From Tubulanus polymorphus (lineage: Eukaryota > Animalia > Nemertea): DNA of 64,000 nt. The DNA is taken from contig NC_134033.1 of the NCBI RefSeq assembly GCF_964204645.1, positions 15,074,655 through 15,138,654 on the forward strand, in the 5' to 3' direction. A program made the translations under genes and the position numbers. Below, in pieces: positions 1-64,000 of the stretch (the first letter of the stretch is position 1; each line of letters begins with the position of its first letter). The notes under the pieces were generated by a model. It made no database searches. It saw nothing but the letters and a program-made list of their open reading frames with translations, and was not told the origin of the DNA.

Positions 1-485
1 GGCTGTATGATCAGACCACTGGAGCTCTGTGATCAGCTCAAAGGAGTTGTAAGATAAACCCAGCCTTCATTACTGTAGAAATGGACTGAAGAACTAGTCA
101 GGATTCGTTTCCGCAATTGTTGGTCAAGTTCGATTCTCAAGTCAAAATTAGTTCGTTTTCAATGTTTGAACTGTAGAGTCGAGTACGATACGCACCGAAT
201 AGCACCGAGTAAATAAACGGAACTGAGAGAAAGAGATAAATAAATAGGGGACACAGGGCAAAATACGCAATTGTGATTCTTGATACATTATTGCACAATA
301 TTGAAGGCCCTTGAACATGATCTATACCGCGAATTAACGAAAATAACCTTAATTCACTTGATCAACCAATCAGCGATCGGCTTACATTTTCATCCAGCCA
401 ATCAGAAGCTAGCTTTCATTCTCATTTTTACCATAAATTAAAATTTGTATGCACAATATTTATAATAGATTCATATATCTATATC

Positions 486-522
<37 letters not shown>

Positions 523-902
523 CCTAACCCTCTTATTTTCAAGTTAAATATTCGAAATTAAAATACCATACGTTAAAATCATCAGTTCTCATATTATAGT
601 ACTGTAACGTATATATATATATTCATATAAACATTGTTGACGTCGCCACGACAACCATAAATACATTTGATGAAAGCGATAGTTGTCATAGTAACAGTAA
701 CCGAGCAAGCATCGCGATGCATTGTTCCTAATCGGCGGTGGCTATTTTTTTTTTTTCATAAACTGCGCGTTCGTATAATCCGTATAAACGTAAAAAATTA
801 AAGTTTCCATAGCGATTAATAATCCAACAATGTGTGTGACACGACGCAACTTAATCCGATAGTCGTACGTTTCGAGTTTTAAGCGCTAAACTCGTTTCGA
901 GT

Positions 903-908
903 TTTATT
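903..908 (-). terminator. possible polyadenylation signal AATAAA in the dlg1 3'UTR
   Basis: tttatt on + strand about 190 nt past the stop; a longer UTR is equally possible. Confidence 0.3.
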
Positions 909-1100
909 TCCCGTTGTTTTCGCGCTTCGCGTCGAACTCGCGTTTCGTTCTTCTCGTTTCCGCGATACACGTAGTTCACAGCTTCGCCACTAGATGTCGT
1001 CGGTTATGATACGGTTAGTCGCGTTCTCATCGTAGACGCGAGTGTGTGTAGTGATTAAACTAGCCACCAGAGGGATTTATCAGTCAATCAGCAGATGAGT

Positions 1101-1207
1101 TTAGAGTTTCTCTTTCGCCGGAACCCAGATAGTTGGACCTGACTGATCCCGAATAACCTCTTTACATTTTGCATAGATCTCATCGGCGGTGTCACCCTGT
1201 ACGACAG
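1101..1207 (-). CDS. dlg1: dlg1 last coding exon (GUK C-terminus, (A)[34 protein letters not shown])
   Basis: tttgtag acceptor, phase 1, TAA at 1103-1101; 107 nt. Confidence 0.97.
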
Positions 1208-4200
1208 CTACAAATATACAACGAATACAATTACAGTCAGTGGTTATTCAGTTAAAGAAATAGTATTTACAAATACCCCGAGTTTTCTGTATCGTTAATA
1301 ACTAATTCCCCGAGTATAACAGGTTATAAGACGAAATTCCCCAAGTGCAGCCGGAGACTGGAGAAATTATTGGGCAGGTGAGTGGAGAAATTCCTTGGTT
1401 CAAAACATTACAACCTATTCATTCTTCATGCATGATGAATTGATAAAGAAACGCGTGATCAATAGCATGATCTGAATTCCCTGAGTTTTCCAGGTTTTTG
1501 CCAAAATTTGTTAAAAACCCTCAGTTTTTCCTGATTTTTTCTCATTGCCAATTTTCCGATACAGAGGTCACCATGAATGGTAACCCGAGTTTGTTGTCAT
1601 GTGAACTATAGCCACTTACCAGTGAAGTACTCCCCAAACTCTTGTTCTAGTTTCAGAGCTCTTTCGTAAGTTTTCTTCGCTTGGTCATCGGTAGCACGTT
1701 TGTTGATTTCCCTAAAATTCGAGAAACATAAATAAGTGAGTAATTCAACACGAGTACCGGTAATTGAGTACAAGCGAATGAGTACCGATGAATGAGTAAA
1801 TGAAAGTCTAGTAGTACTCACATGATGGATTCAACTGATTTCGGTTTGATGAATATAGCAATAGGATACATTCCTGCCACCTGGAGGCGTTTGATGGCAT
1901 TACCGCTCACATCTAATATACAATGTTTGCCCTGAAAATAACGATCAAACAATAATTAGAGAACAGAGTTTAATGCGAATAGAAATGAGGGGAAGTTTTA
2001 ACCCTCTCGGTGCGTCTACACCGCAGTGCGGTGTATAAATCGGTGATAGCCTTTGCTAGAACACCGCATCGCAGTGTATAGATGTTATTGGCAATTAGTT
2101 TCTATCTCTAAAGAAAGAGGGCAGCACCCGTCGAACATTGTGAAATACTAGTAACTAATGATACACCGCATCGCAGTGTAGTCGCAATATCATAGCGGTA
2201 TGCCCGTTATAGAACACAGGGTGGAATTCTTAAACATTTTCTTATTATCTCTAGCATTTTCAGGTATTAATTAGTCAGCACCGAAAGGACTAGAGGAATT
2301 TTCATTTATACCTTTTCAGCGACTTCCCTCACAGATGCTACGCTGGTGCCGTATAAGTTATCGTTGTACTGCCCGGCTTCGATAAACAAATGATTCTGGA
2401 TATCGCGTTCCATTTGTTCACGAGAATCGACGAAGTGATAATCGCGAGAGTCGACCTCGTAATCGCGTCTCGGTCTCGTTGTATCTGAGATAAAGAAAAA
2501 ACAGAATCTCAAGATTTTTAGAACAGCAGACGTCAGGATTTTCGAACATATGCAGTGATTTGTATATTCTCGGAGCCACCCCTGTTGGATACGAGTGTGA
2601 AACTTACGTGGAACGCAGCTGCCAAATTTATCGGGGAATTCAGAAATCAAGTCGTCGTTGATTCGGTCTTTCAACGGTCCGAGAATGATCACAGGTCGCG
2701 TGTACTTTACTGTTAAATAGAAAACGAGTTGAAAGTGAATTCAACAACGGAATAAATCTCAACACAGGTTTCGATTGAACAGACTAGCAATTTCGGATTA
2801 TAAAATTTCTAGCGGCTGCTTCTGTCAGGTTGGCAGATTATGCTTTTCCGGAATAGGTTGAGCTTATTCTGGTCAAAACGAAGATAATCCCAGAATCGGC
2901 AGAGACCGATCAAAACCTGCCTAAGTGTCGGATGAAATAAGTAGTACTTACATTCCTCCTGATTAACAGCTTCATACGATAAAATCAACTCATCAAATCC
3001 TGCAAAAATACGAACAATCAAAATAATCAGTTCTCGGTAAACATTCATATAAAACTGTAGCTTATTCAAAGAGATTTTTCCAAAAAACAGCATGGTTGCC
3101 TCCATTAATCCCTCTATGACATCATCAAATTCATTCGTTTCATGATAGAGTAGACTGCGTTTGCCTCAGATTTCACAGGACCAATAAACCCTCTTTCGGG
3201 GTAGTTGGAGCAGGGATAGGCCATTGTCACGAATTCAAATTAACTTTATTTCACTTTAATATAATATACAAAGCATATCATTGGTGAATTTGGGGAGTAT
3301 GAAAGCTGGTAACGTTCTGGGGAAAACAGGGTCTGGGGCGCGTGATAACCCGTCGACTCTGGGCAAGCGCAGTCTACTCAATGACTTTAAAAAAACTTTA
3401 TTCATGATGCTTTTACTATTTACTGCCAACTCTCCCTACCTTACTCATGTATGCATGAAGTACGCACAATAAATTAATTATTTTTGACTCCCTCCCGAGG
3501 CATATGAATTGATGCATAATAAATGGATTATACCCCCCCTAACTTCCCTTCCCTGTACCCAATTCCTACTCATCAAATAGACGAGTACCTCTTATACAGA
3601 ATCGGTCGCAATTTATCATTCATGAATAACAACAACGAAAGCCGAACGAATCCTCGTCAAATTCTGTCTTAAAACTAGTTTCAAACGAATAAGCCACGAG
3701 AAAATCTCATCATCTCGAGGGGCCGTAAATTATTGTGCGAAAAATATATAGAATACGAAATTCAAGTGGATTGAATCGAAACGAATTGTGGCGCCGTGAG
3801 AGACAAAATAGAACACTATCAAAACGAAATCATCATCGTTTAACTATTTAAAAAAAAACACCAGGGTGACCACTTTCTTTCACACGTGTTTTCCCCGACT
3901 ATTTCCTGACCTGCGCGTTGTTTTCAAATATGTAAAGCCGGGCGTAGGTCGACCTTGCGCCGCGACGCGATCGTCGCGTTGCGTCACAAGTAGGGGACGC
4001 AAGTCGGTTGCGACGCGATTGTCAGCGACTCTGTGCGACTAGTTGCTCCCAGTCGCAACAGCTCGTAGATCGGTTGCGACAGTCGCGTCGCGTCATTGCG
4101 TCGCTGGCAGTCGCAACCCGTCGCTGGCAGTCGCAAGGTAGCGTAGGTCGGTTGGTCGTTGCGACGCGATCGTCGCGTCGCAGTGAGTCACAAGCGGTCG

Positions 4201-7200
4201 CAAGGCCGACTTACGCCCGGCTTTAGATCATGTAATCTAGCAATCTCAACAAATTTCTGTGATTTTTTCATGATTTTTGGCTTTTTTTCTCTTACACAAA
4301 ATTCCCTGATTGTTTTTTTTAAAGAAAAGAAAATTCCCGACTTGGCAGTTAAGTGGCCACCCTGAAAAAAAACAGAAAAGAAATTGACGAGTTAGTAAAA
4401 CTATAATAAGAAACTGTGCCAGTTATGAAAATAAAGGAATAAAATTTCACAAATCGTCTACTCGTTTAAACAATACAATCTACTCGAACGAATTCAATAC
4501 GAATACATTTTTTCTACATATTCAACAACAGGGAATAAAACTAGAAAAAAATAGAAAATAAAACTAAAAAACTCGCGATAACCATCGGAATACCTACGCA
4601 ACAATTCACGCTAAAAAAATAACTGAAATATTTCTTGCACTACTAATTTCTGATATACGTAAGCGGTGAACGATGTCTAAACCGTGCTGCCATCTGTCAG
4701 TGACAGCTGGAACTAACGTTACGTCGGCTAGTAGATGAGTACTTACTATTGCTAACGTCACTTTGACTTCCACTCACTGCAACTGTGGATATTACATATA
4801 TATATATAAACACTTCATTATCAATTATATATATATATATATATATATATAAATATTTATCGTGAAAATGTTCATTTTTCAAAATTATGGACCCTAAAAA
4901 AATGTTAGATTTTTCTAAAACACGATGCAGGTGGCGCTAGTCGTCCTGATCGACCGAACGACGACGACGGATTTTTCCGACGGAGAAGCCAAAAATAAAC
5001 ATGCTGAAAAGCTTTCTTAACGACTAACGAAAAAACCATTGAATTCCATTGGATTCGAATCCCACTGACGTACACACATATACAACATGGTTTAACTACA
5101 CGACTGATTTTATATCAACGCACTTTTCAAGGGGGGGGGGTATAAAACGTGATCTCACACGTTTTGTCAGATTTACGCACAGACTACGGAGGGTCGCGCT
5201 TCTTTCGGCCCATTTAACAAATCCCCTGGGGCCGGTTTTATAGACTGGTATTACCTTTAGTCCGGGGGCTAACTCGATTCATTATCAATTGAGTTAGCCC
5301 CCCCGGGTTAAAGGTAATACCAGTCTATAAAACCAAGTTTTCCCTGATTTTTCTATGCGAATTCGAAAAATTCAATCAGAGTCAATCAAGGTCAGAGAAA
5401 TTTCTAGGTTTCAAATGTTACAATTCATCCATTTTTCATTGAATCACGAATTCATAAAGAAATACACGGTCAATAGCATTATTCGAATTCCTTGAGTTTT
5501 CCACAGTTTTGGTAAAATACGTCAGTTTCCCCAGATTCCCTCAGTTTTCCAGATCAGTGGCGCCACCCTGCTACATCTCAACGGTAGCTTTCAAATCATC
5601 GAAAATGAATAAGGCAATCACAACCGCGTTCTTTTATTGCTAAGCGGTTTTGATGATGACTAGCCGATCAGACGTAGCCCGGTAAACATGCAATCGTGCG
5701 TACATCTAAACCTGACTACGACTTCAATAAACGCATGCCTCAAACATTCGCTGAACGACGAATACTTCCACAACGCAACAATCGACCATAAAACTCATTA
5801 GCTTTTAAAAAACTTTAGAACGAAAGACTAGTTCGAATCAGTAAGATCGCAATATCCGAAATGAAACGATCAATGTAGAATCCCGCCATTTTTCAAACGA
5901 GTAAAAAGTTAAAATACTCGAAATATTTCTGGTGGCTCCTGCCGCTCTTCTTCAGTCTAAAGTGATAATAAATACACAGTGAATATCGAATAAGACATGA
6001 AAGATCGTCCTCGTAATTCAGTACTCTAGTCTACACCTGAAAACCTAACTATGAGCAGTGATTCGTATTCTATTCTATATTCACTGTGTATTTCATGTTT
6101 CATTATATTTAGAGTGAAGAAGGGTGGTAGGAACCGCCCGAGATATTTCTAAGTTTTTGAATAAAATTTTCAGTCTTTCAACAATCATGGGATTTTACAT
6201 TTATAAGTCAGGGGCCAGTTACTCAAAAGTCGGTTAGAGTTAACCAGTGTATAGTTGACATAGTGACAATTAAAATTCAATTGCTACTACGGTATTTAAC
6301 CGCTGGTTATCTGCATCCAACTTTTGAGTAACTGCAGCCCCTGGTTTGTTGAACACGACGAAAAAAAAAATGCCTTTTTTCCGAATATTAGCAACACGTA
6401 AAATTAGACATCTACCAAAATTGATGCGGGGTGGAATTTGAACTGGGTTTTCCCCGCGCGTTCTCCAACACCGCGTAAAATACAACAACTATTAGTACAG
6501 GTGGCGCTCCGAACAACGCAACAGAGTTTAATGAAATACGTAACATAAACATCGCGTGGCGGGGACTGACTGACTGACTGACCTTCCTCCGGGATCCGTG
6601 ATTTAAACCCTGAATATAATTCAACAACTTAAAAATATCAGCACTCAAAAACGGAAAACGCACGAACGAAAGAAATTAAATAAAACATCACCGTCTGATC
6701 TAACATGCTACTTATTCACGACACTTCTCGAGCGTTGCATTTAATATTCACTTCAAACGCGGGCGTAGTTCGACCTGCGATCGGTTGTGTAACCCAGAAT
6801 GTAGTCCAGAATCTAGTCCAGAATGTAGTCCGCGTGCGAATAGTGTTACCGGCAGTCGCGAGGTCCACCTACGCCCGGTTCAAGTTTTACTGTTACGGGT
6901 TTACATTTTTAACTCATGGCCCAGTATCAAGAGAAAATCATGATAGGATAATCGCATTTATTTCTGATCTCCCAACCTGCCACCGTGGATACTACAGAGG
7001 CCAGAGAAGATCGAGAAACTCTACAGTTACTACGATTTGAATGAACTGTGAATTAACGAGAGACCAGTGACTAATGACAGCTTTCACCAAATCGGCCGAC
7101 GCATCAACCAGCAAATACTCATAAGGAGTGTATAGAGCAAGCCTTTCCACGGCGGGCCGACTACAAATCCCCCAACAGACATTCTCAACCAGTTGTGAAT

Positions 7201-10200
7201 AGTTGAGGCTAATTCCAGTCTAAATGAATATCATTAAGAGATTTTTCAAATAAACTTTGAAGATTCAAAACGTAAGAAGACAATAACAGTTGTTTGAATC
7301 AACATCGTGGGGCTTCTCTTAATGATACTCTCGAATAGATCGATAACAGTAGCTCCCCCTGGTGAATAATCATGTAACGGTAACTCCCCCTGGTGTATTT
7401 ATTGAGGAACTTACGTTCATCGGCGCTGACGTCTATTTCGCTGCCGCTCTGATCCTTGCTCTTCTTAAATCCTAGTTTCTTCGACAACGAAAAGTTCTTT
7501 TTCTTCTTTTCTATCGTAGCTACCTAAACACAACGAGAACAACAGAAACTATAAACAAACTCCTGTAGAACACGGCGGGCTTCGATCGGTCTCTACCGAT
7601 TGCCGAATACTCTTCTAGCACGTGTGCGTTTGGACCAGAATTCTATTTTTGAAGTAAAAACCAACAATTACAATCTATTTTTATAATCTATAAACCTGAT
7701 AGAAGCGGCCGGTAGAGTTTGTAATCTGTAAACCTGATAGAAGCGGCCGGTAGAGAGTTTGTAATCTGTAAACCTGATAGAATCGGCCGATAGAGAGTTT
7801 GTAATCCAGAATCGATATTCCTAAACTAGAATACGCACAATCGAAACCAGCCTTTGCGTGCGGGTTTAAACTCACCTTTTCTTGGCTTTTGCCTTGGAAT
7901 TTTACATTCTTTAATCTTGAACGTTCTTTTTTCTCGACCCTGAAAATCGTAATTTGAATACAAGGTTAAAGAGGCCCGAAAGCATTGACACTAATTTTAT
8001 GAAATCGAAACAATGGGATACTGGCAACGCTACTGTGGCAAGTGAGGATTCAGCGATAATCCCATCAGGATCGCAGGACGACTGCGCTTCAATTTCTTCT
8101 ACATTTCAATCAAATTCTAATCTATTTTTCTGGTAAACTAATCAAAACCATACACTGAGTAAAGGGAATCTTATATCCGACGATTTATTTGATAATTTTC
8201 GTACTTGGAAGCTTAAAAATCAAGTTCAAATTCCATTGAAAATGAACTGATTTTCACTACGAATCACCCAGCGCTTTGTTGCGCCATCTGGTGGCACCGG
8301 TACCGATGAAAAAACGAATTCAGTAATCTCGTACCTCTTTTTACTGGGAATGATACCGAGTCCTTCTTCGTCTCCGTCTGGCGTTAGTCTAGTCGCCTGC
8401 CACCAGTCGTCGTCGCTAGCGTTGGTTACGTGTAAGATATCGCCATAATGGAATGCTAGTCCTTTACTCGGTAAACCGCTGTCTTTAGTTGGATCATAGT
8501 CGAATAACGCTCTGAAAAACGAAATTCATAGAATATACATGAATATATTTGTTAATAACTTATCTTTAATTCCAAGGCAAGTTCTGAAGGTCTGAAAAGT
8601 GCTATCAGTAGCAAATTGAATTTTTTTCAGTAACTTTTCTTTGAAATATGAAAGAAAATGTTCAAATTAATCAGTAATCAACAGTAAGACCCTCAGTAAA
8701 ATCTTTCATATTTCTGTTCAAATCAATCAGTAATCAACAGTAAGACCCTCAGTAACATCCTTCATATTTCTGTTCAAATTAATCAGTAATCAACAGTAAG
8801 AACCTCAGTAACATCTTTCATATTTCTGTTCAAATTAATCAGTAATCAACAGTAAGACCCTCAGTAACATCCTTCATATTTCTGTTCAAATTAATCAGTA
8901 ATCAACAGTAAGACCCTCAGTAACATCTTTCATATTTCTGTTCAAATTAATCAGTAATCAACAGTAAGACCCTCAGTAACATCTTTCATATTTCTGTTCA
9001 AATTAATCAACAGTAAGACCTTTAGTAACATCTTTCATATTTCTGTTCTAATTATCAGTAATCAACAGTAAGACCCTCAGTAACATCTTTCTTATTTCTG
9101 TACATATTGAACAAATCAAATCAGTATTTCTCATTATAAAATAGTAACAAATACTGACAATCAGGAACAGTTGGCAGCTATACATTCAAGGGTAAGAAGG
9201 AAATTTGATAGTTAATCCATAATTCTAATTGGTTCACGCTGTAGTGAGGGAGCATCAATTTTACCTGACGAATAACGTTCGTTTCTGTGTGGTTCGTAAT
9301 GAGCCCGTACTCGTGTTTAACATCTGCTCCCTGAGATCGTGTATTTTCGCCTCAAATAGATTATACTCTGAATTGGAAAAAACACACATTAAATCATACG
9401 GATATTAAATCTAGGGATAGTGGAACTCGGGCCAGTTTTCACTCGATTCAGGGGATAGAGCTCATTGAAGAACCAATGACGAAGAAACTCTGCCACGACA
9501 AGGATTCAAACTCACTCATTGACTGATGGGAAAATGGCTTTAGATGGTTTTCAGTTATCCATCATCGACAATCAAGAAACTTTTGAGTTTTCCATGCGAT
9601 TACACAAAATCAGAGCGAATCAGAGAAATTTCTAGGTTTGAAATGTTACAATTCATTCCATTCTAATTGAATCATTTATTGATAAAGAAACACATGGTCA
9701 ATAGCATTAAGCGAATTTCCTGAGTTTCACAATCAGAATTTGTCAATGATTTTTTCAAGAATTTCTAGATATCCTGAGTTTTCCAGGTCAGTGGCCATCC
9801 TGTTTGTCACTGCATGGATTCCAACCGATGAACCCTGGATTGATGAGAGGCCAGTGACTGATGGCTTCAACCGCACTGCTGCATGTCTATACATTTATCC
9901 AAAACTGATCCTAATTTCATACTGATGATAGGAGGCAAAACGACGACGTCGTTTATCAGACAGACAGGTCACCGTATATCACCTATCATCACACGCCATA
10001 TACACTGATCGTAAAATCAATAGAAATCTAGTTTAAATGGTAATCAGTGTAAGGGGAGGAGGGAGGAGGGGGAGGGGGAGGGGGAAGAGATATCAATCAC
10101 TCACTGATCGGCCCGTCGTTTTATTCTTATTACGTTACTAATGATGTCTGCAACCAGACTTACTGGGAACCAGTCAAGTATACGCAGGAAACCAGTCCCA

Positions 10201-13200
10201 TATCGATATATATACACTGGAAACCAGTCTTACTGGGAACCAGTCTCATATAACACTGGAGACCAGTCTCATGTACTATACTGGAAACCAGTCTCATATA
10301 CTACACTGGAAACCAGTCTCATATATTATACTGAGAACCAGTCTCATATATTATACTGGGAACCAGTCTCATATATTACACTGGAAACCAGTCTTATGTA
10401 CTATACTGGACACCAGTCTCATATATTATACTGGGAACCAGTCTCATATATTATGCTGGAAACCAGTCTTATGTATTATACTGGACACCAGTCTCATATA
10501 TTATACTGGGAACCAGTCTCATATATTATGCTGGAAACCAGTCTTAAGAATTGTCGCTTACCTTCTGGCTTATACTGAGCAATTATTTCCACAGCTTCTG
10601 GCGCCCCCTTCAGGGCAGCCGCTGCATCTTCATGTGTAGCCTGCTGCAAGTCGACTCCATTGACCTGTGTACAATCAAAATTAACATTATTGTATCAGCA
10701 TCTTTACAAATCCCTTTACGACATCATCAAATCATCAATGAAGTGAATGTAGTTTAGGTGTCCCTGATCATAACCGTGATCCTTTGTGATACTAGCGCCA
10801 CCAAGTGGATCTAAACTGCAGTCTCACCACGATGTTAAACTTACCTTCAATAGTTGATCGCCTCTGTGTAGTTCGCCGCTCAAATCAGCCGGACCGCCGG
10901 CTAAAATAAACGACACAAATATCCCTTCTCCATCTTCACCTCCGACTATATTGAATCCCAAACCAGTCGATGCTTTCTTCAAAATAATCTTCCTGGGCTC
11001 TCTGAAAAATATAATATCAAAATCCCATGCTTAAACTTAATCAGGTATGTTTGTTTCATCAAAACCTTGTACACACATGAAGTGATGATGTCACCTAAGA
11101 CGCCCTCAAAGTGATGAGGTCACGGAAGACACGAAAAAAGTGATGATGCTGAAGTCACCCAAAAAGTGATATCACCAAAGACACCCACAAAGTGATGATG
11201 TCACCAAAGACACCCACTAAGAGATGATATCACCAGATACCCACAAAGGGATGATGACACCAAAGACACCCACAGAGTGATATTGTCACTGAAGGCACCC
11301 GCAAAGTGATGATGTCAATAAAGGCACCTACAAAGTGATGATTACACCAAAGATACCCACAAAGTGATGATGTCACCAAAGACACGCACATAGAGTGGTG
11401 ACATCACTTATGTCCATGTACTCATTCTAAAAGGTCATTTTTAGCTTATGCATAAACCGTTGATATCATGATACGTGTTATACCCATAGATAAGTGACAT
11501 CACCAGTATACGCGTATATGAGCAGCAGATTTGTATGTCGGATTATTGGTATTGATCGCAATGCTGTTTTATCCCTGTACCAGAGAATAGAACACGATTT
11601 ATACCCGAGCAGCCTGTACATTCTGAGAACAGCACAGCTCAGCGCTATATACACACACACTATACTAGCAGCTATTCTTTTCATGTTGTTTACACAATCC
11701 ATAACTAACTCGAATAATTTTATAAAATCAAATCATGAAATCCTCAAACATATGAAGTCCTGATGAGATGAAAGTAAATAACCTCCAGTTTATTTCTATT
11801 TGTTCAAATATCCTGTATCATTTGTTGAGGTTTGACCTGGTCAGTAAGTGAGGGAGGAGAATGACCAAGACAGGGGGTCGATATTAACCATGTGGGGGCA
11901 AAGCGATGGGTTGTGGAGGAACCAGATATATATCTACTCTATCAGATAGTCAGGTAAATAAGATATACTACTTGATCAGGAGAGTGGTAGGGGTAGGTTT
12001 AGGAAGTATAGTCAGGTAGATAAACTACTTGATCAGGAGAGTGGCAGGGGTAGGTTTGGGAAGTATAGTCAGGTAGATATACAACTGGGCGTGGAGTGTG
12101 GCAGGGGTAGGTTTGGGAAGTAGGTTTTAGGTTTTACCTGGTCAATAAATCCGGATCCTGTCGCGGTCTATGATGATTAATCCTAGTTGTTGACGACGAC
12201 ATTATCAACAACAATCGAAGAACACGATATTGAAAAGAATCACTCAATTAACGAAACGACAGTTGCTGCACACAATCAGAGAATGGCGAATGTATTTACA
12301 ACAGATCACCGCAATCATCGTCGAAACACGCAGCGTCGCAACTTGTAAATATAACATAAAATCCCACATTAAGAACGAAAAATAGAGTCCGAAATGTTTC
12401 CTTGAGCTGATTGATTATGTTTGCTGTTATCACTTTATCCTAATCATGGTCATCTTCAAGAATATCAATGTCATAACAAAACTATAAGACACATGTACAT
12501 ATTCTCAGTTCTAGATTGTATGTACATATACCTAATCATTTCTTTCGTAACTTCGATACTCCTGAAGATGACTATCTAGGACTAAGTCAAAGCGTGAAAA
12601 ATAAATTATGAGACATATAAACATATTCTTGGCTTGTATATATACCTCATAATTATTTTGTAACATAAGTATTCCCGAAGGTGACTGTCTCGGAAAAAGT
12701 CGAAACGTTGAAAATAAGTTATGGATTGTATATATACCTCACAATCTTTTTTGCAAACCTTAATATTCCCGAAGATGATGAAAATAAATCTTTGAAAGGA
12801 AACCTGTTCAGGCCCTTTTATCTTTCCGAATGTGGGATTTAATAAGATCACCGAACATCGCGCTCACAGTTAGAGAGAGAGAGAGAGAGTTTTAATGAAG
12901 CCTGTCAAACTGTGATTACAAACAGATCGATAATCATTCCATTTCTTCGAATCCCCGATAAATCACTACGACGACGACAACGTCGACGCAACAATCGCGA
13001 TCGATTAATATCCGTAACCGTAGTAACGATTCCGCTGAAACAACGACAGCTACTGGAGATCTCCAGTGTTTTTTTTTCTCTATTGAAGTACGTGTTTAGA
13101 ACAAACCGATAAGGCTTTGGTTTTATTTATTTTAGAGGCCGCTGAAACCGGTTTACGTAGTACATAAACGAACGCAACGATTTAGATTTCCATCGATGGA

Positions 13201-16200
13201 ACAGCGTAGATATATTCCGACGAGATTATTCCAGCGTTTGACGGTGAAAATGGCACCACAATTCAGACGCTGTCGACAATGACTCCCTGACTGCGAGTGG
13301 CTGTATCATCGAGCTCGTTTATTGACCGGTGAATCTAATTAAGTAGATACCGAATCGTAGAGAATCTAACGAATACTCGACGAGCGACAGTCACTCAACA
13401 TCACTGATAATCCGATCGCTAATCACTAATCCATCTGTAACTTGCTTCAGATGACGGAGACAGTTGACAATCGACTGACTGAAGACCGACCGATTCTCTA
13501 TCTATCTATCTATTCATTCATATCCACCTACGCTGCCACAGCCTGCTCTGTGTGAGTAAACTGCGCTCACTTTAATCATCCTCTCCGTAACTACAGATCG
13601 ATGCTACGCATTGATTTCATCAACGTCCTCCGCTGTATCCGAGTGACTGTTCACAGAGTTTACCACTGCTTGTCGAGTTTACCACTACTCACAGAGTTTA
13701 CCGCTACTCACAGAGCATACCGCTACTCACAGAGTTTACCGCTACTCACAGTGTATACTGCTACTCATGAGAGTTACCGCCCACGCAATGACGTACCGCA
13801 CAAAAAAAATTCCATATAAATTTCCACAACAACTTCCCGCGAGCGTAAATACACACCGCGTATGATGATCTTCAGCACTGGCGTTACTGCACCGATGACA
13901 ATGACGAAGAGGAGAAAGAGAATGATGACTGATGCGGTGAGTAAGAGGAGTGTACGGTGTGTGTTGAGGAGATACAGGTAGCAGCAGTCAGTCAGTCAGT
14001 CACTACCGACGCAGCAGCAGCAGCAGCAGCAACAGCAGCTACCACACGGATTATCCATCTATAAATCAATAATCACCGATCGGATCAATACATTCCTGCT
14101 CCGTATGTTTGTCTTCTGCCGCTCCAGCTGGAGCGCTACACCGATCATAATATCACTCCAATCAATTACACCTTACATAACCGTAACCGATAAGGGTAAT
14201 TCCTCTGTAAGGTAAGCGCGCGATTTATTCCAAACGAACGAACGAGACAGCCATACACATTGTATATTACAATTTATTTGACCTTTAAGAGAGAGAGAGG
14301 GAGAGAGACAGACAGAGAGGAGGCAGGGAGCGCGCAGACGCACAGCTATACCGCCGGTATTAACGTATACTCGATCACCGCTCTTTGATGTTGAATACGT
14401 GAATGACTAAATGAATTCACAATCGCGTAAAACCGAATGAATCTTCATTCAGCGGGAGACGTTTTTTTTTTTAAGAAAAAAAAATTACACGTAAACGGAA
14501 ATTCCGAATTCTTGTTCAAGCAGCGACGGAAAACCCCTCATCAACGGAGCATTGCGGAAAAAATCTACGGAAGAAAGCATCCTAAACTTTATAGAAGACT
14601 GCAATCCTAAAGAGGTTAACCTAACAGAGGTCAGACCTGACACGGAGGTCACCGCTGACCTCTCAGGGCGAACTATATCATTATTTAAGTAATGCATAAG
14701 GTTTGAGCCAGAAGTTATCCCATAGATGTCACCACTGACCTCTCTGGATGAACTATATCGTTACCTTAGTAAGGCATAGGGTTTAAGCCAAAGGTTAACC
14801 TCGCAGAGGTCACCCCTGACCTCTGTGTATGAACTCTATCATTACCTAACTAAGGCATAAGGTTTGAGCTAGAGGTTGCCCTCGCAGGCCACAACTGACC
14901 TCTCTCGATGAACTTTATCAATACCATAATAGGGCAAGAGGTCTGACCTAGTTATCCTTGACCTCTATCGGGTCAACGGAAAAATATTCGACCTCTTTGA
15001 GAGGTTTATCCTTATTTCCCTAGTGTTTATATACATAACTGCATAAAAAACATTTTATTTGTTTGACTGACATATATATATATATCTCTCAGATCGAGAG
15101 ACATGCGTCTATAAATAAAAATCAATAAGCTATATTGATTATCAATAAAGGCTACTGTTTTAAACAGCAGGCTGTATGTATGCGAACCGGGGCGCGTGGT
15201 ATACTTTAGGATACAAAACAGGGTGGAGTTTCGATAAAACATGTCTCAGGCGTCCGTACGAACCGCTTAAAAAATCCCCACTGTTAGTTATCGCTTAAGA
15301 AGCCCTTCCTTAAGTATGTATACAAAATTTTGATTTTCGATCCCCCAACCACCCTCCCCCTCGAGTCAACAATTTCGAGCATTATCTACATGGAAAGAAG
15401 TGGTCAATGAGCCATGTTCAGTGTTCTCCGCATGCTGGAATTTTGAAGGAGCTGAATTCATTGTGAAGTGTATGACATTGTGGCTGTTGAAGTAGCGAGG
15501 CTTTCGATCATACCGAAAAATACAGAAAATTGAAGCATCTTCTATTTTTCACAGTCACTCAATATTGACATCCACTCTGTTAGGGGCAGCAGATATTTTA
15601 TAAGAAATGAATGACCTGCAGATTATTGGTGGTTATGAAAATGAAAGGGGTCACCTGTAGTGAAGAACACGAATGTAAGGTCTGCCAGAAATCAGAATTC
15701 AACCCTTTGATTGCGAAACCGGGTCTGGAACTTCTTTTTTTAAACAAAATTTTGAAGATTTTGATCTTGATATAGGGACTAGCCCTTCATATTCATTTGA
15801 AGGATCTGATATTATGCTCATTTTTGGCGTGTCCTTTTCCAGGGTGACCACTTAATGCCAATTTACAATTTTTCCATGCTCTAACACAAAATCCCCCTGA
15901 GTGAATCCTCGGTTTAAACTGTTACCATTTATTTTTCTTTGAGTCACATAAAAAAACATGCAGTCAATAGCATTTCATCGAAATTCCCAGAGTTTTCTAG
16001 GTTTTTATGTAAAATTTGTCAAATTCCGCGAGTTTTCCAGGTCACTGGCCACCCAGCTTACAAACCCAGCACTTACGTCTGCCAGGAATGGAACAGGGGG
16101 GGTTAGCGTAATACATCTCTCGTAATACTTTACCTTCCACTTTGTTTCTCGTACGGTCGTTCACTATCCGGTATTACCGATTTACTGTTCGAACCTCCGC

Positions 16201-19200
16201 AAACTAAATACTTCCAAATACTCGATTTGTGCTCGGTAGCGGTTGCCGCCGCCGACGGGTTATTGTTGTTATTCTTACGCGACATTTTTCGAAGAATTCG
16301 ATAAAGATAAATTCACTAACAATAGTAGCACCAATAGTTGTATATCACAGAAATCGTTTAAAAGCTTCTTCCTCCTTCACGAGACGCGAATTGAGTACGT
16401 AATATTCCAGTTAAAATCTGTAATACTTCAGTCGAAATCGGTAATAATTCGTTTAAAATCGGTAATATTTCTGGCGAAATGCCTAACTTTCAAGTCTACC
16501 TCCGTATTATCGGAGTCCAAATCCGTAATATTCCAGTCCAAATCCGTAATATTCCAGTACGATGAATTCCGGTAATATTCCAGTTCCAGCGAATTCAAAT
16601 CCGATGTTTCACTAATGCAAGTGCTATATGATTGTGTAATACAAGCGCGGTATACCGAACGATATATTACAGTTCACCTGATTATAATAAAACAGGTCCG
16701 AGTCCCCTCAGTATATATACAATACGACAGCGCGAGGCCCTAGCTGATATAATTATCAGTACATAACCTAATAACTAACAATTATCAGGTACTGTCTGTT
16801 ATGTGGCCAGCACCAGCGCTTTTAGTGTACATACGCTGCTCCGATATTCATACATAACTTTAATATGACTCCAGTCAATTATCGACGCGATGACCTAAAT
16901 AGGCGACCAATTATAGAATGAAGCGAATGTTTTTATGAAAACACGCCGAATCTTCCATAAATGGAAAAACGTTTCTAATATAATTACCGAGCGACTGATT
17001 GTTACGTCTCGTAAATAGTTACACTTTGCGGTGTCGGGCTACACGACAGCGTAGTATAGCATCGACATATCACGCGTCACAACTGAACCAGATTTGACTA
17101 AAAACGAAACAGGTGTCTCGGGTCCGCATTCGATAAATAATATTCAACGCAGATCCGAGCGACGGGACTCGTCGTGCAGACGCGATCGAAAATCTGCTCG
17201 ACGACGAAATCAATCGATATGAACCAATCGAATTGTCTCCTTCACGGCAACCTGTTACAACATTCTCGGGACGAGGGGTCAGGGTTACGATGACGATTAC
17301 ACGATCTATTTTGCCCGGAACGAAGTCGCGATTCACGAGAACTGGATAACCGATGCGTCTGCAGATGATATCCAGTATTTCCAAAACACAAACAGAGAAT
17401 CCAGTTATTTCCCAATTCCTTGCTGGTATCCAGTCCTAGCTAGTCCTGTATGTCACTGGCGCTGCTATCCATTGAGTAGTTAGTCGCTATTACAAAACAC
17501 ATATGTCAGCAGTGGCAATGGCTAACTGACAACAGAGACACTAAATTAGTTAATCAGATTAACTAATTACAACGAAGGTCGATATGTATTGTGTAGCGAA
17601 GATTACCGCTCATTGAGGGTTGTTTGAGCATCTCGCGAATATCGACGCAAACCCAGTCCTATAACCATATATCACCCGTATTATATTCCGGATCATTGTC
17701 GGGGGTGACCAATAGGCCTATTAGACAAGACAGGCAGCCAGTTCCTTCCACGCCCACTTACAGTAAAATTAATATGTCACCAGAGATATGATATATGGAT
17801 ATCTATGGGGGGCTCATAGAAAGCAGTTTATTGGTAATTACTTGCAATTCAACATTGAGTCACTATTGACTGTCAAATGACAGACAACTTCACAGAGTTT
17901 TTATTTCAGTTTTCTGAAAAGGTCGTTATGAACATCCGATTGAAAAACACAGAAAAACAGTTACGTAACATTCGGGAACAGACAATATGACTGTGTGTGA
18001 GTCAGGCAACCGGAATGGAGGTCATACGCGCTATTGTGCGTTCACAAATCATATAAGGTGGCGTTTATAGACAGGAAGTAATTGAATTCAAATAAACAAT
18101 TTCCGACATATTTCCATATTTCGCAAGAAACACGGACTGACTTCAAATACGGCTATATTCTATACTCAGACCTTAATCTTAAGTGGTACGCCCCCAGGGG
18201 GAATTTCCCCATACAGATATAAGTCAGCAAATAAACAAGATTTTATATTTTCGGTTGCCAGAAGTCATGGCCACTGCTGTAAGATAGTGGCTTATCTGAA
18301 AACAGTTCATTTCCGAACAATCGACTATAAAATTCTCATTGATTTCGTGTCAATAAATGCTCCCTGATAAATAATGTAAAAATCTCGTCAATACACGGAA
18401 ATAGATAAACATTTGAAAACACAGCGCTGCGCACTGAGTTTTATCAATTCAACAACATCTGTGACTAGCAGCTAGTACCAGGCACCGTGGACTTCACTTC
18501 AGGGGTCAATAATATTATACAAATGGAGAGAAGGAGTCCTGGGAATGTCGATAGAGTGATAATCGAAATATCAAGCATATCGGGTTATCGGATAGAGACT
18601 TATCAAGTTACGGCGAGAGGTCGTGTCCTAAAATATCTACACAACTAGTGCCGACACTAAACGAGTCCTATTCCCAAATGACTCGAAATCATTCTCGAAA
18701 AACTCACTGACAGAAAAGAGAAGTTTTGGGAAAATGGTAAAATAGTTGTGAGTGTGGGGGCGGGGGTGTTACAATATTTAGGCGAGTTCGTTCAGAAGTG
18801 AACTGTTTTCAGATTAGCCACTATCTTTGTGGCCAGACGTCAGAGGCCACATTCAAGCTACTGTATCATACCCCACAATCAATTCAATTTCAACATCGAT
18901 TTATTGCTCTAATTGGAAAAAAAAGAAGATAACTACGCGATCCTGAGGGAGGAGAGAACTGCTGCCGCCCGTTTACCTCAAACCCACGCTACACGCTTAA
19001 ACATCTCCTAATACAACCACTATTCCACGCAAATCCTAATTGACAGTAAACTCCGGGAGCTAATCCTCATCGTAATCCATTAGATAGTTAATCCGGGGGC
19101 TCGAGCGCACGTATATATATACACAGCACGGCAGTAAGGGAGAGAACCACTGCTGTATAGATAGACACAACGACCTGCTAGCTCAGCTTGCTTTACATAC

Positions 19201-22200
19201 ACGTACATTCTATAGGTTTAATACACCGTTCTAAAATAAAAGACATCTCTCTCCGCGCGCGCTCTCTCCTAACAGCGCCACACAGTACAATAATGCATTC
19301 ATCCACATCAGAACAAATAACACATTATTTCTGTTTTTATAGTCATATGACTTGTTCTAGTGTCACCTACAAGCCTCGTATAATTAAGCTGTAGAAGCCG
19401 CCATAGAGTATTATTATTAGTTGAACAATACATTTTATTGTTGTTGTAAACTGAAAGTGACGAGATACACGAGTTGAATGTATTTATAACATGAGTGAAA
19501 GTCCATCGAAACGGTTGCCACTATATCACTATATCGGATCATGATGATAGAGGGGGTGGGAAACGGATCTAATTGAACATGTGTAAAGGACAAACATTAT
19601 GCGATCGACCATAAGTATGTATTGAAAACTGATGGCCGGTGAGCCCCTCTAACTAAGGACCCCCTCTATATATGGACCTCCCCCCCCCCCTATTGAGACA
19701 GTTTGACAGACGAGTGTGTTTGTGGTATGTTTTGTGACACTTTTCAAACAATAAGTGAAAATAGATTAAGTCACGCGTGAACAGTAGACACTATACAGGC
19801 TATTACTGTATATATATATATATATATATAAACCTGTTCATGATTATACCAGCAGGGATGCCACATGTATTCTACCAGCCGTATGTACGTTCGGGTATCG
19901 GCTCGTTAAATGGCCACCTGTCAACTTTTTAATTAGTACCGTTAGTCACGTGTGTTTAACGGTCAGTATGACACCTGTACGTGCTGTGACATATCGTTAA
20001 CTGCGTATTCGAATTGCGCGGGTTCCACTTTCAATTTCATGCATTTCAGATTTGGTAGTGATGTTCAGAGAAGGTATCGGCGCCAGATTCAAGTGTCGCG
20101 TGGAAACCGGCGCAGGGTGAAGGGTCTTGAGCGATCGAAAAATGCAGAATTTATAAACGAACAGGAGTGGATCTAGGATACTTGGAAGGCGGGGTATGAA
20201 AGAAAATGAAGAATATTCCGTGGATATAAAGCAGCCACAAGCGTTATCCCACCATCGCGGTTAGATACTTTTGATGAAATCCACCCGAAAAGGAGCAATT
20301 TCCGAAAAGATCGGCATCAAATTTGACGAAGCTTTTGACAATCTCTGTCATGACGAACAGAGAAGCTTGTTGACGATACAACAGTCAAGCTGAAGGCCGT
20401 AAGCAGGGTTCCAACATAGGGGTTAAATATTCTAAAGAAACCTATCAGTAAAGATGTCAAATTTGCAAAGGTTTTAACGATCTCTGTCATGACGAACAGA
20501 GAAGGCTCGCAGAGGATACAACAGTCAAGCTGAAAGCCGTAAGCAGGGTTCCAACATTGGGGTTAGATATTCTAAAGAAACCTATCAGTAAAGATGTCAA
20601 ATTTGCAAAGGTTTTGACAATCTCTGTCATGACGAAAAGAGAAGGCTCACAGAGGATACAGTAATCAAGTTGAAGGCCGTAAGCAGGGTTCCAACATAGG
20701 GGTTAAATGTTCTAAGGAAACCTATCTGTAAAGATGTCAAATTTGACGCAGGTTTTGGCGATACAACCTAATTGCGAAGGCAGGGGTACTCGACCCCTAA
20801 ATCGACCCCCAAAATCACGCACTACTGACCTGGACACATTCTGTAGATAATAATACGGCTTCGGTGGCGCCTCCTGTTTCACCGTCCTACGATATCCACG
20901 ATGCATAATAACAATAGAAATCCGCGGTAACCGAGGGCGACATCACCACGGCGACGAGACAGAGCAGATGACGACGGTAAAGGAAAAGTGACCCACTCCT
21001 CGCTGTCGTTTCACTCGCGCTCCTCGTGGTTTTAAAACCTCGCGTGTATGTACATATAGTTTGATATCACATATTAAATATGTGAAGTTACAATCGAAGA
21101 GCTTAAACATCAAGTCGGAAATTTTCGCGCCCAAATTAAATTCGTATTCGCGCTCTAAATACGAATCATACTCGAAGATATCAAATTTTTATTTTCAAAT
21201 TCTGTTTTTTATTCGTAGTTGGAAATATTCGGGAATTTCGAGCATCGAAAGGGCCGCGCAGCGAAAATAACAATCCGACGAATATACCATCGGAATGCCA
21301 GCGCGACAGTTGATATAGTAAAATGTATTTTGAATATGAATAATGCCTCGGAGACATGTGACCTCTATTTCTATACACATACCTACACTGAGCACGCGCG
21401 GCGCCACGTACGCAGGCATCAATCAATGAAAAATCTAATATCATAAATTTCCACCACAAGCGCCAAAGCCTGTGACGAGTTATTTCTAGAAGGAAGTTAT
21501 TTCGGTTGTTTTCGGAAGCTGTCGAATTTTGTGATTTTCATGAATGGGTTATGTGCCCTAGACAATTTTCCAATGAATAACTTTGAACAATAGTCAAACT
21601 ATTAAAATGGAGAGAGTTTTCGCACATCTGTAAACATTGGAACTTCAATTCTTTCAAGCCAAATTCCGCGCGCCCATTTGCAGTCATAGCTTAGACCAGT
21701 CTAGCCAATATAACAACTTGAAAACAGTCTACTCTCATTTTGATTCTATAACCAATGTAACAACTTATGACCAGGCTAAGATCATTTTGGTTCTACAGCC
21801 AATCTTACAACTTAAGACCAGACTTAATTTCTAAGTTAAACTGGGCTCTGGGCCCAGTTCCATAGTCAAGACTTAAGCCTAAAAGTGGTTTTAAATCTTA
21901 ACTGGGTCCAGAGATGTGAATTCAACTAACTGATGGGATAAAGTTCAACCTGATCCATAAACCTGGGCCGGGTATAAAACTGAACTTCTGACAGTCAAAT
22001 GACTCTTGAAGTCTCTATGTATGGTAACCCGATGACTTCAGGTCGCATATCTCTAAATGGGTTGAATAAACAAATGCTCAAATTTGACCGCGGAAATATG
22101 ATACACAACATACAGTTTGTACATGTGTAAATAGGATAAATAAGGGTCCTTCAATCCTGGCCCTAATCATCTCTTCATGTCTCAAATTACACAGGTATCT

Positions 22201-25200
22201 TTCACTATGAATGCTTGATTGTTTGGCCCTCAGACATTATAGATATTCATAGATATTCAATTCTAAGAAATTTCCGCTCTCCAGAACGGGTCAATCTGAC
22301 CGATTGATAGAAAGGGAAATCTTAAATATAAAACCAAGTTCGGCAGTTTATATAGACAGGGTGGCCACTTTTCACGAATTAACAAATCCCTTGAATTTTC
22401 ACAGAATTTTTCCATGTGATTACACAAAATTCCCTGAATGAATCAGAGAAATTTCTAAACGTTACAATTCATGCATTTTTCAGTGAATCATGTATCGATA
22501 AGGAAACACGTGGTCAATAAAATTATCCGAATTCACTGAGTTTTCCGAGTTTTTAGTAAAACCGATTTTTCTATTTCCAGGGAACTACGGCATTTTCAGG
22601 TTTCCAGATCAATGGCCACTGTCGGAGTTGAGATGTCGCTAATTTTTGAGTTTTGAAAAAAAAGAAGAAAACCAGAAATATACTTACAAGGGAATATCCT
22701 CGTCAAACCCTGGTTTAGTGTTAACCGGAACGTAACTCGGAGGTGGTAGTCCGGTTCCTGGTTCCTCCGCGTACTCGTTGTGTACTGAAAATACAACACA
22801 ACTCCCGTCGTCTAAAATGTTTTACAAATTTCGCAAACACGAAAAAACAATTTCTTCATTTCATAGACGATATAATACCGAGTTCATGCGAGGGTTTGTA
22901 CCATCTATCCTCGCTTGCCAGGGTTTGATTGCCTCCTGCCGGAGCTCATGCCAATACAAACTCTGGCCGCTGACCCTTCATTGGTCTACTACATTTTCCA
23001 AGATTCCTTAGGCGGACAGGTTGCCATAAAGCCGCCACCAGTCTATGGATTAAGCCAAAAATTTATATAAAAAATATATTTAAAATATGAATTTTTGATT
23101 AAGCCAATCAGATGCGTTGTTCTCCACTGGCAGAATCGTTGCGCAATTGATTGGCTAGATATATAGACTGGTGGCCACTTAGCGGCGACCTGTCCGTCCA
23201 CGAAATCTTGGGCAGTGCGATATACCAATGAAGGGGTTGCGGGCAGGGTTTGTGTTGGCGTGAGCTTCGGCGGGCGGCAATCAAACCCTGGCAAGCGAGG
23301 ATGCTACCGTCGATAGTAGTCTTCGACGAGGCAAAATAAACAAAGACAGAACTTCGAAAAAAAGATTTCACGAAAAATGCACGAAAATTTGAAAAATAAT
23401 TCTTATGTCGATAGAAAATGTTGCATCATGCAAGGCGGCCATTTGGCTGGTTATATATAGGGGGCGCCATGTCGCGCATGCATCGTATTCAAATCCCGGG
23501 CCGGTTAATCGTTACTACAGTTACGGGCGATATCGAATTAGTAATTGTTGTTTATTTTCCCGAAAAATTTGTCGGTAGAAAATAGTGTCAATATTGCTTA
23601 CCAGGTGGCGATGCGGTTTCTGAAGGCAAGGGAGCTGCAAACAAAAAGCGATTAGCTATTAGAGAGATAGATGGCAGCACTGAATAGAATAAGAGGTTGG
23701 CCTTAAAGTACGCACGAACCACATCCGTGGCGCGAAGGCGGTCTAGAATTGATCTCGGAAAATAGGCGATCATTTAACTATCGTACTTCATGAGCAGCCT
23801 CTATATTTTATAGTCAAACATGTACAAAACAGAGGTAGGTTCAAAACAAACCCCTTCCCCCCCTATCCCTCCTCCCCCTCTCCCTCAGCTCTCTCCTCCC
23901 CTAGGATGGGAAATAGCAAAAACAATATCGATTTCATCGCAGCTACTAAACTCAAATAATCAATACTAAACACAAGAGCGCACAACGTTTTATTATTATA
24001 TATCGTTATTGTATGATAATGATGAAGCATGGATTTAACAGACCAGAAATTTACTCTATCACGAGGACAGATTTTTCGTAAAAGTTTAAAATCTGAACTT
24101 TTCTGGCTGAACGTTCATAAAACTGATGAACAGTGCATCATTAAACGTTCTCAAACTCCGTTATAACGCTGCTATCCATTTTAACGCCAGTGGTCGCTAA
24201 ACGTTAACACGTTTCGGAGAATAAATTTGTCAGATCTAATTCAAATTCGATGAAAACACTATCATTATGACACCAATCTCTTCATAATGCCATGTTCTTA
24301 ATACTAATGGCATCCCACATAGGTAGAGATTTGAATCTGATGAAATCCTGAGACTCGACCACAGCAAGAACCCCTGCCTGATTAGCCAGCCTAATTGTGC
24401 CGGTGAACATACACCTTAGCCATTCAGAAGTCATAGCTAATGCTCAAGTACCGGCACACTTAGGCTAATCGGGCCGAGTTTCATGTCGGGGGCAGTCTCA
24501 CGATGCCATCAGGTGCTTTCCCCTGCCGAGCGAGGATGTATCAAACGAGGGCTGCAGTTGCTCAATATTTGGTTAAAGATAATCGGCAGATAAATACCGT
24601 AGTAACAATAAACTTTTAATTGTCACTATCTGCTGGTTAACACTAGCCAACATTGAGTAACTGCAGCCCCTGACTTCGACCTGTGTTATAATCACATTTT
24701 GACAGTTCAGTTTTCGAGTAAATTCTTGGTATGGAAATCCACTACATCATATAGACGAGGAGGGAGGGGAGGGGGAGGGAGGGGGAGGGGGAGGGAGGGG
24801 GAGGGGGTTATACAGTTACATGCAAGCTATCCATACATTCAACATACACAATAATCATTCTTCATTCATCACACGCGGCTAGATTTTAGTTCATTCAGAT
24901 TCAACCAGGTGTCGCTACGTTTCCACGAGTTACGTTTCCAATGTAATCGATTGTTAGTCGAAAATTTCACGGCATTAGTTACGGGCGAAATTGAAAAATA
25001 TTTGACAGGATACAAGTGACTTCTTTGCTGTTTCCAGAATTCCCTCTTAAAGATGGTCGAAAATTTGGTGGCGATAATTCAATTAGTGGAGGACAGTACC
25101 GACATCTTTCCCATTAAAGATTTTCCAGGATTTCATCCGTATTTTATTGTTACCTGCGTATGTTACGTTCGGTTATATGCTAATTAGTCGATTATACTAG

Positions 25201-28200
25201 ACCGTCGACAGTTCCATTCTAAGCCGCTAGATGGCAGCGATAACTGATCAAATTTGGAGAACGACCTTTGCTAACAGTCATTTCCAGGCATCAAAAACAA
25301 ATGAGCAGATTTTTCAACCACAGAAAGGGATAAGGGATCAGGGTCAGGAACAGGCTGTGGCGCGTGGAAATGGCCGTTAGAAAACATCGCTCTCCGGTGA
25401 ATTTTGACGAAGCGTATTATTGTCATCGGATTGAGCTCTGATGGAACGGACGACGGTTCAATGAAGCGTTCTACACAATTCTAGCTCCGTGCAGGTGGCA
25501 GCAGCAGCAGCAGCAGCAGCGAGCGGCGTCCACGAGGTTATATACGCGACTGAGGAGGAAACACCTTACCCTGTTGGAACTGATCATCCTCACCTCGTGC
25601 GAGGTATTCCTCCGACATGTACGTCGGTTTCGCGATGACCAAACGAACGCGTTCTTGCGTGGCTTTCAACGCGGCAACGGCGTCTTCATGAGTGACGTCT
25701 ATCAGAGAATTCTCATTCACCTGAAATTATTATCATATATCAACAATCTGGTACACATCGACCGCGGCAGCTTCCATTCGCTCTAATCAGTGAAAGTTCA
25801 TTTCCAAGGATCGTTTAATGTATATATCAATCCGCAGTCTCAACCCTGCATCTGCACCTGCACCCCTTCAGAAATTCATTACGTTTGTGTTAGACTATTA
25901 GAATGTACATGAAGTTGATTTTTAATAAAAATATCTCTGATGAAGTTCTGAACACATGTGAAGTGCGGTCATTTTTGAAAGCTTGGTGATAAAATGTCTA
26001 ATGTCTGGTGTTTGTAGTTCATTTTCAATTAGAAATGTCTTAGGTGAAGTACTGAACACATGTGAAGTGTGGACGATCAGTTTTTGAAAGTGCGCTGATA
26101 GAATGTCTGGTGTTAGTAGTTCATTTATAATTAAAAATGTCTCCTGAGTACATGTGAAATGTGGATGATCAGTAAATCGGAAGAATTTTGGACGTGTGAA
26201 TGGGTCGACGTGGAATCGATTCAGACTTTCAAACATCATTCTAACCTGCATGAGTCGATCCCCGACTGCGAGGCGGCCATCTTGCTCGGCGGCGCCACCT
26301 TCGATGACTTTAGTGACAAATATACCGTTGTCGCTGGGAATATGTTGATTTCCTACTCCTCCAGCGATACTGAATCCTAATCCTAAAACAGAAACAGCAA
26401 AATATTCTACAATTACAAAGCAATCAACTTCTCTATATTACCAACAGTTACCATTATCTCATTAATTACTAGTAACATACACCGCACTGTTCATCACTGA
26501 TTTATACACTGCACTGCGGTGTAGACGCAGTGAAAGGGTTAAGGGGAGACCAGCGAAGACGTGTCACCGGCCGCTTGAACAACTCGGACAGATTTCCCTG
26601 ATTTTTCCGAGTGATTACACAAAATTCCCCGAATGAATCAGAGAAATTTCTAGGTTTAAGATTTCACAATTCATTCATTTTTAATGAATCACATATTGAT
26701 AAAGAAACACATGTAGTCAATAACATTATCCAAATTCTCCGAATTTTCCAGGTTTTTGGTAAAATTTGTCATATTCCCTACATTTTTCAGATTTTTTCTA
26801 GATTTCCCTGAATTTTCCAGGTTTTCCAGATATATGGGCGCTCTGTTCGTGATATCTTTTTCGCAGGCTAACAGTTCTGATACCGCGGCTATTCCGAATA
26901 TTGAGAACGTTGCGAAAACATATTTCAAGCATCTGACGTATTCTTGAATTAGAAACCAATCGACTTTCAAGTGAGAATTCAAGACGAGATGCGGACAAAC
27001 CTTTGTTTCCTTTATAAAGTATGATTTCCTGTATTTCTTCAGCGGGAGTTCTCGGTCTTTTAATGCTCTACAAACAAACAACGCAATCAGTTTCATCGAC
27101 GTTTTAAACATCATCGATAATTCATTAACGCAACCTCAATAATCATATACCGTACGTCACTACAGTACATATCACAGTTTACAGTCGTAAGGCTATATGC
27201 AATATTTATATATTTCAATAGCACTTGAATTTTAACTCTGATCTACAGATAAAAGAGTAGGAAGAGAGGGGAGTGTGAGGATGGAGCAGAGCAGTTTATG
27301 GAGGGATATGGAGAACTGGGAAGAGAGTTTGGGATTATTCAGTTGTTCCAACACTGAAAGGGGTATATGGAGAGAAAAGGCGTACTCACCAATCTGACAG
27401 TAACTCCAAGAGGGGCGGAGCTGGGGAGGGGGTTGTTACTCATCAATTTGATAGTAGCTCCAGGAAGGGGACTGGGGGAGGGGGTGTTACCAATCTGACA
27501 GTAAGGGGAGGGGAGTTACTCACCAATCTGACAGTAGCTCCAGGAGGGAGAGGGGAGTTACTCACCAATCTGACAGTAGCTCCAGGAGGGAGAGGGGAGT
27601 TACTCACCAATCTGACAGTAGCCCCAGGAGGGAGAGGGGAGTTAATCACCAATCTGACAGTAGCTCCAGGAGGGGGAGGGGGTCTGGGGGAGTGCTACTG
27701 GCCAAAGTGACAGTAGCTCTAGGAGGGGACTGGCGGGGGTGGGGGGGGGGTGTTACCAATCTGACAGTAACTCCAGGAGGGGGACTGGGGGAGTGCTACT
27801 CACCAATCTGACAGTAACTTCAGGAGGGGGAGGGGGTCTGGGGGAGTGCTACTCACCAATCTTACAGTAACTCCAGGAGGGGGACTGGGGGAGTACTACT
27901 CACCAATCTGACAGTAGCTCCAGGAGGGGGACTAGAGGGGAGTGCTACTCACCAATCTGACAGTAGCTCCAGCACGTTTCAACGCATCCACTGATTCGGT
28001 ATGAGACACATTAATACAATTTACACCATTCACCGCTGTGATTATATCATTGATTCTACAAAATACGAATAAAAATGGCCTCTACCGTGAATCCCCTTAT
28101 GACATCATCAATGCAAATCCATCCCTAAACCGAAGTCATCATCAGTCATCATACAGTTTGAGGTTAAGCGGATTTGAAAAAAAGAAGATTTCCGATGAAC

Positions 28201-31200
28201 TTACTTCAGACGTCCGTCTGCGTCTGCAGCGCCCCCTGGTATGATTTTAGTGATATAAATACTCGGATCGTCGCCGACGTGCGGATTATCAGTTCCTCCA
28301 GCGATACTGAATCCTAATCCGGAACTTCCCTGAAATTCATCCAATAAATTAAATACAATGACGATCAACTTCGAATTAAAAAGACATTTCAGATCGCGCC
28401 ATGTTTGGGTAAAACGGCTCGCTTAGCGACTACTAGTCGCGCGCCAAAATTGCACCCCAGATCCAAAATGGCCGACTCAATGTGAATTAGTAATCGAGGG
28501 ACTTGAAGTGGATTGATTTAAATGGAAACAAAATTCAATTAAAACTAGGTACGTTTATCTATTAATCAAATAGATTATTCTCCCCCGACCCCCCCCCCCC
28601 CCGCGGGAGTCTACCGGTTTTATCTGATTGTAGAGTTCACGGCTTCGAATTCAATTAAAATCCGATGAATTCTCCGAAGACGCACGCGCGGGCCGACAAC
28701 CGATATTCATAATAAGCGCAACACAACGCATGATCGATTTATCCGCAAACAAGCACGCCAGTTAAACATTCATCACTATTTCACATGATCAGGCGTCATT
28801 AGCCCCGACCGTTCTGTCTGTATCGGGAGACAGACCCGACACGCTGGTTGGTGGTGGTGGTGGTGGCCGTATATTTTATGACTGTATCAACGACTACATG
28901 TTACATGGAATAACTAGGCGTTTTATGGACTCGACTCGGCGAATTCGTGCTTGACAATCCGACATTTTCAATATTCAACGCCCCCTGGTGAACAAATACA
29001 GATATCAATTACGTTGAAACTTAACGAAATCATAGAAAATGTCATAAGCTACAATTTTGCAATTCATCGTGGTTATCAAATACGCCTAGGTACCGATATA
29101 ATATGAAAACGCTTAGTTATTCCGCTATTCAACGCCCCCTGGTGACCGTATACAAAACCAATAACCACGAAACTCACCGCAATCATAGAACACGCAATGA
29201 CAACGATTTTGCAATTGATTGTCGTTATAAAATAGGTACTGGTATAAAAATGCTAAGTTATTCCGACATTCAACGCCCCCTGGTGAACATACGCCGAAAT
29301 TCGCCATAATCGTATATAGCGTGTCACGAGCAACAATTTCGAAATTGATTGCGGTTACAAACTATGCATATACTATTTCACGCGATGAGCCGTAATTAGC
29401 CCGATCATCGTTCTATCTGTATACACAGACACCGCACTAGTGCAAGTGTATTCCATGACTATCGACAATAACATGTTGCACAGAATAAAAACCTATATAG
29501 ATTTCCGCATAGTCAGTATCGAAAAGATACCACGTCCGCTCGTCGACGACTTAGGGGAATTCATGAATTCTTCCAATATTTCGCAATCATCTCTCGTATA
29601 TTTGTCATACTGAGAGGGTATATATTATATAGCTAATAATAACACACACTTTATACATGTTGTTGTGCGAACAGTGCCCCCCCCCCCCCCCCGTATATCG
29701 AAATAGGTCTTCACTTGGACCGTAACCATTGCTGCTTGGCAACCCCGGAATACAACCGCTGTTTAGACTCGATTCTATGCTACGATCTATCTCTAAAACT
29801 AAGAGAATGACAAAAATGGCCCATAGAATCGAGTTAGAATGTCCACGGGCCCTAAGCGACCCGGGCCACCTATCATTTGCCGAAATGACATTTTCTCAAC
29901 CTGGCTTCAGAAAGAACTAAGGCTAAACAAAAAGGATACCTTGTTTCTCCGCAGCGGCCGGGTCATTTTTGTAAAATATGATAAAATTTATGAACAGTTC
30001 ATTTCTATAGCGGCCGGGTCTGTTATGGTAAAATTGATCACGATTTAAAAAAAAGTAATGTATAGGGTAGATAGGCGGCCGGCCGGGTCAACATTTAAGC
30101 TCAGCAGAGCGGAGAAACAAGGTATCAATTTTTTTTTAGCCTAACACACACGCGACCAATTATTGCCAGCCATTATGCCCTAGAGTCATACTAGATGCTC
30201 AGAAAATGATCTTTTTTTTCAAATTTTTCAGGGGGCCCTCAAAACCCCCTTAAGGACTTTGCGTCTACAGCGCTCGTGTTCATGTACCAATCACACGTAG
30301 GTCTCAGATTTTTTGGGCCCCCCCCCTATAAATTCCTGGATGCGCCGTTGATGTCAGTACAAGGCTCATAGAAATTACCAGTACCAAATTTCACTAATAG
30401 AAGCTAATGACGCGATGAACTAAAATATATTTCAAATAATCAATCTAATCGATGACAGTACACAATTTTATCAACTCCACCCTATTTCCATGGATACAAA
30501 CCGATTGATGGACATCGATTTGAAATTTTACACGTGTCGACTTTTTTTCTCTCTCTTTCGAATAAACGGCGTTAGTACAAAACCCTAATTCATATAGAAA
30601 TCGCTAGGTCACCGAAAACTGTGAAGCAACACGCGAATTATGCCGACACACACACACACGCGTAACCATGGTAACAATTTTTAACTATTGACACAAAAGA
30701 TGATCGCCGTGCGAAAGAAATTGATGATCGAGGTTCGAGGGGCACGTACGGGCGGCGGGGGTCGAAACTATCGACAGAATAAGGGGTAGGGGGAAAAACT
30801 GTAAGATCTGAGAGGCCTTTTAATGTAAAATCCCACCTAGTATAAAAAAGACGAGTACGAAATATTTCTTAGATCCTGTCACTATCCTTCCTTTGTAACA
30901 TCTATATTTTGGAATCATTTTAGTTTAGTCAAAACTTCAGAATAAACTGTTAAATCATCAACTGTGGGTTTCGCTCAACAATTACGTAATATTTCCTCGA
31001 GTTTATATTTATTCAACGTTCTGACTTTATCATAATACATGCGGTTATCTTCACTAGTGTTATGTCAGCACTATGATATATATTCTAACAATCCAGAATA
31101 ACTCGAAGTCAGTTGCTCTGAAGTTGGTTTGAGTGAACTGGCCGGACAATAATACCGTGGTTGCCATGATAATTCCAATAATTCCAATCCTCACCGCGGT

Positions 31201-32591
31201 ATCTATCCACGAGCAACTGACCGCTAGATTAATAGGATATAGTCGAAACGTTGTAAATGAAACGGGATTGTTTTTTCTTTCGCGGCGCGAGGATATCGTA
31301 TCTCGGAGTGGTTCATCGACGGTCGCCTTTTAAAGGCTTTCAGCCTACGAAATGACGGACCGATTTAAGCCGAAATCATTTATCAAAAAAGATAAACGAT
31401 GCGCGGTAGATTTAGATTTCGAAGATAGCGATTGAGTCATACTCGGGTTTCGGAGAGTCATTACTCTACACGGTGAGCGCCGCAGAGAGACTTAAAGCGG
31501 TTGAACATTTAACGTTAGAAATTGATTCTCGTGTGCGCCGCTCAGAAAACCGGTAATAATGTAATAACGCTCTCTTCCCTCTCGACTGTCCTCGAGATAC
31601 GAGAGTAGCTTCATTCTGAGTCTAAATCTCCACGCGACATTTTACCGAGTCAGCGTCCTCCACAACAGGTTTCACCTCATGAATTTCTACAACCACCACT
31701 TGTAAAATATCTGCTGCCCCGAACAGAGTTGATGTCAATATTCTATCAACGCTGATCGAGCAAATGTGAAATATAGAAGATTACACCAAGATTAAGTCAA
31801 AATTTTCTGGATTTTTTTTTGGGGATCGAAAGCCTCGCTATTTCAGCAGCCGCAATGTCATAATGCAGCCCCTTTAGTACTCCAGCATATAGAGAATACT
31901 GGACGTAGAGGTAAAACCCACCGTGATAAGGACAGTTCCACGGTTTTGAGTTAAGATTTGGACTCATTGAAACTAAGAGTTTAAGAAACTGGATCTAGAG
32001 AAACTAATTTGTTGTTTTTGAAGTTTCAAGCTTAACACGTCAGTCCATCCTCAAAGAACAATCGTTTGATCGAATAATTCTTCTCTGAAGATCGACAATG
32101 AAACAACATTTCTTGCTATGGTAGTACGTTTTACTTTTTTAACACCGCAATACAATAGTCGAGTCAGATCCAATCAACTCAGAGAATATATCCTGGTTGA
32201 TATATCTTTATGACTCAGATGTTGGTTGATATATTTTTATGACGCTTATGAAATATATATCATCTCAATCAGGTGTCACTGTTAATTCGGATATATTTTC
32301 GTCGTCCTGAAAGGTACGACTTGAGAGCGGAGTCTACTATATTAGTAATCTCTTCATGTAATCCGTATTAAAGAAATAAAAAGACCTGTGCCTGGTTTTA
32401 TAGATTCATCTTACCTTTAACCCGGGGTTAACTCAATTCATTTTCAATTCAATTAGCCCCAGGGTTAAAGGTAATGCCGGTCTATAAAATTCCATCCCCC
32501 CCCCCCGGAGAATGATGGTTTCGTTTTTTTCACTTACCCGTTCAAGAGCGATTTCCTCATATTCCCAGTCACCAGGGGTGCTACCATTCAC
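1101..32591 (-). CDS. dlg1: Discs large homolog (PDZ1-PDZ2-PDZ3-SH3-HOOK-GUK MAGUK), spliced core CDS span; 5' exons listed separately
   Basis: Manually spliced GT-AG exons with matching phases give [35 protein letters not shown]...[14 protein letters not shown]...[28 protein letters not shown]...[15 protein letters not shown]...[42 protein letters not shown]...WVPAKEKL*, diagnostic of the DLG1/PSD-95 family. Confidence 0.98.
1620..1711 (-). CDS. dlg1: dlg1 GUK exon ([30 protein letters not shown])
   Basis: ttttag / gtaagt, 92 nt, phase 2->1. Confidence 0.97.
1822..1931 (-). CDS. dlg1: dlg1 GUK exon ([36 protein letters not shown])
   Basis: tttcag / gtgagt, 110 nt, phase 0->2. Confidence 0.97.
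2002..2289. mobile_element. piggyBac-type (TTAA) MITE, degenerate copy, inverted relative to 63230-63512
   Basis: ttaa|ccctctcggtgc ... gcaccgaaagg; internal similarity to the 63.2 kb copy; partial copy at about 26473-26542. Confidence 0.75.
2312..2484 (-). CDS. dlg1: dlg1 GUK exon ([18 protein letters not shown]...[16 protein letters not shown])
   Basis: tctcag / gtataa, 173 nt, phase 1->0. Confidence 0.97.
2608..2709 (-). CDS. dlg1: dlg1 GUK N-terminal exon ([33 protein letters not shown])
   Basis: taacag / gtaagt, 102 nt, phase 1->1. Confidence 0.97.
2952..2999 (-). CDS. dlg1: dlg1 HOOK/U5 exon ([15 protein letters not shown])
   Basis: tttgcag / gtaagt, 48 nt, phase 1->1; LSYE motif typical of DLGs. 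Confidence 0.95.
3148..3379. mobile_element. probable MITE with 18-bp TIRs
   Basis: gagtagactgcgtttgcc (3148) and ggcaagcgcagtctactc (ends 3379), one mismatch. Confidence 0.55.
3862..4364. mobile_element. CAGGGTG(G/A)CCAC-TIR MITE family, copy interrupted by a nested element
   Basis: cagggtgaccac ... gtggccaccctg; related copies at about 1380-1575, 5335-5570, 9575-9802, 15840-16056, 22357-22622, 26590-26845, 44187-44493. Confidence 0.8.
3936..4222. mobile_element. PIF/Harbinger-like palindromic MITE nested in the CAGGG element
   Basis: taa|agccgggcgtaggtcgaccttgcg ... cgcaaggccgacttacgcccggct|tta; degenerate relative at about 6755-6882. Confidence 0.8.
4747..4782 (-). CDS. dlg1: dlg1 36-nt HOOK micro-exon ([11 protein letters not shown]), positionally like vertebrate I5 insert
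   Basis: ccacag / gtaagt, symmetric phase 1, open frame; second in-frame AG 6 nt downstream. Confidence 0.75.
5229..5334. mobile_element. about 110-bp hairpin MITE family (Harbinger-like)
   Basis: ggttttatagactggtattaccttta ... taaaggtaataccagtctataaaacc; copies at about 32392-32490, 34978-35088, 38900-38992 (partial), 58011-58114. Confidence 0.8.
5875..6201. mobile_element. foldback element (imperfect arms of about 120 bp)
   Basis: 5875-5993 is reverse-complementary to 6068-6201 (e.g. aaatacacagtgaatat / atattcactgtgtattt). Confidence 0.65.
6212..6340. mobile_element. Harbinger-like MITE with CWG flanks; second copy 24549-24669 inverted
   Basis: cag|gggccagttactcaaaagt ... acttttgagtaactgcagccc|ctg. 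Confidence 0.7.
6583..6609 (-). CDS. dlg1: candidate 27-nt HOOK micro-exon ((R)FKSRIPEE)
   Basis: attcag / AAG|gtcagt, symmetric, open in the required phase 1. Confidence 0.5.
7415..7523 (-). CDS. dlg1: dlg1 HOOK I3-like basic exon ([36 protein letters not shown])
   Basis: gtttag / gtaagt, 109 nt, phase 0->1; resembles the Lys-rich protein 4.1-binding I3 insert. Confidence 0.93.
7876..7939 (-). CDS. dlg1: dlg1 HOOK exon ([21 protein letters not shown])
   Basis: tttcag / gtgagt, 64 nt, phase 2->0. Confidence 0.96.
8335..8511 (-). CDS. dlg1: dlg1 SH3 exon ([39 protein letters not shown]...GIIPSKK)
   Basis: tttcag / gtacga, 177 nt, phase 2->2. Confidence 0.97.
8657..9101. repeat. 56-bp tandem repeat (about 8 copies); same family at about 59830-60240
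   Basis: unit tttctgttcaaattaatcagtaatcaacagtaagaccctcagtaacatctttcata. Confidence 0.95.
9265..9367 (-). CDS. dlg1: dlg1 PDZ3-SH3 linker exon ([33 protein letters not shown])
   Basis: attcag / gtaaaa, 103 nt, phase 1->2. Confidence 0.97.
10150..10545. repeat. about 25-bp minisatellite
   Basis: unit ctggaaaccagtctcatatattata; explains ORFs 10141-10578 and 10271-10639. Confidence 0.95.
10562..10664 (-). CDS. dlg1: dlg1 PDZ3 second exon ([34 protein letters not shown])
   Basis: acacag / gtaagc, 103 nt, phase 0->1. Confidence 0.97.
10845..11001 (-). CDS. dlg1: dlg1 PDZ3 first exon ([52 protein letters not shown])
   Basis: tttcag / gtaagt, 157 nt, phase 2->0. Confidence 0.97.
11080..11410. repeat. 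about 29-bp minisatellite
   Basis: unit aagtgatgatgtcaccaaagacacccaca. Confidence 0.9.
12138..12202 (-). CDS. dlg1: candidate internal alternative first exon ([22 protein letters not shown]) splicing to PDZ3
   Basis: ATG preceded by an in-frame upstream TAA; CAG|gtaaaa donor in phase 2, matching the PDZ3 acceptor at 11001. Confidence 0.55.
15420..15690. repeat. dispersed repeat family, copies at about 45900-46040 and inverted at about 31690-31890
   Basis: gtatgacattgtggctgttgaagtagc...tttcgatcataccgaaaaa...gaagcatcttctatttttcacagtca shared. Confidence 0.8.
16134..16285 (-). CDS. dlg1: candidate internal alternative first exon ([51 protein letters not shown]) splicing to PDZ3
   Basis: aaaaATG context, 50 open codons, AAG|gtaaag donor in phase 2. 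Confidence 0.7.
20318..20760. repeat. about 139-bp tandem repeat, about 3 copies
   Basis: atctctgtcatgacgaa recurs at 20341, 20480, 20620. Confidence 0.9.
22688..22784 (-). CDS. dlg1: dlg1 PDZ2-PDZ3 linker exon ([31 protein letters not shown])
   Basis: ttttcag / gtaagt, 97 nt, phase 1->2, needed to join PDZ2 (phase 1) to PDZ3 (phase 2). Confidence 0.93.
22907..23302. mobile_element. long-TIR foldback MITE
   Basis: atcctcgcttgccagggtttgattgcc ... ggcaatcaaaccctggcaagcgaggat, arms of about 135 bp; related termini at about 53802, 56849, 59493. Confidence 0.8.
23602..23634 (-). CDS. dlg1: dlg1 33-nt linker micro-exon ([11 protein letters not shown])
   Basis: tttttgtttgcag / gtaagc, symmetric phase 1, open frame. 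Confidence 0.8.
25570..25720 (-). CDS. dlg1: dlg1 PDZ2 second exon ([32 protein letters not shown]...FQQ)
   Basis: tttcag / gtaagg, 151 nt, phase 0->1. Confidence 0.97.
25925..26200. repeat. about 105-110-bp tandem/dispersed repeat; second array at about 50430-50790
   Basis: unit containing gaacacatgtgaagtgtggacgatcagtttttgaaagt...tgtagttcattttcaatt. Confidence 0.85.
26246..26382 (-). CDS. dlg1: dlg1 PDZ2 first exon ([46 protein letters not shown])
   Basis: ttttag / gttaga, 137 nt, phase 1->0. Confidence 0.97.
27001..27067 (-). CDS. dlg1: dlg1 PDZ1-PDZ2 linker exon ([22 protein letters not shown])
   Basis: tttgtag / gtttgt, 67 nt, phase 0->1. Confidence 0.93.
27384..27972 (-). repeat. tandem repeat (33-54 bp units) built from the PDZ1 exon 3' end plus 5' splice site
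   Basis: 13 copies of (ctggagc)tactgtcagattg|gtgagt separated by C-rich spacers. Confidence 0.95.
27953..28055 (-). CDS. dlg1: dlg1 PDZ1 second exon ([34 protein letters not shown])
   Basis: tttgtag / gtgagt, 103 nt, phase 2->0. Confidence 0.96.
28205..28329 (-). CDS. dlg1: dlg1 PDZ1 first exon ([41 protein letters not shown])
   Basis: tttcag / gtaagt, 125 nt, phase 0->2. Confidence 0.97.
28960..29370. repeat. about 150-bp tandem repeat (3 copies), each with a CTCF-like core
   Basis: attcaacgccccctggtga at 28973, 29127, 29268. Confidence 0.8.
29921..30141. mobile_element. PIF/Harbinger-like MITE, TAA TSD; second copy 61621-61912
   Basis: taa|ggctaaacaaaaaggataccttgtttctcc ... ggagaaacaaggtatcaatttttttttagcc|taa. 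Confidence 0.85.
32538..32591 (-). CDS. dlg1: dlg1 pre-PDZ1 exon ([18 protein letters not shown])
   Basis: ttacag / gtaagt, 54 nt, phase 0->0; matches VNG...EYEEITLER of DLGs. Confidence 0.96.
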
Positions 32592-34244
32592 CTGTAAACA
32601 GAATAAACGACTCATCATTCCATAGAATGCGGCAGTACGCGGTGGGCAGCACGCGGTGGGCAGTACGCGGTGGGCAGCACGCGGGCAACAGTGGGCGGGC
32701 AAACGAGTCAAAGGAGTTTTAATCCAAAAAATTCTCTACATTTGTTAATCCATATTGTCTAGATGGTGCTGCATCTAGTAAAGGTACAGGTAGCACAGAT
32801 TCTGCTCCTAGTCCACTCCCCAACTAGTCAGGTCCTATCCTGTGTGCCTTCATCTAGTCCAACCCCAGATGGTCAAATTCTATCGTTGGTACCTGCTAAG
32901 TCCACTCCTAATTAGTCAGATTTAATCCCGGATACCTGCCACTAGTCCATCCCTAGTTAGTCAGATTCTATCCCGGATATCTGTTACTAGTCCGGATGCT
33001 TGCTACTAGTCCAACACATGTAAGTCAGATTTAATCCCCGATACCTGCCACTAGTCCGCCCCTAGTTAGCCAGATTCTACGTTACGCGATCACTTTCATT
33101 TCCGTGAGTTCGTAATTCAATAATAGAAAACGTCGATCGTCTTGTAACCGTGGTAACTAATTTTTTGTCGCGGCAGTCCTCGTCGTTGTTACGAGGGGGT
33201 TACGTCGACTTCGTACGGAGTTTATAACGCGTAGTCGAACTACCGTCGGTTGGGTACGGTTAACGCCGCCGACAACCTTCCAACAATGACTTCTTCGACA
33301 GCGCCAGACGTACATATTCGGTCGGTCGCCACGACAACAGTAGCAACAGCAGACGTATTTATACGCGCGCGCGAGATACGACCTCGACAGAGAGACAGCT
33401 GAGGAGGAAGAGGTGATGAGAGACACTACGAAATGTGATTTCATTTAAAAGCCACTCTAGGTTATTTTAAACGTTTCGAATCTATCAGGTCATTCCTGAA
33501 TATAAGCTGTTAAGGAGAGAATTACAAATTTCAAATTTCGAGGAGTGTCTGCATCAATTTCATATCTCAATCACTGTAGACTTCTCCTAATCGCTACTGT
33601 TTATCTCAGTAATCCATTAATTCAGTGTTTTTTGTAAGCGAATTTTCATCCTTGAAATTACTAAACTCTAATTCGGCGACCGCCTGATTGAGTAACAGTA
33701 AGATCCCGGTTCCAACTGTGCTGATTAATTTACTGCACAACTTCTAAAATAATCTAATTCTAATCACAGTGTCGCTTCTATCCGGACCGGCGAAAACAGC
33801 TGATTTAAAAACGCGCGCCCACGCGTTGATTCGGTCCGTACTAAATTGGTCCGGCGTTCCAGGTGCGGGCGTTATTAGAACGGACTAACTAACGCGATAT
33901 CCGTTTAAACGAAGTTTTCGAAACAACGCTCGCGATGATAAAAACGATTGTTCTCTACGGATTTCAGGAAACCGATAGAATTAATTAAGAGCTTGCGTCG
34001 CGTTAAGTGCCGTTTCTATCCTCAACCGGGGAACGCTATACAATACATACATTCATATACACACTCTCCGACAAACAGTGCAGTCAGTGTGTTCTCTATA
34101 ACGAGGGCGATCAACCCTGTATCAAACCCGGCGAAAATCAGCAACCGCGGTTCTAAAATCATTCCCACAGCCTCATCAGCGGTGGCGAGACACACGATAA
34201 ATCTTAATCATTGATCGGTACATTCGAATTATTTGAATCTTGTA

Positions 34245-34497
34245 GTGAGAGAGAGGAGAGAGGAAGAGAGGGGGAGGGAGGGAGGAGGGAAAGAGAGAGA
34301 GGGAAGAGAGGGGAGGGAAAGTGAGAGTAGGGAGAGAGGGGGAGGGAGGGAGAGGGAAGGAAAGAGTGGAAAGAGGGGGAGGGAGAAGAGAGGGAGGGAA
34401 AGAGAATAAAGTGGGGGAGGGAGAGGAGTAAGAGAGGGAGAAGAAAAAGAGAGAGGGAGGAGAGGGGAGGGAGGATTAAAAGAGGGGGAGAGGAAAG
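34245..34497. repeat. GA-rich low-complexity tract (another at about 47470-47935)
   Basis: almost pure purine run on + strand. Confidence 0.95.
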
Positions 34498-34858
34498 TGT
34501 ATGTCTTATATTCACATATCTCTCGGCTGCAACTCATCTTAAATAAACGTTCTTCCCCAATAATAGATTCCAGCAATACAACATCTTCCCCGATCTGAGT
34601 TGATATCAATGATTCTATGTCAATGTGTGATCGATGATTATTATAGCGATAAAAGCCTCGTTCAAGTGACTCGTTTAACGCGAGATTGCACCAAATTAAG
34701 CTTCATTTTCAGTCGAAATGGCGAAATCTTAAAAGCTCTAACTTAAGTATCCCTTCAGTTGACTATCAGTCGAAGCGTTGATATAAACTACTCTTGCCCC
34801 CGAGGGAACATTCGAGAACTTGTTTCTCAACTTTTTTGGTGACATTTTGCATCACATC

Positions 34859-34862
<4 letters not shown>

Positions 34863-34943
<81 letters not shown>
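34863..34943. repeat. (TA)n microsatellite (others at about 493-518, 48305-48370, 55147-55216)
   Basis: direct inspection. Confidence 0.97.
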
Positions 34944-34949
<6 letters not shown>

Positions 34950-36274
34950 AATTTTTGTTCTAACTTCTGTATTCCTGGGCCCGGTTCTATAGACAGGTAT
35001 TACCTTTAACCCGGGGGCTAACTCAATTCATTTTCAATTAAGTTAGCCCGCGAGTTAAAGGTAATACCGGTCTATGAAACCAGGGCCCGGGAGTTTACTA
35101 TCAGGATATAGTCTAAACATCGAAATCAACGAATTTAGCGTTTAGCCTCCACATTTTCAAACTCAAGAACGCTGGTGGTATTGAGAATATCGCGCAGCAG
35201 TACGATTTCTATTCTTCGAAATGCGACGAACGATATTCGAGCTGCGCGTCGTTAAATCGAGATCGAGAGCGTCGCGAGATGAATTCTTAATTTCATAAAC
35301 GGCTATAACTTCATTAGAACGTTTTGCCGTTAATCGTTAATTCATGTTAAATGGTCTCCTACGGGGAGTATTTCCACGAGTCGGATATTTGTCACGAGAG
35401 ACTCGAGCAAGCGGAGAGAGGAGAGGAGAGAGAGAGGAAAATGTAATCAATCTATATCTGGGAAGAATGTTTATTTAAGATCATATAAGTTGCTGCTGAG
35501 AGATATCAGTAAGACACACATACAGCTCCTCTCCTTTCTCTCCTCTCTCATTCTCATTCTCTCTTGCTACAAGATTCAATTAATCCGAATGGAATGAATC
35601 AATAATTGTTAAGATTTCTTGTGTCTCTCGCTGCTGCTGCTGAGGCGGGAGATGATCCCGACCGACGCTGCGGGCGGATGATGCTACTGATAACGGTCGC
35701 AATCGTGATAAATTAATATCAATGAACTTCGATCGATTTGTTTCGTAGATCGGCCGCTAGATGGCGCAACCGATCAAAGATATATTTGTTGCGAAGTTCC
35801 AGAATAGATGCAGTCACCATAATTCCAGCAAAACCTGTCATTAAAAACCTATTTTGGCCCCGTCTCTAGGTCGGTGGCACTAGTCATTGGTCCGGTGGGT
35901 CTACCACTAGTTGGCACTGTGATAAAAACAAATATCCTGTCTGTTGATAGGTGGAGCTAGTCACTGGTCTGGAAGGTCTACCACTAGGTGGCACTGTCAT
36001 AAAAAATGTGCACGTCCATTGATGAAATCATACGATTTTCAAGAAAAAATTACCGAAAATCATCATTTGATCAGTCAAATACATGTCTCATCAACATATA
36101 ACAATGAGTTTGTTTAAAGTAGCTTGTCTCTTCATAAAACAACAATGAAAATCATCGATAAAACTAATGAATTCAATATCACGAAAAAATACAAAATCAT
36201 GAAAAATTCATAACATTTCTCAATTTCAAAGACAAGACATTATAATGATATCATATAGAAAATTAGTAGTAAAC

Positions 36275-36325
36275 CTCACTTGCCACAGCTTTAAGTGAAC
36301 TGCGGTGAGCGAGGCTCCGTATGAC
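36275..36325 (-). CDS. dlg1: candidate cassette exon (VIRSLAHRSSLKAVASE, 51 nt; competing donor ending the exon at 36280 gives 46 nt)
   Basis: Strong tttctctctag acceptor; in-frame donor GAG|gtttac is weak, out-of-frame CAA|gtgagg is stronger. Confidence 0.5.
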
Positions 36326-36534
36326 CTAGAGAGAAATATATATATATATATATATATACATATTTAAGAGGAAAGAACGTAAACCTGAAAATGATAGAGA
36401 TACGAAATGATTAATGCATATATGACGAGTGATCGAGTGACTGTGGCGCCATCTATTGGTGAAAACGATAACCGTGAGTTTTTTGTTCAGTTCACGATAA
36501 AGTGAAGAATGACGAATATGTGAATTAACTTTAC

Positions 36535-36564
36535 CTTCAGCAACAGATGACTGCGCGATTTTTT
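36535..36564 (-). CDS. dlg1: candidate 30-nt micro-exon (KKSRSHLLLK)
   Basis: tttctcgatttag / AAG|gtaaag, symmetric, open in phase 0. Confidence 0.6.
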
Positions 36565-36904
36565 CTAAATCGAGAAATAAGTTTCAAGGTTAAAAACGCT
36601 TTTCTCGTAAAAACAGAGAACGAATAATTCGTACGAAGACATTTAACCCGGTACAAAAAGCGACATTAAAAAAAACCAGTGACGTGAGATTCATTAATTT
36701 TACACGATCAATTAGTTAATTAGCAAATCAATTAACAAGCACGAAAATAGCACCTCGATAATTAGTCGGATTACTTAGTTAATTGGGGGTAAAATTAACA
36801 CATCATTAATTGATAATAAATCAGTTCTGAAATTCGAATGCGGTTCAACATGCGGTTAATAGACGGCGACACTGACTAAAACAGGTACGATATTTGATGC
36901 GTAC

Positions 36905-36973
36905 CCTCATAACGTAGCGCGCCGACTGCGGCAAGTGGTGGTACGAATAAGACGAGTAGGAATCGCGATGGTT
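36905..36973 (-). CDS. dlg1: candidate 69-nt cassette exon (NHRDSYSSYSYHHLPQSARYVMR)
   Basis: Long polypyrimidine tract ending tttctag; AGG|gtacgc donor; symmetric phase 0, open. Confidence 0.65.
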
Positions 36974-37549
36974 CTAGAAATAGAAACGAAAAAAGAGAAA
37001 AAAAAAAATAAGAGAAAACGAATTCAACGAAAAGTTTTTTCGAAAACATAAAATGCAAGATTGAGGAAGTTTGTCGTAGAGAATAGTAAGACAAGAGGAA
37101 GAAATACTTGAAAATAGGTAATAATTTCTTATCGAAAATCGAAAAAATATCTAAAATCAATGTTATTTCCACAGTGCACAGTTAAGAAGGGAGTGGTCCA
37201 TTTGAATTCTAAATAATTGTGATAGAATACTATTGTGATATACTGGATAATAGGCATAGATCCATCTGGGGAGAGGGTTTGGTCCACTCTACCTGTTGGA
37301 AGCTGGATCAGCCCGAAGGAGTGTGTCCGGCTCCACAAGCGAGAATTCAGGACCCGTACAAGAGGTCTGGATTCGGCGGGTCTATAGTTCAGGACCCATC
37401 CAGGATAGGGGCCTCAACCACAGGGTATGTTCTGAGTGGTTCGCCCAGCAGGATGAGGTGCCTGGCCGTCGGGACGAGTAGTACCCCGTGGTAGGAGGGG
37501 AATGCTTGGCAGGACTAGGGGTATGTAACACTTGACATTACGTGTAATG

Positions 37550-37692
37550 CCGATTCAACTTTGCTTGAGAGGACGTCATGTGGACTCGAGCTCAGTCAGT
37601 TTTGTTAGTAAATACCAGATACAGGTATGTACTACTAAAACTCACTGAGCTCGCAGCCACCAGACGTCCTCTCAAGCCAAGTTGGAAATCGA
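37550..37692. repeat. about 140-bp imperfect hairpin
   Basis: gcttgagaggacgtc / gacgtcctctcaagc and gagctcagtcagttt / aaactcactgagctc arms. Confidence 0.8.
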
Positions 37693-37726
37693 CAGGCAAT
37701 AGATTTATTTTTTATTTATTACTTAC

Positions 37727-37801
37727 AGATCCGACCGAGGCGCCGCTACTGATTGAATCGCGATCTATAGAACGATCTAACGACGTCTTAAACAATTTCA
37801 T
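37727..37801 (-). CDS. dlg1: candidate alternative first exon (MKLFKTSLDRSIDRDSISSGASVGS)
   Basis: ATG plus 25 open codons ending at a consensus gtaagt donor in phase 0. Confidence 0.65.
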
Positions 37802-38415
37802 AACCGAGTTCAACGACGAACGACTATCGACGGAACCGCGAGACGAAGACTGTCAAACAAAAAACACGCATCAGACGTCAGTTCCTTAAAACAGGGTTAG
37901 AGTTAACAGCAGTCGTATTCAGAAAAGTTTTCTAACTTAGTTGCTTTCTTTTTAAAAAAAATACATCTTAAGTTTATTTGCCGTAAAAGCTGAGCGGCCG
38001 GTTATAGATAGTTCCATAACTTGGTGCAGCCCTCATCCTATTCGACAACATAAATTGTCAATGCCAAAAGTGATTATATTTGCACGACACATAATTGTCC
38101 ACGAAAATAATTCGGGACAACTTCGTAAGGATTTCTTAAGAATTTCTGTGATAAATAAGCACTTTCTAAGGGCCATACTTAGTTTTTCCTAAAGTAACAA
38201 TTTTAAGCTCTTAGGAGACTAGCTATGAACCCCCGGTTACAATTGAAAAAAAAAAGAAACAAAAAAAAATATGAAAAACGAAGAAATGAAATTGCAGAAC
38301 CATCGTTTGAGAGAGAGATTGATGATGATTTGAGGTGGATTTATGTCGCCGGTTATTGAAGGATTAATCATTGAAGGATTCAGCAGGGCGTGCAAAGGGG
38401 AGGGGGGATACTCAC

Positions 38416-38445
38416 AGCTAGGCTTCCTACTGATCCTCGATTAGC
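38416..38445 (-). CDS. dlg1: 30-nt N-terminal micro-exon (ANRGSVGSLA)
   Basis: ttttgttttatccgacag / gtgagt, symmetric phase 0, open. Confidence 0.75.
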
Positions 38446-40529
38446 CTGTCGGATAAAACAAAATAATTAATATACAACTTGACGACTACTATAACCAGCA
38501 CGTGCTGCCATCTACCGACTGATATTAACACTAGGCCGGTATTAATCGCAGCAGGCGGCACGTTAACCAACACTGTGTTGTGCGGATAATGAATAGAAAA
38601 TAGAGTTTCCTAGAACTGAAGTCTGTTCATTTTTGTCTGGGATTTTTATATTATGGGGCAATTATACAGCATAAAATGGATATAAAAACGATGGTTTATT
38701 CAGACTGCGCTTTTTCACTGGTCGCCTATTGAGACCAATTTGAGGTATATGTTCAAAAAGATCAAGTGAAATATCCAAAAAAATTTAATCCCAGACAAAA
38801 CTTCACAAACTGTATAATCAGATAACAGTACCAGATTACTTCTCAGATTACATTCAAAATTTATCCATTATTTCTCATATTCTAGGAATGATGAATGGTA
38901 ATTGAGTTTAACAAAAGCTTAAGATCATCAAGAAACTTGATTGAGTCTTAACCCCTCGGGTTAACATTAATACCAGTCTATGAAACCAGCGCCTAGGGTT
39001 AACTAAATACCTCGATTGTGACAATGAATTCCTGTACCGTGGGAAGCAAGGATCCATTCGATGGCACTAGTGTACAAGCATTCGGAATACTATCCCAGAT
39101 TTCTGCTCGGGTTCAATTATTAAAATCTATCAATCATTTCTCAAATTCTACGAATGACGAATGATAAAATGTGCACCAAATTTGAACCTAAAAGCATCGA
39201 TCTGACTTTTATCTTCGGGAAAAGATTTGCCTAATTTCTGATGTGGGAGGCTAAAAATCTACATGAAATTACATTGGGGCTATTACAGTTAATTCGATGT
39301 TTCTTCAAGCATACTACCAGCTCAAGGAAACACTTCAGACTGCAGTTTTCATTCTTAGTGCGAGGTTTTTTTATACTATACCAGCACGTGCTGCCATCTA
39401 CTGACGGCTATCAACACTAGTCAGGTATACTCATTGCAGCCATTGCCCCGTTATCGGATAATCATAGTTATTAAGTTAATTACTCGCGGGCGCCACCTGA
39501 GAGCAGCCGACGAAAAAACAATTCCGCCTAAAATTGACGATCATCGACGCCGAATAACTTTACACTATTCGCACCCGTTTAAACGGTAACCATGGCAACG
39601 CGATCGGTAGTATTATCGTTATTAAACGCGTGTGCGCGCGTGGAGACGGTTTCGGTCGGTTTTTTTTTTACTCGTTCTCCTCGCTAGGAATCCTCACCGG
39701 GCGTCGGACGAGACGGCGTAAGAGATTACCGAGCCGATTCGATTGGTCGAGAATCGACGGTAATTGACAGGCGATCGTCGTCGTCGGGGGCGATACGAGG
39801 ATAAATCGCGTAATTCGGAACGTACGTACGGTCGTCGTGAATTCCTGACGGTAGAAATCCACCGCCTCGAGAAATCAATACGCAGAGAAAAATGCTGCGA
39901 GCAGATTTAGAGCTTGTTTTATGAGAGTGAGTCTCGGCCCCCCGAGTCGAGGGAGGTCTGTTCGCCGTGTGCCCCAACGCCGGTAGCATTTTCATTTCCT
40001 AGAGCTAATATGCAGAGAATCGTGCGCGGTAATAACGAAAAAATAATTCAAAGTCCGAAAATGTTTCCAAATGTTTTGTAATTCATGACTGAGCTATTTG
40101 AATCAAGAAGTTTATTAGTCGACATACGTCAAAATCTACTGCCTCGAGAAATCAATACGCAGAGAAAAATGCTGCGAGCAGATTTAGAGCTATTTGAATC
40201 AAGAAGTTTATTAGTCGATATAGTCAAAACGTTGAATAAACTACAAGCTCAAGGAAAGTTTTTCGGACTTTCTATTATTTTTTTTCTGTTATTACTGATG
40301 GATTCTCCAAATACTATAGATGTATTTAGGATTATGAGCTTGAAATCATCCTAACGCAGTTCAAATCACGCGTTTATTATCATCTCTTATCAATGAGGAT
40401 TTGGGAATTTCGAAGTTTATCATCTTATTTTGAATCTAATACTATATCATAGGTTTCCTGTATATTCTTATGAAAAGCTGTCCTAAGCAATAGGTCTGAT
40501 TGTTATCACAGAATGATCGTGAATGGAGC

Positions 40530-40750
40530 ATATGACAACTGGTCACTACACCCGACTGGTCACTTCACAACTGACCAGTCGCCACAGCTGACTGGTCAGC
40601 AGACCAGTCACCAGACAAACCAAACTTCAAAACTGTATCAATCACTACAGCTCAATGGTCTAGTGGTTAGGACAGAGGACTGGCAAGCAGAGGGCCCAGG
40701 TTCAAATACTGGTGGGGGTAGGGTTATGCGTGAGCTTAAGTGGTGGGACC
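40530..40750 (+). mobile_element. dispersed repeat with an internal tRNA-like segment; second copy at about 57175-57400
   Basis: A box tggtctagtgg and B box ggttcaaat in gctcaatggtctagtggttaggacagaggactggcaagcagagggcccaggttcaaat, identical at 40650 and 57267. Confidence 0.65.
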
Positions 40751-41215
40751 GTAATAGGAGATTATTTTGGAAAAACAAAATTTTTATTTTGCCTTTTAAG
40801 AAATTTACATCAGGCAGTTTTTTTTGTTGTTGCTTTTATCGTTGTTGTTGGATGTTGTTCATTAATTACGCGCGGCAACCAGAAACAATCACTGGCAAGT
40901 GAGGGATGTCAATGCGGATTATTAGAGTTATTCTTCATATCGTGTATTATTGAATTACCGATTGTGATTGTTATTCCATGTGTGAAACTCCGTCATAGGG
41001 AAAAGCGATCGTGCGTGTGTGAACTCCGACACAGGGAAACTGCTAATACACTCACACATACATACCGGAGCTCCGGTATATGGCAGGCCTCCGGTGTGGG
41101 ACAGGCAAACGCGCAGCTGTAGCGCCTTGGACCTTATGAATTCATACAACTTATGTTTATCATCCCTGAGCGCCATTTGGGCCATCATTCGGATTTTCCA
41201 AGAGAGATACTTAGT

Positions 41216-41605
41216 GATAGTAATTTAATTTCTATAGCGCCCTTTTCTGGTATTATTACCCCCAGCCTATAACTCTATTCCATGTATCAGTCATTTCTCC
41301 CTGAGAAGTAACATCCGAGCAGCTGCTAGGCGCTCAGGAGTCATCTATCAGGCCAGGTACCCATTTACTCCTGGGGCCTGTTGCACAGTCGTGACTTAAG
41401 TCCAAAACTGGTCTTAAGTTGTTAGATTGGCTATAGAACTTAGTTGGTCTTAGACTGGTCTTAAGTCTAAGTCATGACTATGCAACCGGCCCCTTGGTGG
41501 ATAGAGGCAATGAAGATTAGTGTCTTGCCCGAGGACACTACGGTAATGTACGGGGTTCGAACCTACGACCTCGCTTCCCAGAGTCGATCGCTCTAACCAC
41601 TCAGA
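41216..41605 (-). mobile_element. tRNA-derived SINE (with nested MITE 41374-41492); uninterrupted copy at about 56270-56576
   Basis: Minus-strand head gagtggttagagcg...ggttcgaacc (A/B boxes), then gtgtcctcgggcaagacac...ccacccaggagtaaatgggtacctgg central domain shared by both copies. Confidence 0.8.
41374..41492. mobile_element. Harbinger-like MITE (gggcc TIR); copies at 58115-58252 and degraded at about 21670-21900, 52540-52670, 57008-57130
   Basis: gggcctgttgcacagtcgtgacttaag ... taagtcatgactatgcaaccggccc; absent from the 56.4 kb SINE copy, which gives the empty site. Confidence 0.85.
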
Positions 41606-42691
41606 CTTGAGATAAACGATTCATTTTCGAAAATTCCGGTCGCTGTAATGAAGAAACCCGGTCGCTGCGAGTCCATTCAAGGACGGATCATTCTAATTAA
41701 GCAATGGCAGTTTTTATGAAGCTGTGAGTTGATTAGCCTCAGTTAGCGGCTGTGTCACCCGTCGTCAGTGAGGACCTCCCTGTTTGTGTGAAGACTTCTA
41801 ATCGAATCATCCTATATAGCGGACATGTAATTTCCTGTCTTACAGCCGGAGGGCTGGAGGGGGCGGGTTAGGGGGGGATTGATGACCTGTGATATTTAAC
41901 AACTTCTATATAACACTTGAAACTGAAGTCTCCGTTGATGGTGATTGACCTCGTCGATTCACGTATTCTTCAAGAAAATATCCGAACTATAAACACGTTA
42001 TGGATCAATCATTCGTCATCGCATAACTATCTCTTTAGATAGAATTTATGATAAAGACCTAAATTTCTACAAACGTTGCGTAAAATAATGTCTCAACGAG
42101 CATTTCACTTTTACAAATTAATCCAATTCAATTTCTAGAATCAATTTCAAGATAGAATCAACCAAATATTGAACAGGTTCTTAATCTATGTAGAAAAAAT
42201 AGTTTTATCTTTCGAACGATCTAGATTTTAAAATCATTTTCCAAATAATCTAATTCTTTTTTTATAGATACCGCCATCTCTGTACATATAACAAAATCCG
42301 TAAAATCCAACAATCGGGTTCTTTATTTCTTTTTTCATGAATAGTTTCTGTTTCAGTTTAGTTTTCTAAAATCGTTTTTCAAATAATTCATTTTTTTTTC
42401 ATAATAGATATTATCTTATCGAAACTATGAAATCCTTTGAAAGGTTCCGCGATTCTTGGCGGCAATAACAAAGAAAGAGATTGGCAAATAAAGAAAGTCG
42501 ATATATTGCGCGAATGATGCTGTTATCACAATTGAGCGAACTGTTTATTCGTTACACGCCTGAATTTCTGCAGGAAATGACTTTTCGAGTGTCGACGTTT
42601 TGTAACGGGTTTTTTTTTTCATTTTTTTCATAATAACTCGATATCGTATATGTATATAAATATATATATATATATATATTTATGTATATAA

Positions 42692-42724
<33 letters not shown>

Positions 42725-42733
42725 CACACATAC

Positions 42734-42769
42734 GCCCCCGGGGACTGGTTTTGTTCCTCTCGTAACCAT
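42734..42769 (-). CDS. dlg1: weak candidate alternative first exon (MVTRGTKPVPGG)
   Basis: ATG plus 12 codons, GGC|gtatgt phase 0 donor, CpG-rich upstream. Confidence 0.35.
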
Positions 42770-43553
42770 AGGAACTTACTTCCAATTTCAGCAACAATTA
42801 CTCGCGCCGCGTGCGACTACATTGTGTGTGTGTTTGTGTTTGTTTGCGTATTGATCTCCTCTCAGCAGACGCAATCCTGTCGCATTGTCATCGTCGACGA
42901 CGATAACCGACAAAAAAAAAAAACATTCGAATCTAAATCGAAAAATGTTTTATTTTTCGAAACGAACAGGTGTCGGATCGAAGGAATTTTCACGTATTTT
43001 TCCGCGTCCTCAAAACAGCTCACGACATTTCTTCATGACAAATAACCAGGAGGGGGGATGTGTATCATCCGTAGATTGTTAGGGGGTAAAATAATCACTG
43101 GGAGATTTGTCAGATATTACCTTGGTTTCTCATTGATAGTTGTCATCCTGGTTCGGGATTTATCCCTCAGGGCAGGTCTATGATATTGCGCCTTGGTTGA
43201 GCATTTATCCCTTAGGGGTAACTTTTTTTGATACATGGTCTATGAAACCAAGCCCCGATTGAGAGTTTTCCCCCAGGGGTAACTTTGATACACGGTCTAT
43301 GAAATTGCGCCCAGGATTTTTGACATAACTGTTTATTGGGTCCGTACAGTTTCCCGAAATACAAAGCTTAATTTGTTATTTGGTATATTCACACGTTGTT
43401 AAGATAAAAAGTTTTTCTTATAAAACTGCACACAGAGTTCAGTGTCATGAAAAGGTTTACCCGAAACTGATGCAATTTCTTCATGAAAAGTACATTTTCT
43501 AAATGAAAATAATGCTTTAATTGATTTTTGATTCAATTTCGTGCGATCAGCTG

Positions 43554-43661
43554 GATCCAGTTCCACAGTTCCCAGCTAAGATTTGACTCTGAGTTAACTC
43601 ATTGAAAATGAACTAACTTTGACTCAGAGTTAACTCTAACATACAACTGTGGAACTGGGTC
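43554..43661. mobile_element. hairpin MITE with CTG TSD; degenerate copy at about 31930-31995
   Basis: ctg|gatccagttccacagtt ... aactgtggaactgggtc|ctg. Confidence 0.8.
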
Positions 43662-44749
43662 CTGTATTTTACGAGTTGACGACAGTTTACTGCCTGTAAT
43701 TCGGTTGAACGCTATTTCCATGAATAAATTGATATTTTCGTCATTAATCGCCGATGTTTTCAATTGATGTTTCGCACGTCAATTTTAGCCCGGACTAATG
43801 GACGTTTAACAGCGATCCAAACCGATCGCTTCGGAGGGACCTCGACGACGTATCCATCCGACAGAGGGCGCCGCCGTCGTTACGCGAGATCCTAGTGTGC
43901 ATCGCGTTGCCACGGTTACGTACCTCCGGGGTAAAACGAGACTCGGTTGTCGTCGTCGTCGTCGATGACGTAACCGATATAAAATATTATTAGAGATGAT
44001 AAAAATTATTCATCGAACAAAATGAAAACGTTGTTTTAGCGTCGCGGTGAAATTTGACCCGCGTACGCGATATTGATTTTATATTATGTCGGGTAGTGAC
44101 GGAGAATATAGAGCTATTCTGAGGAGGTTTCATACAGATACATCATACCATACGTCTATCAGTTTACAATCTAACCAATTAATAACCAGGGCGGCCACCT
44201 TCCGACTATTTACGAATTCTCGGATTTATCCTTGTAATAAAATTAAGATCCCGGGGCACGGGTGAATGAAGAAATTTCTTGGTCTAATATCCGAGTATCC
44301 AAGCTCTCTGCAATTACAGTTTGTGAAATTCCCAAAGTTTTCCAGGGGATATCTTAGTCCCCCGCCCCCTGATTCCCTGAGTTTTCAAAGACTTTTCCTC
44401 ATAATAAAACAGAATTCCCTAAGTGAATCTGCTGCAGGCTAATGACGAAATATCTTCTAATTCTCTTAGGTTTCCAGGTCAGTGTCCACCCTGATTAACT
44501 GTAGATTATATAGTTTGTTCTAAAACACTCCCTAAAAAGCTCTCCAGTTATAGTATAAAATACCTTGAAATTGGTGTCCGGAATGTCTTTTCACCGGCAT
44601 TTCCACTCACGGCATTTTCACTTACGGCATTTTTACCTTCAGAAAATGACGCATCTAGCACAAGTAAGGGGATGCTATTTCCGATAATTGGGACATGGCG
44701 GTTTGAAATAAGGAATATCTACGTCTCTCGTCGGGTAGTGAATACTTAC

Positions 44750-44902
44750 GTGGTCGTATCTGATCGTGTGCACGTATTTGTGAAAAGATACGGCTTTATT
44801 GCCGGCGGGGGCGCCACTGCTGCTCGCGCTACTGCCCGAGCCCCGGCTCTTCTGGCTGTGAGGTACGGTCGGGGGTAGTTTAAAACGGCACCAAGCGAAC
44901 AT
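44750..44902 (-). CDS. dlg1: candidate alternative first exon (MFAWCRFKLPPTVPHSQKSRGSGSSASSSGAPAGNKAVSFHKYVHTIRYDH)
   Basis: ATG with in-frame TGA two codons upstream, 51 GC-rich open codons, CAC|gtaagt donor in phase 0. Confidence 0.75.
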
Positions 44903-47900
44903 TATTCAAATATCAAGCGCTTCCATATTATCACACTAGGCGGCGGTTTTTACCACTTCGGATGTTAGTTTCTTTTTATCTCACTAGATGGCAGTTTTAA
45001 CCATACGAGTTATGGTTATTTCACGTGCTTCACAATGATAAATCCCAGATTCTAGACGTTTTTATCCTTTTTTTCAATTTAACCACGCGAGTTATGGTTA
45101 TATCACATGCTTCGAGATCATAAATTCCGAATTCGACACGTTTTTCTCCGTTTTTTCAAGTATCTGATCATTTTTTCGATATCTATTGATCGAATCTCGA
45201 ATAATTGCGATGAATTTGCGCGATAATCTCAAAATTGCGCGAATCTACTCGAAAGCTTTTTCGAATTGCGTATCTAATCATCGAGAACGCATCATCAGCG
45301 CGAGTACGTCCGTAATTCCCCGCTGACAACAATGCATGCAACGACTGATCGTCATGGCGATTTTCGTCCGTGGGACAATAGTTTCGATCGAGCTGCGTAC
45401 GGTCGGTCTTTTTCCAACTGTTGCCGATGATAACGGATATACGAACGCGTCGGATAAGAGCAGTCGTCTCGAAGATCGTCCGGCGATCATAACTCACGCC
45501 GACGACGAGCGCGCGCGATCGACTTCAATCCCTCGTTCTACAAAATAAAACAAACAAATTGATTTTTATATCGGACGACGATAAAAACGAGGGAGAAAGA
45601 AAAGATTTTGACGAGATGATATTTCGAAAATTTGATGGAATGTAACGTAATGCGTGATGGCCGATGATGAATGGAGTTTAGATTGACGGGAGTCTGACGA
45701 CGAACGACTGACGCGTCGTTTCATAATGTAATTCATGCGAATAAATGGAACTGGCTGAAAAAGTGTGTATCAAATGAATTCTTTAAATCTGATTACGGGT
45801 GCGCCGTCTCCGGTGCAGTTTATATCGAAGTGTAGCGAGAATGGCGGTAATAGCGGGGTTAAACAAGGGGAGTACTGTTGTCTCCATTTGTTTGTACGGT
45901 GTTCTCCACATGCTGGAATTTTAGAGCGACTGCATTCATTGTTAAGTGTATGACATTGTGGCTGTTGAAGTAGCAAAGCTTTCGATCATACCGAAAAACT
46001 ACAGAAAATTGAAGCATCTTCTATTTTTCACAGTCAATCTTAATCTATATATTTCAAATCAATCGGCGGATGTCACTGTCATTGAGTACAACCAGTTGCT
46101 TAAAAGTGGAAATGACCAACTGGCTGCAACTGGATATAAATCGTCTCTTACCAGTTGTAAGCGTACACAAGCGAACTGATTGTATCCAGCCAGTTCCACT
46201 CATACGCTGAAAACTGCCTCGCGAATAGTTGTCTCCAGTTACTTCGTTGATGAACGCTAAGCTTTAGAGCTTATACCAGGGTCAAACAAGGGGGAATACT
46301 GTCTCCACTGGCATTTATATAGTTACGACGCAAAGAGTTCATTCTCTGGTTCCTAGAGATAACAACGCGGGGTCAAGCAAGGTAGAGAACTGTCTCCACT
46401 AGCGTTGACGAATCTATTGACATTTTTACGAGAGGAAAAAAGAAACGAATTGCAGAATTTTCAGTTTATAAGAGAAATGAGTCGGTTCAGTGCAAGGACT
46501 GAAGAACGAAGAAGGGTTGAGGTCGGTTTAATTAACACGAATATCGAACGGAATCATCATCAATCATAACAACTCATTGTTTATTCATAGATTCGATACT
46601 ATCATCCCCCCCCCCCCCCAATCCTCCCACCTCCCCTCTCTCTCTGCGTCTCAAGATGATTTACCTCTGATTATTTATATGAAACTGAACTAACCACCCG
46701 TAATACATAGCTATAAATCATTCCATCAACGAACATCGCACGCAAGATTTCCAGTGCAACCATCCAGATTGAGTAACTTTCGCTAATTTTTCATTTTTTC
46801 ATAGCAAAATTCGTCGAGAAAAGACTCATTGTACACATAGGGATCAGCTATAACTTAAACATCAGGGAGTATAATCTGAATGTTTGTCAGTTGAGATAAC
46901 CAGAGACCCAGCGCTTCAACAATGAGACAAATTTATAATACACCTTTTAACATCGACGAAACAGTCGTATTTGTTAATCTTTTCAACTCTTTTTATGTTG
47001 TGTATTAGCACTAGTCTGTATGAAATCCCATTACTAAATCAGTTCTAAGTTACTAATCTTGGAATTTTGCTTCAACGCTTATATTTCTGAAGGCGATTAT
47101 TGGATTTAATGGAAAAGTTGAATAAACTACTACCTAAATACTTCATACTCTTCATTATTCTAAGTTGGGAAAATATCTTATTTCATAATACGCTAATTTC
47201 ATATTCACACGATAACAAGACCATGTTGAATTATTTTTTTCAAGTGTTTAGTTCGGTTCGTGTTAACATTTTACGCCCTGTCACGTCGGCTTGTCTGACA
47301 AACGACTGTTAACCGCGTCTGCTTATCAAACGACCGTTAACCGTTACACAGCAGTTTAATCATCATTTGAATAAAATGTCTCCACATCGTGCGTAAATGA
47401 TGAATCCCTCGCCGAAACCTGGAAATATTTGCACCTAGAGTTTACGAGCAAGCAGCAATTGAAATGATAGACGAGAGAGGAGAGAGAGGAGAAAGGAGAG
47501 GAGGGGATGGAGGAGAGGTTAGAAAAGAGAGTGTGGAGGAGAGGATGGAGAGGAGAAAGAGAGAGAAAGGAGAGGAGGGGATGGAGGAGAGGGTAGAGAG
47601 AGGAGAGAGTGTGGAGGAGAGGGTAGAGAGGAGAAAGAGAGAGAAAGCAGGGGTAGGGATGGAGGAGAGGATGGAGAAGAGAGGAGAGAGTGAGGAGAGG
47701 ATGGAGAGGAGAAAGAGGATAGAGAAAGGAGAGGAGGGGATGGAGGAGAGGGTAGAGAGAGGAGAGAGTGTGGAGGAGAGGATGGAGAGGAGAAAGAGGA
47801 GAAAGGAGAGGAGGGGATGGAGGAGAGGGTAGAGAGAGGAGAGAGTGTGGAGGAGAGGAGAGGTGTAAGAAGAGAGAGGGGAGAAAAAGGGAGAAGAGAG

Positions 47901-48113
47901 AAAAAGCAGAAAAGGAGAAAGAGAGAGAGAAGAGATTTACTGGTTTTTGGGATTAGTTTAAACACTGTTGCCTTCATACAAGCGGAATTCCGCACGTATC
48001 TCATCGACTTTAACCTTCATCCCGCCGAACACAACGACGAAGACACACAATATCGAAGCGTCTTACTAAACAAACATTCGTTCGAAATCAAAGTAAACTT
48101 CACTCCCACTTAC

Positions 48114-48158
48114 GGCGAATAACTTCCGATAAATAACTCGCTCGCGATAATTCCCCAT
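48114..48158 (-). CDS. dlg1: candidate alternative first exon (MGNYRERVIYRKLFA)
   Basis: ATG plus 15 codons ending at GCC|gtaagt in phase 0. Confidence 0.5.
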
Positions 48159-48301
48159 CGAACGATGGATCTCTCGATTAAAAACCTTGAACGACTTGAC
48201 GGACACAACGCGAGCTTTCATTAGAAAAACGTATTTTTATCCTTCGCCGATTCAGCTTACAGAAATATCGGGCCACGAGTTATTCAATATCCTTCGAGTC
48301 T

Positions 48302-48372
<71 letters not shown>

Positions 48373-51300
48373 ATATCTAGATTGGAAGTGGATCTACAGG
48401 AGTGATTAGACAAGGGTATAGTTTTGGAGGGGCAGTTCTGGAGGGTACTATGTATATTATGTAAGTATGTACATCATTGCGTACACACAGTACAGTATAG
48501 TATTTCTATATTTCAAAACGATGAAATTAGTAATTTTTACACATTTTACAGCAAGGAACAAGTGGCTAAGAGATTTCAGTAATGCATCGCGAAAGATGCA
48601 ATTCCTAAGAGGTCGAGTGTCAAATTTGTGCCGGTTCCGAGGACGTCTGCGTTGACAACCTCGTTGGGAAAACTGGCCCGAAACGCCTTCGTACAGATAG
48701 AGGCTTATCGCTGATCGATACGTAAAGATCCATTGTACATTATCCGATAAGCAGAACAGATAAGCAACCTGTTAAGTGGAATTGGCGATGATAGTTATGA
48801 GAAATAACAGTTTTGACATCGAGAAGCTTCGCGCGCGACGTTAGAAGATGTGAAACTCTCTCGTCGGGTAGTGACAGCTCGAACTGATCTCAGTTACTAA
48901 TTGACAACAGTTCCCGGTGATTTATATATACACCCTACGCATCCTTATACGACATATTCATAATCACAATCTGTTCTATCTCGTTGTAGACTCGCGGAGT
49001 AATTACAATCAACTCTACGACCGATGATCCTCGTCGCAAAACCAAAAGCATCGTCGTCGTCGTCGCGCTGTTCGAATGAATCTCTTCACAAACCGTTCGT
49101 AGACAGACGGACAGACGCTATTAACCGAGTATTAACAGAATTCATGAGATGCCATGATTTAGTTGTTCGACGCGGGAAGGCCGACGAGCCGAAACTCGAG
49201 TCTTGATTAGGAGAGAAGGGTAGTTTAGTAGATGTGGAAGGTTGTTCCGGACGGTAGACTGGAAGATTGATGGGCATCGGGGTTGATCGAGGAGTTAGAT
49301 CGGAAGTATATCTACAGGATTGATTTGACAAGAAGGGTATAGTTTTAGAGGGCTGGTTCTGGAAGGTACTGGTCATCTGGAGGAATCATAGTCAGAAGAG
49401 GGTAGGTTCTAAAGGGTAAACTGGATGCTTGATGGTAGGTCAAGAGGGTTAATTGGGAGAGGGTTGCTTTGAAGAGTAAGAGCAGGAGAGAGGACTGGAT
49501 GGTTGATGGTAGATTAAGACAGTAGATCTATAGGGTTCATTGGGTAGATTAAGAGAATCTTGGGAGAGGGTTGCTTAGAAGGGTAAGATCAGTGGAGTGG
49601 ATGGTTGATGGTAGATTAAGACGGTAGATCTAGAGTGTAGATTAAGAGGGTTGATAGGGAGAGTAGAGGATAGTTTTTGACTGGGATAGGTTCAGAAAGG
49701 TTGTAGACATATATCGCGAGATGTGATTTTCCGGCGCGGCAGGTTTTTAAATCGAAAATAATTCGAATCGTTTTCGAACGTCAAGAGATGATGTCGTTTT
49801 AATTGTTGCCGTGACTACAGCGAATTGATGTAATGTCTGCGCGCGATGACGGCGGCGAGGATGAGGAGGAGGAGGTAATCTTCCTCACGGGAATAACACG
49901 TTGTTTCTCGGGGATAAATCAACCGGCGAACGAAGCGTCGACACCGACGACTAATTGAGATGCGTTTTAACGACAGTTGAACAAACATTCGTCGATTTAA
50001 AAATAATCAACACTGATTTCATTAATGGCAAATATAGACGACGTCTGTTGATCAAAAGTAGATCAAGGTTTTTTTTTATCTGGATTGACCCTGTTATTTT
50101 ATTTGATTGGTAAATGTCGTTTGAATTTTTTGATTGAGTGCCCCTTACAAACCCACACCTGCCAGGAGCAGAACAGGGGGTTTGATTTTGAAATCGGAAA
50201 TCGAAGTACAGCTATAGCTGTGTGATCGGCGGTCGAGTTTACAACTGTGTTTTGTTTTAATCGAAGTACATGATTGGGAAATTCGGTTCCGGTTCATTCA
50301 AACAATCTTCCATTCAGTCTGAACTGGTAAGCGACTGTAGATCAAGGTTTTAACTCGTGGACTAATATTAAAGTGACAATTGAAATATTATGTATTGTTA
50401 CCAAAATGTATTTGTCAACCAGCGAAATCCTAAACACATGTATCAGTTTGCATGATCAGTTTCTGAAAGTGTGCTGATAAAATTTCTAATATCTGGTGTT
50501 CGTAGTTCATTTCCGATTGAAAATATCTCTGAAGGGTGAAGTTCTGGACACATGTGAAGTGTGAAAGATCAATGTGTGCTAATAAAATGTCTAATGGGAT
50601 TTGTGTCTAATGTCTGGTGTTTGTAGTTCATTTTCAATTAAAAATGTCTCAGGTGAAGTTCTGAACACATGTGAAGTGTGGACGATCAGTTTTTGAAAGT
50701 GTTCTGATAAAATGTCTAATATCTGGTGATTGTAGTTCATTTTCAATTAAAAATGTCTCAGGTGAAGCACTGAACACATGTGAAGTGTGGACAAGAATGG
50801 TCATAAAGTATGTAACATCTGAGGGAGTTGCGATGTCCAGGATGAGGGTCACCGATATTCAACCTAAAACGCACATTAATTATTTCTATGTATCGAATGT
50901 CATCTGGTCTCATTACGACAGACACCAGACGCTTGTGCCGTGAACATGTGACTTCACATTTAACAATATTAACAGAAATTCTCATTAGGAATTCATTACA
51001 TGCATTCCGGTAATTACTAACAGAACGAATGGAAAGGGGTCACACCGGGTTACAGAATAACACGAACCTCTCAGTAGATTCCTGAATTATTTGCGACACA
51101 GTCCCAGGACTATTCGGGCAGCAGTTACAGGATTATATGGGCAACAATTCCAGGATAATTTGGGCAGCAGTTCTGGAATTGTTTAGCCAGAAATTCCAGG
51201 AGCATGTACAGAGAATAATCTGAAGTTATTAAAGGACGGTATTTGTCCAACGAAAAAAAACTGTCGCGACAAAGAAAATAGAGAGATAGAAGGCGGAACT

Positions 51301-51795
51301 GCCGACCACTCCCGAGATAACCCCGCTAATCCATTACCGTGGTAACCGTACGGTAATCCATTAACGTAAGGATTAGCGCCGTCTCAGCGAAAACAACGTC
51401 GCGAAAAATGAAAACACGTAACGCAATCCGCGAACGGCGTTTAATGCGTGGTACATTAAGCGTGAATACGAGAAAAACCGTACAGCCGATTAGACGGTCG
51501 AATTATTGGAATTATGCGCTCGAAATTCCAACACATTGATTGTAAACGTACAAGAGCATTGTCTAATACCAGGGTCCATAGCTTCCGGGCCAGTCTTTAT
51601 TCCAGGCCATTTTGAATATGTAAAACACCACAATTGATGAAATAAAGAATTGAACAGTCTGAAACACACTGCTAAATCCAATCTCTATATTCAGCATGGA
51701 CCATAATGCTTATCTATTTTTGTCTGAGATTTTTTTTAGGATATTTCTCTTAATCTTTCGAACACATACCTCAAATTGGTCTCACTACGACCAAA

Positions 51796-51833
<38 letters not shown>

Positions 51834-52309
51834 TAATAATAATAATAATAATAATAGAAATAACAATAGTTGCGAACGGTATCGTAGGGTTTGAAGCTTT
51901 TAAAAGGAATTGATTTTTTCAACTCTAGCCGGATCGGGCGAAGGGGAAATGGCGTGTATCGGAGAGAGGGAGGTGCTACGTATCAGGGATGGGTAGGCAT
52001 CAAAGCCGGCGAAGATACTTGGATGACCGCACTTAAAAGCCGATATCGCGTCGGAGCGGTTTGCGTTTCCGATTCGGACGATATCTCTCGTCGGAACGGG
52101 TACATAATGAGAGTCGTGTGAGTGTGTGGGAGTGGGCTGAGACACCGCACACGGAAACCTGACCATCAAACAAACACAGGTCTAATCTGCACGATTCATG
52201 AATTTATTCGCGTCACGTGTAAACTGCCTGTAATAGCAGCAGCGGTGGCGGTGGTGGTAATACAGTTGTTTATTTATTGAGACATCATAAAACAGCAGAC
52301 TCAGCCAGG

Positions 52310-54530
52310 CACAGGACAATAGGGGAGGGGAGACTGGAACAAGGGAAGGGAGACTAGGGAGAGGAGACTAGGGAGAGGAGACTAGGGCAGGACAATAGGG
52401 GAGCGGAGACTGGAACAAGAGACTAGGGAGAGGAGACTAGGGCAGGACAATAGGGAAGGGGAGACTGGAACAAAGGACTAGGGGAGAGGAGACTAGGGCA
52501 GGACAATAGGGGAGGGGAGACTGGAACAAGAGACTAGGGCAGTTACAAAACAGACGTGACTGACCTTAATTCAAAAGTGGTCTAAAATCTCAAAACTTAA
52601 TTTATTCTGTCAAATCATCTATAGAACGAAGATGGTCTTGAGCTGGTCTTAATAAGAAGCCATGATTGTGCAAATGAGTGGACAGGCAGACTGAGTCAGC
52701 AGCTAGGGCAGGAGTCTATAGGGTAAGACAGTGCAGATCATGGCGAAGGGGTTATGCTGGTACAGGTGGATGTACAACTCGGGCAGGCAGAGGGAGTGAT
52801 AGTGATGAGACCTGAGGTTTACCTACATTACCTCATTCCATACGCGGCACCACTGAACTATCATACCACGCAATTCAATATTTATGTTATACCTAATAGA
52901 CAAACGGCCCTTACAACTCTGTTATATAGAATTAATGCTTTCCAATAAGCAGTACAACATACGTGTGACAGTGAATTGTCGACACCTCCCTCCTCCCCAT
53001 GAAACCCCCCGCCCCCTGCGGCGTTAAAAACTGTGTCCTATTGGATGATGACACATTATCAACCGCTGTGAGGGATTTCAATAGGTTTTACTAATATACT
53101 AATTACTATCCATACATTACACGCCTGATGAATATGAGAACTAGTTCCATCGGTCCGGCTGTCTACCAGCCTGTCTGTCTACCAGCCTGTCTGTCTACTA
53201 GCCTGTCTGTCTACCAGCCTGTCTGTCTACCAGCCTGTCTGTCTACCAGCCTGTCTGTCTACCAGCCTGTCTGTCTACCAGCCTGTCTGTAGTGTAGTTT
53301 GTGATCAGTGAGTATGGTTTTTAGACAGTTTTATATCGGTTGCAACAGATTAGTTTTAAAACGAACTATGAAATAGACAGACATCCCTCGACCGCAGATC
53401 CCCTCAGCTTCCCCTCTACTAGTTCCCCAAAACTTCCCCTCAACCACAGACCACCCACAACCATACATCCACTTCCACCAAACATCCCTCTCAACCACAG
53501 ACCACCCCCAACCATACATCCACTTCCACCAAACATCCCTCTCAACCACAGACCACCCCCAACCATACATCCACTTCCACCAAACATCCCTCTCAACCAC
53601 AGACCACCCACAACCATACATCCACTTCCACCAAACATCCCCCTCAGCATCCCCTCTACGAGTTCCCCAAAACTTCCCCTCAACCACAGACAACCCACAA
53701 CCATACATCCACTTCCACCAAACATCTATCTCACCATCTAAATGACACAGGAGTTGAGAAGATACGAACTCGCGTACATTGAAGACCTGGTAATCTCACT
53801 GTGGCAAGCGAGGACCTAACAGGTAGCACTAGTGTGCATTGGGACTATTAATTTCTTGTCGCTGGTTTATTACCAGTAAGCCACAATCAGCGGGGGTTTA
53901 CCACCGGTCAGCCACAATCCCTCACAATCAGCTACAGACTGCCAGGGTTTACCACCGGTCAGCCACAATCCCTCACAATCAGCTACAGACTGCCAGGGTT
54001 TACCACCAGTCAGCCACAATCAGCTACAGACAGTCACAGAGACTACTTGTTCATTCTAGACAGTAACGAAATAAACACTGCGAGAGATGGAGAACATAAA
54101 ACAGTAATGAAACCGGGCGAAAAGAAAGAATGAATGACCGACGAAATGAGATGAAATGAGACCGCGTACAGATGTTACATGTAATAAATAATCCATTCAC
54201 AGACAGTTACATAAAAACATACACAACAATCACAACAACTCTACAGCAGGATTTACAGCACAATCGCAACAACTCTACAGCAGGATTTACAGCACAATCG
54301 CAACAACTCTACAGCAGGATTTACAGCACAATCGCAACAACTCTACAGCAGGATTTACAGCAAAATCAAAACTCTACAGCAGGATTTACAGCACAATCGC
54401 AACAACTCTACAGCAGGATTTACAGCAAAATCAAAACTCTACAGCAGGATTTACAGCACAATCGCAACAACTCTACAGCAGGATTTACAACACAATCGCA
54501 ACAAATCTACATCAGAATTTACAGCAAACT
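52310..54530. repeat. cluster of unrelated minisatellites (52310-52540; 16-bp 53160-53290; 53390-53725; 53870-54030; about 33-bp 54225-54530)
   Basis: direct inspection; these explain the repetitive ORFs in the track. Confidence 0.9.
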
Positions 54531-55141
54531 CACAGCAATTCTGTGCTGTACAAAAAATGAAAACCATTCCCCCTACAAAACATCCAGATTTGACAGTCAG
54601 GGAGAGTGGTTCTGGGGTTGGTGAGGTCAGTATGGCCGGGGTAGTCGGGGTGCTAGCTCTAGGCAGGAAGGGGTAGTCAGAGTGGTAAGGTTCTGGGATG
54701 ATGAGCCAGATAGTCGGTCGGTCGGGCGGCTGATTATCAGACAACTGTAGGAATTCTATGATTGCGTATATATACACATATATCTCGCGTCTCACTCTAA
54801 CGAACATAAATGTTCCACATATTTGATACAAATACCACGAATACTTGACCCTGACAGCGGTAGTTAACAATATATGAGAGTGGAGGGGGGAGGGGGAACT
54901 TCGCGGTCAATATATTAACTACTCATTCATAGTGAACAAGAAATATCCAAGAGTGTTAACCGTCAACCATCTAGAGCCACAACGCAGCCCGACTCAAGAG
55001 TTGCAATCCTTCATATTCGGTACCTTAGCAAAAAGCTTCTAGAACTCTATCAAGAAAGACAAGATTCTGGCAAGATTTCGATCTTTTAGTCTTTCATTTT
55101 CAACACGTTTTCCTGGTCCTAATAACCACATTTTCATATAT

Positions 55142-55217
<76 letters not shown>

Positions 55218-58200
55218 CTACTAAAATATACTCGCTAAGGCAGAATTGAATATTCATGAACACGAACACTAATACTAAAACCACGAAAAAGAGATTATCC
55301 GTATTTCTAAATTTCCTGAAATTTCAAAACTTTTAAATAATTACTTCTAATTTCCATAACTATTTCCGGATATTCAGAACTAGAACAAACCATTTCACCT
55401 GCTCTCATCAACAAAAACGCTTCACAACCCAATCACGCTCCGAACACGCCACTCAATTCTGAGTTCCCAGTTTTTACTGGATTCCAATTTTAGTCGTTAA
55501 ATAATAAAATAACAGTCACTAACAGCATACGGAATACGCACAGAGCTGAATTTCTAGGTAATAATTGATAACGGGAAAAAATAGACCGATAATCGGAAAT
55601 AAACTTTGCCCCACGCTTTCAAACATGACCGAACGAAATTCTTTTTTAACGTATCGGGGGCCGATATAGGGGTGGACTTTGACAGGAAGGTGACAGAATC
55701 AAATTCTTTAGAGGCCTTTTTTTCAATCATTTGGATTACAATCCGTCGCCCAGGATTTCGCCAAATCATTACGTATCAAAAAAAAAAATTTTTCTTTAAA
55801 TCTCAGTTATATGTTCATCATAACTCTTCGCAAAAAAAGACATTAAAAATTTCTCAATAAGGAGGTAGATTATACGGGGATGTGTGGTTATATTTCAAGC
55901 GAGCGAAGAGACAACCGACTAGTATTTATGTATGACAGGATTGGTTTATGACTGTTCATATAAACCTCACATAGAATTACATATGAATATTTCATAAATG
56001 ATTGCATTTTTATGATTTTCCTCGCCGAGGCAGAGTGGAGAAACCCGAGTATCGGTAGACTCCCGAATCAGCGGCATTCCGAGTATTCCAATCCGAAGTG
56101 TCTAGTATCGGGTGGAATTTTTTTCGAAATATGGTCTGCATGATTTTTTCTTGTGGTTTTAATGATGATGATGATAATAATAATAATAATAATAATATTT
56201 ATTTATGGTACATTCTGTTCCATAAAACATCTCAAAAGACTTTCCAAATTACAGATATAAAACTTGAGTAATAGTAATTTAACTTCTATAGCGCCCTTAT
56301 CATTGAAATACAATGTTCAACGGTGCTTTCCAATAAACTGGTATTATCACCCCCAGCCTATAAATCTAACCATTTATCAGTCATCTCTCCCTGGGTAGAA
56401 GTAACACCCGAGCAGCTGCTAGGCACTCAGGAGTCATCAGGCCAGGTACCCATTTACTCCTGGGTGGATAGAGGCAATGAGGATAAGTGCCTTACCCGGG
56501 GACACTACGGTAATGTACGAGGCTCGTACCCACGACCTCGCTTCCCAACGTCGAATTGCACCAACCACTCGCCCCCGCAATGCTTGCGATAAAACATTAA
56601 TTGAACATTGGGCAAATAAATAAGATGATAGCATGACACATGAAAACAGAAGGCAGATCAAATATTACCAAAACAGTCAGTATCAATAGGATTTGCAACT
56701 CCTCTTTGTGGCAAAAACCAGACTTCTAAACACGTATGAGACTTCTAATACTGTGAATTGATGCCACCAGTTTTTCATTGTAAAACACAACTGAAACATT
56801 GACGTCAGATGCTGTTAAACGATACCACGTCGTATTTAACGCGGATTACCCTCACTTGCCATGGGTGGAGTCAATAACGTTCAACGGTTGCGATCGAGGG
56901 GTCGACGACGACTACGTCAAAGCTAAACTGACTGTCTTCGAAAAATGAAAATCGCCATCTGAAGAACCCATCCCCCTTAGATCCGGCTAGTCAGACTTAC
57001 ATTTACAACTGGTCTAAGCTTAGTTCTATAGCTAATCTAACAACTTAAGACCAGTCTAAGATCATCTTAGTGTTCTATAGACAATCTAACAGCTCAAGAA
57101 CAGTCTAACATTATTTGGTTGTATAGCCAAACCCTTGTTAATGAGAATATGATATAGTATATCCTTAGTCAATAGCGAGCGGCCACAGCCGACCGGTCAC
57201 CAGACTATTTACCTGACTGGTCACCACACTATCCAGACAAAATTACAAACTGTGTCAATCACTACAGCTCAATGGTCTAGTGGTTAGGACAGAGGACTGG
57301 CAAGCAGAGGGCCCAGGTTCAAATCCCAGTGTGTCTAGGATTATCAGTGACCTATAGGTTTAGGGTTCAGGCCAGTTAAGGTTAGGGACTGACCACGCAC
57401 AATACCCTTTTTAATACCCTTTTTTGATAGAGTACAACCTTATGGGAACACCTTTTCAATGATATCATTTTGATATTTCTCAGATATTTGTGAGATCGAT
57501 ATCTCCGTTTCATCATGTTTTCAATTTACGAATGAAGCGCGTCTGAAAAGCGCAATTCGCCGACTTTTCCTTACATGTCACAGATTGAGATCAATTTACA
57601 CCGATGGATGGAATATTATTCTTTGTTCATCAGTTTTGATCGTCTCACTGCACGTGTAACAGCCTTTAACACTCTGTGCAAGTTAACCTCCAAGAAAAAT
57701 TGCCTCTATAAATCTCCCTATGACATCATCACTAGCTAGTTATATGGTGTATGCATATAACCTCCAAGGAAAATAGCCTCCGTATATCACCCTATGACAT
57801 CATCACTACCTAGTAATTTGATATATATATTACCCCCAACAATAGAGGTAGCCTTCACGAATCCCCCTATGACATCATCGCTGGTTTATTATTTGATACA
57901 TACATAGGCCCATAACATCCGAGAATGGCAGCTTCTATGAATCCCCTCATGACATCACGAATTATCTTTATTCAATATCCCATTTTCGTAATAATTACAG
58001 AGTCCCGAGGGCCCGGTTTTATAGACTGGTATCAACTTTAACCCGGGGATTAACTCAATTCATTTTCAATTGAGTCGCCCCCGGGTTGAAGTTAATGCCA
58101 GTCTATAAAACCAGGGGCCAGTTGCATAGTCACGGCTTAGATTTAAGACCAGTCTAAGACCAACTAAGTTCTATACTCGATCCAACAATTTGAGACCAGT

Positions 58201-60639
58201 CTTAAGATTTAAGACCACTTTTGGACGTAAGTCACGACTGCGCAACTGGGCCCAGGCCCAGATGCATATTCCATTATAATAGGCTTACATCCCCCTATGA
58301 CATCATAGTCAACAGGCTGCGTTTTATAAACCCGTGACTCGCAATCTCGATCGGAAAAAAATCTCGTCTCAAAAAAACCGAACGTTACAAACTTTAGATT
58401 ATTTACGGTCGACCGAGAGACAGTTACAGAACTAATCGGGCGTCGCGTGTGTATAACTTTAGACGGTTTACGTATCATTAACCGAGCGCTCGATTAAACA
58501 GAAAACCGCAGTAATTATCGGTAATTAGCCCGACCGATGAGAGATCAATCGCATTAATCAATAAACGAGATCGATATTGACACTATTGATACACTATACC
58601 GAGTTCACTTTATAAAACACCGGCAAACAGTCAGCGGCAAACAGTCAGCTTCTTTCATCCGCTGCATCTTCTCTTTAAACCCTAGTCACTTCCGCATCAT
58701 TGCGGAGATAGGTAGGGAAGAGCGGGCACGTACGTGGCCTCTATTTTGGGTCGGCGCAAATCGGTAGAAAAGGCGGAACTCGTTCGACGACGTAGTCGCG
58801 ACCCATCGAAAATTTTGAAAATTTGAAGCTATTTAGTCGTACATTTTTACCGTCAAAGTTATTGAGTATTTCATACTTAGTCAGTGAAACATCGACATAA
58901 TATAATCAATTTCATCTTTGATAACCAGTCGACCTATTTCGGCTCATTTGCCCAGTGGTTAAACAGCTTGTCCAATACGAGTAACAGCCGAACTCAGGGT
59001 CTGTCGGGGAGGCACCTTTGCATCCAACGCACACCCCTAGGTACGGACCTGAAGAGGATGTTGAGAGGTTTGACAACCCGTTTAAACTAAACTAAACTAT
59101 TCGATTTCCGAATTCAGTTTTGCAGTTTCTGGGCTTTGATCTGACTTGTGAAGGATAAAATCGGGTAGTATTGAAAAGGCCAGCTGAATAATTTGCACTA
59201 TCCAAGCCAAGCGCTGGTAGGGGGCCACGAGCAGGGGGAGCTTTAGGGGGTATATTCCCCCTTGAAGTCCCCCCCAATCACAGCGCTTGTAACAAACGAC
59301 ATTAGGCTTCTGTTGGATTTCCCGTTAAATGGACCAATCAGGAACATTTTACCGAACAAGGAAGTATTTTCGCCAGTTAGTCAAATCTTTGTCATGCGGC
59401 GTCATGCGCGAAGATGTACCCGTAATGAAATCACGCGTCGCGAGACCAGGGGGCTGGCTGGTTGAAGCGAGTTCGGGGAGCGATACCACACCCCTGGCAA
59501 GCGAGGATGACAGTAAGTCAAATCGCTTTGTTACCGCTATTTATGATATCGATTCGCTATTAATAATACAGATTGAACCGGTCAACGTTATCAATGTTTC
59601 ATCTTTGTTCAGCTGTTAACTGGCTATATTACTGCACAATAAATTCAGTACACAATATCTAAATACGCTCAATCTCTTCAACTTAAACCAACGATCAATA
59701 TGAAGAGTTTATACGATGAACTGGTGAAATACGACCAGTCTAAGAATTAAGGGAGACTACGTAGGGAATGCAGGGTCGGATTAGACAATCAGAAATTCCC
59801 CTCGACTCTCATTCATCAGTAATCTAGAGGGTAAGACACTCAGTAATAACTTTCACATTTCTGTTCAAATTAACCAGTTATTAAGGGGGGAAATACCCTC
59901 AATAACATCCTTCATATTTCTGTTCAAATTAATCAGTTATCAACAGTAAGACCCTCAGTAACATCTTTCATATTTCTGTTCAAATTAATCAGTAATCAAC
60001 AGTAAGACCCTCAGTAACATCTTTCATATTTCTGTTCAAATTAATCAGTAATCACCAGTAAGACCCTCAGTAAGAACTTTCAAATTTCCGTTCAAATTAA
60101 TCAGTAATCAACAGTAAGACCCTCAATAACATCCTTCATATTTCTGTTCAAATTAATCAGTTATTAAGGAGGCAAGACCCTCCAGACTTCATATTTCTAT
60201 TCAACTAATTAGTAAATCGACAGTAAGACCCTCAGTAACAACTATTAGATTCCTCAACATACATCAAACAAATCAAACCGGGACCAAAAAATTACAAAAT
60301 AGCAAAAATACATAAAGCTTTCAGTATTTTTGAATACATTTAATACCGTGAATAGATGTCAGGGGCGTCTGCTAGAGATACACATGTATGTGATATTAAT
60401 TTTACCTGTTTCTCAGTTAAATAATCAATAACGACTGCATATAGACAATGATGTAGTTTATTATTAATCCGTGTTTGAGGCGACGGTGGTCGTGGTGCTG
60501 CTGCTGCGCTCGGCGTCCGTGGAGGGAGCTGTTACTGCGTCAATAGTCAACATACTGAATACTACGTATCATAAAATACAGTCAACAACATCTGTGACAT
60601 CAGTATCGGAGAGAGAGCACGGCTTTTATTAGTACGGTA

Positions 60640-61025
60640 AACGCTCAACAGGTGGTAGCACTATCTGGCTTTTGTTGCTTACGGCAGTGTCCAACAGATG
60701 GCAGCACTATCTGGCCGATATAGCAGCAGTACAAGCAACAGCTTATATCAGTTACGGTGATATCCAACAGATGACAGCACCGTCTAGCCGTCATGCATCA
60801 GATTTGATCAGTTACAGTTCTGTTCAACAGATGACAGCCCTGTCTGGATTGAGACAGCCATACCAATTCATTAGTTACGGTAATTACCAACAGATGACAG
60901 CACTATCTAAGCTCCACGAGACATTAGTTCGAGTGAGTATCCGCAAGGTGACAGCACTTTCCACGGAAAGTTTTCGCATGGTATGTTTAAAGCGAACACC
61001 GAGTAGAAGACAGCACTTTCCGGAC
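60640..61025. repeat. degenerate tandem repeat (about 40-75 bp spacing) with CTCF-like core caacagatg(g/a)cagcact
   Basis: core repeated about 7 times in the same orientation. Confidence 0.75.
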
Positions 61026-62419
61026 CGCAGGGAAATATCAATGTAGTGGATTAGTATCGATATCATACAACAGAGTGCGCCGCTAGCTATCAATACAACC
61101 CACCAGTACTATTCAGTACTATTCCAAATTGCTAAATTTATGTTTCGCTTTGGCCTTTTTATGCAATTGTAATTATCTCATGTTCACAGGCATATATTTT
61201 TTGTTTTCATGTTGAAATTTTTACATTCTTTTACTTTTGTTTTGTATTGTTATGTATTGTATCGTGTGGTGTGGTGTGGTGTGGTGTGGTATGGTATGGT
61301 ATGGTATGGTATGGTATTGTATTGTATTGTATTGCTGTAACTGACTGCAACGATGAAATACTGTAAAATACCAACTTACCTCAATTCAAAGGTTGCCGAT
61401 TAGATGTTTTATCCAAACTTCTTTCGTCTTACGGTTAATCTTCTAGTTCCACACCTCCAGCGTGACCCGTGTCCAGTACGACCTATATGAACTCTGTCCG
61501 ATGAACCTATATGCCATTCGTCTGCTGGGACCTGTATCATGACCTGTATCATTCATTGTTTACAATTCATACTAATTACATAACATTTAACAGAAAAAGT
61601 CAGACATTTCAACATGAATAGGCTTAACAAAAACGATACCTTGTTTCTCCTAATCGGCCGGGTCACTTTTTTTTAAAAATACATTAAAATTTGTAGGCCT
61701 AATCATTTCTGTAACTGCCGGGTCTGTTATTTTTCCCTTGATCATGATTTAGAAAAAAATTTGTAATCATTTCTATAACTGCCGGGTCTGTTTATTGTTA
61801 CATTGATCATGATTTTTTTTTTAAAGTAACGTACAGGGTAGATAGGTGACTACCCGGATCAACTTGTAAGCTCAGCAGAGCGGAGAAACAAAGTATCAAC
61901 TTTTTTTTAGCCATTAATAAATAAATAGAAGAATCTTCGGGGCGTGTCTGAAAAATTATATCTAAAATAAATTACGTATATTATTATTATGCATCATCAT
62001 TACAACGTCTCGGGAATTCACCTGGAAACAACTCCGTATCAGTTTCATCAACACCTATCTCTAGAGCCCGAGTTTCCATCAATCCTGAAATAAATTTCAT
62101 CAGATTCTCGCTAGCGGATTTCGATGAATTTGCTTGGCGTCGCCCACACGACAGTAACTGTTCTGGTGGGCGATGCTGGACTCATCTACGTTAGATAGGT
62201 GTCGACTGATGCTGCACAGAGATTCGAAATAAAACACGAGATGAGATTGTTATTTTAACGAACAACACGAAGAGACAAGCTACACTTGTCATTGTTTCAA
62301 ATGTCAAGGTCGTCGAAACGTTCTAATAGTGTCGCATATGAAGACCTGTCTGACAGACGGGTCGAGTGCTGGCAGTGCCTCTAGTCTCCTGACACAGAGA
62401 GGGGGAGAGGGGGAGGGTG

Positions 62420-62860
62420 TTCTAAACATCACTACTCTCTTAGTTTTGAAAATGGCTCATAGAATTGAATCTAAACGTCACTACTCTCTTAGTTTTGAAA
62501 ATGGCTCATAGAATTGAATCTAAACGTCACTACTCTCTTAGTTTTGAAAATGTCTCATAGAATCGAGTCTAAACGTCACTACTCCATTAGTTTTGAAAAT
62601 GTCTTATAGAATTGAGTCTAAACGCCACTCTACTCTCTTAGATTTACAAAAGGGCTCACTGGATTGAGTCGAAACCAGTACTCTTAGTTTTTCAAAAAGG
62701 CTCGGATTGAGTCTAAACGTCATTATTCTCCCAGTTTTGAAAAAGTCTCATAGAATTGAGTCTAAACGTCACTATTCTCTTAGTTTTGAAAATGTCTCAT
62801 AGAATTGAGTCTAAACGTCATTACTCACATATTTTCAAAAATACTGTATAGAGTTATTAC
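62420..62860. repeat. 49-bp minisatellite
   Basis: unit tctaaacgtcactactctcttagttttgaaaatggctcatagaattgaa; related fragment at about 29760-29840. Confidence 0.92.
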
Positions 62861-63229
62861 CTCACAAATCTCTCAGTTTATTTTTCATGATTGAGGCGTG
62901 TTCATACGAAGGTGTCATATATCCAGCTACCTTCCGACGACAGCGAGAGGGGGTGTCTTATACCAAGTCCCCTGTGACGGTAAGCACGTAGGAGGGGGTG
63001 TCTTATACCTAGCCCCCCTGTAACGGTAAGCACGGAGGAGGGGGTGTCATATCGCTATATCTATTCGGAGTAGGTAGAGAGGGTCTTATGTTACATCTGA
63101 GTGCGAAGATACCCGCGAGACAATAGAAATACAATCATGACTTATATATTCCTAGATGTCGTCTACAATATCTGCTATACATGAGATCGCAGTTTCAGTT
63201 TTGAAATGAACTTCACGACGCTTTGTTAA

Positions 63230-63512
63230 CCCTTTCAGTGCTGACTTATTAATACCCTGTATAGTGCTGGAGATAATTTGAAAATTTTAAAAAATTCCAC
63301 CCTAGTGTGTTGAATAATGGGAATACCGCTATAGTGCGTCTACACCGCGGCGCGGTGTATCGTTAGTTACTAATATTTCACTATGTTTGACTGATGCTGC
63401 CATTTTTCAAGAGAGATAATTACTAATTACATCAATACACCGCAGTGCGATGTACTAGCAAAATCCATCACTGATTTATACACCGCACTGTGGTGTAGAC
63501 GCACTGAAAGGG
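63230..63512. mobile_element. piggyBac-type MITE, intact
   Basis: TIR ccctttcagtgc / gcactgaaaggg flanked by TTAA on both sides. Confidence 0.85.
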
Positions 63513-63611
63513 TTAATACAATTGCACGACTACCTCGGGAAGTCCTCGCTACATCTCGGGCGACTTGTCTGAGTCGACAGGATTGGGATAATCAGTCCGC
63601 GAGGGTCTCTA

Positions 63612-63826
63612 TGTATCACTAGTGGTATCAGGCAGGTATCACTAGCCGTATCAGGCAGGTATCACTAGCGGTATCAGGCAGGTATCACTAGCGGTATCAG
63701 GAAGGTATCACTAGCGGTATCAGGCAGGTATCACTAGCGGTATCAGGCAGGTATCACTAGCGGTATCAGGCAGGTATCACTAGTGGTATCAGGCAGGTAT
63801 CACTAGCGGTATCAGGAAGGTATCAA
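63612..63826. repeat. 23-bp minisatellite
   Basis: unit ggtatcactagcggtatcaggca. Confidence 0.95.
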
Positions 63827-64000
63827 CGTCTATTTCGTTAATGATATTTTTCCGCTTTAATTAACTATGCTGTAGTAACGTTGAGGAGGCGCGCGACGAG
63901 GCAGTCACTGCTGCCTACAGGTATTAATTATACCAATCACTCGAGCAAATTCATCTGACGCAGAACGATCTGACAACTTCGTTCGTCTGCCAGTCTGTTG

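Follow-up and report, generated by a model that had tools for sequence, protein, structure and literature searches.

The window analysed here, a stretch of 64,000 nt from the ribbon worm Tubulanus polymorphus, carries a Dlg/MAGUK gene on its minus strand, and all the frames discussed below sit inside this gene. The gene has the features of the DLG subfamily: L27 at the N-terminus, then three PDZ domains and, after these, a guanylate-kinase-like domain. Pfam matches to PDZ, all on one strand and in the expected succession, were found at positions 28204-28368, 25541-25720 (a weak match representing the C-terminal half of the domain) and 10827-10982, followed by a Guanylate_kin match at 2309-2692 (E 2.3e-29). 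The L27_1 match (E 1.4e-20; L003:1345-1476, minus strand) lies about 11.4 kb past the window end. In extended coordinates, i.e., with the numbering continued past the window end, the L27 start, the L27 exons and the proline-rich exon map to 77911, 75350, 66451-66324 (the second half of the L27 domain) and 64571-64365. The L27 exons, located 2-14 kb past the window end, are closely similar to those in insect Dlg proteins. A 25.9-kb intron extends between 64365 and 38445. The exons 38445-38416, 37849-37727, 36973-36905 and 32591-32538, which follow this intron, have lengths divisible by three (30, 123, 69 and 54 nt) and all of them are in phase 0, in agreement with the preliminary description, which had named this phase as the one needed by the downstream exons. 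The last of these matches the ...EYEEI.LERG lead-in to PDZ1 of the Dlg proteins P0125 and P0154. The micro-exon at 38416-38445 is the likely acceptor exon for transcripts starting at L27 as well as for those starting at the exon designated candidate 2 (Table 1).

Table 1. Features of the Dlg locus in the intron and small-exon region (window coordinates).
Feature	Coordinates	Strand	Basis or remarks
Candidate 1, 15-codon ATG frame, GTAAGT donor	48114..48158	-	unsupported; single copy
Sequence upstream of candidate 2 exon, contiguous in one run contig	44903..45537	-	X2 record 7; single copy
In-frame TGA, two codons upstream of candidate 2 ATG	44906..44908	-	read in sequence
Candidate 2 alternative first exon, coding part, 51 aa	44750..44902	-	ATG 44902, phase-0 donor, conserved peptide
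GTAAGT donor of candidate 2, phase 0	44744..44749	-	sequence; contig break
Candidate 3, 12-codon ATG frame, gtatgt donor	42734..42769	-	rejected
Micro-exon ANRGSVGSLA, 30 nt, phase 0	38416..38445	-	acceptor ...ccgacag, donor gtgagt
Internal phase-0 exon, 41 aa, 123 nt, includes candidate 4 (ATG 37801)	37727..37849	-	acceptor 37851-37850; single copy
Small exon, 23 aa, phase 0, between variable head and PDZ1	36905..36973	-	acceptor tttctag, donor gtacgc; sequence only
First constant-body exon, 54 nt, PDZ1 start, 18 aa	32538..32591	-	resembles ...EYEEI.LERG PDZ1 lead-in

Four ATG-initiated frames of this region had been proposed to be an expanded array of interchangeable first exons. The four frames were present on the minus strand exactly as described, each ending at a phase-0 GT donor, and three of the donors (candidates 1, 2 and 4) have the consensus gtaagt. 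To set a baseline, frames on the minus strand of the 37.7-48.3 kb interval were compared with those on the plus strand and in random sequences. Open frames that start with ATG, span 10 codons or more and end at any phase-0 GT numbered 72 on the minus strand versus 101 on the plus-strand control. Those ending at GT[AG] numbered 35 versus 33 ± 7 in random sequence, and therefore frames like candidate 3 occur at chance level. Frames ending at GTAAGT, on the other hand, numbered three versus an expected 0.33, a count that none of 200 random sequences reached. Since two of these three frames belong to real exons (candidates 2 and 4), a single one, candidate 1, is left against the expected 0.33.

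Candidate 4 (37801-37727, gtaagt) was rejected as a first exon. A T-rich tract and a cag acceptor are found at 37851-37850, and a TGA directly precedes the acceptor. Ahead of the ATG the frame stays open for 16 codons, which include a Ser-rich RGSV(D/G)S-type motif common to the micro-exon 38416-38445 and the tail of exon 37727-37849. From these sequence features, candidate 4 most plausibly lies inside an internal cassette exon, 37849-37727. Candidate 3 was also rejected. It belongs to a set of 35-72 equivalent chance frames, its donor forms the edge of a TG/TA microsatellite, and the depth of the assembled run contigs X2-X4 is zero over 42725-43042. Just upstream of the candidate 3 ATG, after 42780, there is a GTAAGT. 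The frame of candidate 1 has an earlier ATG at 48221, which extends it to 36 codons, and it is flanked by a 460-bp GA-rich tandem repeat and an (AT)33 microsatellite; with one GTAAGT frame for 0.33 expected per interval, its sequence appears no better than chance. A locus with four or more alternative first exons, all driven by promoters of their own and encoding different Dlg heads, would account for the presence of all four frames with phase-0 donors and for the excess of GTAAGT-ended frames on the sense strand. It would also have a precedent in DLG2, for which six or more alternative heads generated by alternative promoters have been described in mouse (PMC6389146). Nonetheless, that excess is made up of one real first exon, one real internal exon and a frame lying unsupported between simple repeats, and taking this together with the origin of candidates 3 and 4 we consider such an array highly improbable. 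Two coding starts are supported, that of L27 and that of candidate 2, rather than four or five, which matches the situation in Drosophila dlg. The locus thus appears to follow a design familiar from other Dlg genes, in which L27 and non-L27 forms come from alternative promoters, and the notion of an expanded array is not supported.

The anatomy of the candidate 2 exon was observed directly. It is a single-copy sequence in the genome, located in the large intron downstream of the L27 exons, and has its own ATG. The TGA at 44908-44906 implies that it cannot be entered from upstream as an in-frame internal coding exon. The encoded peptide consists of a Met-Phe-Ala-Trp-Cys-Arg-Phe-Lys head, a Ser/Gly-rich insert and a AVSFHKYVHTIRYDH tail. 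Searching for the peptide in related species, as had been suggested, showed that it is conserved in gastropods. A profile (A2) built with foreign sequences only (land snails, dog whelk and other assemblies), leaving out the ribbon-worm copy, identified the candidate 2 exon in the 124-kb locus with an E value of 4.9e-6, the next-best match being 0.49. The exon was also the top match in the whole 268-Mb genome, with an E value of only 0.158, and the N-terminal half of the profile match was weak (3 bits). In a BLASTP comparison with the snail partial model P0119, the peptide aligned from Met1 to Asp50 (E 7e-5). The Bradybaena model P0154 opens with a peptide of the candidate 2 type, conserved there as a predicted N-terminus, and runs directly into PDZ1 without L27.

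The motif was also found in twelve further exon-sized ORFs, each of which reads through the donor at the same place; at the position of the candidate 2 donor the foreign ORFs continue as 'VS' or into GTATGG. The conserved part starts at the Met, and the regions upstream are unrelated between species. In the contig of one relative, in-frame stops lie 7 codons upstream of the Met, and the exon terminates at a GT in phase 0. Members of the family share an M-F/L-S/A-W-W/C-x-F/Y-R/K start and a (R)SVSF(K/H)KYVxxIxYD box, and the invariant positions in the alignment (A1) are M1, W4, F7, H15, R20, VSF, KYV, I47 and Y49. Within the family the ribbon-worm copy has diverged furthest, with a 16-residue Ser/Gly insert and His where others have Lys. 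It has a single Cys, at position 5, a column occupied by Trp or Leu in 13 of 13 foreign sequences, and thus lacks the palmitoylated Cys pair of alpha-type heads. These sequence comparisons place the head in an old peptide family common to the ribbon worm and gastropod molluscs. The claim of an interchangeable non-L27 start is thereby upheld for candidate 2, on account of the upstream stop, the conserved peptide, the donor and the contig break described below, and fails for candidates 3 and 4. That candidate 2 is a real, evolutionarily conserved alternative start of a protein without L27 is well supported.

The run contigs provide sequence and depth; strand, transcription start and level are not readable from them. 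Record 7 of X2 (848 nt) follows the genome from 45537 to 44749, and its last 59 letters depart from the genome at the candidate 2 donor. This break coincides with the predicted donor within one shared base, the surplus matched base being the same letter as the first G of exon 38445, the presumed acceptor partner. A point against is that the X3 and X4 contigs that cross the donor (44602-44817) are unspliced only. Upstream, coverage by X3 and X4 contigs rises to 3-4 times the flank depth over 44905-45566 and 45604-45799. As start signals, the resulting changes in depth, near 45.8 kb and at 44905, can be read in more than one way, and the segment 44903-45537 may represent a long leader or overlapping promoter-region transcription. 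X3 and X4 also show an unexplained hole, with no contig over 44818-44904.

We consider it likely that this minus-strand Dlg gene has two coding starts, one at L27 and one at candidate 2, candidate 4 being internal and candidates 1 and 3 products of chance. An upstream promoter, past the window end, would generate a transcript encoding MPVRKQ, the L27 domain and the proline-rich exon. A second, internal promoter in the 25.9-kb intron would produce the first exon ending at 44750, and translation from the ATG at 44902 would yield the 51-residue head. This exon would then be spliced in phase 0 to the small exons (probably 38445-38416, 37849-37727, 36973-36905 and others), which would be followed by PDZ1-3, a putative SH3 and the guanylate-kinase domain. 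The product would be a Dlg isoform without L27 and the proline-rich segment, a possible functional counterpart of fly DlgA or the vertebrate alpha type, in which the head may act as a regulated membrane-binding or partner-binding module in place of L27-mediated multimerisation.

Three other readings of candidate 2 were weighed against this two-start explanation. The exon could have a dual use, as a first exon and, through an internal acceptor (...cacagccag), as a 3' part joined to L27 transcripts, in which case the KY...YD box would be common to both isoforms. A C-rich tract followed by cag does give a phase-0 entry at 44851, and an equivalent arrangement exists in vertebrates, where the KYRYQDED motif that follows the head is encoded in an exon common to the alpha and beta isoforms (bioRxiv 10.1101/2020.10.02.323568). 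Furthermore, in the snail models P0119 and P0155 the homologous exon follows L27 and the proline-rich exon, so it may also serve internally in some species. These models are computed predictions, however; such a junction was seen in no read or contig, and the conservation across species includes the Met-led head rather than the box alone. Dual use, with a box shared by both isoforms, thus seems unlikely. Less probable still is that the 45.5-44.75 kb transcript is non-coding or a decay target, with upstream ATGs stopping the ribosomes, the protein starting from a later Met such as that at 37801, and the 51-aa head not being made in this species. There are thirteen upstream ATGs between 45537 and 44903, which would hamper translation from the ATG at 44902 if the leader truly reaches 45.5-45.8 kb, and the divergence of the ribbon-worm copy (the insert and the Lys-to-His change) could be taken in the same sense. 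Yet ribbon worm and molluscs, despite the distance between them, have retained the reading frame, the Met, the box and the phase-0 donor, an argument for selection acting on the peptide. The true start may also adjoin the ATG at 44902, because the X3 and X4 contigs end at 44905 and contigs cannot show starts. Finally, X2-X4 could be DNA libraries and the break at 44749 a structural allele or chimera coinciding with the donor. The library type of the three runs is unrecorded, and the X2 depth is flat, about 4-9, over exon and intron alike. This reading is very unlikely, given that the contigs total 87-108 Mb for a 268-Mb genome and have shared holes, a misfit with whole-genome DNA at that depth, and that the X3 and X4 depths step 3-4-fold over single-copy sequence. 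In 4.7 kb, a break would fall by chance within one base of the named donor with a probability well below 1%, and the conservation evidence is independent of the runs.

Dlg scaffolds organise cell junctions and synapses, and the presence of L27 sets their multimerisation and localisation. The design of two coding starts, with and without L27, is already known in flies and vertebrates; what this analysis adds is a specific non-L27 head common to the ribbon worm and gastropods, for which no description was found in the searchable literature. The alpha heads of vertebrates have a palmitoylation signal made up of two Cys. As predicted for the ribbon worm, the vertebrate alpha/beta genes (PSD-95, PSD-93/DLG2, SAP97) have short alternative first coding exons in the intron after the L27 exons, which join common exons; their alpha head is followed by KYRYQDED, which the KY..Y.DE-like box of the ribbon worm resembles. 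They differ in that the ribbon-worm head has one Cys and its box lies within the first exon itself. Drosophila dlg1 produces DlgS97, with L27, and DlgA, without it, from multiple transcription starts (PMC3492131; PMC5004195). In both fly and ribbon worm one gene has an upstream start for the L27 form and a downstream start for a form beginning shortly before PDZ1. The ribbon-worm head, however, belongs to a family found so far in gastropods and the ribbon worm. The gastropod Dlg models from Bradybaena similaris (BsWGS_09652, P0154) and Candidula unifasciata (CAG5136209.1, P0119) share the head family and differ in the exon, which in snails stays open for about 15-20 codons before the conserved Met and has a longer 3' end, whereas that of the ribbon worm has the stop two codons upstream and the 16-residue insert. 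A four-fold array of first exons would have been far more unusual, and that idea has been corrected. A shared non-L27 head, kept since the common ancestor of ribbon worm and gastropods, would extend the two-promoter design to Spiralia, and the short conserved motif is a testable candidate for membrane, calmodulin or kinase binding.

The box, HKYVHTIRYDH in the ribbon worm and KKYVDxIxYDxE in its relatives, resembles the vertebrate KYRYQDED. A profile search of solved structures (PDB) with the head family gave no DLG match, and the homology with the vertebrate motif is therefore only a resemblance. It is doubtful, but conceivable, that in Spiralia the aromatic-basic head together with the SVSFKKYV..I.YD box is homologous to the alpha head and KYRYQDED of vertebrates, the design and the box being ancestral to bilaterians. 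If that were the case, vertebrates would later have swapped the Trp/Phe membrane anchors for palmitoylated Cys, and the Trp-to-Cys change at position 5 of the ribbon-worm head could be an independent step to a lipid anchor.

The Pfam scan placed PDZ domains at three places and a Guanylate_kin domain on exons of the window, and the remaining 5′ part of the Dlg gene was located in the 60 kb past the window end that were added to the analysis. Searches were run exon by exon. The proline-rich exon that comes after the L27 exons includes seven consecutive prolines and other Pro-rich segments and is reminiscent of the proline-rich insertions of SAP97-type Dlg proteins. A comparable segment, ...EEDLPPPPPE..., is found at the equivalent position in two mollusc-like transcripts (P0125 and P0151). 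Since the L27 and proline-rich exons are past the window end and the next exon is the micro-exon at 38445, three of the four candidate first exons (candidates 1-3) lie within the intervening 25.9-kb intron. This is the position of the non-L27 first exons in fly and vertebrate Dlg genes (PMC3492131; PMC6389146).

Table. Exons, candidate frames and signals of the Dlg gene (ext., coordinate extended past the window end)
Feature	Position	Strand	Remarks
MPVRKQ start	77911 (ext.)	minus	read in the sequence past the window end
L27 exon 1	ends 75350 (ext.)	minus	Pfam L27_1, E 1.4e-20
L27 exon 2	66451-66324 (ext.)	minus	phase-0 end
Proline-rich exon, 69 aa	64571-64365 (ext.) = L002:365-571	minus	phase 0; just past the window end
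Candidate 1	48158-48114	minus	
In-frame TGA	44908-44906	minus	two codons upstream of the candidate 2 ATG
Candidate 2	44902-44750	minus	
Candidate 3	42769-42734	minus	
Micro-exon, 30 nt, ANRGSVGSLA	38445-38416	minus	phase 0, multiple of three
Internal phase-0 exon	37849-37727	minus	acceptor cag at 37851-37850
Candidate 4	37801-37727	minus	
Small exon	36973-36905	minus	phase 0, multiple of three
PDZ1 start exon	32591-32538	minus	phase 0, multiple of three

The preliminary description had interpreted the four ATG-initiated frames as an expanded array of interchangeable first exons. Re-reading of the sequence confirmed that the frames are present exactly as claimed, that all four end at phase-0 donors (three gtaagt and one gtatgt), and that the acceptor exons named for them have the phase and length described. 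The frequency of such frames was then compared on the minus strand of 37.7-48.3 kb with the plus strand and with first-order random sequence. ATG-open frames of at least 10 codons ending at some phase-0 GT numbered 72, versus 101 in the plus-strand control, and those ending at GT[AG] numbered 35, versus 33 ± 7 in random sequence. GTAAGT-ended frames were three, versus 0.33 expected, a number that none of 200 random sequences reached. Two of these three are real exons, leaving candidate 1 to be set against the 0.33 expected.

Because GT[AG]-ended frames occur at the random level, a frame like candidate 3 carries no information. The gtatgt of its donor forms the first unit of a TG/TA microsatellite, a GTAAGT is found just upstream of its ATG, and no contig from sequencing runs X2-X4 covers 42725-43042; candidate 3 was rejected as a first exon on the basis of its chance-level frame, microsatellite donor and lack of contig cover. 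Candidate 1 is a single-copy sequence with a GTAAGT donor and a 41-codon open frame (ATGs at 48221 and 48158), with a 460-bp GA-rich tandem repeat on one side and an (AT)33 run on the other. It has no similarity to the family of candidate 2 peptides in a profile comparison with the open frames of the 124-kb locus, and by its sequence it is not distinguishable from chance. The GA-rich array (47473-47935) has periods of 78 and 159 with about 85% matches. It accounts for long but artefactual Ser/Pro-rich and Glu/Arg-rich open frames, found on both strands, that adjoin candidate 1.

Upstream of the ATG at 37801, the frame of candidate 4 contains no stop for 16 codons, up to a T-rich tract and a cag acceptor that is immediately preceded by a TGA. 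The codons upstream of this ATG (SSSRGSVDSRSS...) encode a Ser-rich RGSV-type motif, as is also found in the micro-exon and at the exon's own end. The acceptor and the open Ser-rich frame argue against a first exon; the simplest reading is that candidate 4 is part of an internal phase-0 exon that would be joined to 38416. The search of the genome for paralogues of this exon found a single copy only.

Candidate 2 consists of one Met-led frame of 51 codons followed by a GTAAGT donor, and it is single copy in the genome. The in-frame TGA two codons upstream of the ATG blocks any in-frame entry into the exon from its 5′ side. Conservation is the strongest line of evidence that its 51-residue peptide, hereafter the head, is a probable Dlg N-terminus. 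A word search with the peptide alone, limited to proteins of 28-89 aa, gave no candidate, a blank that carries little weight. In the representative search, with the L27 exon as query, most matches were exon-sized fragments and not full-length Dlg proteins; among the longer ones, a partial Candidula unifasciata (land snail) model, P0119, led to the head family. From Met1 to Asp50, candidate 2 can be aligned with a stretch of P0119 (BLASTP E 7e-5). A search with this stretch recovered a second Candidula model and a Bradybaena similaris model (P0154) that opens with the head peptide and continues directly into PDZ1, without L27. A profile of four sequences then found 12 more exon-sized ORFs in NCBI (Nucella lapillus), ENA and Logan assemblies.

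All foreign sequences share the pattern M-F/L-S/A-W-W-x-F/Y-R, a basic run, and RSVSFKKYVD-x-I/V-x-Y-D/E. The similarity starts at the Met, the preceding residues being unrelated among species, and the foreign ORFs continue as "VS...", the translation of a GTAAGT or GTGAGT donor. In a relative's contig (L008/L009), the Met comes seven codons after in-frame stops, and a phase-0 boundary (...|GTATGG) closes the exon. A Met-led head exon and its phase-0 donor are both conserved, and the head would be common to Nemertea and Gastropoda if the genome is that of a ribbon worm.

As an unbiased test, a profile (A2) was built from 13 foreign sequences only. Its best match in six frames of the 268-Mb genome was the candidate 2 exon (E 0.158), and when all open frames of the locus (124 kb; 5,626 frames) were compared, candidate 2 had an E value of 4.9e-6, with the next match at 0.49. 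The peptide is conserved in relatives, as the snail models, the foreign ORFs and the genome-wide best match indicate. The second-best match in the locus, an open minus-strand frame at 41871-41969 that includes ...FSFKCYIEVVKY..., is not significant; it may be a chance match or a degenerate copy of the head box. The genome paralogue search with the head found a single copy only. The motif is absent from the papers of the searchable library, and a paper on the Aplysia synaptic transcriptome does not describe Dlg heads; the head is a conserved motif so far undescribed in searchable papers.

Contigs assembled from sequencing runs X2-X5, all from one study and with the kind of library unrecorded, were placed on 42725-47470, an interval that was chosen to avoid the 460-bp tandem repeat and that covers candidates 2 and 3. 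Four of five runs contain the stretch. An 848-nt contig (X2 record 7) matches 45537-44749 with 789 letters and leaves the stretch for its final 59, a break that coincides with the predicted candidate 2 donor. The one extra matched base, a G at 44749, is also the base with which exon 38445 begins, and a junction to 32591 (GT...) would give two matched bases, not the one seen; the probable splice partner is exon 38445. In X3 and X4, contigs at 44905-45566 and 45604-45799 have depths 3-4 times those of their neighbours, and unspliced contigs are also present at 44602-44817. The contig totals (87-108 Mb versus the 268-Mb genome), the holes common to the runs and the stepwise changes of depth over single-copy sequence suggest that the X2-X4 libraries fit RNA better than genomic DNA.

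The 87 bases at 44818-44904, the first 28 codons of candidate 2, have no contigs in X3 and X4, where the flanking contigs end at identical bases, and are crossed without differences by a single contig in X2. Allelic bubbles, a transcript end or a filter could account for this hole. An 82-bp unit occurs twice in tandem (44996-45159, copies 81% alike) 100-250 bp upstream of the ATG, within the stretch contiguous with the exon in the run contigs. If the leader reaches 45.5 kb or beyond, it includes 13 upstream ATGs. An exact look-up of the upstream ORF at 45281-45490 returned no record.

The Dlg gene has two alternative coding starts. The interpretation of the preliminary description is partly supported: the claim of interchangeable first exons holds for candidate 2 and not for the other three, and an expanded four-exon array is not supported, candidate 4 being best read as part of an internal exon, candidate 3 at chance level and candidate 1 not distinguishable from it. 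The locus is probably a two-promoter Dlg gene, a design already known. An internal promoter somewhere in about 44.9-45.9 kb would produce a transcript in which the candidate 2 exon is spliced to 38445, and translation would yield a Dlg protein without L27 and without the proline-rich segment. The candidate 2 exon may also have a dual use, being entered in L27 transcripts by way of a phase-0 acceptor inside it at 44851, a variant suggested by two snail models that place the homologous stretch behind L27.

Pfam assigned no family to candidates 2 and 4 or to exon 36973, and no DLG match came from searching the PDB with a profile of the head family. The Cys at position 5 of the head suggested a palmitoylated alpha (PSD-95-type) head. 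This Cys is not conserved: every relative has Trp or Leu at this position, and membership in the palmitoylated alpha family therefore fails. The candidate 2 box resembles, without statistical support, the vertebrate Dlg motif KYRYQDED, which comes after the alpha head (bioRxiv 10.1101/2020.10.02.323568). Given its aromatic-basic start and its basic-Ser-Phe-Lys-Lys-Tyr box, we propose that the head may be a membrane-binding or calmodulin/kinase-regulated module.

The window also includes, at 43551-43665, an element of about 115 bp whose genomic matches fall on both strands and which is therefore palindromic or hairpin-forming. A first look put the number of candidate copies above 2,000, and among the 84 matches listed there were copies 87-96% identical on many contigs. 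Its word depth in X2-X4 reaches 2,900-50,000. The match to a plant miRNA precursor model is weak and sub-threshold (23.6 bits versus a gathering score of 80), and the element looks like a MITE-type hairpin repeat.
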